From positions 31,477-95,476 of the IMG/VR virus record IMGVR_UViG_3300035698_011578: 64,000 nucleotides of DNA; one strand, given 5' to 3'. Each line of letters begins with the position of its first letter. Positions within the stretch are counted from its first letter, which is position 1. This document shows, piece by piece, positions 1 to 64,000 of the stretch. The DNA comes from a virus. A program made the translations under genes and the position numbers. The notes beneath the pieces were generated by a model that was given only the letters and a program-made list of their open reading frames with translations, was not told the DNA's origin and ran no database searches.

Positions 1-339
1 TTTGGATTTTTCTAGAGATTTTATTCTCTCACTTACCATATCATAAATATATGAATTATCATCTTCAGACCCAGTAAAGACATTAGGAGAATCCACATCA
101 CCTAGTACCCCACGTAAATAATTCATTGATAAATCTAATTGTTCGTCATCTATATTTTCAAACATATTAGTTAAATAAAATGTACATTCATATATGTAAT
201 AATCACCGTGATCTATGAAATCATATTGGTAACATTGATCCGTTATTTCAAACATAACTGTTTTAAATTCATCGAAATCACAGTCATTGACAGGTAATGT
301 CGATTCATATAATTTATTATATAACTTTAAATGCCTCAT
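1..339 (-). CDS. Hypothetical protein, truncated by window edge; tandem paralog of 343..873
   Basis: ATG at 339 reads MRHLKLYNKLYESTLPVNDCDFDEFKTVMFEITDQC, matching CDFDEFKTVMFEITDQC of the neighbouring ORF. Confidence 0.75.
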   Translation of the reverse strand, partial: MRHLKLYNKLYESTLPVNDCDFDEFKTVMFEITDQCYQYDFIDHGDYYIYECTFYLTNMFENIDDEQLDLSMNYLRGVLGDVDSPNVFTGSEDDNSYIYDMVSERIKSLEKSK

Positions 340-342
340 TTT

Positions 343-873
343 TTACATATTTATTTTTTTAAAACTATGATAGAACTTTAGTGAAACATAACTATCAGCA
401 TCAAGTATAATTGAACATTCATCAAAGTTTTCATAGGACTTAAATCTAGGTATAATATATTCTTCTATATCCTTTATTATCTTTGAAAATTTCTTATTAA
501 CATCGATAATCGTATTTATTTCTTTTATAGCATTATCTAATTTCACTAATTTAGAATCTATACTATCATATATTTTAGAATTATCTTCTTCATCATCAAA
601 TACCTCCTCATCCTCATAAGTACTAAAAAATCCCTGTAAGTAATCAAATGATGATTCTATATTTACTTCATAGGCTACTTTACTAATATCAGTTACATAG
701 AATTCACACATATAATAAGGATTACCACGTTCATACTTATCAAAGAAATAATGTGAAAAACACTGGTCTGTTATTTCAAACATGACTGTTTTAAATTCAT
801 CGAAATCACAATTTCTCATACTTGTATCTAATCTTGCTTCATCTAAACGCTTATATGTTCTTAGATGTTTCAT
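343..873 (-). CDS. Hypothetical protein with MKHLRTY N-terminal motif
   Basis: 176-aa ORF, paralog of 1..339. Confidence 0.75.
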   Translation of the reverse strand: MKHLRTYKRLDEARLDTSMRNCDFDEFKTVMFEITDQCFSHYFFDKYERGNPYYMCEFYVTDISKVAYEVNIESSFDYLQGFFSTYEDEEVFDDEEDNSKIYDSIDSKLVKLDNAIKEINTIIDVNKKFSKIIKDIEEYIIPRFKSYENFDECSIILDADSYVSLKFYHSFKKINM

Positions 874-874
874 A

Positions 875-1561
875 TTATTTATTTTTTAATTTTTTATCTA
901 ATATACTAGCAATATTTGAACCTATTAAATAATGTATATTCTTAATAGATTCACTTCCTATTGTTTCAATTTCATCCATAAATTTATATTGAAATTTGTA
1001 ACTGACTTCTTTATCTTCCTCTTCTACTTTACGAATAGATAATTCCATATCATAGTTATTATTAATGTTAATTTTGAAGTCAAATGTCATCTTAGCACAT
1101 GGTGTAGTCTTGAATTTGGGCTCATAAATAACTTCGAATATAGAGTAGTCAGTGATATCACTTCTTCTCATATAGTAGTTTAAAAACATTGCAGGTGCTT
1201 CTATAAAATCAGATAATATTAATAAATCTTCACCGAAATCATTAGACTGTATTACATCTTCAACTTTCTTTTTCAAGTCATGTACGCTCTCAAATTCAAC
1301 TAAATGATAAACACAATTAATGTTGTATAGATATATAAATGTATTATCTTGTAGATTCCTCTTATTCTCATCCACTTTAAATATAAATTTGGTGTGTATT
1401 ATAGATGAGTCTTCAATTGATAATCCATGAATAGATATAACTAGTTTTAAAAAACCCTCAGCTTTAGGGGTTTCATAAAGAACTTCAATTGATTTAACCA
1501 TTCCTTCTTCTTCTTCGAATATATCTTTGAAGACTTGTTCTATTTCAGCTATTGATATCAT
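875..1561 (-). CDS. Hypothetical protein
   Basis: 228-aa ORF tightly packed in operon. Confidence 0.7.
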   Translation of the reverse strand: MISIAEIEQVFKDIFEEEEGMVKSIEVLYETPKAEGFLKLVISIHGLSIEDSSIIHTKFIFKVDENKRNLQDNTFIYLYNINCVYHLVEFESVHDLKKKVEDVIQSNDFGEDLLILSDFIEAPAMFLNYYMRRSDITDYSIFEVIYEPKFKTTPCAKMTFDFKININNNYDMELSIRKVEEEDKEVSYKFQYKFMDEIETIGSESIKNIHYLIGSNIASILDKKLKNK

Positions 1562-1562
1562 C

Positions 1563-2309
1563 TTATTTAAATTTATTTTGATATGACTTTTGTTTAAGTG
1601 TCAATATTTTACCTATGTAACCATTACGTCTTAATAGTTTGAAAACTAAATTACCTGTAGATAATTCACCACCCTCACTTGCCAATCCTGACTTTCTATA
1701 GTTTTTAATCTTTACCCAAACCTTTTTGATATTTTCTAAGTAATCTTCATGTGAGTGTTTATCCAGTTCACCTTCTAAATCATCAACTAACATCATAACA
1801 CCTTTACCCTTCTCTCTTATAGATTCCTCATCTGGTTCGAAATTAGCTTTAGTTGGTCTAATATTCCATTTGTCATTTAATATAGAATAAACACCAGATG
1901 CTATATGTATTTCACTAGCATCTTGGATATATACTTCAACTTCATAACCACCAATGGTTATATCATATTTTTTATTCCATATATTCTTAACCGCATCTAC
2001 AAATTTCTTAACCAATTCTAAATCATCATTAACATCTTTTAGATCAATTAATATATGTAAATCAAAATCAGAATATCTTTCTGACCAATTAAAATTAGAT
2101 AATGATCCTGTTAGGATAATATCTTTTATTTTAGCATCTAAATCGGTTGAGTTGTAAAAATCTTGTGCAATAGTTAATAATTGTTCTCGTATTTCTGGTT
2201 TAATTACAAAATCGTCCCAAACCTTAGGATTTAACTCGTCTTTCAATTTAAACGAATCAATTGGTTCAAAATCATCTTGCACAAATTCAAAGTGTTTAAT
2301 ATATTTCAT
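1563..2309 (-). CDS. Nucleotidyltransferase (Pol beta superfamily)
   Basis: ILTGSLSNFNWSERYSDFDLHILID = hGS...DxD motif; later acidic strand EVEVYIQD. Confidence 0.75.
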   Translation of the reverse strand: MKYIKHFEFVQDDFEPIDSFKLKDELNPKVWDDFVIKPEIREQLLTIAQDFYNSTDLDAKIKDIILTGSLSNFNWSERYSDFDLHILIDLKDVNDDLELVKKFVDAVKNIWNKKYDITIGGYEVEVYIQDASEIHIASGVYSILNDKWNIRPTKANFEPDEESIREKGKGVMMLVDDLEGELDKHSHEDYLENIKKVWVKIKNYRKSGLASEGGELSTGNLVFKLLRRNGYIGKILTLKQKSYQNKFK

Positions 2310-2319
2310 AACCTATATA

Positions 2320-2583
2320 TTAATTTAGTAATTCAGAAATTAAACTATCTCTTTTACATTCTAGTAGGTCAAATTCTGTTTTATAGTCAAAAAAATTCAA
2401 TGTATAGTATTCACAATATGGAGTACCATTCCCATAAATTATATTCTGAGTTAAAATTTTCTCATCAATTTTGAACCATAGATATAAATGTAATGGGTCT
2501 ATATACCAATTTTCCCAATAACCACCAACATATCTACGTATACACTCATAACCTGAAAAATAACGTATTAATATTTTCTTCAT
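2320..2583 (-). CDS. Hypothetical protein
   Basis: 87 aa, C-terminal RDSLISELLN motif. Confidence 0.6.
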   Translation of the reverse strand: MKKILIRYFSGYECIRRYVGGYWENWYIDPLHLYLWFKIDEKILTQNIIYGNGTPYCEYYTLNFFDYKTEFDLLECKRDSLISELLN

Positions 2584-2607
2584 ACAACAAAAAAGACTTT
2601 ATAATAA

Positions 2608-2934
2608 TTATAAAGTCTTTAGTGTGTTAAGTTTACTTTCGTAAAATTTAACCATATCTTCAGTTTTCTTAATTCGATTATCAACTTCTCTTTGTGTTAA
2701 AAAATCAAACACAACTGAATTCATATTCAAATTTGGATTTAAACCCATTTTATTAAGATCTTCAAAGCCTTGGTCAGTTAATTCTATTTTCTCATCATTT
2801 TTAGAAAACCAAGATTCTTTATCAGAAATTTTATAAATACCAGAACTTTCCCAATTGCGATATTTACCCTCTTCTAATTCATGTAACTCGATGTAAGATG
2901 CTTTTTTAAATTTTTTAGATTTCATAGATTTCAT
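2608..2934 (-). CDS. Hypothetical protein
   Basis: 108-aa ORF. Confidence 0.6.
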   Translation of the reverse strand: MKSMKSKKFKKASYIELHELEEGKYRNWESSGIYKISDKESWFSKNDEKIELTDQGFEDLNKMGLNPNLNMNSVVFDFLTQREVDNRIKKTEDMVKFYESKLNTLKTL

Positions 2935-3130
2935 TATTTTTATCTTTTATTTTTAAATAATATAAAAGTTTAAGTATGTATTTATTTAATTATTAAGAAA
3001 ATATCACTATCTTTGTTTTCAAGAGAATTTCGAAGGTTGATAAAAAATAAATTATAACTTTTTTACGATTTTCTTTCAAGACTAAATAACTTTTATTATA
3101 TTTGTAATTATTAATTAAAAATCAAAATCA

Positions 3131-4336
3131 ATGAATCTTAAATTATCCGAAGACTTTAAATTATTACTCACCAGAATAAAAAATAATAAAGTAGCTAATA
3201 AACTACTTAATTCAGAATTCGATACTAAAAAAATCAATTATAATTATATTGGTTTAGGAGATACTAATAAGTTAGTAAGTTTTACACCCGAAACTAAAGT
3301 AGAGAAAATACTGGAAGAACTACCGATGTATTTTACAATAAACGCAGTTAGAAATCTAACATATAACAATTCTAATAATGCAATATTTGAGGCATTGGGA
3401 TATGATAAAGATGCAAATGAATATTGGTACCCACAAGATCCAGCAACTGATAGAGGAACTATCTTGAGGGAAACTGTTAGTAAGTCAAGTGGCAGAACTT
3501 ATGTTTTATATAAATGTAATCGCACTGGTAGATTAGCAGTAATTAATAAAGAAGCTATAATCGAAAAACAAGAAGATGATTCCTTCTTATTTGAAACTAA
3601 CCGAAATTCTATTAAGGTTGGTCGTTTAGCATCACATATGCTAACCAGTATAGATTTTGATTATACAACAAAAGACATCGAAGATTTTGTTAATTTATAT
3701 AAAGCTTCTTATGACTTCATGGGAAATAAGAGTTTACAATTTGAGATAGTATCAGGTATGGATATTGCATGGTGGTACAATCATGAAAGATACCAATCCG
3801 GTGGTGGTGTGTTAAACAACTCTTGTATGAGTAGCAGACCAGATAGTACATTTGAACTATACACTGAAAATTCTTGCTGTAAGATGATTATCTTATATGC
3901 AGATGATGGTGAAATCGTTGGTGATTTATATAAAGCGATTAGAATTAAAGGTCGTGCCCTTTTATGGGATGTTAAATATAAAGGTGACTCTATTAAATTC
4001 ATGGATAGAGTTTATACTACTAACGATTCTGATGTCGAGCTCTTCAAGGAATATGCAAAGACAGAAGGATGGTGGTTCAAAGAAGAGCAAAGTATGTACC
4101 CTAATGCGAGAGTTACTGATGGTGAAACTATAACTGATGATAGATTCGAGGTTGTATTAGAAAAACCAGATTTTAAATACCATCCATATATGGACACTAT
4201 GTGCCATTGGGTAAATGGTTGCTTAACAAATAGTTTTGATAAGAAACACACAAAGACATTCAGATGTACTAACGGATCACATTGTATTTGTGAAGATGGT
4301 AGAGAAATTAGATATGCTGATATTTCTAATGTTTAA
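3131..4336 (+). CDS. Conserved phage protein (NSCM/GRALLW/FMDRVY/PYMDT family), paralog of 48768..50603
   Basis: Same ordered motifs in both ORFs; TATATTTG promoter upstream near 3098. Confidence 0.75.
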   Translation: MNLKLSEDFKLLLTRIKNNKVANKLLNSEFDTKKINYNYIGLGDTNKLVSFTPETKVEKILEELPMYFTINAVRNLTYNNSNNAIFEALGYDKDANEYWYPQDPATDRGTILRETVSKSSGRTYVLYKCNRTGRLAVINKEAIIEKQEDDSFLFETNRNSIKVGRLASHMLTSIDFDYTTKDIEDFVNLYKASYDFMGNKSLQFEIVSGMDIAWWYNHERYQSGGGVLNNSCMSSRPDSTFELYTENSCCKMIILYADDGEIVGDLYKAIRIKGRALLWDVKYKGDSIKFMDRVYTTNDSDVELFKEYAKTEGWWFKEEQSMYPNARVTDGETITDDRFEVVLEKPDFKYHPYMDTMCHWVNGCLTNSFDKKHTKTFRCTNGSHCICEDGREIRYADISNV

Positions 4337-4347
4337 ATATTTTAGAG

Positions 4348-4530
4348 ATGGAAGACGGAGATGATGGAATTATTAGAGATGGTATTTCGAGATGTGATTT
4401 TTGTGAAAAAAATATACCAATTTCAGACCTACAAGAAGTAAGAGTTCGTAAGTTCTTTATAACTAAGATAAAAAAAGGTTGCACTTCTTGTATTAGAGAA
4501 ATTCAATTAAAAAAAATAGGAATTAAATAG
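4348..4530 (+). CDS. Small Cys-motif protein
   Basis: CDFC and CTSC pairs; C-terminal IREIQLKKIGI motif. Confidence 0.55.
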   Translation: MEDGDDGIIRDGISRCDFCEKNIPISDLQEVRVRKFFITKIKKGCTSCIREIQLKKIGIK

Positions 4531-4537
4531 AAAAGAT

Positions 4538-4822
4538 ATGAAATGGATAGTTTCGGTTCATGAGAAAAATGGACATTTAGAAGAGTTTAGAGTATTAGGT
4601 TGGTCATTGGATAGACCAGATATTGAATTTCAATTCGATAAAAAAATAATTGTCAATGCCATAAAAAATGGTGCAGAATATAAAACTGCATATTTACAAT
4701 TTGGTAAATTTGTAGAAGGTTCAGAAGTTACTGTAATTGAAAATAGAGACGGTTCTTGTGAATTAAGGACAAAAAAGAACGATATGATTATCGACAATTT
4801 AGGTGAGATGAAAAGATTTTAG
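4538..4822 (+). CDS. DUF3892-like protein
   Basis: C-terminus LRTKKNDMIIDNLGEMKRF resembles the DUF3892 ending as I recall it. Confidence 0.5.
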   Translation: MKWIVSVHEKNGHLEEFRVLGWSLDRPDIEFQFDKKIIVNAIKNGAEYKTAYLQFGKFVEGSEVTVIENRDGSCELRTKKNDMIIDNLGEMKRF

Positions 4823-4920
4823 ATTAAATTTTTTACTATAAATATACCGGGATATTTGCATAACTGCATTTATTTCCGTATATTTGTATTATATAAATTA
4901 ATAACTTAAAAAAATATACT

Positions 4921-5310
4921 ATGCCAAGAATAGAAGCGTTTACTAGACCAGTTTTAACTAAATTTAGAAGTGAATTTAAAGAAAGTGTAAAAGAATTAGA
5001 AGCAAAATTTGGAGTAAAAATTGATTTAGGTAATATCTCATATGACAGTACACAATTTACGTCTAGAATAACAACTACTGTAGTTAGTGAAGGAGTAAAT
5101 CCAGAAATTGCAAAAGGTATAGCAATGTTGAAGAAATATGGATCTAGATACGGATTAACCGAGTCTGATTTTGGTAGAGTAATTAATGGTCAAAGAGAAG
5201 AATTTACTGTATTCAGTCTTGCACCAAGAAGTCCTAAATATCCAATCTTAGCAAAATCAACAAAGACTGGGAAAATTTATAAATTATCTGCATCAACTTT
5301 AAAAAGATAA
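4921..5310 (+). CDS. Hypothetical phage protein
   Basis: 129 aa; TTTG...TATATTTG promoter at 4855-4886. Confidence 0.7.
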   Translation: MPRIEAFTRPVLTKFRSEFKESVKELEAKFGVKIDLGNISYDSTQFTSRITTTVVSEGVNPEIAKGIAMLKKYGSRYGLTESDFGRVINGQREEFTVFSLAPRSPKYPILAKSTKTGKIYKLSASTLKR

Positions 5311-5351
5311 TTTATGTTCAGATATAAAGATGTAATTTAATTACATCTTTT

Positions 5352-5585
5352 TTATTTATAAAAGAATTCTAGATTCTTAAAACGATTTATATCCTCTTCT
5401 GATGCTTGTATTAAAACTTTATTAATATAAAGTTTATCACCTGATATTTTAATATTATCCTTATGTTTAACTAAATAAGCAAAGTCAACAACTCTGATAG
5501 ATTTTCTTTTCTTACCAATATCACTTAACCTATTCTTAGTTACGATAAGTTCATTGTATTGAATCCAACTTTGTAAATTTCTCAT
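5352..5585 (-). CDS. Hypothetical protein with MRNLQSW..YNE N-terminal motif
   Basis: 77 aa, TATATA motif upstream. Confidence 0.6.
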   Translation of the reverse strand: MRNLQSWIQYNELIVTKNRLSDIGKKRKSIRVVDFAYLVKHKDNIKISGDKLYINKVLIQASEEDINRFKNLEFFYK

Positions 5586-5604
5586 ATATACCTATATATA
5601 AAAA

Positions 5605-6189
5605 CTACCTTTTAACTTTACCCTCTTTAAAGTGTTTTCGACATAGTGATGTATAACTTTCATTACCACCAATAACTATTTGCTCACCAGAGGTTACTAT
5701 TTTACCATCCACTAATCGAGCATTCACTGTTGCTTTTTTTCCACACCAACAAATAGTTTTAAGTTCTTCTATTTCATCTGCTATCGCCATTAGATGTAAA
5801 CTTCCTTCAAACGGTTCTAATTTATAATCACTGCGTAGACCATAACAAATTACTGGGATATCTTCAAAATCAACTATCTCTGTTAATTGATGAATGTGTT
5901 CTTTTTTAAAAAATTGAATCTCATCACACAACACACAATCAATACCATTCTCACTTTCTCGTATTACAGTATCTAGTAAATCAACAATATTCGTATTCTC
6001 ATCAACTGAAATAGCTTCTCTTTGAATACCGACTCTTGATTTTATTACATTTTTGCCATATCTATCATCTGTTGCAGATGTTAATAAGAGAACACTCTGT
6101 CCTCTCTCTTCATAGTTGAAGCATGTTTTTAGTAAATCTAATGATTTACCTGCATTCATAGCTGAATACCTGAAAAATAATTTAGCCAT
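5605..6189 (-). CDS. tdk: Thymidine kinase
   Basis: YSAMNAGKS P-loop, DEIQF, YGLRSDY, C-terminal CWCG...CRKH zinc site. Confidence 0.95.
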   Translation of the reverse strand: MAKLFFRYSAMNAGKSLDLLKTCFNYEERGQSVLLLTSATDDRYGKNVIKSRVGIQREAISVDENTNIVDLLDTVIRESENGIDCVLCDEIQFFKKEHIHQLTEIVDFEDIPVICYGLRSDYKLEPFEGSLHLMAIADEIEELKTICWCGKKATVNARLVDGKIVTSGEQIVIGGNESYTSLCRKHFKEGKVKR

Positions 6190-6195
6190 TCATAT

Positions 6196-6636
6196 TTAAT
6201 CATTTTTTATTAAAATATCACTTAAATCTTTGACATCATAATTTCTCCATGTGTTGTTCTCAAGTTTTTTAATGTATTTTATTTCATCTCTTCTTAATTT
6301 TATATTATTCTTCCATAATGACTTGTGAAAATTATTACCACCTATTTTTAATGGTATAGCGTTAATAAATTCAACCCTGCTCAATATATGTAATATAAAA
6401 TTTTTATTATTCTTACTTAACTCTAATAAATGATTATTAACACCTGTTGGTGTTTTCCAAAACCTAGCACAACACAATCTATCAATTGTGTTACCCGAAC
6501 TACCAAAATAATATTTTTTGTGATAGGATGTAGATTCTCCTAAGACTTTTGATATATTCACATCTCTATTAGATTGTGTGTCTAAAATCTCAATATAATA
6601 AAAAGAATCACTTCTTGGGCATATATACTCACTCAT
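6196..6636 (-). CDS. Hypothetical protein
   Basis: 146-aa ORF. Confidence 0.6.
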   Translation of the reverse strand: MSEYICPRSDSFYYIEILDTQSNRDVNISKVLGESTSYHKKYYFGSSGNTIDRLCCARFWKTPTGVNNHLLELSKNNKNFILHILSRVEFINAIPLKIGGNNFHKSLWKNNIKLRRDEIKYIKKLENNTWRNYDVKDLSDILIKND

Positions 6637-6661
6637 TACTATTATAAATTTTTACCTAAGA

Positions 6662-7066
6662 TTAGTTTAGAATCGAGTTTAAAGTTTCATCACGATAAAC
6701 TGATTTTGTTATATCTGTAAATAATTTATATTTCAAACCTCTTTCTATCGAGAATCTTAACTTTTCATGCTTGAAATAAAAATTCTTATACTCATTAATA
6801 TTATTATTGTAGGGTGTTTTAATTACATCCGATTTACAACTGCTCCAAAGAGGGTGAAAGTCCCGTATAAGTAATAATATATCACTTATTTTCACAGATG
6901 GATCGAATAGATAAATATACCCGATGATTTTATCGACTACTATTATATCACCAATTTCTAAATCTATATTGAAATCGCTATTATTTTTATATAATTTAGC
7001 TTCTTCACGACCCAATCTATAAATAAGTTCGATATTGTGTGTACATTGTATGAAAGAATATCTCAT
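6662..7066 (-). CDS. Hypothetical protein
   Basis: 134 aa, C-terminal RDETLNSILN. Confidence 0.6.
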   Translation of the reverse strand: MRYSFIQCTHNIELIYRLGREEAKLYKNNSDFNIDLEIGDIIVVDKIIGYIYLFDPSVKISDILLLIRDFHPLWSSCKSDVIKTPYNNNINEYKNFYFKHEKLRFSIERGLKYKLFTDITKSVYRDETLNSILN

Positions 7067-7326
7067 ATTCCTAAATAGCTTAAATTATTCATTCTCGTAT
7101 TATACATAATTATTCTTGGGTCTTTTTCAATGGCACACCATGTGTCATCATCAATACTGATATTCAATTCCTTTTCTATCTGTAATAAAAGTTCTATACT
7201 ATCTAAATCATCTAAACCAACATAATCATAAAACCCACCACCATCATATTTAATGTGTAGTAATTCATAAAATATTCTACTAAAGTGTGTAATGGTTAAT
7301 TCATTTGGTATCTTTATATTTTTCAT
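7063..7326 (-). CDS. Acyl-carrier-protein-like protein
   Basis: GLDDLDSIELLLQIEKELNISIDD resembles ACP helix II (GxDSLDxxEL...EExFxIxI). Confidence 0.55.
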   Translation of the reverse strand: MKNIKIPNELTITHFSRIFYELLHIKYDGGGFYDYVGLDDLDSIELLLQIEKELNISIDDDTWCAIEKDPRIIMYNTRMNNLSYLGI

Positions 7327-7591
7327 CTAATAAATTTTTAATAATTAAATCTCTAACTTGTATTTTATTTTCACTCTCTGATAATTGCTCAAAGATGTGG
7401 TCCCAAAATTTATATACTTCACCAGTTAGAATATTTTTAAAATCACACTTAACTGTTATGGTATATGATTCAAAGTGTTCGCTACTGGTTGTGGTACTAG
7501 TGCTAAAATCAACATAGGTAATTACATATAAATAATTATTATAATAATCTTGTAAATTATATAGTGATTTCATTCGGTATAATTGTATCAT
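7301..7591 (-). CDS. Hypothetical protein
   Basis: 96 aa, RDLIIKNLL motif; TAnnTTTG promoter upstream. Confidence 0.55.
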   Translation of the reverse strand: MIQLYRMKSLYNLQDYYNNYLYVITYVDFSTSTTTSSEHFESYTITVKCDFKNILTGEVYKFWDHIFEQLSESENKIQVRDLIIKNLLDEKYKDTK

Positions 7592-7661
7592 AATTACAAA
7601 TATACAAAAAATTATTTAATTTTTTAATATATAAAGTAATTAAAAAAATAAACACATATAT

Positions 7662-8420
7662 ATGAGATATATTAAAGATTTTAAATTATTCGAGGCAGTT
7701 ATAATGCCTACTGTATTAGATAATAATTCTGTAGTCAATTCATTCGAATCCTTAGTTGAATATGGTATACAAAATGAGTTCGATGTTGTTGGTTATGATG
7801 ACTTTTATAATTCTATGTCAGAAGCCGATCAAAAAAATGCACCACCTAGATATGGTGTTCCATTTTTTGCATTGTTTCACCCAGAGAATAAAAGACCAAT
7901 GTTTGTATGTGTTGATGAGAATGCACCAAGATTTATCCCTGGATTTAAATCAATCGTTGATGATATAATTGGGCACGAAAAAGTACATGCAGAACAAAGT
8001 AGAAGAAAAGGTGATATTGATTATTCATTACCAGCACCAACTGATAGAAAAGCATACTTTGCTAATAAGGAAGAAATAATGGCATTTTCATGGACAATAG
8101 CAAATGGGTTATCAAAAACAAATAATAACACACAAGATGCAGTTAAAGATTTAGATTCTGAAGATGAGCCAATGCACCAACCAAGAGGTAGAAGAATGCC
8201 ACCACCTAGACCAGGAGGAGGAGGAAGACCAATGCCAGGTGGGATGCCTCGTCGTATGGATATGCCACCTCAAGGACCACCTCCAGGAATGCCACCTAGA
8301 AAACCAGAACATAAAATGATATGGAATGATATTAAAAGATTTTCAGACCAAAAAGTAATTAAAAGATACAGAAAATATATTTATATGTATTTAGAGGAAA
8401 TATTTAAAAATAACGACTAA
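7662..8420 (+). CDS. HExxH protein with Pro/Gly/Met-rich insert
   Basis: GHEKVH...EEIMAF; MRYIKDFKLFE N-terminus. Confidence 0.65.
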   Translation: MRYIKDFKLFEAVIMPTVLDNNSVVNSFESLVEYGIQNEFDVVGYDDFYNSMSEADQKNAPPRYGVPFFALFHPENKRPMFVCVDENAPRFIPGFKSIVDDIIGHEKVHAEQSRRKGDIDYSLPAPTDRKAYFANKEEIMAFSWTIANGLSKTNNNTQDAVKDLDSEDEPMHQPRGRRMPPPRPGGGGRPMPGGMPRRMDMPPQGPPPGMPPRKPEHKMIWNDIKRFSDQKVIKRYRKYIYMYLEEIFKNND

Positions 8421-8541
8421 AAATAATGTATATAAAACAATACGAATTCTTCACATTTAATAAAGATAAGAGGAAAGATAAGGGTGATAAGAAATTAATT
8501 TACTAATACACTAATTTGATATATAAAATAAAAATAAATTT

Positions 8542-9426
8542 ATGATTTTAAGAAAAGGAAGTAAAGGTTCGGAAGTTGCAAAATTACAAACGTTCCTAAA
8601 AATAGGTTCAGATGGCGACTTTGGTCCAAATACTGAAAAAGCTGTAAAGTCATGGCAAAGTGCAAATGGGTTATATCCAGATGGTGTAGTTGGTCCTCTG
8701 ACATGGGATGCTATGGGAATAGCAACAACTGATAATAGCGAATTAGTTTATGAAACAAGTAATGGTTTAATTATTAATAGACACTATCTACCAAAGGATG
8801 AGTATAGAAATGAGATAACTGAAAAAGATTATCTTTATCTACATCATACTGCTGGTTGGAACAACCCATTTAAGACTATTGATGACTGGGGTAGAGATAG
8901 TAGAGGTAAAATCGCTACGGAGTTTGTAGTTGGTGGACAATCTGTAACAGGTGATAATAATAAATATGATGGTGTAGTAGCACAAGCATTCCCAGAAGGA
9001 TGTTATGCATGGCACTTAGGACCAAATGGTAATCACTATATGCACACACATTCTGTTGGTGTAGAAATATGTAACTTTGGTTTCTTGAAAAATGGTAAGA
9101 CTTATTCAGGTGCAGTTGCAGCAGAGACACAAAAAGCAATATTAGAAGAATCTTATTATGGTTTTAAAGAATGGCACAGATATTCTGATGAACAATTAAA
9201 AAATACAAAACTTTTAATCCTACACGTAGCAGAAAGAGATAATATCGATGTTAGAAAAGGTATGATAGAATGGATTAAAAAAGATATAAAGAAAGCATTT
9301 ATGAAAATAGATGATGCATATTATGGTAGAGTAAAAGGTATGTGGATGCATAACAATAACTCATATCCAGATAAATCAGACCTATTTCCACAAGATGAAC
9401 TAATTGATATGCTATTAACAATATAA
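8542..9426 (+). CDS. N-acetylmuramoyl-L-alanine amidase with N-terminal peptidoglycan-binding domain (candidate endolysin)
   Basis: LRKGSKG..V..LQ..DGDFGPNTE..DGVVGP PG-binding domain; LHHTAG, AWHLG, SVGVEIC amidase_2 motifs. Confidence 0.85.
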   Translation: MILRKGSKGSEVAKLQTFLKIGSDGDFGPNTEKAVKSWQSANGLYPDGVVGPLTWDAMGIATTDNSELVYETSNGLIINRHYLPKDEYRNEITEKDYLYLHHTAGWNNPFKTIDDWGRDSRGKIATEFVVGGQSVTGDNNKYDGVVAQAFPEGCYAWHLGPNGNHYMHTHSVGVEICNFGFLKNGKTYSGAVAAETQKAILEESYYGFKEWHRYSDEQLKNTKLLILHVAERDNIDVRKGMIEWIKKDIKKAFMKIDDAYYGRVKGMWMHNNNSYPDKSDLFPQDELIDMLLTI

Positions 9427-9433
9427 TTATTTT

Positions 9434-10020
9434 ATGATACACATTAATAAATTTAAAATATTTGAGGAAAAACGTAGTGTAGAATCTATTTGCGATCAAT
9501 GGGATATTAAACATTATTCAATCAATCAAGATGGTAGTGTTGATGTTAATGGTAGTGAGATGAACTCCCAATTAAGTTTGGTAATGTTTCTGGATCATTC
9601 GATTGTACTGGGAATAGATTGACCAGTCTCGAAGGTTCACCAGATAGAGTAGGTGGGCATTATTATATTTATAATAACAGACTCACTTCTCTAAAAGGAT
9701 TTCCTAACTATGTTGGCGGGCAATGTGATTGTTTTGGTAATGAGATTACTAATTTAGAGGGATATACAACAGTTGTTGAAAATTTCCACTGTTCGCATAA
9801 TCCTATCTATAGTATAGTTAAACCGTTTACCAACGGTGTGTTTTTTTCTAGAGGTAGAGATAAAAATGAATTGATTGAATTATTTAATGATACTGATATG
9901 ATTAGAGGAACATCGGTTATTTTTGATAGATTAAAATGGTTTTATGAAGAAATTGGTAAAGAAGATTTATCAAGGGTGCGATTATTAGCAATTAAACATG
10001 ATTATAAAATAATAGAATAA
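9434..10020 (+). pseudogene. Frameshifted SLEGSP-repeat (LRR-like) gene, paralog of 52288..53136
   Basis: Frame switch near 9555; second frame reads DELPIKFGNVSGSFDCTGNRLTSLEGSP, collinear with the intact paralog. Confidence 0.75.
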
Positions 10021-10024
10021 GGTA

Positions 10025-10882
10025 ATGAGTATTTTAAATTGGCAATTATTTCTGGAACATATAGGTGAAAACCCAATATCTGATATACAAGCATATATTG
10101 ATGGCATGAATAAGACTATTAGTGATAAGCTTTTCTTTTTGGATAAGATAGATTTTGATGTCATTGTCGACTTTGGTTGTGCCGATGGTACTCTATTAGA
10201 AAGTATAATGAAATCAAATCCCGATATTAGAATAATTGGATATGATTTAGATGAGAGTATGTTATCACGAACAAGAAATAAATTAGGGTCTAGTGCCTTA
10301 TTAACAAGTAATTGGGCTGATGTTATAAATGAAATATCAAAATATAAAAGTCCATTATTAAATCTAAGTTCAGTTATACACGAAGTTTATTCATATTCAC
10401 ATGGACAAATTATTAAAAAATTCTGGGATGAACAAGTCTTTGGTGATCACTTCAAATGGATATCAATTAGAGATATGATTCCATCACTTAGCTTAGAAAG
10501 AGAAGAACAATCTTTATTTAAGAATGATGTTGAAAAAGTTAGATTAAGTGCTGATAAATTCTATTTAGATTCTTTTGAAGACCACTGGGGACCTATAGAT
10601 GTTAATTATAGAACATTTATGCACTATCTCCTAAAATATAGATATAAGAAAAACTGGGATAGAGAAGTAAAAGAGAATTATTTACCTGTTTCATTAGAGA
10701 CTGTTAAAAGTAAAATTCCTAATAGCTATGAAATTTTTTATGAAGAAGATTTTTTATTAGACTTTCTCAAGAAACAAGTTAAGATAGATTTCGATATCGA
10801 CTTGACACATTCAACACATTTAAAAATGATTCTAGAAAATAAAAATAAACTTAATCAATCAGACGAGGTTACAATGTTTTAA
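10025..10882 (+). CDS. SAM-dependent methyltransferase-like protein
   Basis: IVDFGCADG motif I, GYDLD, LSSVIHEVYSY. Confidence 0.75.
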   Translation: MSILNWQLFLEHIGENPISDIQAYIDGMNKTISDKLFFLDKIDFDVIVDFGCADGTLLESIMKSNPDIRIIGYDLDESMLSRTRNKLGSSALLTSNWADVINEISKYKSPLLNLSSVIHEVYSYSHGQIIKKFWDEQVFGDHFKWISIRDMIPSLSLEREEQSLFKNDVEKVRLSADKFYLDSFEDHWGPIDVNYRTFMHYLLKYRYKKNWDREVKENYLPVSLETVKSKIPNSYEIFYEEDFLLDFLKKQVKIDFDIDLTHSTHLKMILENKNKLNQSDEVTMF

Positions 10883-10892
10883 TATATAATAA

Positions 10893-11888
10893 ATGAAGAA
10901 ATATCATTATGTTTATAGATTAGAAAACATAGATAATAATAAATATTATATTGGTTGTCGAAGCTGTAGCTGTGATCCCAAGTCCGATAACTATTTTAGC
11001 TCATCTAAGTTAGTGAAGAAACTCATTAAGAACGGGAATATTTTCAATAAGACGATATTGAAAGTTTTCAATAATAGAGAAGATGCTATATTATATGAGA
11101 TGTTTTTACATGAAAAATATAATGTATCTTTAAATAAAAATTTTTATAATAAAGTTAAACAAACTAGTAAGTTCTTTGACACAAGTGGGTTATTATTTAT
11201 AGATGGTGAGGCAGTAACATTAGAAGATTATTATAAAAATGATTCTCTAAAATACCACACAACCGATAAAGTTTCGGTTAAAAATACTAATGGTGAGACA
11301 TTACAGATTGATAAAAATGATGATAGATATATTAATGGTGAGTTAAAACATGTATCATCTGGGAGCATGGCAGTGTATCAAGATGGTAGAATTCATTATA
11401 TAACTACCAAAGAATATTATAAAAATAAAAATAAATTCACACCTACTAACCTCAACAAGGTTGCAGTAAGGGATAAAGATAAAACATTTCTAATAGATAA
11501 AAACGATGAGAGATTTATTAATGGTGATTTGAAATCTGTACACCACGGGAAGGTTTTATGCAAGGACATAAACGGAAATATTCTATATGTTACAAAAAAA
11601 TATTTCTTAGAAAATAAATTAGTAGGGATAAACAAAGATAATATAAGTGGAAACAATAACCCAAATTCTAAAAAAATTGGAATATTTAATAATTTTGATG
11701 AGTTAATTTTTCTATGCGATGGTAACTTTGAAAAAATATGCAATGATAATGATTTACCATATAGTACACTAAAAAAATCCTATATAAAAAATGGTAAAAA
11801 AATTTATAATAGTAAAAGAGGAAAAACTGAAGCTATGAATAGAAATAACGAAAAATATATTAATTGGTATGCGAAAATACTAATTTAA
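10893..11888 (+). CDS. GIY-YIG homing-type endonuclease
   Basis: YVYRLENIDNNKYYIGCR; repeated IDKNDxRxINGxLK units; GNNNPNSK. Confidence 0.8.
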   Translation: MKKYHYVYRLENIDNNKYYIGCRSCSCDPKSDNYFSSSKLVKKLIKNGNIFNKTILKVFNNREDAILYEMFLHEKYNVSLNKNFYNKVKQTSKFFDTSGLLFIDGEAVTLEDYYKNDSLKYHTTDKVSVKNTNGETLQIDKNDDRYINGELKHVSSGSMAVYQDGRIHYITTKEYYKNKNKFTPTNLNKVAVRDKDKTFLIDKNDERFINGDLKSVHHGKVLCKDINGNILYVTKKYFLENKLVGINKDNISGNNNPNSKKIGIFNNFDELIFLCDGNFEKICNDNDLPYSTLKKSYIKNGKKIYNSKRGKTEAMNRNNEKYINWYAKILI

Positions 11889-12308
11889 TTCTTTTAAATA
11901 ATTTAAGTTTCTTTTAATTTTCTTCTTTCTTATAAGATTTTTAAATTCAATTAACATAGGTAAAGGGATATCAATATCTCTGTTCTTGAATTCTCCTAAT
12001 ATTTCTTCTTCTGTAAAACACCATTCGACAATTCCATCACTCCATTGGTCTAACCACAAACCCCATCCTTTTTTACCAATCAATACAGATTTTACAATGT
12101 TTGGGTGTCTGGTGATTATTTCACTATTCTTGTAACGACCATCTTCATATAATCTGAAACATTCTTTACAGTCTAAACCATTCACATCATATGTTACATC
12201 AGTTGAAGTTCCACAGAAATCAATTAACCCTCTTCTATTTAGAAGGAAGAAAAAATCGAACATTCTATTAAAATTCTCGGAATATTTTTTAACCTTTTTA
12301 TTTTTCAT
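11880..12308 (-). CDS. Hypothetical protein
   Basis: 142-aa ORF. Confidence 0.65.
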   Translation of the reverse strand: MKNKKVKKYSENFNRMFDFFFLLNRRGLIDFCGTSTDVTYDVNGLDCKECFRLYEDGRYKNSEIITRHPNIVKSVLIGKKGWGLWLDQWSDGIVEWCFTEEEILGEFKNRDIDIPLPMLIEFKNLIRKKKIKRNLNYLKELN

Positions 12309-12309
12309 A

Positions 12310-12513
12310 TTATTTACCTTTTACAGTTTTCATTGATTTTTCAACTTGCTTTCTTCTTGTTGCAATTCTTTGTAGTTCTTTCTCCACAAATTTTCTAATC
12401 TCCATATATTTACCAACTTTACAACCTTTCATTATTAAGATTGAAGTCATCGCGGCTAGTGACATTTGCTTAGAATAAAGCCCCTCTATTAATTTAACCC
12501 ATTTTTCTTCCAT
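12310..12513 (-). CDS. Hypothetical protein
   Basis: 67-aa ORF. Confidence 0.55.
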   Translation of the reverse strand: MEEKWVKLIEGLYSKQMSLAAMTSILIMKGCKVGKYMEIRKFVEKELQRIATRRKQVEKSMKTVKGK

Positions 12514-12580
12514 GATATTTAAGTTTTATAAAGATACGGAATATTATTTAATATTCAATAACTTTTGTTAATTTTTGCTT

Positions 12581-13633
12581 TCATAAAGATAAGGAATACA
12601 CCTCTTCTTTATCTAATATTAGTTTGAAGTTATACCCGTTCTCTTTGTATGACTTAATTTTATCCAACATATTCTGTTCATCATAAGTCCAAGAACTTTT
12701 TATTTCGACTAACTCATTTGTGTCTACTAAATAAAAGTCTGGTATAGAAGTTCTTTCGGTTTTTATATTTGTGTCGAAATATTGTATTCTTAAACTTTCA
12801 ACTTCATATTTTATTTTACCATCATCTAACAACTTAGCATATTCTAATTCATAAGAACTTCTTAACCAATATTTTTTACCTTCCCAACTAACATGATAGC
12901 AAGATTTATATGGATATATCGGTGTGTCAGAGAATGATTGTCTTCCTTTTTTAATAGCCAATCTACCACTCTCACTATTGTTTCTAGTTTTTATGTTTAG
13001 TCGTTTAAATAACATATATACTGTCTGGTAGTTAATATTATATTTTTCTCCTATTTCAACCATTGAATCAGTTTTATATTCATTTTTCAATTTCATAACT
13101 ATTCTATAATACTCATCATAAAAATATATAGTACCAACTTTTGTTAAATTAAAGCCAAATTTAATGAAGCTTTTTGATCCACCTTTATACCAAAATTTAC
13201 ACATATCTGGGTAAATACATTCTTCTTGACCACATATTTTGCAAATTTTCTTTTGACATTTACAACATTTACTATTATTTATACTAGCATTTAATTTTAT
13301 TTTCATATCAACTCCACACTTTTTACATTTAGATTGTTTAAAACAATCTCTATTCACAAAACTTTGAGAGTATTTTGATGAACAACTTTTACAACAACAT
13401 TTCCTATACTTATCTTTATTATACATATTCTCGCTAAGTCCTAATTCATATATTTTATTACAATATAAACATGTAATTTCATAAATTTTACAATTTAACT
13501 TTTTTGTTTCACTTCTTTTCTCTTTTATTTTTAGTTTTTTAGGATTCATATCACAATTTGTGAGATGTGCACCAAATTGTTGATGTTTTACATATTCAAT
13601 TTCACTATTACAATGTTTACATGTTTTTTTCAT
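12581..13633 (-). CDS. Cys-rich PD-(D/E)XK (TnsA-like) homing-type endonuclease
   Basis: Many CxxC; LRSSYE...YEVE...IPDFY...LVEIKS. Confidence 0.75.
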   Translation of the reverse strand: MKKTCKHCNSEIEYVKHQQFGAHLTNCDMNPKKLKIKEKRSETKKLNCKIYEITCLYCNKIYELGLSENMYNKDKYRKCCCKSCSSKYSQSFVNRDCFKQSKCKKCGVDMKIKLNASINNSKCCKCQKKICKICGQEECIYPDMCKFWYKGGSKSFIKFGFNLTKVGTIYFYDEYYRIVMKLKNEYKTDSMVEIGEKYNINYQTVYMLFKRLNIKTRNNSESGRLAIKKGRQSFSDTPIYPYKSCYHVSWEGKKYWLRSSYELEYAKLLDDGKIKYEVESLRIQYFDTNIKTERTSIPDFYLVDTNELVEIKSSWTYDEQNMLDKIKSYKENGYNFKLILDKEEVYSLSL

Positions 13634-13701
13634 ACTTTATATATTAAAATATCAAAGCGTTAAAATTGAAACGAACCAGTATTTTTCGTTTTAGTTTAGA
13701 G

Positions 13702-13772
13702 AGCAGGATACCTTAATCGAAAAGGCGACTCAATATTGGAAGTATCGTATGTTACCACTACACCAATCCTGC
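13702..13772 (-). tRNA. tRNA-Gly(TCC)
   Basis: Cloverleaf, stem CGATA/TATTG, loop CT-TCC-AA. Confidence 0.85.
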
Positions 13773-13780
13773 ATTTTTTG

Positions 13781-13852
13781 AGCAGTAAGGGAATTATGAT
13801 ATCCCGACCTCGACCTTGGCAAGGTCGCACTCTTCCTCTGAGCTATTACTGC
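13781..13852 (-). tRNA. tRNA-Gly(GCC)
   Basis: Stem CGACC/GGTCG, loop TT-GCC-AA; atypical T loop. Confidence 0.85.
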
Positions 13853-13866
13853 AATTTATTGTGTTA

Positions 13867-13915
13867 TGGCGCAGAGAGGAATCGAACCTCAACACACTCA
13901 CATTTCTTAGTAGAG
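13867..13915 (-). pseudogene. tRNA 3' remnant
   Basis: T-arm GAGG-TTCGATT-CCTC and 3' acceptor strand only; no 5' half found. Confidence 0.45.
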
Positions 13916-13938
13916 AAGTCAAAAAACGAACCCTCTAG

Positions 13939-14014
13939 TGGAAGCGATGGGAATCGAACCCACCAAACAATCTGGTTGCAAACCAAATTCGCCAGCCTTG
14001 GAACATGCGCCCCC
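13939..14014 (-). tRNA. tRNA-Ala(TGC)
   Basis: Loop TT-TGC-AA; G3:U70 pair in acceptor stem. Confidence 0.85.
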
Positions 14015-14024
14015 GTTTTATTAG

Positions 14025-14101
14025 TTGGTGAAGAGGGACTCGAACCCTCATGTGACCAATTACCATTTCAACACGATATAAGCGTGAGTGGATATTCACC
14101 A
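14025..14101 (-). tRNA. Atypical D-armless tRNA-Ile(TAT)-like RNA
   Basis: Acceptor TGGTGAA/TTCACCA, 8-nt linker, CACG-CTTATAT-CGTG, 22-nt extra region, canonical T arm. Confidence 0.65.
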
Positions 14102-14103
14102 AT

Positions 14104-14141
14104 AAAAAAAAGCAGTCACTTTTTGAAAGTGACTGCTTTTT
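14104..14141 (-). terminator. Attenuator terminator of Ile/Ala/Gly tRNA operon
   Basis: GCAGTCACTTT-caa-AAAGTGACTGC followed by T8 on minus strand. Confidence 0.85.
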
Positions 14142-14164
14142 AATTTTTTAATATTTCTGAGATA

Positions 14165-14245
14165 TTAAATAACATAATTCAGCCACCCGAAGTTCCCTCC
14201 TGCTATACCGTTGCCGTTTGCCGCTATGTTATTAATTGTTCTCAT
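14165..14245 (-). CDS. Leader peptide MRTINNIAANGNGIAGGNFGWLNYVI
   Basis: Hand translation; ATA GCG GCA AAC GGC AAC GGT ATA GCA GGA GGG; GTGGCTG pairs with terminator 5' arm CAGTCAC. Confidence 0.85.
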   Translation of the reverse strand: MRTINNIAANGNGIAGGNFGWLNYVI

Positions 14246-14346
14246 TGTTATAATTTTTCTTTTTACTGTTGTTATATATTAAAGTTTTATTCTCTCTTTT
14301 GTTGTTTTTCGTATTATCTTATGCAAATATAAGGCAAAAGTTTTAA

Positions 14347-15327
14347 TTATCCAAATTTATTTACACTTTTCTTCATAATTTTAAAATAATCTGATATAGT
14401 TTTTTCATAACTTTCCCTCTCTTTGTAATTCTCAACAATATAATTGTAGTTGTCTTTCAATTCTAATACACCGTTAATAACATTATCTATCCTAATACTA
14501 GGAACATTTTTCAAGAAACACATCCTATTAAAATCATTAATCATCACACCATTACCATTAACCAATTCAGGTAATCCACCAGATGATGTGTATAGAATAG
14601 GTAACTTACATTTAACTGCTTGACAAGTTACTTTAGAACCAGCATCTCTAAAAAATGGTGAGATGAATGCATCACACATACTAATAAGATTACACATCTC
14701 TGTCCTATCATCTATATAACCATATTTGATTATATTTTCAGGTAGTTCTTCAATATCACACTCACCTATCAGATAAAATAAATCATTGTCAAATATTTTT
14801 GACATGGCTATAATAGTTGATAAACGTTTACCCTCTCTCTCCCAATTACTACAAGAACTAATCCATTTAAACACCTGATTAGATTCCTTTTTATCCGGAT
14901 TATAATCTTCAGAATTATTTAATATGACAATATCATTATCATATTCTACATCATAAAGTTCTTTAAGTGTGTTCTTTGAATAATTTGATATAAATATAAC
15001 AAAATCTGATTGATAACCGGCATCTATATGTAACTTATTTTTATAATCGAATTCTTTTCTCCAATAAATACCATCCATTCTTTTAACTTTGGGTATATTA
15101 TTCAATTCAGACCACTCTAATACTTCTTTAGAATAAAATGTGTTTGTTATAATAATATCTGCTAATTTGTAATCAGATACACGATTAAACCCATAATTAC
15201 CTGCATACCTACACAAGTCGTGCATTATATCATTTTCTTTAGGCCCGAAAGATTTGACACTATGAAGTGTATTACTTACTCTATTATTTGAGCAATCATA
15301 ATAATTTTTAAGCATTTCTCTTTTCAT
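14347..15327 (-). CDS. Glycosyltransferase (GT-B, family 4-like)
   Basis: DAFISPFFRDAGSKVTCQAV..LPILYTSSGGLPELV C-terminal GT4 pattern. Confidence 0.75.
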   Translation of the reverse strand: MKREMLKNYYDCSNNRVSNTLHSVKSFGPKENDIMHDLCRYAGNYGFNRVSDYKLADIIITNTFYSKEVLEWSELNNIPKVKRMDGIYWRKEFDYKNKLHIDAGYQSDFVIFISNYSKNTLKELYDVEYDNDIVILNNSEDYNPDKKESNQVFKWISSCSNWEREGKRLSTIIAMSKIFDNDLFYLIGECDIEELPENIIKYGYIDDRTEMCNLISMCDAFISPFFRDAGSKVTCQAVKCKLPILYTSSGGLPELVNGNGVMINDFNRMCFLKNVPSIRIDNVINGVLELKDNYNYIVENYKERESYEKTISDYFKIMKKSVNKFG

Positions 15328-16081
15328 TTACCCACCAATCTGTTTTAATTTTCAACATAGTATCATCATCTTCGAAGTGTAATATCCAACCTTCTTTATT
15401 CTCTACATCCTTCTTCAATTCCAATATATCAGTTAATGAGTATGAATATTCATTAACAATTGGAACCTCATCTATATCTTTAATATCTAAGTACTTACCA
15501 GTTTTATTACATCTCAATTTAAGAAGAACCATATCCTCATAATCATACTCAACATATAATTTCTCACCTATTAATTCGAATATTGGTTGTTTATTTTGTA
15601 ATAAGCAAGATTCTATAAATTTATAATATTTAGGATTTTCTAAATATTTATTACCAGAAACATTTGTTTTAGTATAGAATCCCTTTTTTGTCTGTGATGT
15701 AATACTACCATCAGGTAACATGATGAAAGTTAATAAGAAACCATCTAACTTTTCAGTTATATTTTTAATTGGTTTATCTATAAATTTATCCAGTACACAA
15801 TGTTTATATTGATCTAATTCCCAGAATTTGCTTAACATTAAATTTCTACGAAATAAAGAACCATCATCATTAAATGTGAAGGATAGCCCTTTTAGTTCAA
15901 GTGCATTAATATTTGGTTTATCTATAATAGGTAATTTGAAATTATTATAAGTGGCATGTCTATAACCGAATATAGATAAATCATAACTATTTATTATGAA
16001 ATTACTTTCATAGAAATACATCTTAGGATTAGATTCAATTATTTCTAAACATTCTGTATATTCTGGTAGGTAAAAACTCAT
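15308..16081 (-). CDS. RNA ligase, T4 Rnl1-like (short)
   Basis: KFWE, EKLDG (motif I), FEL (III), EGWIL (IV), KIKTDW (V). Confidence 0.8.
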   Translation of the reverse strand: MSFYLPEYTECLEIIESNPKMYFYESNFIINSYDLSIFGYRHATYNNFKLPIIDKPNINALELKGLSFTFNDDGSLFRRNLMLSKFWELDQYKHCVLDKFIDKPIKNITEKLDGFLLTFIMLPDGSITSQTKKGFYTKTNVSGNKYLENPKYYKFIESCLLQNKQPIFELIGEKLYVEYDYEDMVLLKLRCNKTGKYLDIKDIDEVPIVNEYSYSLTDILELKKDVENKEGWILHFEDDDTMLKIKTDWWVNEKRNA

Positions 16082-16117
16082 TTATATTTTATTGATAAAA
16101 ACTAAATTTGTTTACTA

Positions 16118-17581
16118 CTAAAAGTTGTAACCACCATAATTATCATCTGATATCTCGTCCTGACTATAGTATTCATTCGATCCTATACCTCTACTTAAAT
16201 CATATAACTCGGTTATACTTAAACCATAATTACCAAGATATTGATTTAATTCTTTTTCACCAATATAAGAATCATTTCTTCTGTGTGCCGTATTATATCT
16301 ACCGCCATCATAAATTGTTAAACCAATTTTTCCCTCTACTGATGTTGCTGGCATTTCAGCATTAATTATTACTAATTGTATATTGTCATTACCAATATAA
16401 TCCATCCAATATGATAGACTGTCTTTTATACACCAACTTGTATCACCTGCGAAATTAGATAGTGATTCATAAGAAAGAACTCTAACTACAATTAATTCAC
16501 CGTCATCAAATACTAATTTTAACTGAGAATCATTATTGATGGTTGATCTAAGATTTTCTACTCCGGTATCACTAAATACAAATGATATTAATGAATCTAT
16601 TAAGTCCTGTTGTGTTTTATATCTAGATACTTTTTTTAACCAAAACTTACTATAAAGTGCTAATTTTTCTTCATCATCTACTAAGGTCTTAATAGCTTCG
16701 ATAAAATCTTCTTTTTTATTTAACCCTCTTTTAATAGAACCAGGGTATTCATCTGAGAATATTTTAGCCATCTGTGCTTCTTCAATTATTGTTAAATCAT
16801 CAGATAATTTCTCAAAATGTGTTGAATATGTCCTACCATCTTTAGCCGTGAATGATTGCTTTGTTCTGGACCTAGTCATATAATTAACTACACTGGTTTC
16901 TAATCTATCCAAGATATCATCATTACTTTGTATGCGTTTATATAAATTCTTTATTCTCTGAAAAGGGATTTCCTCTATTTTATTAAAAAATGTAAATACA
17001 CCTAAATATCCAGGATTATCTCTTAATAGATTTCTTAATCTAATATAAGTCTTATCAGTCTCATCCTCTTTTAAATGTCTTAAAATACGTCTAGCCTGAT
17101 CTCTATTTTCATAAACATATGATTTATAATCACTTATCGTGAAATTCTCATTTATGAATTTTCTTACTCTTCCAAGCAATAGAAATTTATTATCCTCTAA
17201 TAAAATATCACATTCCTTATCCAGTTGTTCTCTAGTCATTGAGTAATATGAACTAGGCATATCATATTTAAAGTTTAATTGCTCCTTAATATCATTTAAC
17301 ATATGATTATAAGTACGTTCTCTTTTTGGGTTACCATTTATTAGATTTCTAACAAAATTACCAAACCTATTATCACCCAATTCTAGGAATGCTTCATACA
17401 CTAATTTTAAAAGATTATTAGATGAATATACTTCACTATTATCTAGGATAAAGTCATTTAATTCAAATACTACCTCATCTGTTATATTCAATTTTCTATA
17501 TCTTTTTTCTAATAAAGAAGCCAATGGTTTATTATTAGAGTAACATTCATCTATTTTCAATTTTAATAATTCTTCGTACAT
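16118..17581 (-). CDS. Hypothetical protein with GDTSWCI motif
   Basis: Probable start ATG 17581 downstream of TTTTAATATATA; related to 53188..53853. Confidence 0.7.
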   Translation of the reverse strand: MYEELLKLKIDECYSNNKPLASLLEKRYRKLNITDEVVFELNDFILDNSEVYSSNNLLKLVYEAFLELGDNRFGNFVRNLINGNPKRERTYNHMLNDIKEQLNFKYDMPSSYYSMTREQLDKECDILLEDNKFLLLGRVRKFINENFTISDYKSYVYENRDQARRILRHLKEDETDKTYIRLRNLLRDNPGYLGVFTFFNKIEEIPFQRIKNLYKRIQSNDDILDRLETSVVNYMTRSRTKQSFTAKDGRTYSTHFEKLSDDLTIIEEAQMAKIFSDEYPGSIKRGLNKKEDFIEAIKTLVDDEEKLALYSKFWLKKVSRYKTQQDLIDSLISFVFSDTGVENLRSTINNDSQLKLVFDDGELIVVRVLSYESLSNFAGDTSWCIKDSLSYWMDYIGNDNIQLVIINAEMPATSVEGKIGLTIYDGGRYNTAHRRNDSYIGEKELNQYLGNYGLSITELYDLSRGIGSNEYYSQDEISDDNYGGYNF

Positions 17582-17630
17582 AAAACAAAATTTATATTTA
17601 ATACTATATATTAAAAAACAATTCCAAAAA

Positions 17631-18029
17631 ATGGATACGCTAATAAATGAACTGATTATTGATAAATATTTTGGCATCTATAATAGAAATGGATTTGAAT
17701 ATATTGTAAATAAAAACGAGAATAAAGATTTCAAGATTTATCTATTAGACTTTAATAGTGTTAAGAAAATGAATATTGAACTTGGTTATCTCTCCGTGAA
17801 TAATATATTCAAGAATGCGTTATCTGAGTTAAAGAATGATTATACAATAGGTCGTGCTTTCTCCGGTGATGAGATATTTTTCCTAACTGAAAGATTAGAT
17901 GATGATATAAATAAAATTGAAACCATTTGTAATAAAAATGGATTATATTTTGAATACATTGAATTTATTAATGATGGCGAAGATGAGTTGGAGGTTCTTT
18001 TAGAAAAAATGATAGACGATTTTAAATGA
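17631..18029 (+). CDS. Stand-alone degenerate GGDEF-like domain
   Basis: YNRNGF...LLDFNSVKKMNIELGY...GRAFSGDEIFF. Confidence 0.7.
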   Translation: MDTLINELIIDKYFGIYNRNGFEYIVNKNENKDFKIYLLDFNSVKKMNIELGYLSVNNIFKNALSELKNDYTIGRAFSGDEIFFLTERLDDDINKIETICNKNGLYFEYIEFINDGEDELEVLLEKMIDDFK

Positions 18030-18655
18030 TAGACAAATTAGAAAATATTGGATTTTATACTCTATATAATGATAGAGCTAAAAATGTATCAGAATCATCA
18101 CAGATGAAAAGATGCGAAATGATAATTACTGAATACTGTAATTTTAATTGCCCGTATTGTCGTGGATTATCGGAAGAGGTTTACGGTGATCGCAAATTCA
18201 AACAATTATCATTAGATGAGATTAAGAAAAATATAGATTATTGGTGTGAGAATACCCCACTTGAGAATATAAGATTTTCTGGCGGTGAACCAACAATGCA
18301 TAAAGATTTGAAAGAAATAGTAGAATATGCAAAAGAAAGTGGTATAGAAAGAATAGCCGTATCAACAAATGGTTCTAAAGATTATGAGTTATATGATGAA
18401 CTAATTGAAGCAGGTGTTAATGATTTTTCAATATCATTAGATGCTTGTTGTGCCGAAGATGGTGATAAACTAGCTGGTGATAAAAAGGGCTCGTGGGAAA
18501 TAGTAGTTGAAAATATTAGAAAATTATCAAGTAGAACTTATGTTACTGTTGGTGTAGTATTATCACCTGAAAATGTAGATAAAACTTTAGAAACTATTAG
18601 ATTTGCACACGACTTAGGTGTTTCTGATATAAGAATAATATCAGTGGCACAGTAA
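18026..18655 (+). CDS. Radical SAM protein, N-terminal part of split gene
   Basis: CNFNCPYC, FSGGEPT, STNGS, SISLD. Confidence 0.85.
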   Translation: MIDKLENIGFYTLYNDRAKNVSESSQMKRCEMIITEYCNFNCPYCRGLSEEVYGDRKFKQLSLDEIKKNIDYWCENTPLENIRFSGGEPTMHKDLKEIVEYAKESGIERIAVSTNGSKDYELYDELIEAGVNDFSISLDACCAEDGDKLAGDKKGSWEIVVENIRKLSSRTYVTVGVVLSPENVDKTLETIRFAHDLGVSDIRIISVAQ

Positions 18656-18687
18656 CTTTTTTAATATATAAAATAAAAAGTTTTAAA

Positions 18688-19542
18688 ATGTTAGAGAGTA
18701 AATTAGGTATTTATGCTATAATCAATATTATAAATGGTAAAAAATATATCGGTGGTACATCAAATTTAAGAATTAGAAAAAGCGCACATTTCAGAGAATT
18801 ATCAAAAGGTATACATCATTGTAATCATTTACAAAAATCATATAATAAATATGGTGTTGATAATTTCAAATGGGTAATAATTGAATATCTTGAAGAATAT
18901 GAGAATAGAGAGGTTTTGAAAAAAAATCTTTTAGAAAAAGAACAACATTGGATCGATAAGCATATCAATGATAAAGAGCTATTATATAATACTTGTTTGG
19001 TGGCTGGTAGTTGTTTAGGTATTAAATTAAGTAATGTTCATAAAAGAAAAATTAGTGAAGCCATGATGGGTGAAAATAACCCATGTTATGGTAAGAAATA
19101 TACTGATGAGGAGAAGGAAATATTAAGACAATATTCTTTAAATATGTCTGATGAAGCTAGACAAAAAATAAGCGAATCTAGTAAAGGAAATAAATATAGA
19201 CTTGGTTCAAAACACTCAGAAGAAACTAAAAAAAAGATAAGTGAGTCAAATAAAGGCAAACATGGTGGTAAGAGATCAGAAGAAACTAAGAAAAAAATTA
19301 GCGAAGCCAGTAAAGGTAGAATTTTTTCAGAAGAAACTCTTAAAAAGAAAAGCGATTCAATGAAAGGTAAAAACACAGATCCAGATAAAGTTAGAGCAAA
19401 TAAAACATTTAAGAAACTGAAAAAAATATTTAAAACTGAAAAATGTATTACACAAAAAGATTTAACCAAAGCTTCTGGTATGTCACTATCAACAATTAAA
19501 AAATACTGGAAGCATATTAAAAACAATGAAATTAATTATTAA
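18688..19542 (+). CDS. GIY-YIG homing endonuclease with NUMOD3 repeats
   Basis: GIYAIIN..KKYIGG; HSEETKKKISES repeats. Confidence 0.9.
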   Translation: MLESKLGIYAIINIINGKKYIGGTSNLRIRKSAHFRELSKGIHHCNHLQKSYNKYGVDNFKWVIIEYLEEYENREVLKKNLLEKEQHWIDKHINDKELLYNTCLVAGSCLGIKLSNVHKRKISEAMMGENNPCYGKKYTDEEKEILRQYSLNMSDEARQKISESSKGNKYRLGSKHSEETKKKISESNKGKHGGKRSEETKKKISEASKGRIFSEETLKKKSDSMKGKNTDPDKVRANKTFKKLKKIFKTEKCITQKDLTKASGMSLSTIKKYWKHIKNNEINY

Positions 19543-19545
19543 ATT

Positions 19546-19935
19546 ATGGAAAAAGAACAAATTGAAGAAATAATGAGGGTGAAAATATCTCAAATTGAAC
19601 AAGAAATATTAGATGCACACCCAATATTGGCTTATCGGGTTAAAAATATATTAGAAGGTAAATCAGTTAGAGGTATACAAGATGATGATTCTGAAAAATG
19701 TACTTTAGTTTTAGATGATAGTGTAATCGCAGGTGATTATCATTACCCATGTGTTATTTATATGAGAGAAGGTGGAGAACCAATTGGTAAGGTTAGTGGT
19801 GATATGAGAGAAGAAAGAGCTGAGTGGTTTAACAATCATAACACACATATAGATAAAATCTGTAGTAAAAACTGCTTAGATATCTGCATAGATTATAACA
19901 ACAAATGCGAATCATATAAAAATGAGACTATTTAA
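19546..19935 (+). CDS. Radical SAM C-terminal Cys-rich (SPASM/twitch-like) part of split gene
   Basis: C-x-...HYPC...PIGKV...CSKNCLDIC. Confidence 0.7.
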   Translation: MEKEQIEEIMRVKISQIEQEILDAHPILAYRVKNILEGKSVRGIQDDDSEKCTLVLDDSVIAGDYHYPCVIYMREGGEPIGKVSGDMREERAEWFNNHNTHIDKICSKNCLDICIDYNNKCESYKNETI

Positions 19936-20356
19936 AAAGGAGTGTGAGAGAAAATTTCTTGTAAAAGAATTACCAAGTGATTTCAATGATTATGATAAAG
20001 AAGATGTCCATCAATACTATCCGATTGTAAGTAAATATTTCTGCGTTAGAGTAAGGAAGTATAGCGAGACCAGAAAGTATTTGGATATCAAATTTGGATC
20101 AGGTAAAATAAAATTTAAGATTGGGTTAAGAATTAATTTTTTTCAGACAAATAAAAAGTGCCTAGTTAAAACCAGACACAAAAAGAGATTTAATAATCTA
20201 TTAATAGTAATTGATATTTTCGAAAGTGAGTTAAGATTAGTTGAGATAGAATCCTCTGATTGTTCAATAATAGATAATTATAAACTACCAGAATGGTTTG
20301 GAGAAGAAGTAACTAATGATAAAAAATATAGAAACCGATATTTAATCAAAAAGTAG
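19922..20356 (+). CDS. CYTH-domain protein
   Basis: ECERKFLV, RVRK, KTR, LVEIE, PEWFGEEVTNDKKYRN. Confidence 0.8.
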   Translation: MRLFKKECERKFLVKELPSDFNDYDKEDVHQYYPIVSKYFCVRVRKYSETRKYLDIKFGSGKIKFKIGLRINFFQTNKKCLVKTRHKKRFNNLLIVIDIFESELRLVEIESSDCSIIDNYKLPEWFGEEVTNDKKYRNRYLIKK

Positions 20357-21064
20357 TTTTGCAATATCTTCGCCTAGTAATCTTTCTAACAACTCATCGA
20401 TGTCAGTTGACATATCATTATCATACCTAAATAGATATAAAGAATCCTCTATACCATCTAAATTTAATTTGAAAATATAATAGAGAAATATATTTTGTGA
20501 CATTAAAACAATTTCCGGATTAGTTTTCAATACCGTTTTATAATCAGAACCAAATATATCTTTAGTGTATATCTCTGGATAAAAATCACGCATTATGTAA
20601 TTGTAAATATTACTACCAACTAATAATTCTGTTTCTCCGAATAGTTTTGTTAGTTTTTCTATTCTAGAAACAACATTAATAACATTGCCTAAGTATGTGA
20701 ATGTTCTACCATCTCGTAACATCTCTATTGTTTCACCACAATCGACACCAATACCAAATGAAATTTTCTCATCAAATTCTGCATTGAATTCATTAACCAT
20801 TTTTGTTAACTTTTTATGTAGTAAGATTGAGAATGCATAAGCATGTTTTGAATGATTAAGACCTTTAAATAGAAATACCATAGAATCACCTAAAGAATTG
20901 TACCAGTAATCTTTTGATATTTTACTAGCAATACTAATGTGTGCTTCATAAAAATCACTTATGAAATTTATAAAAGAATCATTATCCTTTTCTTGAAATC
21001 TCTCAAATGTTCCTGTGAAATTTCTGATATCTGATATCACTATGGCTGATTTAATTTTCTTCAT
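20342..21064 (-). CDS. Class III adenylate/guanylate cyclase
   Basis: SDIRNFT, LGDSM, FGIGVDCG, LGNVINVVSRIE. Confidence 0.85.
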   Translation of the reverse strand: MKKIKSAIVISDIRNFTGTFERFQEKDNDSFINFISDFYEAHISIASKISKDYWYNSLGDSMVFLFKGLNHSKHAYAFSILLHKKLTKMVNEFNAEFDEKISFGIGVDCGETIEMLRDGRTFTYLGNVINVVSRIEKLTKLFGETELLVGSNIYNYIMRDFYPEIYTKDIFGSDYKTVLKTNPEIVLMSQNIFLYYIFKLNLDGIEDSLYLFRYDNDMSTDIDELLERLLGEDIAKLLFD

Positions 21065-21154
21065 CTATATTATAATTTTAACTATATGCAAATATACTAA
21101 AAATTTCAATTACATATCAATTTTTAGTATATTATTTTTAGTTTATTATGTTTG

Positions 21155-21235
21155 TGGGTAAAGAGAGATTCGAACTCACAAACCCGAAGGCCACGGGGTT
21201 ACAACCCGCTAGGCAACCAACTGCCCAATTTACCC
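21155..21235 (-). tRNA. tRNA-Tyr(GTA)
   Basis: GCGGG-TT-GTA-AC-CCCGT, long variable arm. Confidence 0.8.
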
Positions 21236-21244
21236 AATTTTGAG

Positions 21245-21312
21245 AAGCACATAGGGGAATCGAACCCCCGTTTACTGAAAATCTGTCGTCCTAACCACTA
21301 GACGAATGCGCC
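21245..21312 (-). tRNA. tRNA-Glu(TTC), anticodon stem damaged (possible pseudo-tRNA)
   Basis: Glu-type D arm TTCGTCTAGTGGTTAGGAC; ACAGA-TTTTCAG with 3' stem strand mostly missing. Confidence 0.65.
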
Positions 21313-21319
21313 ATTTTTG

Positions 21320-21402
21320 TGGGCCGGGAGGGATTCGAACCCCCGAACTCGAAAGAGAGATGTTTTACAGACACCGTGCTTTAACCTCTTGCATACCGAC
21401 CC
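21320..21402 (-). tRNA. tRNA-Tyr(GTA)
   Basis: GGTGT-CT-GTA-AA-ACATC, long variable arm. Confidence 0.85.
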
Positions 21403-21415
21403 AGTTTTTTATAAC

Positions 21416-21453
21416 AAAAAAAACCAATCTAACATTTATGTCAGATTGGTTTT
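21416..21453 (-). terminator. Attenuator terminator of Tyr/Glu tRNA operon
   Basis: AACCAATCTGACA-taaa-TGTTAGATTGGTT followed by T run. Confidence 0.85.
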
Positions 21454-21477
21454 AAATTTCTATATAATTAAACACAG

Positions 21478-21543
21478 CTATCTATCTGACAAAATTTTCA
21501 TTTTCTCTTCATAATAATAAGCTATGTTTGTTATTGTTGTCAT
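21478..21543 (-). CDS. Leader peptide MTTITNIAYYYEEKMKILSDR
   Basis: TAT TAT TAT GAA GAG run; TGTCAGAT pairs with terminator 5' arm ATCTGACA. Confidence 0.85.
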   Translation of the reverse strand: MTTITNIAYYYEEKMKILSDR

Positions 21544-21638
21544 TGTCTTTATTGTTTCTTTATTGTTTCTTTCTAATTCTTTTACAAATATAAGGAAGAT
21601 ATTTTAAACCACCAAATATATTTTCATTTTTCTTTTTG

Positions 21639-21710
21639 TAGCGGGGACAGGACTCGAACCTGCGACCTCCGGGTTATGAGCCCGACGAGCTGCCTCTGCT
21701 CTACCCCGCA
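21639..21710 (-). tRNA. Initiator tRNA-fMet(CAT)
   Basis: GGG/CCC in anticodon stem, 1:72 mismatch, CT-CAT-AA loop. Confidence 0.9.
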
Positions 21711-22159
21711 ATATTGTATTTCTATATATTAAAAAGTTGGTCTCCCTTTTACAAAAGTAGTAAAAATTTATGAGAATATCAAACATTATTATATGCCCTC
21801 AGTGTAAATGGGAAATCAAATACGATAAATCCACCTGTTATTTCATCTTTTATGTCCAAATCATCATTAGCAAGTTTTGACATGTCACATCTTGTAAACG
21901 ACTCAGCATCTTTATAAAGATAATTATATGTTGATATATTTTCAATACCCACAAAATCTTTTATTCTATAAATTATATCAGATATTTCACTGAAATAATA
22001 AGGTTCAGAATACAATAAGAATGGAAGGATTATCTAAAGATATAGAAAAGAATTCCATCTCACAAAGAACTAGATTATATGTTCGCTATTTAAGTAGAAA
22101 TCCAATACCTAATTTTAAATTAGAGACCAATAGCAACACAATAAAATTAATTAAAAATA

Positions 22160-22510
22160 ATGACTATTAAAAAATTTGACGCATTTAGCGATTCTGATAT
22201 AGAGACAATAAAAGATATTATCTTAGAACTAAAACATGAATTTACAGAAATTGATGGTGAGATTTATAATAAAAAATATGACCGTGGTAATGTAACAATC
22301 ATCGAATTATCTCCAATGAAAGTTTACAATGAGAAATGTGTTACAATTGAAAATCTAGAAAAGAAGATGAAATATTATAACCTAATTATAGAAGTAGCAA
22401 CAAGAATTAAAGATGCAACGAAAAGAGACGTTAGAATAGTTGATTTATTTAATGAGAAGTTGGGTAGTGTTGAAATATGGATAGATGACATTAAAAACAA
22501 AACAAAATAA
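22160..22510 (+). CDS. Hypothetical protein with MTIKKFD motif
   Basis: 116-aa ORF. Confidence 0.65.
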   Translation: MTIKKFDAFSDSDIETIKDIILELKHEFTEIDGEIYNKKYDRGNVTIIELSPMKVYNEKCVTIENLEKKMKYYNLIIEVATRIKDATKRDVRIVDLFNEKLGSVEIWIDDIKNKTK

Positions 22511-22540
22511 TAATATGGAAAGACCACAGATTAGACAAAC
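22505..22540 (+). repeat. 36-bp direct repeat, second copy at 23010..23045
   Basis: AAATAATAATATGGAAAGACCACAGATTAGACAAAC identical at both sites. Confidence 0.9.
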
Positions 22541-22556
22541 GTTTTGTTAGTGATAA

Positions 22557-22882
22557 TTATGATTTAGATTTGTATTTTTTATATAATTTAAAAAATTCTT
22601 CATCATTCATACTAGAAAATTCTTCATCTGCTTTATTCTTCATATCTTGAGCATCCCAAAGTGATGGTTTTAAATGTTTTGTATCAAAAGATGTTTCAAC
22701 ACCATAATCTATTAATTCACATCGAAGTTTAAACATAATCCATTCAAAATCATGACTATCTTTTGAGTTTTTCTACTAATATATTCATATTCCATTGGTA
22801 AATCATAACTATCACTAACATCAGATATATTCAAGTTTTCTTTGAACTCACCGAAACCTTTTATGTGTCTTTCATTTTCCAT
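22557..22882 (-). pseudogene. Frameshifted gene MENERHIKGFGEFKENLNISDV...
   Basis: Start 22882; second frame DSHDFEWIMFKLRCEL...KYKSKS stops at 22557. Confidence 0.6.
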
Positions 22883-23019
22883 CTTCGTTTATTATTTTAG
22901 TATATATATTATATTTATAAGTTAAATATTATTCACCTTTAAAATTTCTAAAATTTTACACTTTTTGAATATTACACAAGTTTCTGTTTAATATATATTA
23001 GTAAATTATAAATAATAAT

Positions 23020-23376
23020 ATGGAAAGACCACAGATTAGACAAACAGAACAACAACATGTTGAGAGTGAACGAGAAATCGTTGGTTCGGAAGCAGAAGAA
23101 TTATTGCGTAAATATGGTTATTCCGAAGAATTTACAACTAGAGCAAATCCAACCAAAGAAGAAAGCAATCCTATAACATTTGAAGAAATGGTTAAACAGG
23201 AAGAAGCTAAAAAGAAAGCGTTAAGAGATCGAAGAAACCAGAAAATGAATGGCCCAAAACCAATAACATTTAGAGGTGATGAATATGATTCAAAAGTTAC
23301 TTATGGATCAGATGAGGAATCAGGATTAGGATTCAAAATAGAAATAACTTCTGATATGAAGTTGCCGAAATATTAA
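23020..23376 (+). CDS. Hypothetical protein
   Basis: 118-aa ORF. Confidence 0.7.
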   Translation: MERPQIRQTEQQHVESEREIVGSEAEELLRKYGYSEEFTTRANPTKEESNPITFEEMVKQEEAKKKALRDRRNQKMNGPKPITFRGDEYDSKVTYGSDEESGLGFKIEITSDMKLPKY

Positions 23377-23468
23377 CAATTTTTTAAACTTATAACTTAA
23401 TACAATTATAATTCATAACGATTAAAAATAGCGAGATAGGCTATTTCAAAAAATAATTATTCATATAT

Positions 23469-25991
23469 ATGATTACTAGCGAAATAAATAGTGACAAGAA
23501 ACAAACAGACTTTAAAAATGAATTTAGTAAAGAAATTTATGAACAAACATACAGATTTGGGAAAGAAAATATAAATAACACACTTTACAGAATTGCAAAC
23601 GAATTGGCTTCAGTCGAAACCGATAAAAAATCTTGGACAGAAAACTTTTTAGATCTTTTAACAGATTTTAAATTTGTACCAGGTGGTAGAATTATATCAA
23701 ATGCCGGTGTTCCATTAAGAGGAACTAGTATGATAAATTGCTTCGTCGATGGTTTTAAAGGAGGAGACCAAGACTCAATGGAAAGCATAATGGACACATT
23801 AAGGAGACAAGCGATGATACTTAAATCTGAAGGTGGTTATGGCTTTTGTGCAGATGTTATGAGACCAAGAGGTAGTTTCATTAGAGGTATCGGAAATGAA
23901 TCACCAGGATCAGTTAAAATGCTTGATATGTGGGACACACAATCCGCAGTTATTACTGAAGGAAGTGGTAAGAAGAGTGATAGAAAAGATGGTAAAGTTA
24001 AAATTCGTAAAGGTGCACAAATGGTGACTATGAGTTGCTGGCATCCCGATATTGAAGAATTTATAACTGCTAAACAAACACCAGGTAGATTGACAAAATT
24101 TAACATGTCTATTCTAGCATCTGATGAATTGATGAAGTGTGTTGAAAATAACTCACCATGGAATCTCGAATTCCCTGATTATGACACATTCCCAAATGAA
24201 TATAAAGAAGAGTGGAATGGTAATATTGCCGAGTGGAAAGAAAAAGGTTATACTACAATAGTCTATAAAACATTCGAAGATGCTAATGAACTATGGGATG
24301 TTATTATGATGTCTACATATAATAGAAATGAACCAGGTGTTTTATTCATAGATACAATCAACAAGCTAAACAATCTTAAATATTGTGAGTTCATCAACGC
24401 TACAAACCCTTGTGGGGAACAGGTATTACCAATTGGTGGTGTTTGCTTATTAGGTTCTATTAACTTAACACAATTTATTGATTTTAAAAATCAAAACTGG
24501 GATTATACTAAATTGAAAAAATATATTCCAAGTATTGTTAGATTGATGGATAATGTTAATGATAAAACTTATGTACCACTTGATTATCAAAGAGAAAATC
24601 TAGTTGATAAACGTAGAATTGGTTTAGGTATGATGGGATATGGTTCTGCATTGATGATGTTAAAACTAAAATATGGTTCAAAAGAAGCACTTAAATTAAC
24701 AGAAGAGTTAATGAGTTTTATCGCAAATAATGCTTATTCTGCTTCAGCAATGTTAGCAAAAGAAAAAGGGAAATTTAGATTATATGAGGAAAGCGAATAC
24801 TTAAATTCTAACTTTATCAAACAAGCACTGACAAAGGAGACGATAGAATTAATTAAAGAACATGGTATTAGAAATTCACATCTATTATCTATACAACCTA
24901 CTGGAAATAGTTCAATATTTGCAAACAATGTATCAGGTGGACTAGAACCATTATTTATGCCAGAATATATAAGAACTTCTATTATGCCTTATTCACCAGA
25001 AGGATTAGAAATTCCTAAGAATATTGACTGGGATAATAAATCTTATGTTTCAATGACTAACTGGGAGTGGATAAGAGAAGGTGATGAACCATTACTCGCA
25101 ACTACATTTGATAATTATAGATGGAAGTTTGATAAGAATAGAGGATTATTAAGAGAAACACTAGTTGAGGATTATGCAGTTTCTTTCTTAAAAGAAAAAG
25201 ATGAGTGGGATGCTGGTGCTGATTGGGCTGCAACTACTACAACTTTAAATATTAATGAACACATTGATACAATGGCAGTTATTGCTAAATATATTGACTC
25301 TGCGATTTCTAAAACAGTAAATTTACCAAATGAATATTCTTACGAAGATTTTAAAGACCTTTATAAGAAATTACACGATACTAAAACTATTAAAGGTGGT
25401 ACAACTTATAGAGCAGGTACAATGACTTCTGTATTATCCGGAAAAGATAAAGAAGAAAAGAGTGAAAACACACTTGCTAAAACAGAAGCACCTAGAAGAC
25501 CAAAGGTTTTAAACTGTGACATTCATCACGTTACTGTACAAGGTGATAAGTGGACTGTTATTATTGGATTATTTGGTGATAATAAAGATCCTTATGAAGT
25601 ATTTGCTTTCAAAAAGAAGAGCATTAGTATTTCTGCCTCAATAAAAGAAGGACAATTAACGAAAGTTAAGAAAGGAAGATATGATTTAGATTTAAATGGT
25701 GTTGTTATTGAAAATATCAAAGAACACTTTACATCTGATGAAGAAGAAGCTCTAACTAGAATGATATCTACTGCATTACGACATGGTGCTAATATCAATT
25801 TTATATATGACCAGTTACAAAAATCAGAGGGTAATATTGTATCATTCTCAAAAGCGGTATCAAGAACCTTGAAGAAATATTTAAGTGATGATAAAACAGA
25901 GGATTGTCCTAGTTGTAAAGCTGATAAAGCACTAGTATTACAAGAAGGGTGTTTTGTCTGTAAACATTGTGGATACAGTAAATGTTCTTAA
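23469..25991 (+). CDS. nrdJ: Ribonucleotide reductase, class II (B12-dependent) type
   Basis: PGGRI, NCFV, TNPCGEQ, CLLGSINL, QPTG, SKTVN, C-terminal CPSC...CKHCGYSKC; no beta subunit adjacent. Confidence 0.85.
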   Translation: MITSEINSDKKQTDFKNEFSKEIYEQTYRFGKENINNTLYRIANELASVETDKKSWTENFLDLLTDFKFVPGGRIISNAGVPLRGTSMINCFVDGFKGGDQDSMESIMDTLRRQAMILKSEGGYGFCADVMRPRGSFIRGIGNESPGSVKMLDMWDTQSAVITEGSGKKSDRKDGKVKIRKGAQMVTMSCWHPDIEEFITAKQTPGRLTKFNMSILASDELMKCVENNSPWNLEFPDYDTFPNEYKEEWNGNIAEWKEKGYTTIVYKTFEDANELWDVIMMSTYNRNEPGVLFIDTINKLNNLKYCEFINATNPCGEQVLPIGGVCLLGSINLTQFIDFKNQNWDYTKLKKYIPSIVRLMDNVNDKTYVPLDYQRENLVDKRRIGLGMMGYGSALMMLKLKYGSKEALKLTEELMSFIANNAYSASAMLAKEKGKFRLYEESEYLNSNFIKQALTKETIELIKEHGIRNSHLLSIQPTGNSSIFANNVSGGLEPLFMPEYIRTSIMPYSPEGLEIPKNIDWDNKSYVSMTNWEWIREGDEPLLATTFDNYRWKFDKNRGLLRETLVEDYAVSFLKEKDEWDAGADWAATTTTLNINEHIDTMAVIAKYIDSAISKTVNLPNEYSYEDFKDLYKKLHDTKTIKGGTTYRAGTMTSVLSGKDKEEKSENTLAKTEAPRRPKVLNCDIHHVTVQGDKWTVIIGLFGDNKDPYEVFAFKKKSISISASIKEGQLTKVKKGRYDLDLNGVVIENIKEHFTSDEEEALTRMISTALRHGANINFIYDQLQKSEGNIVSFSKAVSRTLKKYLSDDKTEDCPSCKADKALVLQEGCFVCKHCGYSKCS

Positions 25992-26187
25992 AAATATTTT
26001 AAGAATTATATTAAGCCAAAAAGTTATAAACTAATTTTTTGGCTTTTTCTATAATAGATATGTATTGGTATAGCGAAGAAATGTTCATTAAAGAACTCAA
26101 GGTATTAAATAGTAAGTTTAGAAGAAATAAGATACTTAAAATATTTAATATCAAAACTTAATATATAATACATAAAAATGATGAAAA

Positions 26188-26478
26188 ATGATGAGAAATA
26201 TTAAAGGATTTGAAAAATTTGAAGCTATTGGTTTTAAAACACCAAATGATAATAGAGATAGAGAAACTAAATCTGATGTTTACAAAGAAGTTGGTTATAA
26301 ACCAACAGAGAATAAAGAAAGAGAAATAGGATATTATTGGGTTTTATTAAAAGGTGATAGTAAATGGACAATAGGACTTTATGATGATTATAATGAATGG
26401 GAAATTATTGCTTGTGATGAAATACTTACTGATGATAGTTTTGACAAAATAGGTGATTTTATATCTAAACCAAGATAA
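26188..26478 (+). CDS. Hypothetical protein with MRNIKGFEKFE motif
   Basis: 96-aa ORF. Confidence 0.65.
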   Translation: MMRNIKGFEKFEAIGFKTPNDNRDRETKSDVYKEVGYKPTENKEREIGYYWVLLKGDSKWTIGLYDDYNEWEIIACDEILTDDSFDKIGDFISKPR

Positions 26479-26479
26479 A

Positions 26480-26998
26480 TTAAATTAATAATCTATTTAT
26501 TTGTATATCTCTTATTTCATCTATACTTCTGTAGAAATACCAAGTTCTTTCATATGCTTGTTTTAAAGTTGTGTAATCTGGTATAGAATCCCAAGACCCA
26601 TAAACGGTTATCTCATCATCCCACAGAATTGTTCTTTGAATTTCACTTTGACAATCATATAAATCCATTTCATAAAACTCTAAATCACTTTTACTGTTTT
26701 TTGTCTTTATCCTAAACTCAGTATTATATTCAATTGTTCGTCTACAATCCACGTATTCTATTTCAAGTGCTTGATCACACATTAAAGAGTTTAGATAAAT
26801 TGCAACTTTTGGATAGGACATCGAGTCGTTAGATAAAGTAAATTTCTCATATAAGAAAAATTGACCAACCTTAACTTTTGAGTCAATGAAATCATATTTA
26901 TTAAGATGTGCTGTTATGTTTTCTTCATCACCTCTTTCTAGTAAAACCTTTTTCTCAAGAGACTCTTTTGCCTCATCTATATTATTAAAAATCCTCAT
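26480..26998 (-). CDS. Hypothetical protein
   Basis: 172 aa, C-terminal IRDIQINRLLI. Confidence 0.65.
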   Translation of the reverse strand: MRIFNNIDEAKESLEKKVLLERGDEENITAHLNKYDFIDSKVKVGQFFLYEKFTLSNDSMSYPKVAIYLNSLMCDQALEIEYVDCRRTIEYNTEFRIKTKNSKSDLEFYEMDLYDCQSEIQRTILWDDEITVYGSWDSIPDYTTLKQAYERTWYFYRSIDEIRDIQINRLLI

Positions 26999-27383
26999 TA
27001 CATCTATAATTTCCTAAGTTTATTGAATCAAATTCATCTTTACCCTCATTTTTAACAATGCCTAATATTTTAAGCATCCCATTTATAGGACTACTTTTAA
27101 ATTTATGACCAACAAATTCACTACTGAAATCAAACACCTTTTCATTATTTACAAAAAGTTTAGCACTTTGGTGTCCAAATCCACCAAAATAATCAGTGCT
27201 TATTCTACCAATGGTTTTATTTTTACCAAATTTCTTAATATTCGGTATATAAGTTGTTGCCAAAATATTCTGTGGTAATTCTACCCATTTAATATCGGGT
27301 AATTCTTTATCTTCTATTATAGAGTCTATTTTACTTTCTCTAAGCTCGTCTTTATTTATTATAAATATTGATATACAATGCAT
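26985..27383 (-). CDS. Hypothetical protein
   Basis: 132 aa, TDYFGGFGHQSA. Confidence 0.65.
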   Translation of the reverse strand: MHCISIFIINKDELRESKIDSIIEDKELPDIKWVELPQNILATTYIPNIKKFGKNKTIGRISTDYFGGFGHQSAKLFVNNEKVFDFSSEFVGHKFKSSPINGMLKILGIVKNEGKDEFDSINLGNYRCNEDF

Positions 27384-27440
27384 GTCACAAATATAGTTAA
27401 AATATTTATATAATCCAATAATTTATTTTATATATAGTTT

Positions 27441-28292
27441 ATGAAACATCTCAAAGATTATATAATGTATGAAGCCCTTAGAAAAAGACGAAATTTATAC
27501 GATAAAGATGACGTGTCTAATTGGCATTATAAGGTAGTTGTTGAGTGGGGACATGGTGATGCCGATGGTTTAACTATTGAAAAATATCCATTTGAAACTG
27601 AAAAAGAAATGAAACTCTTTTTAGAATTTACTTGTGAATTAAGAGGTGGGTTTCTAGAAAATCAGGGACATGGTAAAATTGGATACTTCGGGAGAAATAG
27701 CAGATCTTATGAAGAAGCTAACAAAATTGCTAATAGATATAGTTCGAATTTTGAAGTTCCATATGATAAATTTAGTAATAGATGGTCGCCGTCTATTGAA
27801 CATATTTGGGTAGAAATAGATAATGTGATACATAATATTATTTGGGACAAGCCTTTAAAAACTAATCTTATTGAATTACCTAAAATAGGCGATAAAATCA
27901 TAACAAATACTGGACAAATATGTGGTAAAGGACCAAGACTTTGGAATAAACCAGAAAATTTCTTTTATTATTATTGGGATTTAAAATATATGGGTGATAC
28001 TGATGTAGATTCTGAAGGAAATCCTGGTAATGAATATATTTCTATTGAAGTCGAAGTAACCGATTGTAAGATAGGTTCAAGTATGAATTATGAAAGAACT
28101 GAGTGGAATCACGAAGAAGATAAAAAAACAGATTCATATTTTGTTTATTATGACCTTGTTGGATTTACTTATACATTATTATGTAAATTTATGGACAAAT
28201 ACATCACAACAAATATTTATGGATTCGATCCTAAATATTCATCAAAATATCACTATTCTTTATACGGAACTAATGATTATTATTTATACTAA
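27441..28292 (+). CDS. Hypothetical protein with MKHLKDY motif
   Basis: 283-aa ORF. Confidence 0.7.
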   Translation: MKHLKDYIMYEALRKRRNLYDKDDVSNWHYKVVVEWGHGDADGLTIEKYPFETEKEMKLFLEFTCELRGGFLENQGHGKIGYFGRNSRSYEEANKIANRYSSNFEVPYDKFSNRWSPSIEHIWVEIDNVIHNIIWDKPLKTNLIELPKIGDKIITNTGQICGKGPRLWNKPENFFYYYWDLKYMGDTDVDSEGNPGNEYISIEVEVTDCKIGSSMNYERTEWNHEEDKKTDSYFVYYDLVGFTYTLLCKFMDKYITTNIYGFDPKYSSKYHYSLYGTNDYYLY

Positions 28293-28372
28293 AAATTAAA
28301 TTTATTACACCAAATATTCCTTATTCATAAATATTTTCACTATATTTGTAATACAAATAATAATAGATAATT

Positions 28373-29455
28373 ATGAAAAAAAGATTTTTAGTAGCAGTCA
28401 CGGGTGGAATCTCAGCATATAAATCAGCAAGTATTATATCAGCACTGTTAATTAATGGTCACGATGTTAAAGTTATTGCTACTGATAATGCTTCCAATTT
28501 TGTAACAACAAATGTGTTGAATGTAATCAGCAAAGATAATTATATAACTGAAACACCAGGTGAAACAAAACATATAGATTTAGCTAAGTGGTGTGATATC
28601 TTCTTAATGGTCCCTGCTACTGCAAATACTATAGCGAAAATTAGTAACGGCTTAGCCGATAATTTAGTAACAACATCCTTTCTTGCATTACCTAAAGATA
28701 AGATTAAAATTATCTGTCCTGCTATGAACACAATGATGTGGGAGAACGAGGCAACAATTACAAACATCGAAAAGATTAAAAAGTTTTCGAACTTATATAT
28801 AATTGAACCTGCTTATGGTCAATTAGCTTGTGGTGATATTGGCGCAGGAAAACTCCCAAAAACTAGAGAAATTATATCAGAAATAACTAAAATGATTGAG
28901 GTGAAAACTTGGTCATTCCCATTGGTTAACCCAATGATTGGGCCAACAAAAGATTCTTTTTCATATCTTGATTTTGACTGGAGAAAAGAGGTTCAGATAC
29001 CCGTGAATAGTCATGTGGGCTCATTTGGGGTACGTAGGAAGCACGATATACACAAAGGTATAGATTTATACGCCGAAGTAGGAACCTCTGTGTACGCAGT
29101 CGAGGATGGCTTTGTGTGTGAGGTGTGTCCATTTACCGGTGAAATTGCCGGGTTCCCATGGTGGGAAAATACATATGGTGTTTACGTCGAAGGTGATAGC
29201 GGGGTCGTTGTTTATGGTGAAATATTACCAGAAGAAGGATTGAAAGAGGGAGATATTATTGAAAAAGGACAACTTATTGGTACTGTTCTAAGAGTACTTA
29301 AAAAAGATAATGGTAGACCACTTTCAATGTTACACTTAGAGTTACATAAGAGAACACATTTACATATAGGTAGATGGGAAATCGGAGAGGAATTACCAGA
29401 GGGATATATCAACCCAACAGAATTTTTATTAAAATCAACTAAACTGACAAAGTAA
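28373..29455 (+). CDS. coaC: CoaC-like flavoprotein (HFCD) fused to M23 peptidase domain
   Basis: VTGGISAYK, HIDLAKW, PATANTIAK, PAMNTMMW, LACGDIGAGK; then HKGIDLYA...HLELH. Confidence 0.8.
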   Translation: MKKRFLVAVTGGISAYKSASIISALLINGHDVKVIATDNASNFVTTNVLNVISKDNYITETPGETKHIDLAKWCDIFLMVPATANTIAKISNGLADNLVTTSFLALPKDKIKIICPAMNTMMWENEATITNIEKIKKFSNLYIIEPAYGQLACGDIGAGKLPKTREIISEITKMIEVKTWSFPLVNPMIGPTKDSFSYLDFDWRKEVQIPVNSHVGSFGVRRKHDIHKGIDLYAEVGTSVYAVEDGFVCEVCPFTGEIAGFPWWENTYGVYVEGDSGVVVYGEILPEEGLKEGDIIEKGQLIGTVLRVLKKDNGRPLSMLHLELHKRTHLHIGRWEIGEELPEGYINPTEFLLKSTKLTK

Positions 29456-29620
29456 TGAGGAAAATATTTTATGATTGGGTATCATATGAATGGTGGAGGT
29501 GGTTTTTGGAAATTCAACACTAAGCGATTATTAAAATTTTTATTAATAATCAATTTTACCACATTGTTAATCGTAGCAGCTTTATTATTAAAAAGTTATT
29601 ATTAAAAAGTTAAAAAAAAT

Positions 29621-30337
29621 ATGAAAAAAATATTAATCACATCAGGTGGAACTAGAGAATATATTGATTCAGTAAGAGTCTTAACTAATATTAGCACAGG
29701 TAAATTGGGTGCCAAAATTGCTAATAAATTTTTATCAGAAAATGCAAGTGATAAATTTATTTTTGTTGATAAAGAAGGGTTTTTCCTTAATAGGAAACAA
29801 GATATTAAATATAAAGTTTATTATGTTGCGCCTAAATCGGCTAAGCAACCAGAACTAATGGAATTTGTAAAGGATAATGAGTTCTCTTATATTGAGATAA
29901 CAGATGTGAATTCTGTTTGTAAAGTAATGGAAGAACTTGTTCCTGAAATGGATGTTGTTATCCACTTAATGGCAGTTTCAGATTTCGGTTTCAAACCAGC
30001 ATCTACCAAACTAAAAAGTTCAGACCCAATTGCATTCATTGAGTCTTTGAAAGATAGAGTATATCAAACACCAAAGATTTTACCTTTAATCAAAAAGTGG
30101 AATCCTCTTTGTAAATTAGTATCATTCAAATTTGAAGTTGGTTTAGAGCACGAAGATTTAGTTAGTATTGCTAGAAAATCTATGAAAGGTGGTAGTTCTG
30201 ATTTAGTCATAGCAAATGATAAAGTTGAAATGGTCGAAAACAATTCACATATTGCTTATGCAATAACTGAAGACAATGAGACTAAATTAAACTCAAAAGA
30301 TGAGATTGTTGAATATTTATATCTTAATTTAATCTAA
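29621..30337 (+). CDS. coaB: Phosphopantothenate-cysteine ligase
   Basis: ITSGGTREYIDSVRVLTNISTGKLG, MAVSDF, SFKFE, VIAND. Confidence 0.85.
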   Translation: MKKILITSGGTREYIDSVRVLTNISTGKLGAKIANKFLSENASDKFIFVDKEGFFLNRKQDIKYKVYYVAPKSAKQPELMEFVKDNEFSYIEITDVNSVCKVMEELVPEMDVVIHLMAVSDFGFKPASTKLKSSDPIAFIESLKDRVYQTPKILPLIKKWNPLCKLVSFKFEVGLEHEDLVSIARKSMKGGSSDLVIANDKVEMVENNSHIAYAITEDNETKLNSKDEIVEYLYLNLI

Positions 30338-30983
30338 TAATAATTGATTTAAGATCTTCATATAGTTTTATTTCGATTAAATGACCATATTTAAATAACG
30401 ATCTTCTAATAAATACATATGTTTCTTCTAAATTATATTTAGATGATCGTTGTTTACGCTTAATTTCTATATTATTCTCATATTTATAGATGTTTGCTAT
30501 TTTTGAAAAATTTTCAATTAAAGTTAAATTGACTTCTTCTAAAATATCCTTACCCTTTGTTGATTCAGGTATAAATATTTTTTTATCAATCACATCATCT
30601 GGGTGTCGAAGTGAGATTATAGTTTGATAATGATTTTGTTCATATTTCATTTCAAATCCCATTTCTTGGAGTCTTTTTAATAGAGTAATCTCAGAGTCTC
30701 TCATCTCTATTATTGTCTCTATATCTGATTTAGAAAGATGTCTAAACCCAATAACAATTCGATAAGATTTAAATAAATTAAGATTAAAATTCATATAATC
30801 ACTAATTCTACCTAAGTTACGTGAATAATCACTGCGACCTATAAATGTTTCCACATCGACTTTACCAATATCAATAAAATCATAAAGAAGTCCTTTAATG
30901 TCATGTACCCTCTCATACTCAACGACTATATCATCGGCCCAGTGAGATTCTTCAAAAACTTTAAATAATTTAATATTCTTCAT
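30324..30983 (-). CDS. Hypothetical protein with MKNIKLFKVFE motif
   Basis: 219-aa ORF. Confidence 0.7.
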   Translation of the reverse strand: MKNIKLFKVFEESHWADDIVVEYERVHDIKGLLYDFIDIGKVDVETFIGRSDYSRNLGRISDYMNFNLNLFKSYRIVIGFRHLSKSDIETIIEMRDSEITLLKRLQEMGFEMKYEQNHYQTIISLRHPDDVIDKKIFIPESTKGKDILEEVNLTLIENFSKIANIYKYENNIEIKRKQRSSKYNLEETYVFIRRSLFKYGHLIEIKLYEDLKSIIIRLN

Positions 30984-31002
30984 AGACTATATATATTAAA
31001 AG

Positions 31003-31671
31003 TTAATATATTTTTTTAGAAACTTCTATACTTGCTTTTATATCATTTTCACAATATTCCGCTATCTTTCCTGTCTTATTTTCCCAGTAAGCTAAATGTA
31101 CTTCAGAACCATTCATATCCACCTTTGGTGAGTCTATATCTAATTCATATGCTACTTCATCAAATGAGAATGCCCATGCGAATTTTTGTTTCCAATCCTC
31201 GGATAAATCTGTTATTCTAGCATCCCATGGCTTCTTATCATACATATAAATAATATTAGCAGGTTCTATTCCATATTTATGTAACTTGTGTAACACCCAA
31301 GGGATATCAAAGTAAAGGATTCTAAATCCACATAAGTTAAAGTTCTTTTTCTCTATCTTCTTTAATAGGTTATTGAAAGATTCAACAATAAGTTTTTCAT
31401 CATCACCATAAAATGATCGTATTTGACTAACTTCACTGTTATCAATATAACCAAAAGCTATACATACGATTTTACCAAATGTTGAAACAATTCCCGCATT
31501 ATCTAAATATGCCTCATCTATTGATGAATATTTATCTACCCAATTTAATTTATTATATTTCTTCTCGAATAATTTAGCACCTCTTTCATCATTTAGTTTA
31601 AATCTATTATAATCTGGGTGTGCACCGGCAGTCTCTATATCAAAATGGAATAAGTCGTTAGTCATCATCAT
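31003..31671 (-). CDS. 3'-5' exonuclease (PolB-like DEDD)
   Basis: FDIET, FDIPW, YCENDI. Confidence 0.85.
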   Translation of the reverse strand: MMMTNDLFHFDIETAGAHPDYNRFKLNDERGAKLFEKKYNKLNWVDKYSSIDEAYLDNAGIVSTFGKIVCIAFGYIDNSEVSQIRSFYGDDEKLIVESFNNLLKKIEKKNFNLCGFRILYFDIPWVLHKLHKYGIEPANIIYMYDKKPWDARITDLSEDWKQKFAWAFSFDEVAYELDIDSPKVDMNGSEVHLAYWENKTGKIAEYCENDIKASIEVSKKIY

Positions 31672-31882
31672 CTATTATTAATTTTATTTTATTGTTTCGT
31701 TTAATGTCTTCTGTTAATGTTGTTAACCTTCTTTGGTCAGCACATAGATAGCATCTACTGCCTTGAAATGGGTAATGTAGTGAAAATATATATGAACATT
31801 CTTCACAATAATAATTACCACAAATATCACATACCGAATCTTCTTCGATATATCTATTATAACATATATAACAATGACACAT
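31658..31882 (-). CDS. Small Cys-rich protein
   Basis: Four CxxC pairs; RNNKIKLII tail. Confidence 0.6.
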   Translation of the reverse strand: MCHCYICYNRYIEEDSVCDICGNYYCEECSYIFSLHYPFQGSRCYLCADQRRLTTLTEDIKRNNKIKLIIDDDD

Positions 31883-31948
31883 ATTTATTTTAGTGAAAAA
31901 ACTTAATATGTTTACATAAAAAACATTTTTAAAAATAATATATAGATT

Positions 31949-33028
31949 ATGAAATATTTAAATGGTTATCGATTGTTTGAAGCTAAGAAATTGAATGAAT
32001 ACGATAATTTAATGGGTAAGATGTTGCACCTTTACGGCTCAATACCATTGGAGAAGGAAAAAGCATCAATTGTTATTGCTAAAATTATATATGGCCCTAC
32101 TCATGGTGAGTATTACAGATTAGGACAAGATGTTGATATTAAAAATCAAAAAGACCACGATAAGGTCAGATTTAAAGATTATTTTGATTCTTTATTAAAA
32201 TCAAAAGATTCTAGAGGTCATAACTTTGAGGGAACAATAGCCGGGTTATATGATGGTGAGTTAGCAAAACGTGGTGAGAAATGGGACCTAGTTATAGGTG
32301 GTGAAACATGGAGTCTTAAATTTGTTGATCAAGCATCTAAGGCACCTGAAATTGGGAGCTTTAAGAAAACCATTTTAATATATGATAGGAAAAGACTAGA
32401 GGTTTATGCAGAAGAATTAGGACTTAAAAAAAGAATAGATTATAAAGCATCAACTAAAAACCAAGACTTACTAAAAAAATTAATAGAATTAGATACAGAC
32501 TCAGAGTTAGAAGGGTTTTATTTATTAGAAGATAAAATAGTAGAAAATGGTGGGTTAACTTACTTATTTAGATCAGACAAAGATGATCTCAAAGAAATCG
32601 CTTTTAATGTAATATCAGAAGGTATTACAGGTGGGTGGATAATTGCTTACCCAGTAAAAGATGATAATGGTGAAATCAATATAAGACAACATATTATAGA
32701 TATAGATGAGATGAGGGACCTTTTCATGAAAGGTTATAGTGTTTCTCCAAAAGGTGGGTTAAAGTATCACCTTAAACTAGCACTAAGTTCAAGGTTTGTA
32801 CATATGAGTGATTACCATGTTGTATCAAATATCATAATACCAAAATTAAGATTAAGTGAATTGAGAAGAATATCTAGAAATTCAACAGAAGATACTTGGG
32901 CTGAAAATGTTTTTGGTGAGTATGGTTCTAAGATAAGACCCGATGTGTTGAGATATATTAAAGGAGATTCTGAAAATATATCTAAACGATTAATAACATT
33001 TAATAACTTTAGAAAAAAAATAGATTAA
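31949..33028 (+). CDS. Hypothetical protein, possible PD-(D/E)XK-like fold
   Basis: RGHNFEG...KWDL...WSLK; MKYLNGYRLFE N-terminus. Confidence 0.6.
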   Translation: MKYLNGYRLFEAKKLNEYDNLMGKMLHLYGSIPLEKEKASIVIAKIIYGPTHGEYYRLGQDVDIKNQKDHDKVRFKDYFDSLLKSKDSRGHNFEGTIAGLYDGELAKRGEKWDLVIGGETWSLKFVDQASKAPEIGSFKKTILIYDRKRLEVYAEELGLKKRIDYKASTKNQDLLKKLIELDTDSELEGFYLLEDKIVENGGLTYLFRSDKDDLKEIAFNVISEGITGGWIIAYPVKDDNGEINIRQHIIDIDEMRDLFMKGYSVSPKGGLKYHLKLALSSRFVHMSDYHVVSNIIIPKLRLSELRRISRNSTEDTWAENVFGEYGSKIRPDVLRYIKGDSENISKRLITFNNFRKKID

Positions 33029-33033
33029 AAATT

Positions 33034-33420
33034 ATGAAACATATTAAGAAATTTAATGAAGAGGCTTGGTTACCATTCTCAATTGCTAGAAAAGAAAAAG
33101 AATTCAATGCAGAGTCAATAAGGAGAAGACTTAAAAACGAAGAAGATTCTAAAAAAGAGCAGCTTGAAAGAGACTCAAAAAAGATTTTTGATAATGGCAG
33201 GCTTATAAAATATATAAAATCTGAAATTTTAAAGAAGGAACGAAAAGGAAGTGAATATACTGAGATAAAGCATGATAAATTCAAAACCAAAAATAGTGAG
33301 GGAAGAATCAATAATTTCTTATTTGAGAAAATAAAAGAATATTTCGAAGAATTGGGATTTATTGTTGATTTAAATATTGGACAAAGGTTTGTATCATTTA
33401 ATGCACTTGAAAGATCCTAA
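33034..33420 (+). CDS. Hypothetical protein with MKHIKKFNE motif
   Basis: 128-aa ORF. Confidence 0.7.
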   Translation: MKHIKKFNEEAWLPFSIARKEKEFNAESIRRRLKNEEDSKKEQLERDSKKIFDNGRLIKYIKSEILKKERKGSEYTEIKHDKFKTKNSEGRINNFLFEKIKEYFEELGFIVDLNIGQRFVSFNALERS

Positions 33421-33485
33421 TTATTCTAGAACACAACAGGCATTCCCAAAGAATCCTGCCAAATCCTAAAAAATAATAGTGAAAG

Positions 33486-33891
33486 ATGAGAATTATTAAA
33501 ACTTTTGAAAATTTTAAACACATACCAATGGTGTCTAAACATAGACCTAACTCAGATGATAATAATGGTATTCAAGGTGCAATGAATTTTATGCTTGATA
33601 TAATCCGAGATTGTAAGACATCTAAAATAATAGATGGTGATACTCATGTAGGGGGGTGGTGACATATCTATTAAATTTGAAGATATGAGCAATGGTGCAA
33701 TAACTGAACTATTATCAAATATTAAAAAACATGATGATGTAAGAGATTTTGAATGTGACGATTTTGATATAGATAATAGTGATGAATTATATGGTGATAT
33801 AACATTTTATCACGATGATTACTTTTTCTGTTTAGATGGATTTCATTTTAGTGATGATGGGAAATATATAAATTTTCATTTTGATAATTAG
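33486..33891 (+). pseudogene. Gene broken at a G6 tract
   Basis: MRIIKTFENF...HVGGW*; removing one G at 33651-33656 joins it in frame to 33685..33891. Confidence 0.7.
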
Positions 33892-33940
33892 AAACGTAGC
33901 GTATATACTTTTATATATAAGGTAAATTAATTATAAATAT

Positions 33941-34105
33941 ATGCCACCTGTAAAAAATAAAATGTTCGCACTTAGAATCTCAGAAAAATTATTAAATGAG
34001 TATCGTGAATTCTGTGAAGAGAATTCAATAAACATATCAAAACGACTTAGGAAATTCATGGAAAGAGATTTAGAAGCTTGGAAACAAAGAAAAAGAGAAA
34101 AATAA
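33941..34105 (+). CDS. Ribbon-helix-helix-like DNA-binding protein (54 aa, not in ORF track)
   Basis: MPPVKNKMFALRISEKLLNEYREFCEENSINISKRLRKFMERDLEAWKQRKREK. Confidence 0.7.
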   Translation: MPPVKNKMFALRISEKLLNEYREFCEENSINISKRLRKFMERDLEAWKQRKREK

Positions 34106-34113
34106 GAAATTAT

Positions 34114-34419
34114 ATGAAAGATTTAAGACACATCAAAAGTTTCAATGAAGGAACAGAAAATCAATATTTACTTATAGTACACTATGAAGGTGGTGATGAG
34201 ATACATTTTAATGTTATCGATTATTCATTATATCCTCAAATTAGTAAAATTATAAATGATGGATTAAACACACAAGAAGCAGTGAATGATATGTTAACTA
34301 TTATATATGATAATACATTAGAACAATTAATGTGCCAAACTTATGTTTTAGAGGATTATACTAAAATCGATAAATATAATATCGTAAAATGTATACATCT
34401 TATGGAATTAGGTAGTTAA
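34114..34419 (+). CDS. Hypothetical protein with MKDLRHIKSFNE motif
   Basis: Probable ATG at 34114. Confidence 0.65.
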   Translation: MKDLRHIKSFNEGTENQYLLIVHYEGGDEIHFNVIDYSLYPQISKIINDGLNTQEAVNDMLTIIYDNTLEQLMCQTYVLEDYTKIDKYNIVKCIHLMELGS

Positions 34420-34516
34420 AGTATTTTTTATTACAAAAATTTTATTACCTTTGTGGTAAAGAGTTAAGAATGTGCTTAAAATGAACAAAATTCAAACTTT
34501 TTTAAAAATAAACGAT

Positions 34517-34575
34517 AATAAATTTGGATAATTAAAACTTTTACCGTATATTTGTATAAGATAATGAGAAAATAA
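34517..34575 (+). promoter_or_regulatory. Bacteroidota-type promoter block; identical 59-bp copy at 43217..43275
   Basis: TTTG-N20-TATATTTG; followed in both copies by TTTTAATATATA and a leader ORF. Confidence 0.8.
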
Positions 34576-34610
34576 CAAAAACAGAGAATAAACTTTTAAT
34601 ATATAAAACA

Positions 34611-34721
34611 ATGAAAAACAGAAATCTAAATATGAACACGAATTTAACACTCAACGTAGTGAATATTACTTTATGTAATATTAGACGAACTGAGGGTTGT
34701 GATCAATTTAGACTTTATTGA
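34611..34721 (+). CDS. Leader peptide MKNRNLNMNTNLTLNVVNITLCNIRRTEGCDQFRLY
   Basis: Residues 3-27 use only N,R,L,M,T,V,I,C; CTGAGGGTT (34690-34698) pairs with terminator 5' arm. Confidence 0.85.
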   Translation: MKNRNLNMNTNLTLNVVNITLCNIRRTEGCDQFRLY

Positions 34722-34748
34722 AAGAAATAAAAAGACTAAACATAAATC

Positions 34749-34784
34749 AAACCCTCAGAAATAAAAAATTCTGAGGGTTTTTTT
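34749..34784 (+). terminator. Attenuator terminator of 15-tRNA operon
   Basis: AAACCCTCAGAA-ataaaaaa-TTCTGAGGGTTT followed by TTTT. Confidence 0.9.
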
Positions 34785-34799
34785 ATGTAATGAAAAATT

Positions 34800-34872
34800 G
34801 GATTAGTAGCTCAGTTGGTAGAGCAATTGTTTGTTAAACAAAAGGTCGCTGGATCGTGCCCAGCCTAGTCCG
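34800..34872 (+). tRNA. tRNA-Asn(GTT)
   Basis: Loop TT-GTT-AA; acceptor GGATTAG/CTAGTCC. Confidence 0.8.
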
Positions 34873-34880
34873 CAACAAAA

Positions 34881-34892
34881 TGTTCTTTGACG
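34881..34892 (+). promoter_or_regulatory. boxA-like antitermination site
   Basis: TGTTCTTTGACG resembles rrn boxA TGCTCTTTAACA. Confidence 0.55.
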
Positions 34893-34916
34893 TATTGGGA
34901 TATAAAAATTAAAAAC

Positions 34917-35003
34917 GATTGTGTTGCCGTAGTTGGTCGAACGGTCCAGACTGTTAATCTGGTGAGTTAAACTCCACCGTAGGTTCGAATCCTACCACAA
35001 TCG
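34917..35003 (+). tRNA. tRNA-Asn(GTT), long variable arm
   Basis: CCAGA-CT-GTT-AA-TCTGG. Confidence 0.85.
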
Positions 35004-35066
35004 CTTAATAAACTTCGTTAATATGAAGTTGTGTAGTTTTAATATATAAAAGAAAATATTAAAATT

Positions 35067-35765
35067 ATGAGTGAATTAAGAAATAAAATAATAGAATTAA
35101 GAATTAATGGTAAAAAATATACAGAAATAAGTGAGATATTAGGATGTTCTAAATCAACGATAAGTTATCACTGTAAACGAAATAAAAAAATAATTTATAT
35201 CGAGAATGTTGATATTGAATCACAGACAGAAATAGTAGAATATCGAGAAATTGGTTTAAGATTAATAGAAATATATGAAAAATTAGAAAAAAGAATAACT
35301 AAAGAAAATATTAAAATAATATGTAGAAAAAATGGATTATCTTATTTAGATAGATTAAATGAAGAAGATATAAATAAGATTCGTGAGAAATATAAAGAAA
35401 TAGGTAAACTTAGAAAAGTTGCCAGAATATTAGGATATAGTTTTAGCACAGTTAAAAAAAATGTTATTGATTTAATTGAAGATTTTAATAAAAATAAGAA
35501 AAATATAAGTAATTCAGAATCTGTTATAAATTGGAGAAAAAGAGTTAAAATAAAATTAGTAGAATATAAGGGAGGGAAATGTGAAAGATGTGGTTATAAT
35601 AAGTACGTGGAAGTCTTAGAATTCCACCATAGAGATGAGTATGAAAAAGATTTTACAATATCAGGTAAATCTTGGTCATATGAAAGATTAAAAAATGAAG
35701 TTGATAAATGCATTATGCTATGTTCAAATTGTCATAAAGAAATGCATATAGAGAATAAAAATTAA
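35067..35765 (+). CDS. HNH homing endonuclease with HTH repeats, inside tRNA array
   Basis: CERCGY...LEFHH...LCSNCHKEMH. Confidence 0.85.
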   Translation: MSELRNKIIELRINGKKYTEISEILGCSKSTISYHCKRNKKIIYIENVDIESQTEIVEYREIGLRLIEIYEKLEKRITKENIKIICRKNGLSYLDRLNEEDINKIREKYKEIGKLRKVARILGYSFSTVKKNVIDLIEDFNKNKKNISNSESVINWRKRVKIKLVEYKGGKCERCGYNKYVEVLEFHHRDEYEKDFTISGKSWSYERLKNEVDKCIMLCSNCHKEMHIENKN

Positions 35766-35771
35766 TAAAAT

Positions 35772-35856
35772 ACCGGGGTGTCGTAATTGGTAGCCGAGAC
35801 AGACTTAAACTCTGTTGATCCTTGTGGTCGTGAGGGTTCAAATCCCTTCCCCGGTA
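35772..35856 (+). tRNA. tRNA-Leu(TAA)
   Basis: ACAGA-CT-TAA-AC-TCTGT, long variable arm. Confidence 0.85.
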
Positions 35857-35864
35857 CAATACAA

Positions 35865-35936
35865 GGTTCCTTCGTCCAACGGATAGGACTTCAGTCTTCT
35901 AAACTGATAATATGGGTTCGAGTCCCGTAGGAATCT
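35865..35936 (+). tRNA. tRNA-Arg(TCT)
   Basis: TCAGT-CT-TCT-AA-ACTGA. Confidence 0.85.
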
Positions 35937-35949
35937 CAAAATATAAAAT

Positions 35950-36030
35950 ACCTCTGTGGCGAAATGGTTCACGCAGCATGTTTAGAACTTGTCTCCGAGA
36001 GGACTGTCGGTTCGACTCCGACCAGAGGTA
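35950..36030 (+). tRNA. tRNA-Leu(TAG)
   Basis: Loop TT-TAG-AA, weak anticodon stem, long variable arm. Confidence 0.7.
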
Positions 36031-36038
36031 CAAAAAAT

Positions 36039-36121
36039 AGGACTATGGTGTAATTGGCAACATCCCACTGTTACATGGTGGAGACGTGAAGTAAATCTCG
36101 GTTCGAGTCCGAGTAGTCCTA
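36039..36121 (+). tRNA. tRNA-Val(TAC), enlarged variable region
   Basis: CCACT-GT-TAC-AT-GGTGG. Confidence 0.8.
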
Positions 36122-36126
36122 CAAAA

Positions 36127-36203
36127 CGGTGTGTATACCCTCCGGCTGATACCCGGTTGAAAGGTTAATTGGTTACACGTAGGTTCAATTCCTACCTCAC
36201 CGA
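36127..36203 (+). tRNA. Atypical D-armless tRNA-Ile(GAT)-like RNA
   Basis: CCGG-CT-GAT-AC-CCGG after an 8-nt linker; same layout as 14025..14101. Confidence 0.7.
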
Positions 36204-36212
36204 CAAAAACAC

Positions 36213-36284
36213 GTACCTGTGACCGAGTGATTTAGGTAGGCGGCTGCAACCCGTCTTACGGGGGTTTGAATCCCTCCAGGTACT
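36213..36284 (+). tRNA. tRNA-Cys(GCA)
   Basis: GGCGG-CT-GCA-AC-CCGTC, U73. Confidence 0.85.
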
Positions 36285-36292
36285 CTAAATTT

Positions 36293-36364
36293 TGGAGATT
36301 AGCTCAGTGGAAGAGTAATTCCTTGACGTGGAATAGGTCAACAGTTCAATTCTGTTATCTCCAA
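36293..36364 (+). tRNA. tRNA-Val(GAC)
   Basis: ATTCC-TT-GAC-GT-GGAAT. Confidence 0.85.
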
Positions 36365-36370
36365 CAAAAT

Positions 36371-36453
36371 GCCTTCTTCGCATAGTGGCTATTGCACCTG
36401 ACTTTAATCAGGCGAGGTAAAACTCATCGTGGGTCCGAGTCCCACAGAAGGCT
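36371..36453 (+). tRNA. tRNA-Thr-like gene with 6-nt anticodon loop
   Basis: CCTGA-CTTTAA-TCAGG; equals CTTGTAA (Thr TGT) minus G; GCC-starting acceptor. Confidence 0.6.
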
Positions 36454-36466
36454 CAAAATTTAATAT

Positions 36467-36535
36467 TGCGAGAGATTCGGCAATCGTCATCGGCTCATAT
36501 CCTTTGACAAGTGGGGTCGGCACCCATTCTCGCAA
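36467..36535 (+). tRNA. Degenerate tRNA-Met(CAT)-like gene
   Basis: Acceptor TGCGAGA/TCTCGCA, loop CT-CAT-AT, reduced D arm. Confidence 0.55.
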
Positions 36536-36542
36536 CAACAAT

Positions 36543-36615
36543 GGCGCTTAAACATTTACTGGATGATGTCTAGTCTTGTAAACTAGGTAAGTGGGATCGT
36601 TACCCTCAAGTGCCT
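36543..36615 (+). tRNA. tRNA-Thr(TGT)
   Basis: CTAGT-CT-TGT-AA-ACTAG. Confidence 0.8.
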
Positions 36616-36622
36616 CAAAAAT

Positions 36623-36693
36623 GCTTTCATAATTCAATGGCAGAATACTAGCTTGGTATGTTAGATATAGCAGTTCGAGTCTGCTTGAAAGCT
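36623..36693 (+). tRNA. tRNA-Thr(GGT)
   Basis: CTAGC-TT-GGT-AT-GTTAG. Confidence 0.85.
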
Positions 36694-36700
36694 CAAAAAT

Positions 36701-36772
36701 GTCGCAGAAGTTCAATGGATGAATAAGGCTCTTCTAAAGCTTTGGTTGTGGGTTCGAGTCCCACCTGTGACT
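36701..36772 (+). tRNA. tRNA-Arg(TCT)
   Basis: AGGCT-CT-TCT-AA-AGCTT. Confidence 0.8.
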
Positions 36773-36780
36773 CTAGATTT

Positions 36781-36862
36781 GCATTGATGGTGGAATTGGT
36801 AGACACGCTGGCCTAAGAAGTCAGTGCCGAGAGGTGTAAGAGTTCGAATCTCTTTCTTTGCA
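36781..36862 (+). tRNA. tRNA-Leu(AAG)
   Basis: CTGGC-CT-AAG-AA-GTCAG, Leu-type D loop and long variable arm. Confidence 0.8.
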
Positions 36863-37249
36863 CAAAAAATAAAAAATTCATCAAATTTATGAAACAAAGC
36901 AGTATGTATTGGATATATACTGTATAAATCATTTGGTTTTGTTAGTTTCGAGTCTTATTTTAGGCTTCCAAATTGTTTAACAGCAATAAAGAAATTCGCA
37001 ATTCAAAAATAAAAATAAATAAAGATGATGAAAAAATGGTCTCTATCCGAGATTTGTGAATATATTAATTTATATAACCCAATCGTAATTTTACTTAGAA
37101 TTCCTATAGATCTTTTTAAATCTAAAAAGATAACTCATCATCATAACTTAATTTTAAACTTTAAGCATGAATATAGTCATGCTATATAAATAATTTTGGT
37201 AATGTTTTTAACTGAGCATTTCAAAAATAAAAATAAAAAATTAATTATT

Positions 37250-38032
37250 ATGAGTCATTACAGATTATTAGACAAAAACCCATCTGCTATAATCACCGTA
37301 GCAGGTAGCGAGAAGAAAATTTATCAAAACAATGAAATTTTTCTTAACGATGGTGAAAATTTTGAATTTAGATTCTTCAATCCACTACAAGTGAAAATTG
37401 GAATTGAGATTATTTTCGATGGTGTTAAAAAGAACAATGGATACCTAGTGTTAAAACCAGGACAAGACATCGTTCTAGATAGATTCATCGATGAACAAAG
37501 AAAGATGAAGTATGAAACATACACCATTGATTCTAACAACTCCGATGCGGTTCAAGCAGCTGCTATGAATGGTGTTATTGAAATCAAATTTTATACTGAG
37601 GAAGTTTATAGACCAAAACCAGTTATGAGAGGTCGTAAATTATCAAAAAGTAAAAGTTGTGGGTCAAATTTTAATTCAAGGATGTATTCATCACCAGGTG
37701 TATACACAAATGAATTAGACCAAAGTACTTCTGCTGATGTAAACTATTCAGATTATTCTACACTTAGTTGTTGTTCTGGAATGGGTTCCATTGATTACTC
37801 ACCAGAGGAAACCGGAAGAATAGAAAAGGGTGAAGATTCTGATCAAGAGATGAAAACTGTAAATGTTGAATTTGGTAACAGACCAATACATTCAATTGTT
37901 TATAGACTAAAACCAACTTCACAATTAAATGAAGGAGTTTCTGAAATCAGACAATATTGCTCAAGCTGTGGTTATAGATTGCGTAAACAAACATGGCAAT
38001 ATTGCCCAAAATGTGGCGAAAAATTAGATTAA
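37250..38032 (+). CDS. Hypothetical protein with C-terminal zinc ribbon
   Basis: YCSSCG...YCPKCG; probable ATG 37250. Confidence 0.7.
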   Translation: MSHYRLLDKNPSAIITVAGSEKKIYQNNEIFLNDGENFEFRFFNPLQVKIGIEIIFDGVKKNNGYLVLKPGQDIVLDRFIDEQRKMKYETYTIDSNNSDAVQAAAMNGVIEIKFYTEEVYRPKPVMRGRKLSKSKSCGSNFNSRMYSSPGVYTNELDQSTSADVNYSDYSTLSCCSGMGSIDYSPEETGRIEKGEDSDQEMKTVNVEFGNRPIHSIVYRLKPTSQLNEGVSEIRQYCSSCGYRLRKQTWQYCPKCGEKLD

Positions 38033-38062
38033 ATCTGATTTATAAAAAATAAAAATAAAAAT

Positions 38063-38683
38063 ATGAAAACAAAAATTATATGCATTTTAGATAAATCAGG
38101 TTCAATGTCATCAATTATAAGTGATGCGATTGGAGGATTTAATAGTTTCTTAGAGGAACAACAACAAATAGATGAGGTAGCGAGTATGGATATTATTCTA
38201 TTCAGCAACATCTATGAAAAAATAGTTGATAATATCGACATAAGAGAAGTTAGCAAACTAGATAGAGAATCTTATAGGACTAGTGGAACAACTGCACTTT
38301 ATGATGCAATTGGTAGAACAATAGAACATGAGTTAGATTTATATGGTGATTCCCCAGAAAATAGACCAGATAAGACATTATGTGTTATTTTAACTGATGG
38401 TGATGAAAACTCTAGTAGAATGTTTAATAAAGAAAAAATTAAACTAATGATTGAAGAAATGAAAGAAGACTTTAAGTGGGATTTCATATTCTTAGCAGCT
38501 AACCAAGATGCTTGTTTAACAGCAGATGGTATAGGAATATCACGAGGTAATTCCATGGATTTCTCTGGTGATAGTGAAGGAATTAAAGTAGCTTATAGTA
38601 GTATGAGTAGTGTTGCTTCATATTATCGAACAAGTAGTGTTGTCGAAAATAGCAATAATCTATTTGAAGATAGTAGAAAATAA
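38063..38683 (+). CDS. von Willebrand factor A domain protein
   Basis: ILDKSGSM, GTTALYDAIG, ILTDGDENSS (MIDAS). Confidence 0.9.
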   Translation: MKTKIICILDKSGSMSSIISDAIGGFNSFLEEQQQIDEVASMDIILFSNIYEKIVDNIDIREVSKLDRESYRTSGTTALYDAIGRTIEHELDLYGDSPENRPDKTLCVILTDGDENSSRMFNKEKIKLMIEEMKEDFKWDFIFLAANQDACLTADGIGISRGNSMDFSGDSEGIKVAYSSMSSVASYYRTSSVVENSNNLFEDSRK

Positions 38684-38690
38684 TTTAATG

Positions 38691-38725
38691 AAAACCCACT
38701 TTAATGTAAAGTGGGTTTTCTCTTT
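38691..38725 (+). terminator. Intrinsic terminator (AAAACCCACTT/AAGTGGGTTTT family)
   Basis: Same stem at 39131-39165 and 43175-43203. Confidence 0.8.
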
Positions 38726-38755
38726 TAATATATATGTAAAATAAAGAAATTTAAA

Positions 38756-39115
38756 ATGGTACATATTAAAAAATTAAATGAAAATTCACTCGCAGATAGA
38801 TTATCAAACTTTTATAGCGAATATAGAGAATTGTGTAATGTTGAAGACTATGATAATCATGAATTGTGGACAGAAATAGGACAATTAACTCTTAAATATA
38901 AACTAACAAAGAGTGAAGTTAAGCATGTATTAGAAAATTTCAATTGTAGATTTGATGTCAATAGATTTTTAGAACAAACGTTAAAAGATTGGGATAAAAA
39001 TGTTGATGAATCTTGGGACAGTATATTTCAAGAAGTTCTCGATAATAATATTAGAATTCCAATGGAATTAAGAACATACTTAAAGAAAAGTTATAAAGTA
39101 CCAGTTAAGAAATAA
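38756..39115 (+). CDS. Hypothetical protein with MVHIKKLNE motif
   Basis: 119-aa ORF. Confidence 0.7.
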   Translation: MVHIKKLNENSLADRLSNFYSEYRELCNVEDYDNHELWTEIGQLTLKYKLTKSEVKHVLENFNCRFDVNRFLEQTLKDWDKNVDESWDSIFQEVLDNNIRIPMELRTYLKKSYKVPVKK

Positions 39116-39130
39116 ATAAATTTATTAATA

Positions 39131-39165
39131 AAAAAACCCACTTGATAAAAGTGGGTTTTTGTTTT
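39131..39165. terminator. Bidirectional intrinsic terminator
   Basis: A-run-CCCACTT-gataa-AAGTGGG-T-run between convergent genes. Confidence 0.8.
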
Positions 39166-39569
39166 TATGATTCTTCTTCTTCTTCTTCATTATCAATTGT
39201 AGGAAGTTCCATTTTCCTAATAGTGCTAACATCACCATCTTTTAATTCGAGTTCTGTTATCTCTTCTAATAATTTAACAATATAATCATCTGCAGCAATA
39301 CTCTCTCTTTCTATTTGAAGACAAAATTGTGCAAGTATGCCTATTTCATCTTTTTTCTGTGCCATTTTGAAGATTTCTGAATTTAGTTTATATTTAGATA
39401 ATCCTCTAAACTTTCTACGAGTATAGAAATCATAAAAATCTTGATTCTGTCTTGAGATTACATAAGACGGTCTTCTAGAAGTACCAAACAATTCGGTCCT
39501 AGCTTTTTCATTCATTTCTTTAGAGTTACTACCATCATCTTCAAATTCATCAAATCTTTTAATTTCCAT
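39165..39569 (-). CDS. Hypothetical protein with MEIKRFDEFE motif
   Basis: 134-aa ORF. Confidence 0.7.
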   Translation of the reverse strand: MEIKRFDEFEDDGSNSKEMNEKARTELFGTSRRPSYVISRQNQDFYDFYTRRKFRGLSKYKLNSEIFKMAQKKDEIGILAQFCLQIERESIAADDYIVKLLEEITELELKDGDVSTIRKMELPTIDNEEEEEES

Positions 39570-39589
39570 AGCTTATATATTAAATTTAT

Positions 39590-41857
39590 TTATTCATAAT
39601 TTAATGGGAATTTACTTAAATAAATTCTAGTTGTTGCGTTATCACCAAATATTAAATATTTAGAATCATCACCTATTATATACTGATTTAGTATTTTATT
39701 CTGAACATTTTCCGGTATAACATCACTGAATAATCTTATATTAGTTATCTTCATATCAGATGCTAATATAACTGGGTTAATATCAAGATTTTGAATTCTA
39801 TATTCAATTGGTGTCATATCAATTTTTTCTTGATACAATTTTCTTAATACAGTACTACCTAATTTATCTGCATCCTCTTCATAATCAACATCTCTTTTGT
39901 ATATGAATTGCTCTATGTGTCTTTGTCTTTGATTTATATTTAATACATAACAATGCCAAACATCTTCTTCAAGGGCTACTGGTTCACCAGATTGATCATA
40001 TCCTAATAAATCAAATGTATAAGTGTCATCATTTAAAACAACTGATATTTTATCATTTGATAAATAGGATTTCCATCCTATTGATTTGTCAGCATCATAG
40101 AATTGTAGGAAATTATAAACCTCATCTCTAAGATAATTATGTATATTGAACCAAATTTGTAGAGAAATATTATCAGACACCTTAAACACTGGGTTTAAGT
40201 TCTTATAAGAAACTGCAACACCACCATAAGGGATGGATGCTAAATCATAGTTTGACTTGCTTATGATAGTAGATGAATTTTCAAGCAATTCTTTATCTAT
40301 CTCTGCAAAATATTCTAATCTAATAGGGTCTTTTGTTAATGGTGTTAATTGTTGCTTGTTAGCAATTGATTTTTTATCCTCTGCTATTTCAACACCAAAC
40401 AATTCATCAATTGTTGTATTCTTAGTAAGTTTATCCAAGTAATTCTTAATTTCTGGATTATCAGTTTGTACATTTGCTTTTTGTGTGAATTTTTTCAATA
40501 TCAATTTGTAATAGACTGCTGAGTTATTAAACCCTCTAAATTGTTGTGCGTGTTCTATCTGATACATTCTATTTACTTGACAGAAATAAAGAAAATCTTC
40601 CTTTGCCGGTCTTCTCTGAACTCCAAATATTTGTTTAAATTGTTGCTTGGTAACATGTGCTTCCATAGTATCAAATAAATCCAAGTCAAAAATATTCATT
40701 TTAATCTGTGAGTCTGGGAAATTATTACCTTCAATTGAAACCTTTAAATCACCTTTACATGCGATGTTAAATAATTGGAATTCATTTAAAGTGTGGTCTT
40801 GTCCTTTTTTATCAGCATCAGTTGCGAAATAAAACACCTTGTGTCCAAAAATTTGTTCTGAATCCGCACTTAATTTTTCTAATAAATTTACTGCCGTATT
40901 CTGTGCATATGGATTGTATAGATTTGCTTTCTCATCATCAGTCATTGGGTCAAATACATTACTATCACATACTCCACTTCCACCAGTACCATCACCACTT
41001 CCACTACCAGTAGAATCCATTGTTGTATTAGGATGATAATTACCATCTGAATCATAATATCCCCATTGGTTAGACTGGCAACACGTTCTTATACCAAACA
41101 AGTTACTTTTTTGATAATCTTTAGTAACATTTTGAAAATCTCCAATTAGATTAATATCTCTAATACTTATTGGTGATCTTGATGTGTTCGTAACTGAATA
41201 TTCAATTTGAAAGAACCTAATAGGATTTATCCTAACTGTTGTTATATTTTCTTTAGTTAAAGGTTCCCATTCTGCCCAAGTTTTTGTGCTATCTTGTGAA
41301 TATCTATATTTTATATCTACACTATCTAAATCAACTTCTGGTATAATCTCAATGTCAGTTATACCAAATACCTTAAATATAAATGGTGACCTCATTATCT
41401 TAGTTTCTGATGGGCCAATTATCATAGTAGTAGATTCATTCATTATGAAATCATTTCTCAATAATTCACCATAAATTTTATATTCTAATAATCGAATAGA
41501 GTCATCTTCTGATTCTCCACTTCTAACCCATTTTATTTCAACATATAGAGGGTCTAGTGGATCTATCTTTGGGAAATTGTCGATATTAATATTAAGATCA
41601 AACCAATCTGTCCAAGATGTACCATTTCTAGATATTCTATAATATTGTAGTAAAAATCTGTCACTATTTAATCCCAGAGTATCATAAGTAAATTTGGTTA
41701 AGTCAGAAACTTTTTGTAAATTTGCTATATTGATTACATACTCATCACCGATATTATTAAAATAAGGTGTGGAATCTTCGGTCCCTTGTTGTGATACATC
41801 AAAATTATCATAAATGATTATTGTGCCGTTGTCTAAATTTGTAGTTACTTCATACAT
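39590..41857 (-). CDS. Probable virion protein: neck (T4 gp14-like) middle region plus LamG-like C-terminus
   Basis: FKQIFGVQRRPAKEDFLYFCQVNRMYQI resembles gp14 RP..GDLIYF; WHCYVLN...ITNIRLFS LamG-like strands; TATATA motif upstream. Confidence 0.5.
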   Translation of the reverse strand: MYEVTTNLDNGTIIIYDNFDVSQQGTEDSTPYFNNIGDEYVINIANLQKVSDLTKFTYDTLGLNSDRFLLQYYRISRNGTSWTDWFDLNINIDNFPKIDPLDPLYVEIKWVRSGESEDDSIRLLEYKIYGELLRNDFIMNESTTMIIGPSETKIMRSPFIFKVFGITDIEIIPEVDLDSVDIKYRYSQDSTKTWAEWEPLTKENITTVRINPIRFFQIEYSVTNTSRSPISIRDINLIGDFQNVTKDYQKSNLFGIRTCCQSNQWGYYDSDGNYHPNTTMDSTGSGSGDGTGGSGVCDSNVFDPMTDDEKANLYNPYAQNTAVNLLEKLSADSEQIFGHKVFYFATDADKKGQDHTLNEFQLFNIACKGDLKVSIEGNNFPDSQIKMNIFDLDLFDTMEAHVTKQQFKQIFGVQRRPAKEDFLYFCQVNRMYQIEHAQQFRGFNNSAVYYKLILKKFTQKANVQTDNPEIKNYLDKLTKNTTIDELFGVEIAEDKKSIANKQQLTPLTKDPIRLEYFAEIDKELLENSSTIISKSNYDLASIPYGGVAVSYKNLNPVFKVSDNISLQIWFNIHNYLRDEVYNFLQFYDADKSIGWKSYLSNDKISVVLNDDTYTFDLLGYDQSGEPVALEEDVWHCYVLNINQRQRHIEQFIYKRDVDYEEDADKLGSTVLRKLYQEKIDMTPIEYRIQNLDINPVILASDMKITNIRLFSDVIPENVQNKILNQYIIGDDSKYLIFGDNATTRIYLSKFPLNYE

Positions 41858-41958
41858 ATCACTATATATTAAAATATGCTTCTGATAATTTGGTAAATTG
41901 AAAAATTTTCCTTATATTTGTATGTAAACAATGAAATATTCATTTAAACCTATTTATA

Positions 41959-43167
41959 ATGAACGATATTAAAAATAAATTTTTAGAACTAACAAGCAGA
42001 ACTTACCCACACGGAACAGAGAAAGATCTTTATTCTCTTTTAGGTGATGGGTTAACTCAAGATAAATACGATAACCTTTTCATAAAAATTGGTGATAGTG
42101 ATACTATGTTTACTGCACACTTAGATACTGCAACATCTTCATTAGTTGATATAAACCACGTAATTGATGGTGATATAATCAAGACTGATGGTAAATCAAT
42201 ACTTGGTGCAGATGATAAAGCTGGTGTAGCAATCATGTTATATATGATAGATAAAAAAGTTCCTGGTTTATATTACTTTTTCGTAGGTGAAGAAGTAGGA
42301 TGTGTAGGTTCGAAGAAAGTAGCAGATGAGCACAAAAAAGAAAAAATAGAAGGAATTTCAAAAGTTGTTTCTTTTGACCGAAGAGGTACTAAGTCAGTTA
42401 TTACTTATCAATGTAGTAAAAGATGTGCTTCTGATGAATTTGCAAAAGCGTTAGCATTACAATTTAACACAGTTGAAGATACTTTCAAATATGATACTGA
42501 TGAAGGTGGTGTTTTAACAGACTCTATACAATTCACAAGTATTTATCCGGAATGTACAAATATATCAGTTGGTTATCAATCAGAACACACACACAGTGAA
42601 TCACAAAATATTGCACACCTTGAAAAATTAGCTATTGCTTGTGTAAAAGTTGATTGGGTTGCACTTCCAGTGAAAAGAGATCCTTCAAAAACAGAATATC
42701 GTTCTTACGGTGGAGGATATGGATGTGGTTATGGATACGGTGATGATTGGAGTGATAATGATTTTGGTTATACAAAGAGAAATTATAAATACAATTCTTC
42801 TTCTTGGAAAGGTAACCACAAATCTAGCAAAGATACTACTTATACAAGCCCAAAAAGCAAATATGCAACTGAACAAATTTGGTTCGTTGATAGTGGATGT
42901 GATTATATCTCATTCGTTGAAGTAGATAAAGCTACTAGAAAATATATAAGTGTAGATTTACACCCTGATAGAGTAGCAAAAGAGGAAATCACAATTGGTA
43001 ATTTCTTACAATCACTAGACCTTAAATATAAGAAAATTACATGGGATGGTTTCAACTTGTTAGTTGATTATAATGGTAAGGGTCACACATCAACTGCTGA
43101 TAGAAATGATTTAGTTGAGTATTTACGCTCAATAGATTACCAAAAGCTAGATGGTGATTTAGTTTAA
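41959..43167 (+). CDS. M20/M28-family zinc peptidase
   Basis: AHLDT, LGADDKAG, GEEVG, FDR, TD, NISVGY..EHT. Confidence 0.85.
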   Translation: MNDIKNKFLELTSRTYPHGTEKDLYSLLGDGLTQDKYDNLFIKIGDSDTMFTAHLDTATSSLVDINHVIDGDIIKTDGKSILGADDKAGVAIMLYMIDKKVPGLYYFFVGEEVGCVGSKKVADEHKKEKIEGISKVVSFDRRGTKSVITYQCSKRCASDEFAKALALQFNTVEDTFKYDTDEGGVLTDSIQFTSIYPECTNISVGYQSEHTHSESQNIAHLEKLAIACVKVDWVALPVKRDPSKTEYRSYGGGYGCGYGYGDDWSDNDFGYTKRNYKYNSSSWKGNHKSSKDTTYTSPKSKYATEQIWFVDSGCDYISFVEVDKATRKYISVDLHPDRVAKEEITIGNFLQSLDLKYKKITWDGFNLLVDYNGKGHTSTADRNDLVEYLRSIDYQKLDGDLV

Positions 43168-43174
43168 AAAATAA

Positions 43175-43203
43175 AAAAACCCACTTTAATTAGTGGGTTT
43201 TTT
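43175..43203 (+). terminator. Intrinsic terminator
   Basis: AAACCCACT-ttaatt-AGTGGGTTTTTT. Confidence 0.8.
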
Positions 43204-43216
43204 AAATAAAAGTGAA

Positions 43217-43275
43217 AATAAATTTGGATAATTAAAACTTTTACCGTATATTTGTATAAGATAATGAGAAAATAA
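43217..43275 (+). promoter_or_regulatory. Bacteroidota-type promoter block, identical to 34517..34575
   Basis: 59-bp exact match. Confidence 0.8.
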
Positions 43276-43309
43276 TAAAAGGAAGAACAAATTTTTAATA
43301 TATAGGATA

Positions 43310-43408
43310 ATGAAAAAAGTAAATGTAAATATAACAGTAGTAAATCAACCGCAAGTTGATCAAGATCCGATTTTAATCAGGACTAGCCGTGCTTTGCAAA
43401 TAACTTAA
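43310..43408 (+). CDS. Leader peptide MKKVNVNITVVNQPQVDQDPILIRTSRALQIT
   Basis: CAA CCG CAA GTT GAT CAA GAT CCG block matches downstream Gln/Pro/Asp tRNAs. Confidence 0.8.
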   Translation: MKKVNVNITVVNQPQVDQDPILIRTSRALQIT

Positions 43409-43430
43409 GTTAAAAAGTTAAAAACAAATA

Positions 43431-43462
43431 AAACCCAGTTAGTTAATTCTAACTGGGTTTTT
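43431..43462 (+). terminator. Attenuator terminator of Asp/Gln/Pro tRNA operon
   Basis: AAACCCAGTTAG-ttaatt-CTAACTGGGTTTTT. Confidence 0.85.
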
Positions 43463-43528
43463 CTATATTGTAACAATAAATGTCAGTTTTTGGTGTTCGG
43501 ATTTCAATATATAAAAATAAAAGAGAAT

Positions 43529-44215
43529 ATGAGAAATAGATATGAGAAAGAATATTTTACTGAAGTAATAAAAAACTCCCAAAACTTATCAGATGTTTGT
43601 AGAAATATAGGATTAAAGAGTTTTTATGGTAATAGACAAACAGTTAAGAAAAATATTGAAAAATATAAACTTGATATAAGTCATTTTAGATACCACAAAA
43701 GTGGTGGTAGAATAAAAATACCAACAAGAGATATATTAGTTGAAAATTCTACTTATAGCAGCACTACCTGTATTAAAGAAAGGTTATATGAAGAGGGCTA
43801 TAAAGAAAGAAAGTGTGAATTATGTGGACAAGGAGAAAATTGGAATAATATGAAGATTAGTTTAATTTTAGATCACATAAATGGGATAAATAATGATAAT
43901 AGAATAGAAAATCTTAGAATAGTTTGCCCAAATTGTAATGCTGGTTTAGATACTCATGGTGGTAAAAATATATCAAAAAACAGTAAGTATAATTATTCAG
44001 AAGATTTAGTTAATAAGAAGTATTATTGTGATTGTGGTAATGAAATGTGGAAAAATTCGAAGTGTTGTAAAGTATGTTTTGATATAAAACAAAGAAGAGT
44101 TAAAAGACCAGATAAAGAAATATTATTAAAAGATGTAGAAAAATTAGGCTATACTGGAACAGGAAGAAAATATAATGTTAGTGATAATACTATTAGAAAA
44201 TGGTTAAAAAAGTAG
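43529..44215 (+). CDS. HNH homing endonuclease
   Basis: CELCG...LDHINGINNDNRIENLRIVCPNCN. Confidence 0.9.
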   Translation: MRNRYEKEYFTEVIKNSQNLSDVCRNIGLKSFYGNRQTVKKNIEKYKLDISHFRYHKSGGRIKIPTRDILVENSTYSSTTCIKERLYEEGYKERKCELCGQGENWNNMKISLILDHINGINNDNRIENLRIVCPNCNAGLDTHGGKNISKNSKYNYSEDLVNKKYYCDCGNEMWKNSKCCKVCFDIKQRRVKRPDKEILLKDVEKLGYTGTGRKYNVSDNTIRKWLKK

Positions 44216-44233
44216 ATGAGTAAAATATAAATT

Positions 44234-44307
44234 GGTTTATTGGGCCCGTGGAGAGGAACTACGCTGTCACCGTAGTAAAATAGACGGATCGTAACCGTTG
44301 TAGACCG
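44234..44307 (+). tRNA. tRNA-Asp(GTC), degenerate D arm
   Basis: CTACG-CT-GTC-AC-CGTAG. Confidence 0.7.
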
Positions 44308-44340
44308 CAAAAATACACTAGAACTAGTGAGAAAATATAT

Positions 44341-44412
44341 TGGTCTGTGGTATAACGGTAATTACACTAGGTTTTGATCCTAGTAATTCCAGTTCGATTC
44401 TGGGCAGACCAT
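44341..44412 (+). tRNA. tRNA-Gln(TTG)
   Basis: CTAGG-TT-TTG-AT-CCTAG. Confidence 0.85.
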
Positions 44413-44422
44413 CAAAAAAATT

Positions 44423-44493
44423 GGCCTATTGGGGTATGGGTATCCTTTCACACTATCACTGTGAAGAACCGAGTTCGAGTCTCGGATAGGCCG
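44423..44493 (+). tRNA. tRNA-Asp(ATC)
   Basis: TCACA-CT-ATC-AC-TGTGA, G73. Confidence 0.75.
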
Positions 44494-44504
44494 CAAAAAT
44501 ATAA

Positions 44505-44580
44505 CTACGAGTAGAGGAGTCCGGTTTATCTCGCTACTTTTGGAAAGTAGAGCACGTTGGTTCAAATCCAGCCTCGTAGA
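44505..44580 (+). tRNA. tRNA-Pro(TGG)
   Basis: CTACT-TT-TGG-AA-AGTAG. Confidence 0.8.
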
Positions 44581-44594
44581 CAAAAAAATAAATT

Positions 44595-44669
44595 ACCCCC
44601 GTAGGCTCCTTGGTGGAGAACTAGACTGTCACTCTAGTAAAATAGACGGATCGTAACCGTTCGAGGGTG
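44595..44669 (+). tRNA. tRNA-Asp(GTC)
   Basis: CTAGA-CT-GTC-AC-TCTAG. Confidence 0.8.
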
Positions 44670-44687
44670 CTAATAAAATATAATAAT

Positions 44688-44760
44688 CTGGGTGTAGCTC
44701 AGTTGGTAGAGTACTGCATTTGGGATGCAGATGTCGTAGGTTCGAGCCCTGCCACTCAGA
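44688..44760 (+). tRNA. tRNA-Pro(TGG)
   Basis: CTGCA-TT-TGG-GA-TGCAG. Confidence 0.9.
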
Positions 44761-44769
44761 CAAATATAA

Positions 44770-44852
44770 TGAGAGTTGGTAGAGTGGTCAATTACGGTAG
44801 GTTTTGAACCTACTTTCGAAAGATGTCGTGGGTTCGAATCACACACTCTCAT
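44770..44852 (+). tRNA. tRNA-Gln(TTG), long variable arm
   Basis: GTAGG-TT-TTG-AA-CCTAC. Confidence 0.8.
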
Positions 44853-44908
44853 CAAAGATTTTCCCAATTTTTAAACTTAATATATAATAGAAACAAAGTT
44901 ATTATAAA

Positions 44909-45370
44909 ATGGGAATTAAAAACTGGGAACAATTTAACGAATCTATATTTACAAAAGATAAAGATGTTGATATAATCAATATAATCAAAAGAGAATTAGA
45001 TGATGTAAATACAAAAGTAGATTCATTTCATAGAGATACTTTATACACATATAAATCAGATACATTGGGTGAAACGATTACCTTTGATTTCCACCAAATA
45101 GCAGATTATGAAATAACAATAGGTAATGGCGCTTCAACTAATTTTACTAACTCACCATCAGGCTATGTGTTAAAATTAAATTTTATAACTGCAAGAAAAT
45201 TATACAACTCTGCAAAAAGAAGACATAAAGAAGGGTTAGAAGATGAAAAAAGAGATGCCATAAACAATGTTAGAAACAATATTGGTAATAGAAACAATAT
45301 AGACAATGTTGATGATGGAAATATCAACAATGGGGAAGAATTATTTAGAAATAACACCAATTTATTGTAA
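44909..45370 (+). CDS. Hypothetical protein with MGIKNWEQFNE motif
   Basis: 153-aa ORF. Confidence 0.7.
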   Translation: MGIKNWEQFNESIFTKDKDVDIINIIKRELDDVNTKVDSFHRDTLYTYKSDTLGETITFDFHQIADYEITIGNGASTNFTNSPSGYVLKLNFITARKLYNSAKRRHKEGLEDEKRDAINNVRNNIGNRNNIDNVDDGNINNGEELFRNNTNLL

Positions 45371-45425
45371 CATTTTATAATAACCCACGTATATAATAAT
45401 AGAAGGTATAACCTAAAATCCACTA

Positions 45426-45800
45426 ATGAAACAAATAAACTATGATGTTGTTAATGACTTGTATAACCAATACATACAAGAGTTATCTAAAGATGATGTG
45501 TGTAAATTAGAAACGAAAGTTGAAAATTTCTCAGAAGAAACTAAAATTCTAAATAAAGAAGAAACTGTATTAAAATATGTTTTAATAGTAGGAATATTAA
45601 TGTTAATAATATCTTTAAGTATTTCAAGTTTAATAGTTCCGATATTTATGGCATTATTATTAGGACTTGGGTTTATACGAAAATTGATTTTGTCTAAAAA
45701 AATAAAAGTCAATAATATTATTATTGACGGAATCGAATCTGATATTAAAGCGTATAAAGAATATAGTTTAGATAATTCTTCTACATTCGAGATGAAATAG
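45426..45800 (+). CDS. Membrane protein (two TM helices)
   Basis: Hydrophobic stretch YVLIVGILMLIISL...IFMALLLGLGFI. Confidence 0.7.
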   Translation: MKQINYDVVNDLYNQYIQELSKDDVCKLETKVENFSEETKILNKEETVLKYVLIVGILMLIISLSISSLIVPIFMALLLGLGFIRKLILSKKIKVNNIIIDGIESDIKAYKEYSLDNSSTFEMK

Positions 45801-45851
45801 AAAAAGCCCGAACTTTAAATTCAGGATTTTCTTATATCATGTTTGTGAAAA

Positions 45852-46277
45852 TTATTTACTTCCACCACCAGTAGCAATACCACCACCAAATGATTTAGCA
45901 CCGAAATTTGATTGATTTCTAAATTTTGCTAAGTTGCTATCCCATACTATAGGCTTACCATCTTTTCTAACAGAAACTGCATAATAAATACTATCTTCTG
46001 CTGATAAATAATCATCACCTTGTATTTCTTTTGCTCTCTTAACATTTTCAGGGTTAGAATCAAATTTCTTAGCATTCTTAATTTGGCTAGCATATCTTTC
46101 TTCTGCTATTTCCTTAGCATCTTCGATAGAAATCTCACCTACGAGTTTACCTAATCCTTTTTCTACTCCTTTTTTAAGATAATCTATACCATCTTTAATT
46201 CTACCTTCATTGATTTGTAAATCTTCGTAACCATCATAATAGTTGTCAAATGCTTCAAATGTTTTAATATGTTCCAT
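45852..46277 (-). CDS. Hypothetical protein, tandem paralog of 46301..46684
   Basis: MEHIKTFE; shared GEISIEDAKEIAE. Confidence 0.8.
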   Translation of the reverse strand: MEHIKTFEAFDNYYDGYEDLQINEGRIKDGIDYLKKGVEKGLGKLVGEISIEDAKEIAEERYASQIKNAKKFDSNPENVKRAKEIQGDDYLSAEDSIYYAVSVRKDGKPIVWDSNLAKFRNQSNFGAKSFGGGIATGGGSK

Positions 46278-46300
46278 AATTTTTAATTATTTTTTATTTT

Positions 46301-46684
46301 TTATTTTCCCCCAGGTATGTCTACACCATATCTTTTCTGGTTTCTATAAATACCTAAGTTTTGATCCCAAGACATTTTAACGTCCTTTTCTAAAGAAATT
46401 GCTTTATACACACTATCTTCTGCTGACATATAATTATCACCTTGTTCTTCTTTTGCTCTCTTAACCTTTTCAGGGTCAGAATCGAATTTCTTAGCATTTT
46501 TAATTTGTGAAGAATATCTCTTTTCTGCTATTTCCTTAGCATCTTCGATAGAAATTTCACCGGCTAGTTTACCTAATTTTCTTTCTACACCTTTCTTAAA
46601 ATCACTAATAAGACCTTCGTCTATCTGTAAATCTTCGTAACCTTCATAATTATCAAATGTTTCAAATGTTTTAATATGTTCCAT
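46301..46684 (-). CDS. Hypothetical protein, tandem paralog of 45852..46277
   Basis: MEHIKTFE; shared GEISIEDAKEIAE. Confidence 0.8.
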   Translation of the reverse strand: MEHIKTFETFDNYEGYEDLQIDEGLISDFKKGVERKLGKLAGEISIEDAKEIAEKRYSSQIKNAKKFDSDPEKVKRAKEEQGDNYMSAEDSVYKAISLEKDVKMSWDQNLGIYRNQKRYGVDIPGGK

Positions 46685-46822
46685 ATTTTTAATTATTTTT
46701 TCTTATTCTATATATTAAATAATAAAACACTTTTTTCTCAAATAATATCTTATCTTTAACTAATCTATATATTAAATAATAAAACACAAATATCTTTCAA
46801 CTCTAAAAAATTATCCGTATAT

Positions 46823-47302
46823 TTGTATATTACTAAAAGAAATATAATGATATCAATGACTAAAAAACAAGTATATAAAATAATCTTCAATAATAATTTT
46901 TCAGTTTTAGGAGGAGAATTAGATCATGTATCAACAGAAGATAAATTGAAAATTTTAAACATGCCAATAGAATCATATTTTGATTGTTTCGGTGACGATA
47001 AGATATTATATATCATATCAACATTAGATACTTTTGAGCGATATTTAAATAATCTTCAGGTAAATAGAATTGAATTTAAATCTATGAATATTTCAACCGA
47101 TATTCTATCATATTCAGAACCAATACTTAGACCAAAAATCACACAAACTATTAAATGGGGAATGTTTAGTAAAGATTTAAACGATTGGGTCAGAACTAAT
47201 ATAAGTATAGATTCATTAGTAAGTAAAGTATGCACTAAAGATGGATATAGAAGTCTATCTGATTTAGAAAAGGAAATATTTACAGAGTATACCGATTGTT
47301 AA
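46823..47302 (+). CDS. Hypothetical protein
   Basis: ORF; real start probably an ATG near 46847-46856. Confidence 0.6.
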   Translation: MYITKRNIMISMTKKQVYKIIFNNNFSVLGGELDHVSTEDKLKILNMPIESYFDCFGDDKILYIISTLDTFERYLNNLQVNRIEFKSMNISTDILSYSEPILRPKITQTIKWGMFSKDLNDWVRTNISIDSLVSKVCTKDGYRSLSDLEKEIFTEYTDC

Positions 47303-47321
47303 AAAAGAAATAAAAAGAAAT

Positions 47322-47726
47322 ATGAATGTATTTTTAGATGATATAAGAACACCAAACATGTCACATAACTATAATCGTGGATTAGGAACTGATTATGAAT
47401 GGGTTATAATTAGAGACTATTTTGAGTTTGTTAAGTTTGTAAAATCAAATTTTGACGAAATAGAACTAATCTCATTTGACCATGACTTAGCTTGTTATAA
47501 TAATAATGGGGTAGAATTTACAGGTAAAGATGCTGCAGATTTTTTAGTTAATTTTTGCTTAGATAACCATAAAAAATTCCCAAATTGGTATGTACACTCT
47601 GATAATACACCTGGTAAAGCTAATATAATTGGCACAATCTTGAATTATTTGAGAGTTATTGAATATATAGATACGAGTACATTTAGGTATTATAATTGTG
47701 GTTTAATAAATAATAGACCTGTATGA
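47322..47726 (+). CDS. Cyclic-phosphate processing receiver-like domain protein
   Basis: VFLDDIR, ISFDHDL, TGKD, VHSDN..G. Confidence 0.7.
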   Translation: MNVFLDDIRTPNMSHNYNRGLGTDYEWVIIRDYFEFVKFVKSNFDEIELISFDHDLACYNNNGVEFTGKDAADFLVNFCLDNHKKFPNWYVHSDNTPGKANIIGTILNYLRVIEYIDTSTFRYYNCGLINNRPV

Positions 47727-48067
47727 ATTTTATAAAAGAACACCTTGTCAAACAAATAAAGAGTGAATATAGTGGAAAGCGAAATAGTTGTGATGATATA
47801 TTAAACCAAAATCATAAAGATGAGTTTAGTGGTTACTTTTATTTTGATATGCTAATTAAATGTCCATATGATGAATTTGATGAACATATTTACATAGAAA
47901 GAATTAACAGAAGTGCCGTTTTTGGGCGCAATAAAAAACATCTATTGCATCTTAATGAAATACCAGGTAATATATTAATTAAGATTTATAGAAAATTAAA
48001 AAATAATGAATTTTATTTTTACGACAAAATAGATAAAAAATCATATAAACTTAGAATAAAAAAATAA
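47723..48067 (+). CDS. Hypothetical protein
   Basis: 114-aa ORF. Confidence 0.6.
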   Translation: MNFIKEHLVKQIKSEYSGKRNSCDDILNQNHKDEFSGYFYFDMLIKCPYDEFDEHIYIERINRSAVFGRNKKHLLHLNEIPGNILIKIYRKLKNNEFYFYDKIDKKSYKLRIKK

Positions 48068-48771
48068 TGAGAGATATAAATTTTGAATATTGCGTTTCTA
48101 TTAACTATAATAGAGGATATCACTGTGAAGAGCAGGGGTGTGATTCTATATGTAGATGTAGTACACTTGAAAGTGTGGCAATAACCGATGTTGATATTAA
48201 TCAAATAACAAAGAAAATTTATGATTTTTACTTTGATGATTCGAGAGAAACAAAAAGAGATATTTTACTAAATTCTATTTTATTTGATACTAATAAAGAA
48301 GTGTGCAACTATATCATTGATAGAATAATCAGATATCACAAAGTGTGGGATGCTGATAATTGGTATGCAGAGATTGAAAATGGATATTATGGTGAAGAAA
48401 TAGAAGGTGTCTTTATGAAAAATGATTTCCGAAGTGAAGTAGAATATAACATAGAAACTGTATTATCGATGGAAGAATTAAGTAAGAAAATTAATTTCTT
48501 ATTAAAACTTGAATATGGAATCATATTACCAAAGCTAAAGAATAAAAATTACAAATTAGAAACTGTTTTAAAATCAGATTTAATATTTGGGAACATATCA
48601 CACCATGATAATGTTAAAGAGAAAGATTTAAAATTCTATTCAGATTCAAATTATAATGGTATTAGAGGTATTGTTATCAAAAAAGATGATGATAAGTATA
48701 AAATAATAGATGGTTATCATAGGTGTTACTCAACCAATAAAGAAGAGGTTACCGTTTTAGTAGCATATTAA
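48067..48771 (+). CDS. Protein with C-terminal ParB/Srx-like motif
   Basis: YKIIDGYHR. Confidence 0.6.
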   Translation: MRDINFEYCVSINYNRGYHCEEQGCDSICRCSTLESVAITDVDINQITKKIYDFYFDDSRETKRDILLNSILFDTNKEVCNYIIDRIIRYHKVWDADNWYAEIENGYYGEEIEGVFMKNDFRSEVEYNIETVLSMEELSKKINFLLKLEYGIILPKLKNKNYKLETVLKSDLIFGNISHHDNVKEKDLKFYSDSNYNGIRGIVIKKDDDKYKIIDGYHRCYSTNKEEVTVLVAY

Positions 48772-50603
48772 TCATCATCCTCTTCGTCATCAAGAATATC
48801 TTCATCACAGAATACACCATCTTCAATTTCAGATTTCCTATCAGAAAGTTTTAAACCATACTCTGATTCATCATCATCTTTAGCCATAGCTTTAATTAAT
48901 GTATATATCTCAAGTAAAAGAGAATTACCAAGACTTTCATTATAGTTAAATTTATCAGTTAATTTAGGATTGGCTAAGTCTTCTAGCTCATATCCTAAAA
49001 TCTTAGCATCTGTTGATGTTAGATATGAAACCTCATTAACCTCATCATCTTTATCAACTACTCTAAACACATTAATACTAAACATAGATAATATATAATT
49101 ACCCTCATAATCCCTACTAAGTAAATCTTTACAAATATAATTATAATCATCCCAAGTAGACCATAAATTTGATAATTTTATAAACCAATTTGTTTCTGAA
49201 TAATGACCTTTTAATAATATTCTTCTAGTATCATTTTCATGGTGAAAATCATCAGGTTCCTCAGGATCACCATCATCAGCAATTTCAGCAATTGCTAACA
49301 CCGCAGAATCGGAACGAATATAAGAATCGTATATTTCACTATATTCCGCCTCATTTTTTAATAAATACTCATCATCCCATTCTGAATAAGCAACATCATC
49401 ACAATTTTCTGGATACCACCTACCATTAATGTTTACTGCATCATCACAATGTAAATAACTATCTGCCCAATCTGAATAAACTGCCTCATCTTCATTAATA
49501 TCACAATCATCCCATTCTGAATAAACAGTACCATCATCCCCATCAGCACTCTCAAAACCACCATTAGTATCACATAATAAATATTCACCATTATCGGCAT
49601 TATCATTATTATATAGAATTCCTGTCTCTGGATCATATTTTCTGAATGTGTCCATGTATGGGAAGTTATTATACCTATACTCATCACTTTCACTAACCTT
49701 ATCTAATTTAACAGTCATATCGACAACATCGGCTTTATTAACATAAGTAACATATCTAAAAGAATTATAATCATTATGAGTTTTATGTGCCCAGCCTTGT
49801 TCTTTAGCATAATTCTTAAATTTATCAATATCAGAATCTTTAGTTGCATAAATCCTATCCATGAAAAATTCTGGATATCCTTCTTTACTATAACTTTCAG
49901 GTTTCCATATAATAGCTCTACCTAATAATTTACCATCCTCAACTAGGATTAACATTTTACAAACTTGTGGATTGTGTGTGTATATTTTAAATACGGAAGC
50001 AGATCGGTTTCTCATACAGGAGTTATTTAAATTACCACCGCCACTTGCATAAGTCGCACCTTTATACCATTTAGCAATTTCATCACCCTCAATAATACTG
50101 AATTTTTCAGAAGTACTATCTATCATTGCTTTAAATTGATTGGTGAATTTTTCTATATCACTTGCATTATACTTACCCGGTAATACCTTATTTACAAATT
50201 TACCAATTTTTAATGAATTTCTTGATTGTGAATATACTTTACCATAATCTTCTGCATAAATTCTATCTGCTAAACCTTTTCTTTCAGGTTTATGGTAATT
50301 TGGATCATCTGTCTTTTTAATATACACGATGCCATCATTATTCATTTTTTTCCAGGCATTCTTCATCGTTATAAAAGTTACATAACCTGGTTCAGATGGT
50401 GCATCAAGCTTCTCATTATCAATACCAACAAAGGTAATATCTGGTTTTATATCATCCGCCTCAACTTCCAATAATTCTTTTGATATTGGGCTATCGGTCT
50501 TTTTCAAAATAGATCTTAGCTTTGGTGTAAAATAAATAACTGATTCATTTATAGCCTTTTCTAAAATTAATTCGCTTGTGAAATTTGAATATTTTGTAAT
50601 CAT
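48768..50603 (-). CDS. Conserved phage protein, paralog of 3131..4336 with acidic repeats
   Basis: NSCM, GRAIIW, FMDRIY, PYMDT; repeated YSEWDD units. Confidence 0.75.
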   Translation of the reverse strand: MITKYSNFTSELILEKAINESVIYFTPKLRSILKKTDSPISKELLEVEADDIKPDITFVGIDNEKLDAPSEPGYVTFITMKNAWKKMNNDGIVYIKKTDDPNYHKPERKGLADRIYAEDYGKVYSQSRNSLKIGKFVNKVLPGKYNASDIEKFTNQFKAMIDSTSEKFSIIEGDEIAKWYKGATYASGGGNLNNSCMRNRSASVFKIYTHNPQVCKMLILVEDGKLLGRAIIWKPESYSKEGYPEFFMDRIYATKDSDIDKFKNYAKEQGWAHKTHNDYNSFRYVTYVNKADVVDMTVKLDKVSESDEYRYNNFPYMDTFRKYDPETGILYNNDNADNGEYLLCDTNGGFESADGDDGTVYSEWDDCDINEDEAVYSDWADSYLHCDDAVNINGRWYPENCDDVAYSEWDDEYLLKNEAEYSEIYDSYIRSDSAVLAIAEIADDGDPEEPDDFHHENDTRRILLKGHYSETNWFIKLSNLWSTWDDYNYICKDLLSRDYEGNYILSMFSINVFRVVDKDDEVNEVSYLTSTDAKILGYELEDLANPKLTDKFNYNESLGNSLLLEIYTLIKAMAKDDDESEYGLKLSDRKSEIEDGVFCDEDILDDEEDDD

Positions 50604-50683
50604 GTTTATTTTCAAATGTTTTATAACTCTATATATTAAAAACATATTACAAAAAAAACCAGAATTTAAAATTCTGGTTTTTC

Positions 50684-51190
50684 TTATAGTGAAATAATCT
50701 TATCGAAACCTTCAGTTTCCCGTATTGGTTGATAATTTTCCATCATGTTTTTTATTACATGATTTGGTATAAATTTATTCTCCTTTTCTTTTCTAATAGC
50801 ATTTCTTCTACGAATCTCATCCTCACTTATGTGTGGGAACATAACACCTAACTTATAATATTCCTTACTGAAATAATTTAGATGAACTCTTCTTCTCTTA
50901 GAGTATAGATGTGTCATATCAACAATTACATTTCTGCCATGTTTAGCCGCTTCACATAATTGTCTATTCAATTCTCTTTTGACCTCTGTCTCATTTACAC
51001 TTCTAAAGGCTTCAGTATAATTTCTAGAACCATACTTATCCATTAGTATATCATCTCTGTTTATGATAACTACATTCTCGTCAATCTCTGTTTTAAATCT
51101 ATCACAGAAATAACTTTTACCAACTAATGGTGCACCAATTAAGAGCATCACATATGGTGATTTTAACCTTTTAAATTTATTTAAATTCAT
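50684..51190 (-). CDS. P-loop kinase (AAA_33 / polynucleotide kinase-like)
   Basis: LIGAPLVGKS, INRDD, VIVDMT, RNAIR, EGFD. Confidence 0.8.
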   Translation of the reverse strand: MNLNKFKRLKSPYVMLLIGAPLVGKSYFCDRFKTEIDENVVIINRDDILMDKYGSRNYTEAFRSVNETEVKRELNRQLCEAAKHGRNVIVDMTHLYSKRRRVHLNYFSKEYYKLGVMFPHISEDEIRRRNAIRKEKENKFIPNHVIKNMMENYQPIRETEGFDKIISL

Positions 51191-51314
51191 AATTCATTAT
51201 ATTTATTTCTACTTGATGACACCATCTTAATTACTATTATTACCTCGGTAAATAGACATATCAAAAATAAAAATACTATTATTAATAGAATATAAATAAA
51301 TATCATAAATATAT

Positions 51315-51548
51315 TTATCCAATTTCTTCTATTCTTTCTTCAACTATCATTTCGTTGATTCTGTTTGTAACAATTTGAGAAAGTTCACTTTCATCCCTCA
51401 TGTTATTAAGTTTATTTCTTATTAACACAGTATTAGAATTGAATTTACCTTCAATTTCACCAAGACGATCACCTACTATTTTTTGGTTTTCTGCCTCAGA
51501 TTTATTCTCTTTTAACATTTTCTCAACAAGTTTTAATTTCTTTTCCAT
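51315..51548 (-). CDS. Hypothetical protein
   Basis: 77-aa ORF, TAnnTTTG promoter upstream. Confidence 0.6.
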   Translation of the reverse strand: MEKKLKLVEKMLKENKSEAENQKIVGDRLGEIEGKFNSNTVLIRNKLNNMRDESELSQIVTNRINEMIVEERIEEIG

Positions 51549-51609
51549 AGTGTCAAATTTATTTAATTCTTACAAATATAATAATAATATTTTAGATAAA
51601 AAAATATAT

Positions 51610-52275
51610 TTAGTCCCATTTTGCATTTGGGAACATTTTTTTACCGGATTCAATCAATTTATCTTTTACAATATCATAATCTTCTTCATCACCGAAGAAC
51701 CAATTTCTTCTACCTTCTAAAAAGTCTTCAATAACTTTCGTCATGCTAATCTTCTTGAATTTAGCATTTGCTAAGAATCCCTGTAGATGTGCTGGTAATT
51801 CAGTTGATGATAGGATATACATCGCATATGTTATTCTATCCTTCTTTTTTTTATCAGAACTCTTCTTTTTCTTATATAAAAATCCTTTGTGTTTGTTAGA
51901 TTTTTGCGCAACATGTTCAAGTTCATGTCTTATGACATCTCTCATTTCTGCTATAAAATCATTAAATGCCATTGGGAAAAATTCACCATTAATAGTAACA
52001 TCTATTGTTAAAACATCCCATGACTCATCCTCATCCCAATCAACATTCGCTTCTGTGTCAAATGCGAAATCTATCTTACTCTTATTTAAAGTATTAATAA
52101 TAATTGGCGTTGTTATTTCAGACATTTCAAAATATCTTTTAAATTTAAATGACTCATCACCACTATCTAGGAATTCTTTAAATTCATTTATATACTCTCT
52201 ACTTAAATTAAGCAACAATGAACTATATCTACCCTCATTTATAAACATGTCGAAATCAAATATCTGTCTTATCAT
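51610..52275 (-). CDS. HExxH protein
   Basis: IRHELEHVAQ...ELPAHLQG. Confidence 0.65.
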   Translation of the reverse strand: MIRQIFDFDMFINEGRYSSLLLNLSREYINEFKEFLDSGDESFKFKRYFEMSEITTPIIINTLNKSKIDFAFDTEANVDWDEDESWDVLTIDVTINGEFFPMAFNDFIAEMRDVIRHELEHVAQKSNKHKGFLYKKKKSSDKKKKDRITYAMYILSSTELPAHLQGFLANAKFKKISMTKVIEDFLEGRRNWFFGDEEDYDIVKDKLIESGKKMFPNAKWD

Positions 52276-52287
52276 AACTCTATATAT

Positions 52288-53136
52288 TTATTTTATTACT
52301 CTATAATATTCTTCAATAACTTTCAAAGAAAATTCATCTAATTCTCTACCCGTCTCTTCACAAAACCATTTAAGTCTATCATAGATAATAACAGGTTTAT
52401 TTATCTTAATATCATCGGTATCACTATCAAACCTGATTATATCAGCATCATTGAACAACTCTCTATCGTTACTATTTCGTCCTATTATATAATATATTGG
52501 GTTATCATCATAGTTAAAATTCCCACCAATTTTTGGTATGAACTCTAATGAAACTATTGTGTTACCAATACAAGATAAATCACCATGTATATCTGGACAA
52601 CCCTTTAAAGTGGTCAATTCATTGCAATCACACCAAAAATTTTCTGTAATAATAGTAGAACAACCAACCAAAGTAGTTAATTCATTATAACCACAATCAA
52701 AAGTTCTAACTTTCTTGGGACCATATTTTAATGATGTTATACTATTATCTTCACAATTAAAAGTTTGACCAACTACTTCCGGGCTACCCTTTAATGTTTT
52801 TAATGTGTTTTGATAACAAAAATACCCACCACTCACTCTAATAGGCCCACCTTCCAATGAACTTAACTTATTATTATCACATGAGAAATCACCAATTACG
52901 TCTGTTGGTGAACCTTCTAAGGTTATCAATCTATTACCATCACATGCGAAATCCCCATTTACTCTACCAAATTTAATCGGTAATTTAGATAAACCCTTTT
53001 TATACAAATTAACATAATTACCCACATCAATAGAACCATCAGTATTAATAGTATAATCCTTTATGTGATATTTCTTACATATTGAATCAATATCTGATTT
53101 ATTTTCATATATCTCATAACCTTTTAAGAATCTCAT
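52288..53136 (-). CDS. SLEGSP-repeat (LRR-like) protein
   Basis: About 22-aa repeats F.C..N.L.SLEG.P..V. Confidence 0.8.
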   Translation of the reverse strand: MRFLKGYEIYENKSDIDSICKKYHIKDYTINTDGSIDVGNYVNLYKKGLSKLPIKFGRVNGDFACDGNRLITLEGSPTDVIGDFSCDNNKLSSLEGGPIRVSGGYFCYQNTLKTLKGSPEVVGQTFNCEDNSITSLKYGPKKVRTFDCGYNELTTLVGCSTIITENFWCDCNELTTLKGCPDIHGDLSCIGNTIVSLEFIPKIGGNFNYDDNPIYYIIGRNSNDRELFNDADIIRFDSDTDDIKINKPVIIYDRLKWFCEETGRELDEFSLKVIEEYYRVIK

Positions 53137-53187
53137 ATAATCTTATATATTAAAAATATAATAATAGATTTTAATATATAATCACAT

Positions 53188-54484
53188 ATGAAATATCTAT
53201 CAAAATTTGACCAATTAAACGAAAACGTAGCACAATCTAAAGCTCTTTTAAAGAAACTTAATATCGAAGAAGTAGATGGTGATTACTTGAAAATCAGAGA
53301 GATGATTAAAGGTAATGAGGGATATGCTTTCTGGTTTACAAAATTAAGATTCCAAGATGATATTTCAATGGATGAACTCAAAAACGTTTGGGATATTATT
53401 AAAGATAAAAATGGCTTAATTAGATATTTTAGCAAACCAGTTGTTAAGTTGGAAACATTAGAAGATTTTTTAGATGAAGCTGAAAAAGCTAAGATTAAAA
53501 GGTCGGTTAAAAGAGTGATAAATCAATTCCCATCAAGTCAGAAGAAATTCTTTGATTTAAAAAATCAAAATGATATAGACCTACTTAAAGAATTGAGTAA
53601 GAACAAATCACTACCAGCTCTTATTAAAAAAATATCATCGTTCAAAGACAAACCATCATTTATAAAAGCAGCAAATAGATTATTAACAACTGATTTAGAT
53701 AACAGTTTTCATAAACTATTATCACATGTTGAAAAAACGGGTGCAAGTGTTAAAGTAGAAGATGAGGAAAATAATATTATTATATGTGAAGTTGATTATC
53801 CACAATTGAAAAACCTAGGTGGTGATACATCATGTCTTCAATTTTGCAACTGATGAAAGTCGTGGATTATCATTTGATGATAACTTGATACAAAGTTTTG
53901 CTAAAATAATAAATAGGGCAGGACATAAATATGAAAGATCATTCAGAAAAGAGAAATATACTGATGAACAGATGAAAAATCTATATAATTGGTTGTTAAC
54001 AAAGGTTGATCAGACTAAAAATTCGGTTAAGAAATATCTAGCCGTTTGTTATTATAAATATGATAAGAAGAAATATAATGAATTTTTAGAATCAACATGG
54101 TCAATAAAAAATAATTATAAAACTTATAAAACTGATAGAAAGACAGGTAAACAGGAAGATATATACAAAACTATAAGAATTGTTAATCTGAAATATATTC
54201 TAAAATATTTTGCAACTATAGGTAAATTCGATGAGTATGAAGAACTTGTGAAAAAACTATTTACATTCAGAAAAACAGGAACACCAAGAGCACTTAAAAT
54301 GAACAACCCAGAGTATAAGAGCACACTTCGTGTAATGGATAATATCAGAATTGATTCAAATATGGCAGAGGAAGGTGTTAGTAAAAAATATTCAATCTTC
54401 AGAGCTAACCTTTTGAAAGAAATTGAGGATTTGAAAGAATCTAGATTATTAAAATGGAATGATTGGGTGAAAATAAACAGTTAA
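53188..54484 (+). pseudogene. Large gene broken by apparent internal deletion and frameshift (ORFs 53188..53853 and 53819..54484)
   Basis: First ORF derails at GGDTS, where the paralog continues WCI. Confidence 0.55.
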
Positions 54485-54540
54485 GCACATTTTTAGTTTT
54501 TGAAAAATAATATATAAATAAATAAAAATAAAGAACTTAT

Positions 54541-56595
54541 ATGTCTAAAATAGAAAAGAAATATTCAGACTTCAGAATTGTTGAATTAAAGACGAATACC
54601 GACGAAGAGAAAAAAGTAGCACCAGATTTACTTGACTCAATAGGTAAAGATTTAACTAAGATGGCAGAAGATGGTAAATTAGATCCAATTATTGGTAGAG
54701 AAGATGAGATAGATGAGACAATTACTATTTTAGCACGAAAGAGAAAAAACAACCCAGTTCTAATTGGTAACCCAGGTATTGGTAAAACCGCTATCGTTGA
54801 AGGCATCGCACAAATGATAGTTGATAAGAAATGTCCTGATTTATTATTCGATAAAAGAATAATTGAACTTGATTTATCTTCAATTATGGCAGGAACATCC
54901 GCACAAGGTGATTTAGAGAAAAAGGTTAAGAGAATAATTTATGAATTAGAGAACAATGATGATATTATCCTTTTTATCGATGAGATTCACATGATAGTAG
55001 ATGAAAACAAACCAGTTGATGTATCAAATATGTTTAAACCTGCTTTAGCAAGAGGTAGTATGAGATGTATCGGTGCAACTACTGATAAAGAATATAGAAA
55101 AATTGAAAAAGATGGTGCTTTAGAAAGAAGATTTCAAAAAGTTCAAATAGAAGAACCATCAGAAGCTAAGACTATTGAAATTTTAAATAGAATAAAAGGA
55201 AGTTATGAAAAATTTCATAGTGTTAAGTATACAGATGAATCTATTAGAGCATGTGTTAAATTAGCAGGTAAATATTTTACAGATAGATTCTTCCCAGATA
55301 AAGCTATTGACTTATTGGATGAAGTTGGTGCTAGAATCAGAGTTAGAAAAACTAAATCAAAAGATGTTAAAGCCGCAGAAATTAAATTACATAAAGTTCG
55401 TGAGGCAAAAATAAAAGCAACTGCTGATCAAGAGTTCGAAAACGCTTCTGAGTTAAGAAAAGAAGAATTAAAACTACAAGATGAATTAGAAGCTATTTCT
55501 GTTAAAACTGAAAATGTTACAGAAGTTACTAAACAACAAGTTGAAGCAATTATGTCTAGAAAAATGGATGTACCTGAATTGAAAACTGATGATAATGATC
55601 TTAAAAAATATATCGATTTAGAATCAAATATGAAAATAGATGTCATCGGACAAGATGAAGTTGTTAAAAAGATTAGTAAATCATTAAGAAGAAATGTCGC
55701 CGGGTTAAAAGATCCAAATAGACCTAGTGGTGTATTTTTATTCTTAGGATCAACTGGTGTTGGTAAAACACATACAGTTAAAACTTTAGCTAAACACTTA
55801 TTCGGATCAGAATCAGATATAATTAGAATTGATATGTCTGAATATGCAGAGAAGCATAACGTAGCTAGAATGATTGGGTCACCTCCTGGTTATGTAGGTT
55901 ATGGTGAAGGTGGTCAATTAACTGAAAAGGTTAGAAAGAAACCATATTCTATCCTATTATTAGATGAGTTAGAGAAAGCACATCCAGATGTATTAAATAT
56001 TTTATTACAAGTATTTGAAGATGGTCAATTAACTGATGGTGAAGGTAGAAAAGTTAACTTTAAAAACACTATTATAATTATGACTTCTAATATTGGTAGT
56101 AGAGAAGCAGCACAGATAGTAGCACCTGTTGGATTTGGTAATAAAGAAAAAATGCAAGAAGAGAAAACTAAAGACACAATAAAGACAGAATTACATAAAA
56201 GATTAGCACCTGAATTCATAAATCGTATAGATGATATTATAATATTCAAATCTTTAAGTAAAGATAATATTTATCATATAATTGATGTTGAAATTAAAAA
56301 ACTATCTAAAAAAGTAGAAGAGTTAGGATTTACACTTGAAATAACTGATAGCTTAAAAGAATTACTAAATGAAAAGGGATATGATGCTAAATTAGGTGCA
56401 AGACCTCTTAAAAGAGCAATTGTTAAATATATTGAAGACCCAATTTCAGAGGAATTGCTTAGAAAGACTATTAAAGATAAAATTGTAGTTGATTGGAATA
56501 AGGAATCAGATAAGATTTTAATAAATGGATCACCTATTATAGAGAAATTTGTTAAATCATGGAATAAATTTAATAAACTATGGCTAAACCAATAA
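54541..56595 (+). CDS. ClpC/ClpB-family double AAA+ ATPase without N-domain
   Basis: GNPGIGKT, FIDEIH, GSTGVGKT, IDMSEY, GSPPGYVGY, GARPLKR. Confidence 0.9.
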   Translation: MSKIEKKYSDFRIVELKTNTDEEKKVAPDLLDSIGKDLTKMAEDGKLDPIIGREDEIDETITILARKRKNNPVLIGNPGIGKTAIVEGIAQMIVDKKCPDLLFDKRIIELDLSSIMAGTSAQGDLEKKVKRIIYELENNDDIILFIDEIHMIVDENKPVDVSNMFKPALARGSMRCIGATTDKEYRKIEKDGALERRFQKVQIEEPSEAKTIEILNRIKGSYEKFHSVKYTDESIRACVKLAGKYFTDRFFPDKAIDLLDEVGARIRVRKTKSKDVKAAEIKLHKVREAKIKATADQEFENASELRKEELKLQDELEAISVKTENVTEVTKQQVEAIMSRKMDVPELKTDDNDLKKYIDLESNMKIDVIGQDEVVKKISKSLRRNVAGLKDPNRPSGVFLFLGSTGVGKTHTVKTLAKHLFGSESDIIRIDMSEYAEKHNVARMIGSPPGYVGYGEGGQLTEKVRKKPYSILLLDELEKAHPDVLNILLQVFEDGQLTDGEGRKVNFKNTIIIMTSNIGSREAAQIVAPVGFGNKEKMQEEKTKDTIKTELHKRLAPEFINRIDDIIIFKSLSKDNIYHIIDVEIKKLSKKVEELGFTLEITDSLKELLNEKGYDAKLGARPLKRAIVKYIEDPISEELLRKTIKDKIVVDWNKESDKILINGSPIIEKFVKSWNKFNKLWLNQ

Positions 56596-56937
56596 ACTAA
56601 ATTAATTTTGCGTATATACATTAAAAGTATTGTATAGCAAAAGAAGATATCAATGTTAATAATACGTTCTATTTTAAAAAAGATAGAGCGTATTTTTATA
56701 AAGTAACGAAGCATGAAGATACTGGTATTAAATTAATTTATGTGTATCATAAAGATGATATAGATAGTGACTCCTTTTTAGATGGATACCCATTTGTAGA
56801 ATATAGTTTCAATTCTAAGTTTACTGATAAGCAACAACATCGTATAAAGCAACTTGAAAAAATTGGAATTTAAGTAAGAGAAAATTTGGATAAGTGAATA
56901 TTTTACCCTATCTTTGTATCAACAAAATTAAGAAAAC

Positions 56938-56948
56938 GTTCTTTAACA
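56938..56948 (+). promoter_or_regulatory. boxA-like site after TTTG...TATCTTTG promoter
   Basis: GTTCTTTAACA. Confidence 0.55.
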
Positions 56949-56964
56949 TATTGAAAAAAATATT

Positions 56965-57076
56965 GGGGAGAGTACCAAAGTGGTCAAATGGAGTCACGAT
57001 GCTGAGTATTAATAATACAAAGCTATGTAACGTGATCGGCTTGTAGTCTTCGGGGGTTCGAATCCTTCTTCTTGTA
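56965..57076 (+). tRNA. Tyr/Ser-type tRNA-like gene with about 25-nt insert in anticodon loop
   Basis: D arm TACCAAAGTGGTCAAATGG, stem TCACG/CGTGA enclosing 32 nt, variable arm, GGTTCGAATCC; imperfect acceptor. Confidence 0.5.
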
Positions 57077-57127
57077 AAACAATTGGGATAGACAACGATT
57101 CAGATACAAGTCCCTTTTTCACAACAT

Positions 57128-57198
57128 GGTCGGTTCGTCTAGTGGTTAGGACGGTTGCTTCACAGTGATTACAGAGTGTTCGACTCCTCTACCGACTA
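57128..57198 (+). tRNA. Glu-type tRNA body with aberrant anticodon loop
   Basis: GGTCGGTTCGTCTAGTGGTTAGGAC...GTTGC-TTCACA-GTGAT. Confidence 0.55.
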
Positions 57199-57283
57199 CA
57201 AGTTTTCGTAGTGGTTAACTTCTCTATTTTATAGAGGGTCTGTGCAATGCAGTAAAGGTTACCATAACACCTTTTTTGATTTC

Positions 57284-57315
57284 TAACCTCTCACATATTC
57301 GTGGGAGGTTTTTTT
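57284..57315 (+). terminator. Intrinsic terminator
   Basis: AACCTCTCAC-atattc-GTGGGAGGTTTTTTT. Confidence 0.8.
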
Positions 57316-57383
57316 ATATAAAAATAAATTTGGATAATTAATAAATTAGAATTATATTTGCATCAATAAACAATTAAATACAT

Positions 57384-57887
57384 ATGAATGTAGAAATAGA
57401 AAGAAAGTACTTATTAAAATCAATTCCAAATAAAAGACCGGCTGAGACTATTCAGATAGAACAATGGTATTTTAAAAATGATGATGGTATTTGGGAAAGG
57501 GCTAGGTCTTGCCATTCCGACATTAACGGGTTTTATTTCATACACACGATAAAAACCCATATTTCAGATAAATCTAATATGGAAGATGAGTGTTCAATGA
57601 CACTTGAAGATTTCAATCAATTTGTGAAAAATTGTAAAAAAACTCCAAAAGAATCAACAGTTATATCAAAAACGAGATATGTAATCCCTCACAATAAAGA
57701 TGGGTTATATTGGGAAGTTGATGTATTCAAAAATAATCATCATTTAATAGTGGCAGAAATAGAAATACCTAGTGAAGATTATGAAGTTAAATTACCAAAA
57801 TTTATTAAGAAGAAATTGTTACTAGATGTAACTGGTATGAAACAGTTTACCAATAGAAGTCTTTCTGATAAAGTTAAAACTTTATAA
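57384..57887 (+). CDS. CYTH-domain protein
   Basis: VEIERKYLL, KTRY, WEVDVF, VAEIE, DVTG. Confidence 0.85.
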   Translation: MNVEIERKYLLKSIPNKRPAETIQIEQWYFKNDDGIWERARSCHSDINGFYFIHTIKTHISDKSNMEDECSMTLEDFNQFVKNCKKTPKESTVISKTRYVIPHNKDGLYWEVDVFKNNHHLIVAEIEIPSEDYEVKLPKFIKKKLLLDVTGMKQFTNRSLSDKVKTL

Positions 57888-57907
57888 TATGTCACGGTAT
57901 AAAATAA

Positions 57908-58300
57908 ATGAGGGATATTTGGATAGATCAAAAACATTTTAAAGCAAATGTCGATATATATTACACACTAGATTTCAATAACCGTGATACCAAAGAAGGT
58001 GAAGTAATTATTTATTTAGGTGTGATTTGTGAAAATGATATTAATTTTTTACACGGTATCATGAATAATAGATTTCTAATAGAAATGGAGAAAAATTTAT
58101 TAGACAGTTGTCAACTACAGGAAATTAATTATGAATTTGATTATGATAACAACAACACTAAAACTAATATCATTGTATATTGTGATTATATAAAGGAAAA
58201 GTCAGAGGGAATAAGAGATAGAAGAGATAGAATAATTGATGAAATTTTAAAACAAAATAAGAAAATAGAGTATAACGAATATAATTTAAACGAAAAATAA
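57908..58300 (+). CDS. Hypothetical protein
   Basis: 130 aa, RDRIIDEIL motif. Confidence 0.6.
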   Translation: MRDIWIDQKHFKANVDIYYTLDFNNRDTKEGEVIIYLGVICENDINFLHGIMNNRFLIEMEKNLLDSCQLQEINYEFDYDNNNTKTNIIVYCDYIKEKSEGIRDRRDRIIDEILKQNKKIEYNEYNLNEK

Positions 58301-58305
58301 TAATT

Positions 58306-60450
58306 ATGAAAAACAACGAGTATCTAAAAAATCTACCAGATGTTAAAGCATCAATTAACAGTGATGATGAACCAGACAGTGATGATAGAGATTTTAAAAT
58401 ACCTAAGAACTCTAAATCTAAAACACCAGTTTTAGATACATATAGTCGTGATTTGACTAAAATGGCAGAAGAGGGTAAATTAGACACAATCGTGGGTCGT
58501 GGAAAAGAAATCGAAAGAGTATCACAGATACTTTCTCGTAGAAAGAAGAATAATCCAATTTTAATTGGTGAACCTGGTGTTGGTAAATCTTCTATTGCAG
58601 AAGGCTTAGCAAGTAGAATCGTTGAAAGAAAAGTTAGCCGTGCTCTTTTTGGGAAAAGAATCGTACTTCTTGATTTAGCAGCTATGGTAGCTGGTACAAA
58701 ATATCGTGGTCAGTTTGAAGAAAGAGTTAAATCATTAATGAATGAATTAGAGAATGAAAGGGACGTTATTCTTTTCATCGACGAAATTCATACTATAATT
58801 GGTGCCGGTGGTGCATCTGGGTCATTGGACGCATCTAATATGTTCAAACCAGCTCTCTCAAGAGGAGAGTTACAAATTATCGGTGCGACAACACTAGACG
58901 AGTATAGAAAACATATCGAAAAAGATGGTGCATTGGAAAGACGTTTCCAAAAAGTTCTAATCGAACCTACAAGTGAGGAAGAATCCATTGAAATTCTTAA
59001 TAACATAAAAGATAGATATGAAGAACATCACAATGTAAATTATACCGATGATGCAATTACTGCTTGTGTTGAGTTGACAAGTAGATACATGGCAGATAGG
59101 TTTTTACCGGACAAAGCTATTGATGCATTGGATGAAGCAGGTGCTAGAGTACATATTAGTAATATAGTTGTACCTAAGGAGATTACTGATATTGAAAAAA
59201 AGATTGTTGAGATTAAAGAAACAAAGACTAATGTAATTCGTGCTCAAAAATATGAAGAAGCAGCAAGACTTCGTGATGTAGAGAAAGAATTAAATATCAA
59301 TCTAGCATTAGCTAGAGAGAAGTGGGAAGACGATTCGAAAAATAATCGACAAACTGTTTCAGAAGAAGATGTTGCTAGTGTAGTTTCTATGATAACAGGA
59401 ATACCTGTTTCTAAAGTTAATCAGAACGAGAATGAGAAACTATCTAAAATGTTTACGGGGATTTCTACTAACATCGTCGGCCAGGATGAAGCTGTTAAAA
59501 AAGTTGTTAAAGCTATACAGCGAGGGCGTGTTGGTATGAAAGACCCAAACAAACCAGTCTTTTCAGGTATCTTAATAGGAAATAGTGGAGTTGGTAAAAC
59601 TGAATTAGCTAAACAAATTGCTAAGTATATGTTTGATGATGAAGATGCTTTGATTAGATTAGATATGTCAGAATATATGGAGAAAATCTCTTTAACTAGA
59701 ATTCAAGGTGCTGCACCTGGGTATGTTGGTTATGAAGATGCTAACTTTCTTGATAAAATTAAAAGAAAGCCATATTCAGTAGTTCTCTTTGATGAAATCG
59801 AAAAAGCACACACTGATATTTTCAATATCTTTTTACAGATGCTTGATGATGGGGTAGTAACTGATTCACACGGTAGAAAGATATCATTCAAAAATTGTGT
59901 TATCTTAATGACTTCAAATGTTGGGACCAAATTAATCAAAGACTTTGGAAGTGGTATTGGGTTTAGCACTAAAGCTAAATTAGAACGTAAAGATGATGAT
60001 AACAAATCTATTTTAGAGAAGGAACTAAAAAAGAAATTTGCACCCGAATTCATCAATCGTTTAGATGAGATTATTTATTTCAAAGACCTTGGACGTGAGG
60101 AAATTTTAAAGATTGTTGATTTAGAATTAGCTAAAACGACTAAGAGAGCAACACAAATTGGGTTTAACCTAACAGTAACAAAACAACTAAAAGAACACTT
60201 AGTTGATGTAGGATTTGATCCAAAATTTGGAGCAAGACCATTGAAAAGAGCAATTCAAAGATGGGTTGATGATTATGTGACTGAATTTATATTGGAGCAT
60301 TCACCTAAAGAAGGTTCTAAATTAAAGATTACTTATGATAAAGAGAAAGATCTATCAGTTGTCTCTTTAGTAAAAGTAAGAAGAGTTGCTAAGAAGAAGA
60401 AAGAAGATGACATTGTTCAAAATGATTTACCAGAAGATTTGAAATCATAA
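58306..60450 (+). CDS. clpC: ClpC-family double AAA+ ATPase without N-domain
   Basis: GEPGVGKS, AGTKYRGQFEER, UVR-like QKYEEAARLRD, GNSGVGKT, GARPLKR. Confidence 0.85.
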   Translation: MKNNEYLKNLPDVKASINSDDEPDSDDRDFKIPKNSKSKTPVLDTYSRDLTKMAEEGKLDTIVGRGKEIERVSQILSRRKKNNPILIGEPGVGKSSIAEGLASRIVERKVSRALFGKRIVLLDLAAMVAGTKYRGQFEERVKSLMNELENERDVILFIDEIHTIIGAGGASGSLDASNMFKPALSRGELQIIGATTLDEYRKHIEKDGALERRFQKVLIEPTSEEESIEILNNIKDRYEEHHNVNYTDDAITACVELTSRYMADRFLPDKAIDALDEAGARVHISNIVVPKEITDIEKKIVEIKETKTNVIRAQKYEEAARLRDVEKELNINLALAREKWEDDSKNNRQTVSEEDVASVVSMITGIPVSKVNQNENEKLSKMFTGISTNIVGQDEAVKKVVKAIQRGRVGMKDPNKPVFSGILIGNSGVGKTELAKQIAKYMFDDEDALIRLDMSEYMEKISLTRIQGAAPGYVGYEDANFLDKIKRKPYSVVLFDEIEKAHTDIFNIFLQMLDDGVVTDSHGRKISFKNCVILMTSNVGTKLIKDFGSGIGFSTKAKLERKDDDNKSILEKELKKKFAPEFINRLDEIIYFKDLGREEILKIVDLELAKTTKRATQIGFNLTVTKQLKEHLVDVGFDPKFGARPLKRAIQRWVDDYVTEFILEHSPKEGSKLKITYDKEKDLSVVSLVKVRRVAKKKKEDDIVQNDLPEDLKS

Positions 60451-60718
60451 ACACCACCATATTTTGAAATATTGGAGCATGACCGGAAAGCGAGTTAGTT
60501 TTACTACGACTCGCTTTTCTTATTTTATCAGCATTCAATACTGTATTCATTTCATCTGGAAATTCATTAAAATATTTTATCATAGCCTGTATGTTATCAT
60601 CTTCTGATAATTCTTTATCCCACAGATCAGGTAGATTATATTTATTGATATCAACATAATCTTTAACCACTTTATCAAGACCAGGATCAAATTCATTCCA
60701 TTCTTTTATAAATTCCAT
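60389..60718 (-). CDS. Hypothetical protein with MEFIKEWNEF motif
   Basis: 109-aa ORF. Confidence 0.6.
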   Translation of the reverse strand: MEFIKEWNEFDPGLDKVVKDYVDINKYNLPDLWDKELSEDDNIQAMIKYFNEFPDEMNTVLNADKIRKASRSKTNSLSGHAPIFQNMVVFMISNLLVNHFEQCHLLSSS

Positions 60719-60751
60719 ATAAACTATATATTAATTTCCAATATAATTAAT

Positions 60752-61111
60752 ATGGAAGAAAATACGAAATTAAGACCACCAGAAGCTCCATTAGGTAGAG
60801 TTTACCGAGAGGGTGGAAGTAGATATCATTGTAACAACTGTGGTTCAACAATGACAAGAAATGGCTTTCTAAGACTATTTGGTGAATATTTATGTGATAA
60901 CAAGAAATGTGCTATTAATTTTAAATATTTAGAACCTGTTTTCGATAAAGAATTCCAAACCACTAACTTACTCAATGATACAATAATACATATGTGGCAC
61001 CAGAGAGAAAGATGGTCGAAAAATGTTGTATCAACTGCACATACTATGCCAAATAAAGATAGATTTGATGGTATGGTTACCAAAATAAATAAAATTTTAG
61101 ATAATGAATAA
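60752..61111 (+). CDS. Hypothetical Cys-motif protein
   Basis: CNNCGS...CDNKKC. Confidence 0.6.
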   Translation: MEENTKLRPPEAPLGRVYREGGSRYHCNNCGSTMTRNGFLRLFGEYLCDNKKCAINFKYLEPVFDKEFQTTNLLNDTIIHMWHQRERWSKNVVSTAHTMPNKDRFDGMVTKINKILDNE

Positions 61112-61811
61112 AAAGGATATATTAGTATGTATTACTAATCATAACAGTAATGAAAATGCTATCAAATTAAAAGAAGAATTCTCCAAATATTTTGACACTA
61201 TTATAATTGATTCTAAATCAGATACGATAGAAGAGGAGTTTGATGTTAAGATAGATAACTTATTTTACACCGGACTATTCAATGAAAGTATTAAACAAAC
61301 TAAATTGAGAGGCAAAAAATATTGTTATTTCATAGCATCTGATGTGTTTATAGAGGATTATGAAAAAATACCATCTATTATAGAAACATTGGGTGATGAT
61401 ATTTATCTTTGGGCACCAAGTACCAGAGGACAATCGCACACCCATTGTAAAAATGCTAAATCAGGTAATTATAGAGAGGTTCCATACTTAGAAGGTTTTA
61501 CATTCCTAGCACATATAAATTTGTGTGATGGTGTATATCCTGTTTCTTTGAAAGAAAACTTATATGGATATGGTATTGATTTAACACTGGGTTATACCTG
61601 TATTAAAAAAATGAGGAAGAAGTGTGTTGTTGATGATAGAGTTGAAGTATATCATAAAGAAGGAACTGGTTATGACCAAGGAAAAGCTTTAAATGATATG
61701 TATAAATGGATGATATCATCAAGAGATGATAATTTCAAATATTACACATTTCTATACAGTAGGTCACCTGGTTGGGTAAAACTATTAGAGTTTCTTAAAA
61801 ATAATATATAA
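61104..61811 (+). CDS. Glycosyltransferase-like protein (GT-A)
   Basis: ITNHN, IIDS, ASDV, YGID, VVDD...H. Confidence 0.6.
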   Translation: MNKKDILVCITNHNSNENAIKLKEEFSKYFDTIIIDSKSDTIEEEFDVKIDNLFYTGLFNESIKQTKLRGKKYCYFIASDVFIEDYEKIPSIIETLGDDIYLWAPSTRGQSHTHCKNAKSGNYREVPYLEGFTFLAHINLCDGVYPVSLKENLYGYGIDLTLGYTCIKKMRKKCVVDDRVEVYHKEGTGYDQGKALNDMYKWMISSRDDNFKYYTFLYSRSPGWVKLLEFLKNNI

Positions 61812-61814
61812 ATA

Positions 61815-62546
61815 GTGAAATTAGCAATTATAACACCAACATATAGAAAGTTAGATGGGTCAACATATACACACTTACGAAATGCATTAGAATCTATTAA
61901 GAATCAAACACACCAGGATTATAAATTATTTTTAATTGGTGATGATTATACCGATAATGATGAATTGATGGAACTATCAAAAATAATCACATCAGAAAAA
62001 ATATATGTTGAGAATTTACCAGTAGCAATTGAACGTTTAAAATTTATTGAAGGTGCATATTCTAAATTTGACTTATGGAGAACCGGTGGGGTAAATGCGA
62101 TGAATACTGCGATTATAAAAGCACTCGAAGAAGGTTATGAATATATCTGTCACTTAGATCATGATGATTTGTTTTTAGAAAATCATTTAGAGATAATATC
62201 AGAGTGTATAGAGAAAACCGGGTCAAATTTTATTACTACAAAATGTGGTTGTTATCCAAATATCACACCTGTTAAGTATTACACCAACTATAGACCTGTT
62301 CCTTCTAGATTATATAAAGTTGGTTGCTGTGTGAACCACAAATATTTTGAGAATATTTTATTCAAAAATTTGATAGAAGAAGAAGGAAGGTCATATGCCG
62401 CGGATGCCGACTTATGGATTCGGATTAGTAAAATTTTATCAAATAAAAATGAGTATGGGATATTTATAAATGAAACAACTTGTAGACATATAAATGGTGG
62501 TATTACATTAAATAAACCAGAAATAATAAAAGAAAAAGAAAAATAA
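61815..62546 (+). CDS. Glycosyltransferase family 2
   Basis: IITPTY, SIKNQT, IGDD, HLDHDD, DADLW. Confidence 0.85.
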   Translation: MKLAIITPTYRKLDGSTYTHLRNALESIKNQTHQDYKLFLIGDDYTDNDELMELSKIITSEKIYVENLPVAIERLKFIEGAYSKFDLWRTGGVNAMNTAIIKALEEGYEYICHLDHDDLFLENHLEIISECIEKTGSNFITTKCGCYPNITPVKYYTNYRPVPSRLYKVGCCVNHKYFENILFKNLIEEEGRSYAADADLWIRISKILSNKNEYGIFINETTCRHINGGITLNKPEIIKEKEK

Positions 62547-62547
62547 T

Positions 62548-63180
62548 ATGGCAAATGGAGTTTATAAAATAACAGAAGATTTTGAAAATGAGGTTGGTAG
62601 GTACACTGGGGCACCTTATGTAATCACAGTCGATAATATGAGCAATGCTTTATTTTTATCACTAATGTATGAGGGTGTTAAAGGTAAGGAAATAACAATA
62701 CCTTCCAGAACTTACCCATCTGTACCATGTGAAATAATTCACGCAGGTGCAAAAGTTAAATTCAAAACAACAAAGGGAGAAACATTAAAAGGTGCTTATC
62801 AATTAGAAGGCACAAGAACATGGGATTCCGCACTAAGATTCACACACAATATGTATATACCTAACACATTCATGTGTGTTAGTTTCACTGGTCCATACAA
62901 ACACTTGAAACTAAGTAAAGGTGGGGCAATATTAACAGATGATTATGAGGCTATGCTTTGGTTAAAACGTGCTAGGTTTTCTGGTAGAAGAGAGTGTTCA
63001 TACCATACTGATAATTTTGATATGATAGGATGGAATATGTATATGATGCCAGAACTTGCAGCTAGAGGCTTATTAATGATGAGTCAATTTTATGATAATA
63101 TCACAAACAAACCAAAGGAAATAGCAGATTTAGAATTACCATACCCAGATTTATCAAAATTTGAAATATATAAAAGTTAA
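62548..63180 (+). CDS. DegT/DnrJ-family PLP sugar aminotransferase (short)
   Basis: DFENEV..YTG, DSA, SFTGPYKHL..KGGAILTDD, GWNMYM. Confidence 0.75.
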   Translation: MANGVYKITEDFENEVGRYTGAPYVITVDNMSNALFLSLMYEGVKGKEITIPSRTYPSVPCEIIHAGAKVKFKTTKGETLKGAYQLEGTRTWDSALRFTHNMYIPNTFMCVSFTGPYKHLKLSKGGAILTDDYEAMLWLKRARFSGRRECSYHTDNFDMIGWNMYMMPELAARGLLMMSQFYDNITNKPKEIADLELPYPDLSKFEIYKS

Positions 63181-63181
63181 A

Positions 63182-63754
63182 ATGAAAAGAGCATTAATAG
63201 GAGCAAGTGGTCATGCAAGAGAGGTCAACTCACAAATGGGTAATAAACTACCAATGTTTGTCGATGATGAATACTCAACAAGTGAGACACAACCAATATC
63301 AAAATTAGATTTCAATGAGTATGAAATAATGGTTGCCGTTGCAAACCCAATCGATAGGGAAAGAATTATAGAAAGGTTGCCAAAAAATGCAGTCTTTTTT
63401 ACATATATTCACCCAACGGCTTTAATATTAGGAAATATTGAGATACCTGAAGGGTGTTTCGTTGGTGCATATTCTATAATAACCTGTGATATTAAAATAG
63501 GCAAACATTCTATTCTAAACAGAATGTGTCAAATAGGACATGATTGTATTATTGGTGATTACCTTAGTATGATGCCTGGATCTATTATTTCGGGTAATTG
63601 TGATATTGGTACTTGTTTTTATATAGGGAATAATTCAAGTGTTAAGGAAAAAATCAAAATTTGTAATGATGTAACAATAGGTTTATTGAGTGGTGTAGTC
63701 AAAAATATTGAAGAACCAGGAATTTATATAGGAACACCATGTGTGAGAATTTAA
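63182..63754 (+). CDS. NeuD/PglD-like sugar acetyltransferase
   Basis: IGASGHAREV, IHPTA, hexapeptide repeats, IGHDC, GTP. Confidence 0.85.
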   Translation: MKRALIGASGHAREVNSQMGNKLPMFVDDEYSTSETQPISKLDFNEYEIMVAVANPIDRERIIERLPKNAVFFTYIHPTALILGNIEIPEGCFVGAYSIITCDIKIGKHSILNRMCQIGHDCIIGDYLSMMPGSIISGNCDIGTCFYIGNNSSVKEKIKICNDVTIGLLSGVVKNIEEPGIYIGTPCVRI

Positions 63755-64000
63755 TAATCTAAAACATTCTTGAGCTCTATTATAAAATCAGTATCTATTC
63801 TCATAAGAGTTTTTTTATCAAAAGTATAATTATTTTTCTCCAAAGTTAAATAATGACCACCTTTAGATCTACTCAATCCTTGATCCCACGCTTTTCTGCG
63901 TCTGTTTAATGTTTCATGTAATCTAGATTCACCACGAGTGCCTCCATAATTTATAAAAAACCCATAATTAAAAGGATTCAAATTATCCCTTATTAAGAAA

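Follow-up and report, generated by a model that had tools for sequence, protein, structure and literature searches.

Organization of the leader and the tRNA array

The window analyzed here is a 64,000-nucleotide stretch (positions 31,477 to 95,476) of the IMG/VR virus record IMGVR_UViG_3300035698_011578, an AT-rich phage contig of 95,476 bp with a GC content of 28.7%. A short open reading frame (ORF), hereinafter the leader, is located in this window between two promoter-like elements and a predicted intrinsic terminator, beyond which extends a long array of tRNA and tRNA-like genes (Table 1).

Table 1. Predicted features of the leader and the tRNA array (window coordinates; energies in kcal/mol)
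Feature	Coordinates	Strand	Details
Host-type promoter-like element	34523..34554	+	TTTG 34523-34526, 20 nt, TATATTTG 34547-34554
Phage promoter-like motif T(T)AATATATA	34596..34605	+	6 nt before leader ATG
Leader ORF	34611..34721	+	36 codons + TGA; ATG 34611, TGA 34719-34721
Putative sensor codons 3-25	34617..34685	+	Residues confined to N, R, L, M, T, V, I, C
Region 1, 5' strand of protector helix	34621..34657	+	Codons 4-16; pairs with 34685-34716 (codons 25-36)
Tip hairpin	34662..34682	+	8 bp, perfect, AATATTAC / GTAATATT, -5.8; codons 18-24, N-I-T-L-C-N-I
Region 2, antiterminator 5' strand	34690..34703	+	Codons 27-31; doubles as 3' strand of protector helix
Region 3	34746..34758	+	Common to antiterminator (with region 2) and terminator (with region 4)
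Intrinsic terminator	34749..34787	+	12-bp stem, 8-nt loop (34749-34780), run of 7 T; -17.5
tRNA-Asn(GTT), two genes	34800..35004	+	ARAGORN, Rfam; second gene with long variable arm
Promoter-like motif and 232-codon HNH-like ORF	35039..35765	+	Motif 35039, ORF 35067-35765; C-terminus HNH-like
Thirteen tRNA/tRNA-like genes	35772..36863	+	Leu TAA, Arg TCT, Leu TAG, Val TAC, Ile-like (GAT loop), Cys GCA, Val GAC, one with 6-nt loop, CAT-like, Thr TGT, Thr GGT, Arg TCT, Leu AAG

The upstream promoter-like element appears similar to the Bacteroidota -33/-7 promoter consensus. The 46-nt block that starts with this element has an exact copy at 43223 (plus strand) and a copy with five mismatches at 14355 (minus strand), and each of the copies precedes a short leader ORF followed by a terminator and tRNA genes; an exact-pattern search of viral contigs for this block gave no match. 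The second element belongs to a motif, TTTTAATATATA, that recurs about 40 times on the two strands of the contig at a distance of 5-30 nt from the start of the ORF that follows, long structural ORFs included. The spacing between this motif and the leader ATG equals that at long structural phage genes, and a Shine-Dalgarno sequence is not evident before the leader ORF. As far as can be judged from this arrangement, the leader is a short ORF with a credible start that lies between the putative promoters and the genes that they are predicted to serve.

The first-pass annotation of this DNA read residues 3-27 of the leader as a string of 25 that consists exclusively of N, R, L, M, T, V, I and C, and this is indeed the encoded sequence. 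The calculation proposed there, namely the chance of such a 25-codon run, yields p^25 = 5e-10 under the codon usage of the contig (set frequency of 0.424 in 70 long ORFs) or 8.5e-8 under its base composition (0.521 of the sense codons expected in the set), and between 5e-5 and 8e-3 set-only runs of this length are expected in the six frames of the contig. The run in the leader is the longest set-only run in all six frames of the 95 kb; the second longest comprises 15 residues, and the maximum within real genes is 13. Codons 2-24 encode 22 residues of the set among 23 (P = 9e-8). All codons from 3 to 27 except CGA at codon 26 (24 of 25) are readable by anticodons of the array, and each of the three Leu and the two Thr anticodons has a cognate codon in the leader. 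Across the eight amino acids, the number of codons in the leader tracks the number of tRNA genes (Spearman 0.78, n = 8), with eight sensor codons for Asn, two each for Ile and Val, and one each for Cys and Met; six of the eight have between one and four codons each. The codons cognate to the products of the array are enriched in the leader beyond chance.

Only 12 nt separate the T run from the first tRNA gene, too few to accommodate another promoter. Between 34800 and 36863, ARAGORN detects 13 genes (two for Asn, three for Leu, two each for Arg, Val and Thr, one for Cys and one reported as '???'), 12 of which are supported by Rfam. Both methods miss the Ile-like gene at 36127-36202, which has the anticodon loop CTGATAC and reads GAT, and the CAT-like gene at ~36467-36537, a candidate for Met; both are atypical and tRNA-like, and the homologous arrays of relatives contain canonical Ile(GAT), Ile(TAT) and Met(CAT) genes. 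The earlier assertion that the leader contains all and only the isotypes of the array is borne out by ARAGORN for two Asn, three Leu, two Arg and two Val genes and for Cys, and is plausible for Ile and Met given the genes of the relatives. It is either wrong or unproven with respect to three Thr genes: ARAGORN identifies two, and the supposed third, at 36371-36454, contains a 6-nt anticodon loop (CTTTAA) and a 5' half that is 89% identical to tRNA-Gly(TCC) of Cellulophaga phage phi4:1, so that it cannot be called Thr. Several genes of the array are atypical and possibly non-functional. The description of the locus as a 15-tRNA operon is accurate for the number of tRNA and tRNA-like genes and has to be qualified for their continuity, given that the array is interrupted after the second Asn gene by the HNH-like ORF with its own promoter-like motif. 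The DNA of this ORF matches annotated HNH endonuclease genes in other phages, and the ORF is absent from the homologous arrays of loci L001, L002 and L003, all of which are uninterrupted. The motif at 35039 may allow the HNH gene and 13 of the 15 array genes to bypass the putative switch in front of the array.

Alternative RNA helices, homologous leaders and parallel units

The leader ORF and the terminator share sequence. As noticed in the first-pass annotation, CTGAGGGTT at codons 27-30 (34690-34698) recurs in the 3' arm of the terminator (34771-34779); its reverse complement lies in the 5' arm (34750-34758), and there are four copies of CTGAGGGTT in the window against 0.25 expected. The terminator hairpin is the sole terminator-like site on this strand within 34300-37100 and is predicted directly upstream of the tRNA genes. 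When the ORF is folded alone, it forms one long imperfect hairpin (the protector, -22.9 kcal/mol), in which the 5' strand overlaps the putative regulatory codons. The alternative, antiterminator, pairing joins regions 2 and 3 in 13 bp (-20.3 kcal/mol for the segment, with a duplex range of -18 to -20), and none of 2000 shuffles of the window ORF matched the observed pairing of -18.3 kcal/mol. The protector, the antiterminator and the terminator share strands and so are mutually exclusive, in the classical 1:2 / 2:3 / 3:4 arrangement. The tip hairpin of the protector is a possible RNA polymerase pause hairpin. In folding of the nascent RNA, the protector is predicted before region 3 emerges and the antiterminator up to 34762-34770, and the full-length RNA adopts the protector together with the terminator.

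To represent the ribosome, a footprint of 30 nt was forced to be single-stranded during RNA folding. In these simulations, the antiterminator is available with the A-site at codons 2-22 and, in part, at codons 23 and 24, and the energy gain over the protector state is the largest for stalls at codons 8-16 (-13 to -16 kcal/mol). Stalls at codons 25-34 abolish the antiterminator because the ribosome covers region 2. The end of the restricted composition, which falls at codon 25 of the leaders of relatives and codon 27 of the window leader, coincides with this boundary of antiterminator availability, and all eight residue types are present within codons 3-22, that is, among the positions at which a stall would permit the antiterminator. 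The stop codon is located 16 nt past region 2, and a ribosome waiting there leaves region 2 uncovered; therefore, termination after smooth translation would depend either on the protector re-forming once the ribosome has passed or on steric hindrance.

A homologous leader was identified by blastn in LR745206.1, an uncultured phage of 634,780 bp. Exact-pattern scans with a 21-24-nt anchor within the ORF (the tip hairpin) matched five viral contigs, 152-508 kb in length, along with numerous contigs from metagenomes; once duplicates and chance matches were removed, there were 24 further distinct homologues, that is, 25 distinct sequences with the window. The pattern search for the leader gave no match in genome contigs, and a locus search using the peptide alignment returned three already known loci and nothing further. 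The diversity of these homologues is limited given that the anchor is inside the ORF and more divergent members were missed, and the invariance of the tip hairpin is uninformative because it was required by the search pattern. The segment 34300-35100 of the window is represented in ten sequencing sets, all of DNA, namely eight salt-lake, one hydrothermal-vent and one marine metagenome.

Each of the 25 distinct sequences has an ATG and retains an open frame of 36-43 codons, and the indels in the ORF are multiples of three. In each of these sequences, a terminator with a T run follows 21-32 nt past the stop, and pairing of the ORF segment at codons 25-33 with the terminator 5' arm has an energy between -16 and -26 kcal/mol, which is comparable to the terminators themselves (-16 to -23 kcal/mol); the same whole-ORF hairpin forms in every homologue. 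The exclusion of the terminator by the predicted antiterminator is supported by covariation: L003 and L063 have the terminator arms CCCAGAUUC and CCCGAUUC in place of CCCUCAG, with the ORF segments changed to match, and their own pairing is at -17.2 and -18.4 kcal/mol, compared to -7 to -10 kcal/mol with the other class. For the protector, when the structure of one member is taken, 87% of the cells are paired compared to 33-46% with slid partners, and six pairs are compensatory. Because the variant arms of L003 and L063 are out of register in the MAFFT alignment, pairing was tested for each sequence and with the named structure. The covariation support for the protector is modest because the diversity is low and RNAalifold, run alone on the ORF alignment, recovered the tip hairpin only.

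The sensor halves of the homologous ORFs retain the residue set while the order of the residues changes. The stretch that precedes the tip hairpin shows 15 residue orders among the 25 sequences, and 349 of its 355 residues belong to the N/T/M/L/V/I/R/C set, whereas in the 3' halves of the same ORFs, from 6 of 12 to 12 of 13 residues fall outside it. Alternative residues at aligned sensor positions are inside the set in 14 cases and outside in 4, whereas the codons one base away from the consensus codons would place 44% inside (P = 0.004); the ratio of inside to outside for the 3' arm is 12:16. Between the window and L001, there are six synonymous differences at codons 6-20 (CTA/TTA, AAT/AAC, TTA/CTA, AAC/AAT, GTA/GTG and ACT/ACG), and the nonsynonymous changes in this region remain inside the eight-residue set. 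The order is shuffled but the set is kept, and therefore the constraint appears to act on which tRNAs read the codons rather than on the peptide, which is to be expected of a sensor and not of a functional peptide or an untranslated RNA. The arrays behind every homologous leader with enough sequence include Asn, Arg, Leu, Val, Ile and Thr, and often Cys and Met, although the order and the copy number of the tRNA genes vary.

Three more units of this type are present in the window, and each of their leaders is enriched in the isotypes of its own array. In one of these, a leader with Ile-ATA, Ala and Gly codons precedes Ile(TAT)-like, Ala and Gly genes; in another, a leader with YYYEE precedes Tyr and Glu-like genes; and in the remaining one, a leader with QPQVDQDP precedes Asp, Gln and Pro genes. 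In a simple duplex test, unit 4 (43310-43408) shows weak pairing of the ORF to the terminator (-3.9 kcal/mol). Among the homologous loci, L002 encodes a PQDQDQP leader ahead of Gln/Asp/Pro genes, and L038 encodes a Gly-containing leader ahead of two Gly genes. In the N-terminal parts of the three other leaders of the window, too, residues of the eight-residue set (T, I, N, V) account for 0.50-0.59 of the positions, which is near the background, so that part of the leader composition may be generic filler; the feature that distinguishes the leader analyzed here is the purity of its composition (22/23), not the presence of residues of the set.

The cultured Cellulophaga phage phi4:1 (KT962245.1) carries three units of the same design, at approximately 87065-87190, 88025-88165 and 89771-89920, with the isotypes partitioned differently. 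The fraction of leader residues that match the own array is 0.69 for the Pro/Glu/Gln/His/Leu/Arg array (P = 4e-4), 0.80 for the Ala/Lys/Ile/Gly/Met/Asp/Thr/Val/Arg array (P = 8e-3) and 0.67 for the Tyr/Ser/Asn/Trp/Phe/Cys-like array (P = 7e-5), all P values being relative to the background, compared to 0-0.31 when the leaders are matched to the other arrays. At the level of sequence, this partitioning is a natural swap experiment. One of the phi4:1 leaders overlaps an annotated hypothetical gene.

Proposed mechanism and competing explanations

The proposal of the first-pass annotation that this element is an attenuator is supported by its anatomy, the statistics of the residue run, conservation across 25 sequences, covariation and the parallel units. 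Taken together, these lines of comparative evidence suggest that a ribosome-mediated, leader-peptide transcription attenuator probably gates the phage tRNA gene cluster. Under this model, transcription would begin at the host-type promoter or at the phage promoter just upstream of the leader, and the 36-codon leader would be translated. If the sensor codons are read fast, the ribosome would reach the stop, and the halves of the ORF would re-pair as the protector; with the protector formed, the terminator hairpin would fold, and transcription would stop 12 nt before the first tRNA gene. If charged Asn, Leu, Thr, Val, Arg, Ile, Met or Cys tRNA is scarce, the ribosome would stall at codons ~3-23 and keep the 5' half of the protector open, and region 2, thus freed, would pair with the 5' arm of the terminator once the latter is made; the terminator would not form, and RNA polymerase would enter the tRNA genes. 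We infer that the leader is translated, that stalling occurs, that the response has this direction and that the products feed back via the tRNA pool. The loop would be self-closing because the products are the very tRNAs that read the sensor codons, shortage turning the array on and sufficiency turning it off. Put simply, the phage probably makes the tRNAs of the array when ribosomes run short of them.

The first-pass annotation regarded a leader for eight amino acids as exceptional next to classical multivalent attenuators. As a statement on composition, multivalency for eight amino acids holds, and all eight types fall within the stall range of codons 2-23 that is derived from footprint folding. 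The amino acids with one or two codons should confer weak sensitivity to mild starvation, so the element may mainly sense Asn shortage, combined shortage, or a severe, near-complete loss of tRNAs. A broader, tentative possibility, which we consider rather doubtful, is that the attenuators of this phage and its relatives constitute a surveillance system for the tRNA pool, in which the sensor codons of a unit would individually signal that a tRNA replaceable by this unit has been lost, and the replacement tRNAs of the phage would be induced when host tRNAs are degraded in the course of infection or cut by anticodon nucleases of the host, so that the units would act as counter-defence sensors beyond dosage control. 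In such a system a single sensor codon would be enough, which would explain how eight amino acids share one leader.

The small numbers of codons per amino acid, with most represented by only one to four, are compatible as well with a translation-dependent attenuator that reports general translation capacity, such as the availability of ribosomes, the global rate of elongation or the presence of translation inhibitors, the composition of the leader being a by-product of AT-rich codons and RNA pairing. The whole ORF is under RNA-pairing constraint, the non-specific parts of the three other leaders consist mostly of residues of the set, at approximately the background frequency, and the only published regulated tRNA array that we found, the trn operon of Anabaena, responds to general translational stress (PMC8421152). 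Nevertheless, this explanation appears unlikely. Lys, the most common residue in the genome (9.5%) and one base away from Asn, occurs only twice among the 355 residues of the sensor halves, and Phe, Tyr, Ser, Asp and Glu are likewise missing or almost missing; substitutions remain in the set beyond the expectation from mutational neighbours, the opposite arm of the same hairpin is unrestricted, and the residue sets in the leaders of the other operons and of phi4:1 track their own arrays. We therefore favour the codon-specific attenuator over a sensor of general capacity.

The remaining explanations dispense with sensing by translation. The strong conservation of nucleotides that form helices, together with the lack of an evident Shine-Dalgarno sequence, would fit an RNA-only leader, such as a constitutive partial terminator, a processing element or a switch that binds a protein or a tRNA, with an incidental, untranslated ORF; this is very unlikely given that the frame is open in every one of the 25 sequences in a stop-rich background of 29% GC with indels in threes, that set membership rather than nucleotides is constrained, as illustrated by the synonymous differences between the window and L001, that the distance from the promoter motif to the ATG is the same as at genuine genes, and that the T-box and other Rfam families show no match. 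Equally, the central part of the peptide does not vary among the homologues found, as would befit a gene for a small protein, either functional or an arrest peptide (...NITLCNIRP), that has its own terminator, with the tRNAs expressed by constitutive leak-through. An arrest peptide with this motif was considered and dropped inasmuch as the invariance is imposed by the search pattern and the perfect RNA hairpin and the other units lack the motif. A small-protein gene in general is highly improbable: the order of residues in the N-terminal half differs among 15 variants, the C-terminal half follows the terminator arms, the window has R-R where the relatives have R-P, and the phi4:1 leaders and the other leaders of the window share the architecture without the motif. 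Finally, AT-rich composition favours some residues of the set, but a chance ORF beside an ordinary terminator is refuted by the run and pairing statistics and by conservation and covariation over the 25 sequences, and can be considered extremely improbable.

The model bears on when and why phages express tRNA genes. If it is correct, this would be the first described case of attenuation control of tRNA genes and a self-closing feedback on the tRNA pool; a search of the literature found no published leader-peptide attenuation of tRNA genes. Co-regulated tRNA genes of a phage could then be predicted from sequence alone, and switches this compact and codon-specific could find use as sensors that report how much of a tRNA is available.

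Comparison with known regulatory systems

Multivalent leaders are known in enterobacteria, where the thr leader responds to Thr and Ile, ilvGMEDA to Ile, Val and Leu, and ilvBN to Val and Leu; related leaders control the trp, his, leu and pheA operons. With eight residue types compared to two or three, the phage leader would be the most multivalent known. In the pheST (pheM) leader of E. coli, leader-peptide attenuation with a run of Phe codons regulates an operon for an aminoacyl-tRNA synthetase. As the phage element is proposed to do, this leader responds to charged tRNA and regulates part of the translation machinery; in contrast to the phage element, it controls a synthetase, responds to a single amino acid and is cellular.

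The mode of action of the leader-peptide attenuators of amino-acid operons has been modelled (PMC1183508). The phage element resembles the trp, his, thr and ilv attenuators in possessing a short, presumably translated ORF, codons cognate to the products, and three mutually exclusive helices, with the sensor codons on the 5' strand of the protector and the terminator right before the first regulated gene. It differs from the attenuators of amino-acid operons in that the downstream genes are tRNAs and an HNH ORF, not biosynthetic enzymes, so that the output would feed back on the sensed molecule itself. Furthermore, the phage leader employs eight residue types, compared to one to three, with few codons for each and no long runs, and its stop codon is beyond region 2, whereas in those attenuators the stop is before or within this region. 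The phage element is also viral, has two putative promoters, and shows no sequence or Rfam relationship to the amino-acid operon attenuators.

Searches with the Rfam leader families (Thr_leader, Leu_leader, His_leader, Trp_leader and others) gave no match at the gathering score, the only matches being to tRNAs; at E<=1, there were chance-level sub-threshold matches only, for example, rnk_leader at 28.9 compared to 50 bits, and the T-box riboswitch model had no match even at this cut-off. A known RNA family was accordingly ruled out for the leader. The T-box riboswitch is similar to the proposed phage switch in that a decision between a terminator and an antiterminator reports tRNA status for translation-related genes. 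However, it recognizes uncharged tRNA directly, by means of a specifier codon and the T-box sequence, and requires no translation, whereas the phage leader contains a conserved ORF.

With respect to the regulated genes, the closest parallel is the trn operon of Anabaena sp. PCC 7120, a long tRNA array that is induced under translational stress (PMC8421152) and is repressed at the promoter by TrcR, a ribbon-helix-helix protein that binds direct repeats (PMC10272220). In both cases, an accessory tRNA array is (or, in the phage, would be) kept low and switched on when translation is impaired; unlike the predicted phage switch, control of the Anabaena operon is exerted at the promoter, is not codon-specific and is not phage-borne, and the text of the paper on its induction (PMC8421152) does not mention attenuation, a leader peptide or a terminator.

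The units of Cellulophaga phage phi4:1 follow the design of the unit described here, with a promoter, a mini-ORF written in the isotypes of the array, an ORF segment that mimics the 3' arm of the terminator, the terminator and the tRNA genes in the same succession; they show no sequence relationship to it and divide the isotypes in another way. The presence of the same design in a cultured pair, Cellulophaga baltica and phage phi4:1, makes the proposed model directly testable.

Promoter-like motif and terminator stems

The motif TTTTAATATATA is present in about 40 copies on both strands across the whole contig, located 5-30 nt before ORF starts and often separated from the ATG by just 5-8 nt. 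This motif is likely to be a phage-specific promoter that yields near-leaderless mRNAs. It is also found immediately upstream of a tRNA-Met gene (window 21710-21638, minus strand) that lacks both a leader and a terminator.

An AAACCC start and a GGGTTT end are common to the terminator stems of different leader families, which points to a common origin or to a requirement that all of them have to satisfy. In the unit with the Asp/Gln/Pro leader (window 43310-43470), the pairing between the ORF and the 5' arm of the terminator is weak (-3.9 kcal/mol in a simple duplex test), and the antiterminator may be located elsewhere or absent.

Features of the window and of related phage sequences (L002 and L038, contigs with related leaders or tRNA arrays; L075, KT962245.1 84399-96497 of Cellulophaga phage phi4:1, numbered within that segment)
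Feature	Sequence	Position	Strand
AAACCC...GGGTTT terminators	window	34749, 43433	
AAACCC...GGGTTT terminator	L002	7315	
AAACCC...GGGTTT terminator	L038		
AAACCC...GGGTTT terminator	L075	about 3735	
TTTTAATATATA, example copies	window	34596, 35039, 43295, 43504	
TTTTAATATATA, example copies	window	21732, 41872	-
tRNAs with unusual arms or loops	window	34917-35004, 36039-36122, 44770-44853, 36543-36616	
Cloverleaf, long variable arm, 6-nt anticodon loop CTTTAA	window	36371-36454	
tRNA-like gene, Ile anticodon loop GAT	window	36127-36202	+
tRNA-like gene, Ile anticodon loop TAT	window	14090-14018	-
ORF of about 230-240 codons, own promoter-like motif	window	35067-35765	
ORF of about 230-240 codons, own promoter-like motif	window	43490-44215	
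phi4:1 units	L075	about 2667-2795, 3627-3770, 5373-5526	

Unusual tRNA genes and inserted ORFs

Several Asn, Val and Gln tRNAs, isotypes that are normally short-armed, contain long variable arms, and the long-armed Asn gene shows 89% identity to a phi4:1 gene annotated as 'tRNA-Pseudo'. In the Thr(TGT) tRNA the T loop reads ATCGTTA, an unusual sequence that is conserved in relatives. A tRNA-Asp with the anticodon ATC (window 44423-44494) is accompanied by two GTC tRNA-Asp; an A34 anticodon is unusual for Asp. The gene with the 6-nt anticodon loop, which in its 5' half shows 89% identity to the phi4:1 tRNA-Gly(TCC), may have decayed or may decode in a non-standard way; a comparably odd gene occupies the matching position in the array of the related contig L003. 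The pair of tRNA-like genes whose anticodon loops are of the Ile type, which both ARAGORN and Rfam missed, share an unusual layout: the acceptor and T arms are normal, but an ordinary D arm is lacking and an element resembling a D loop follows the anticodon arm.

Two ORFs are located within tRNA arrays or just upstream. The first of these has an HNH-like C-terminus and matches, at the DNA level, genes annotated as HNH endonucleases in other phages. The homologous arrays L001, L002 and L003 lack this ORF, so it probably represents a mobile insertion.

Units in a cultured Cellulophaga phage

The tRNA region of the cultured phage phi4:1 contains three units, each consisting of a promoter, a leader ORF and a terminator. 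One of these leaders overlaps the annotated hypothetical gene Phi4113_075, and the residues of each leader match the downstream tRNA set.
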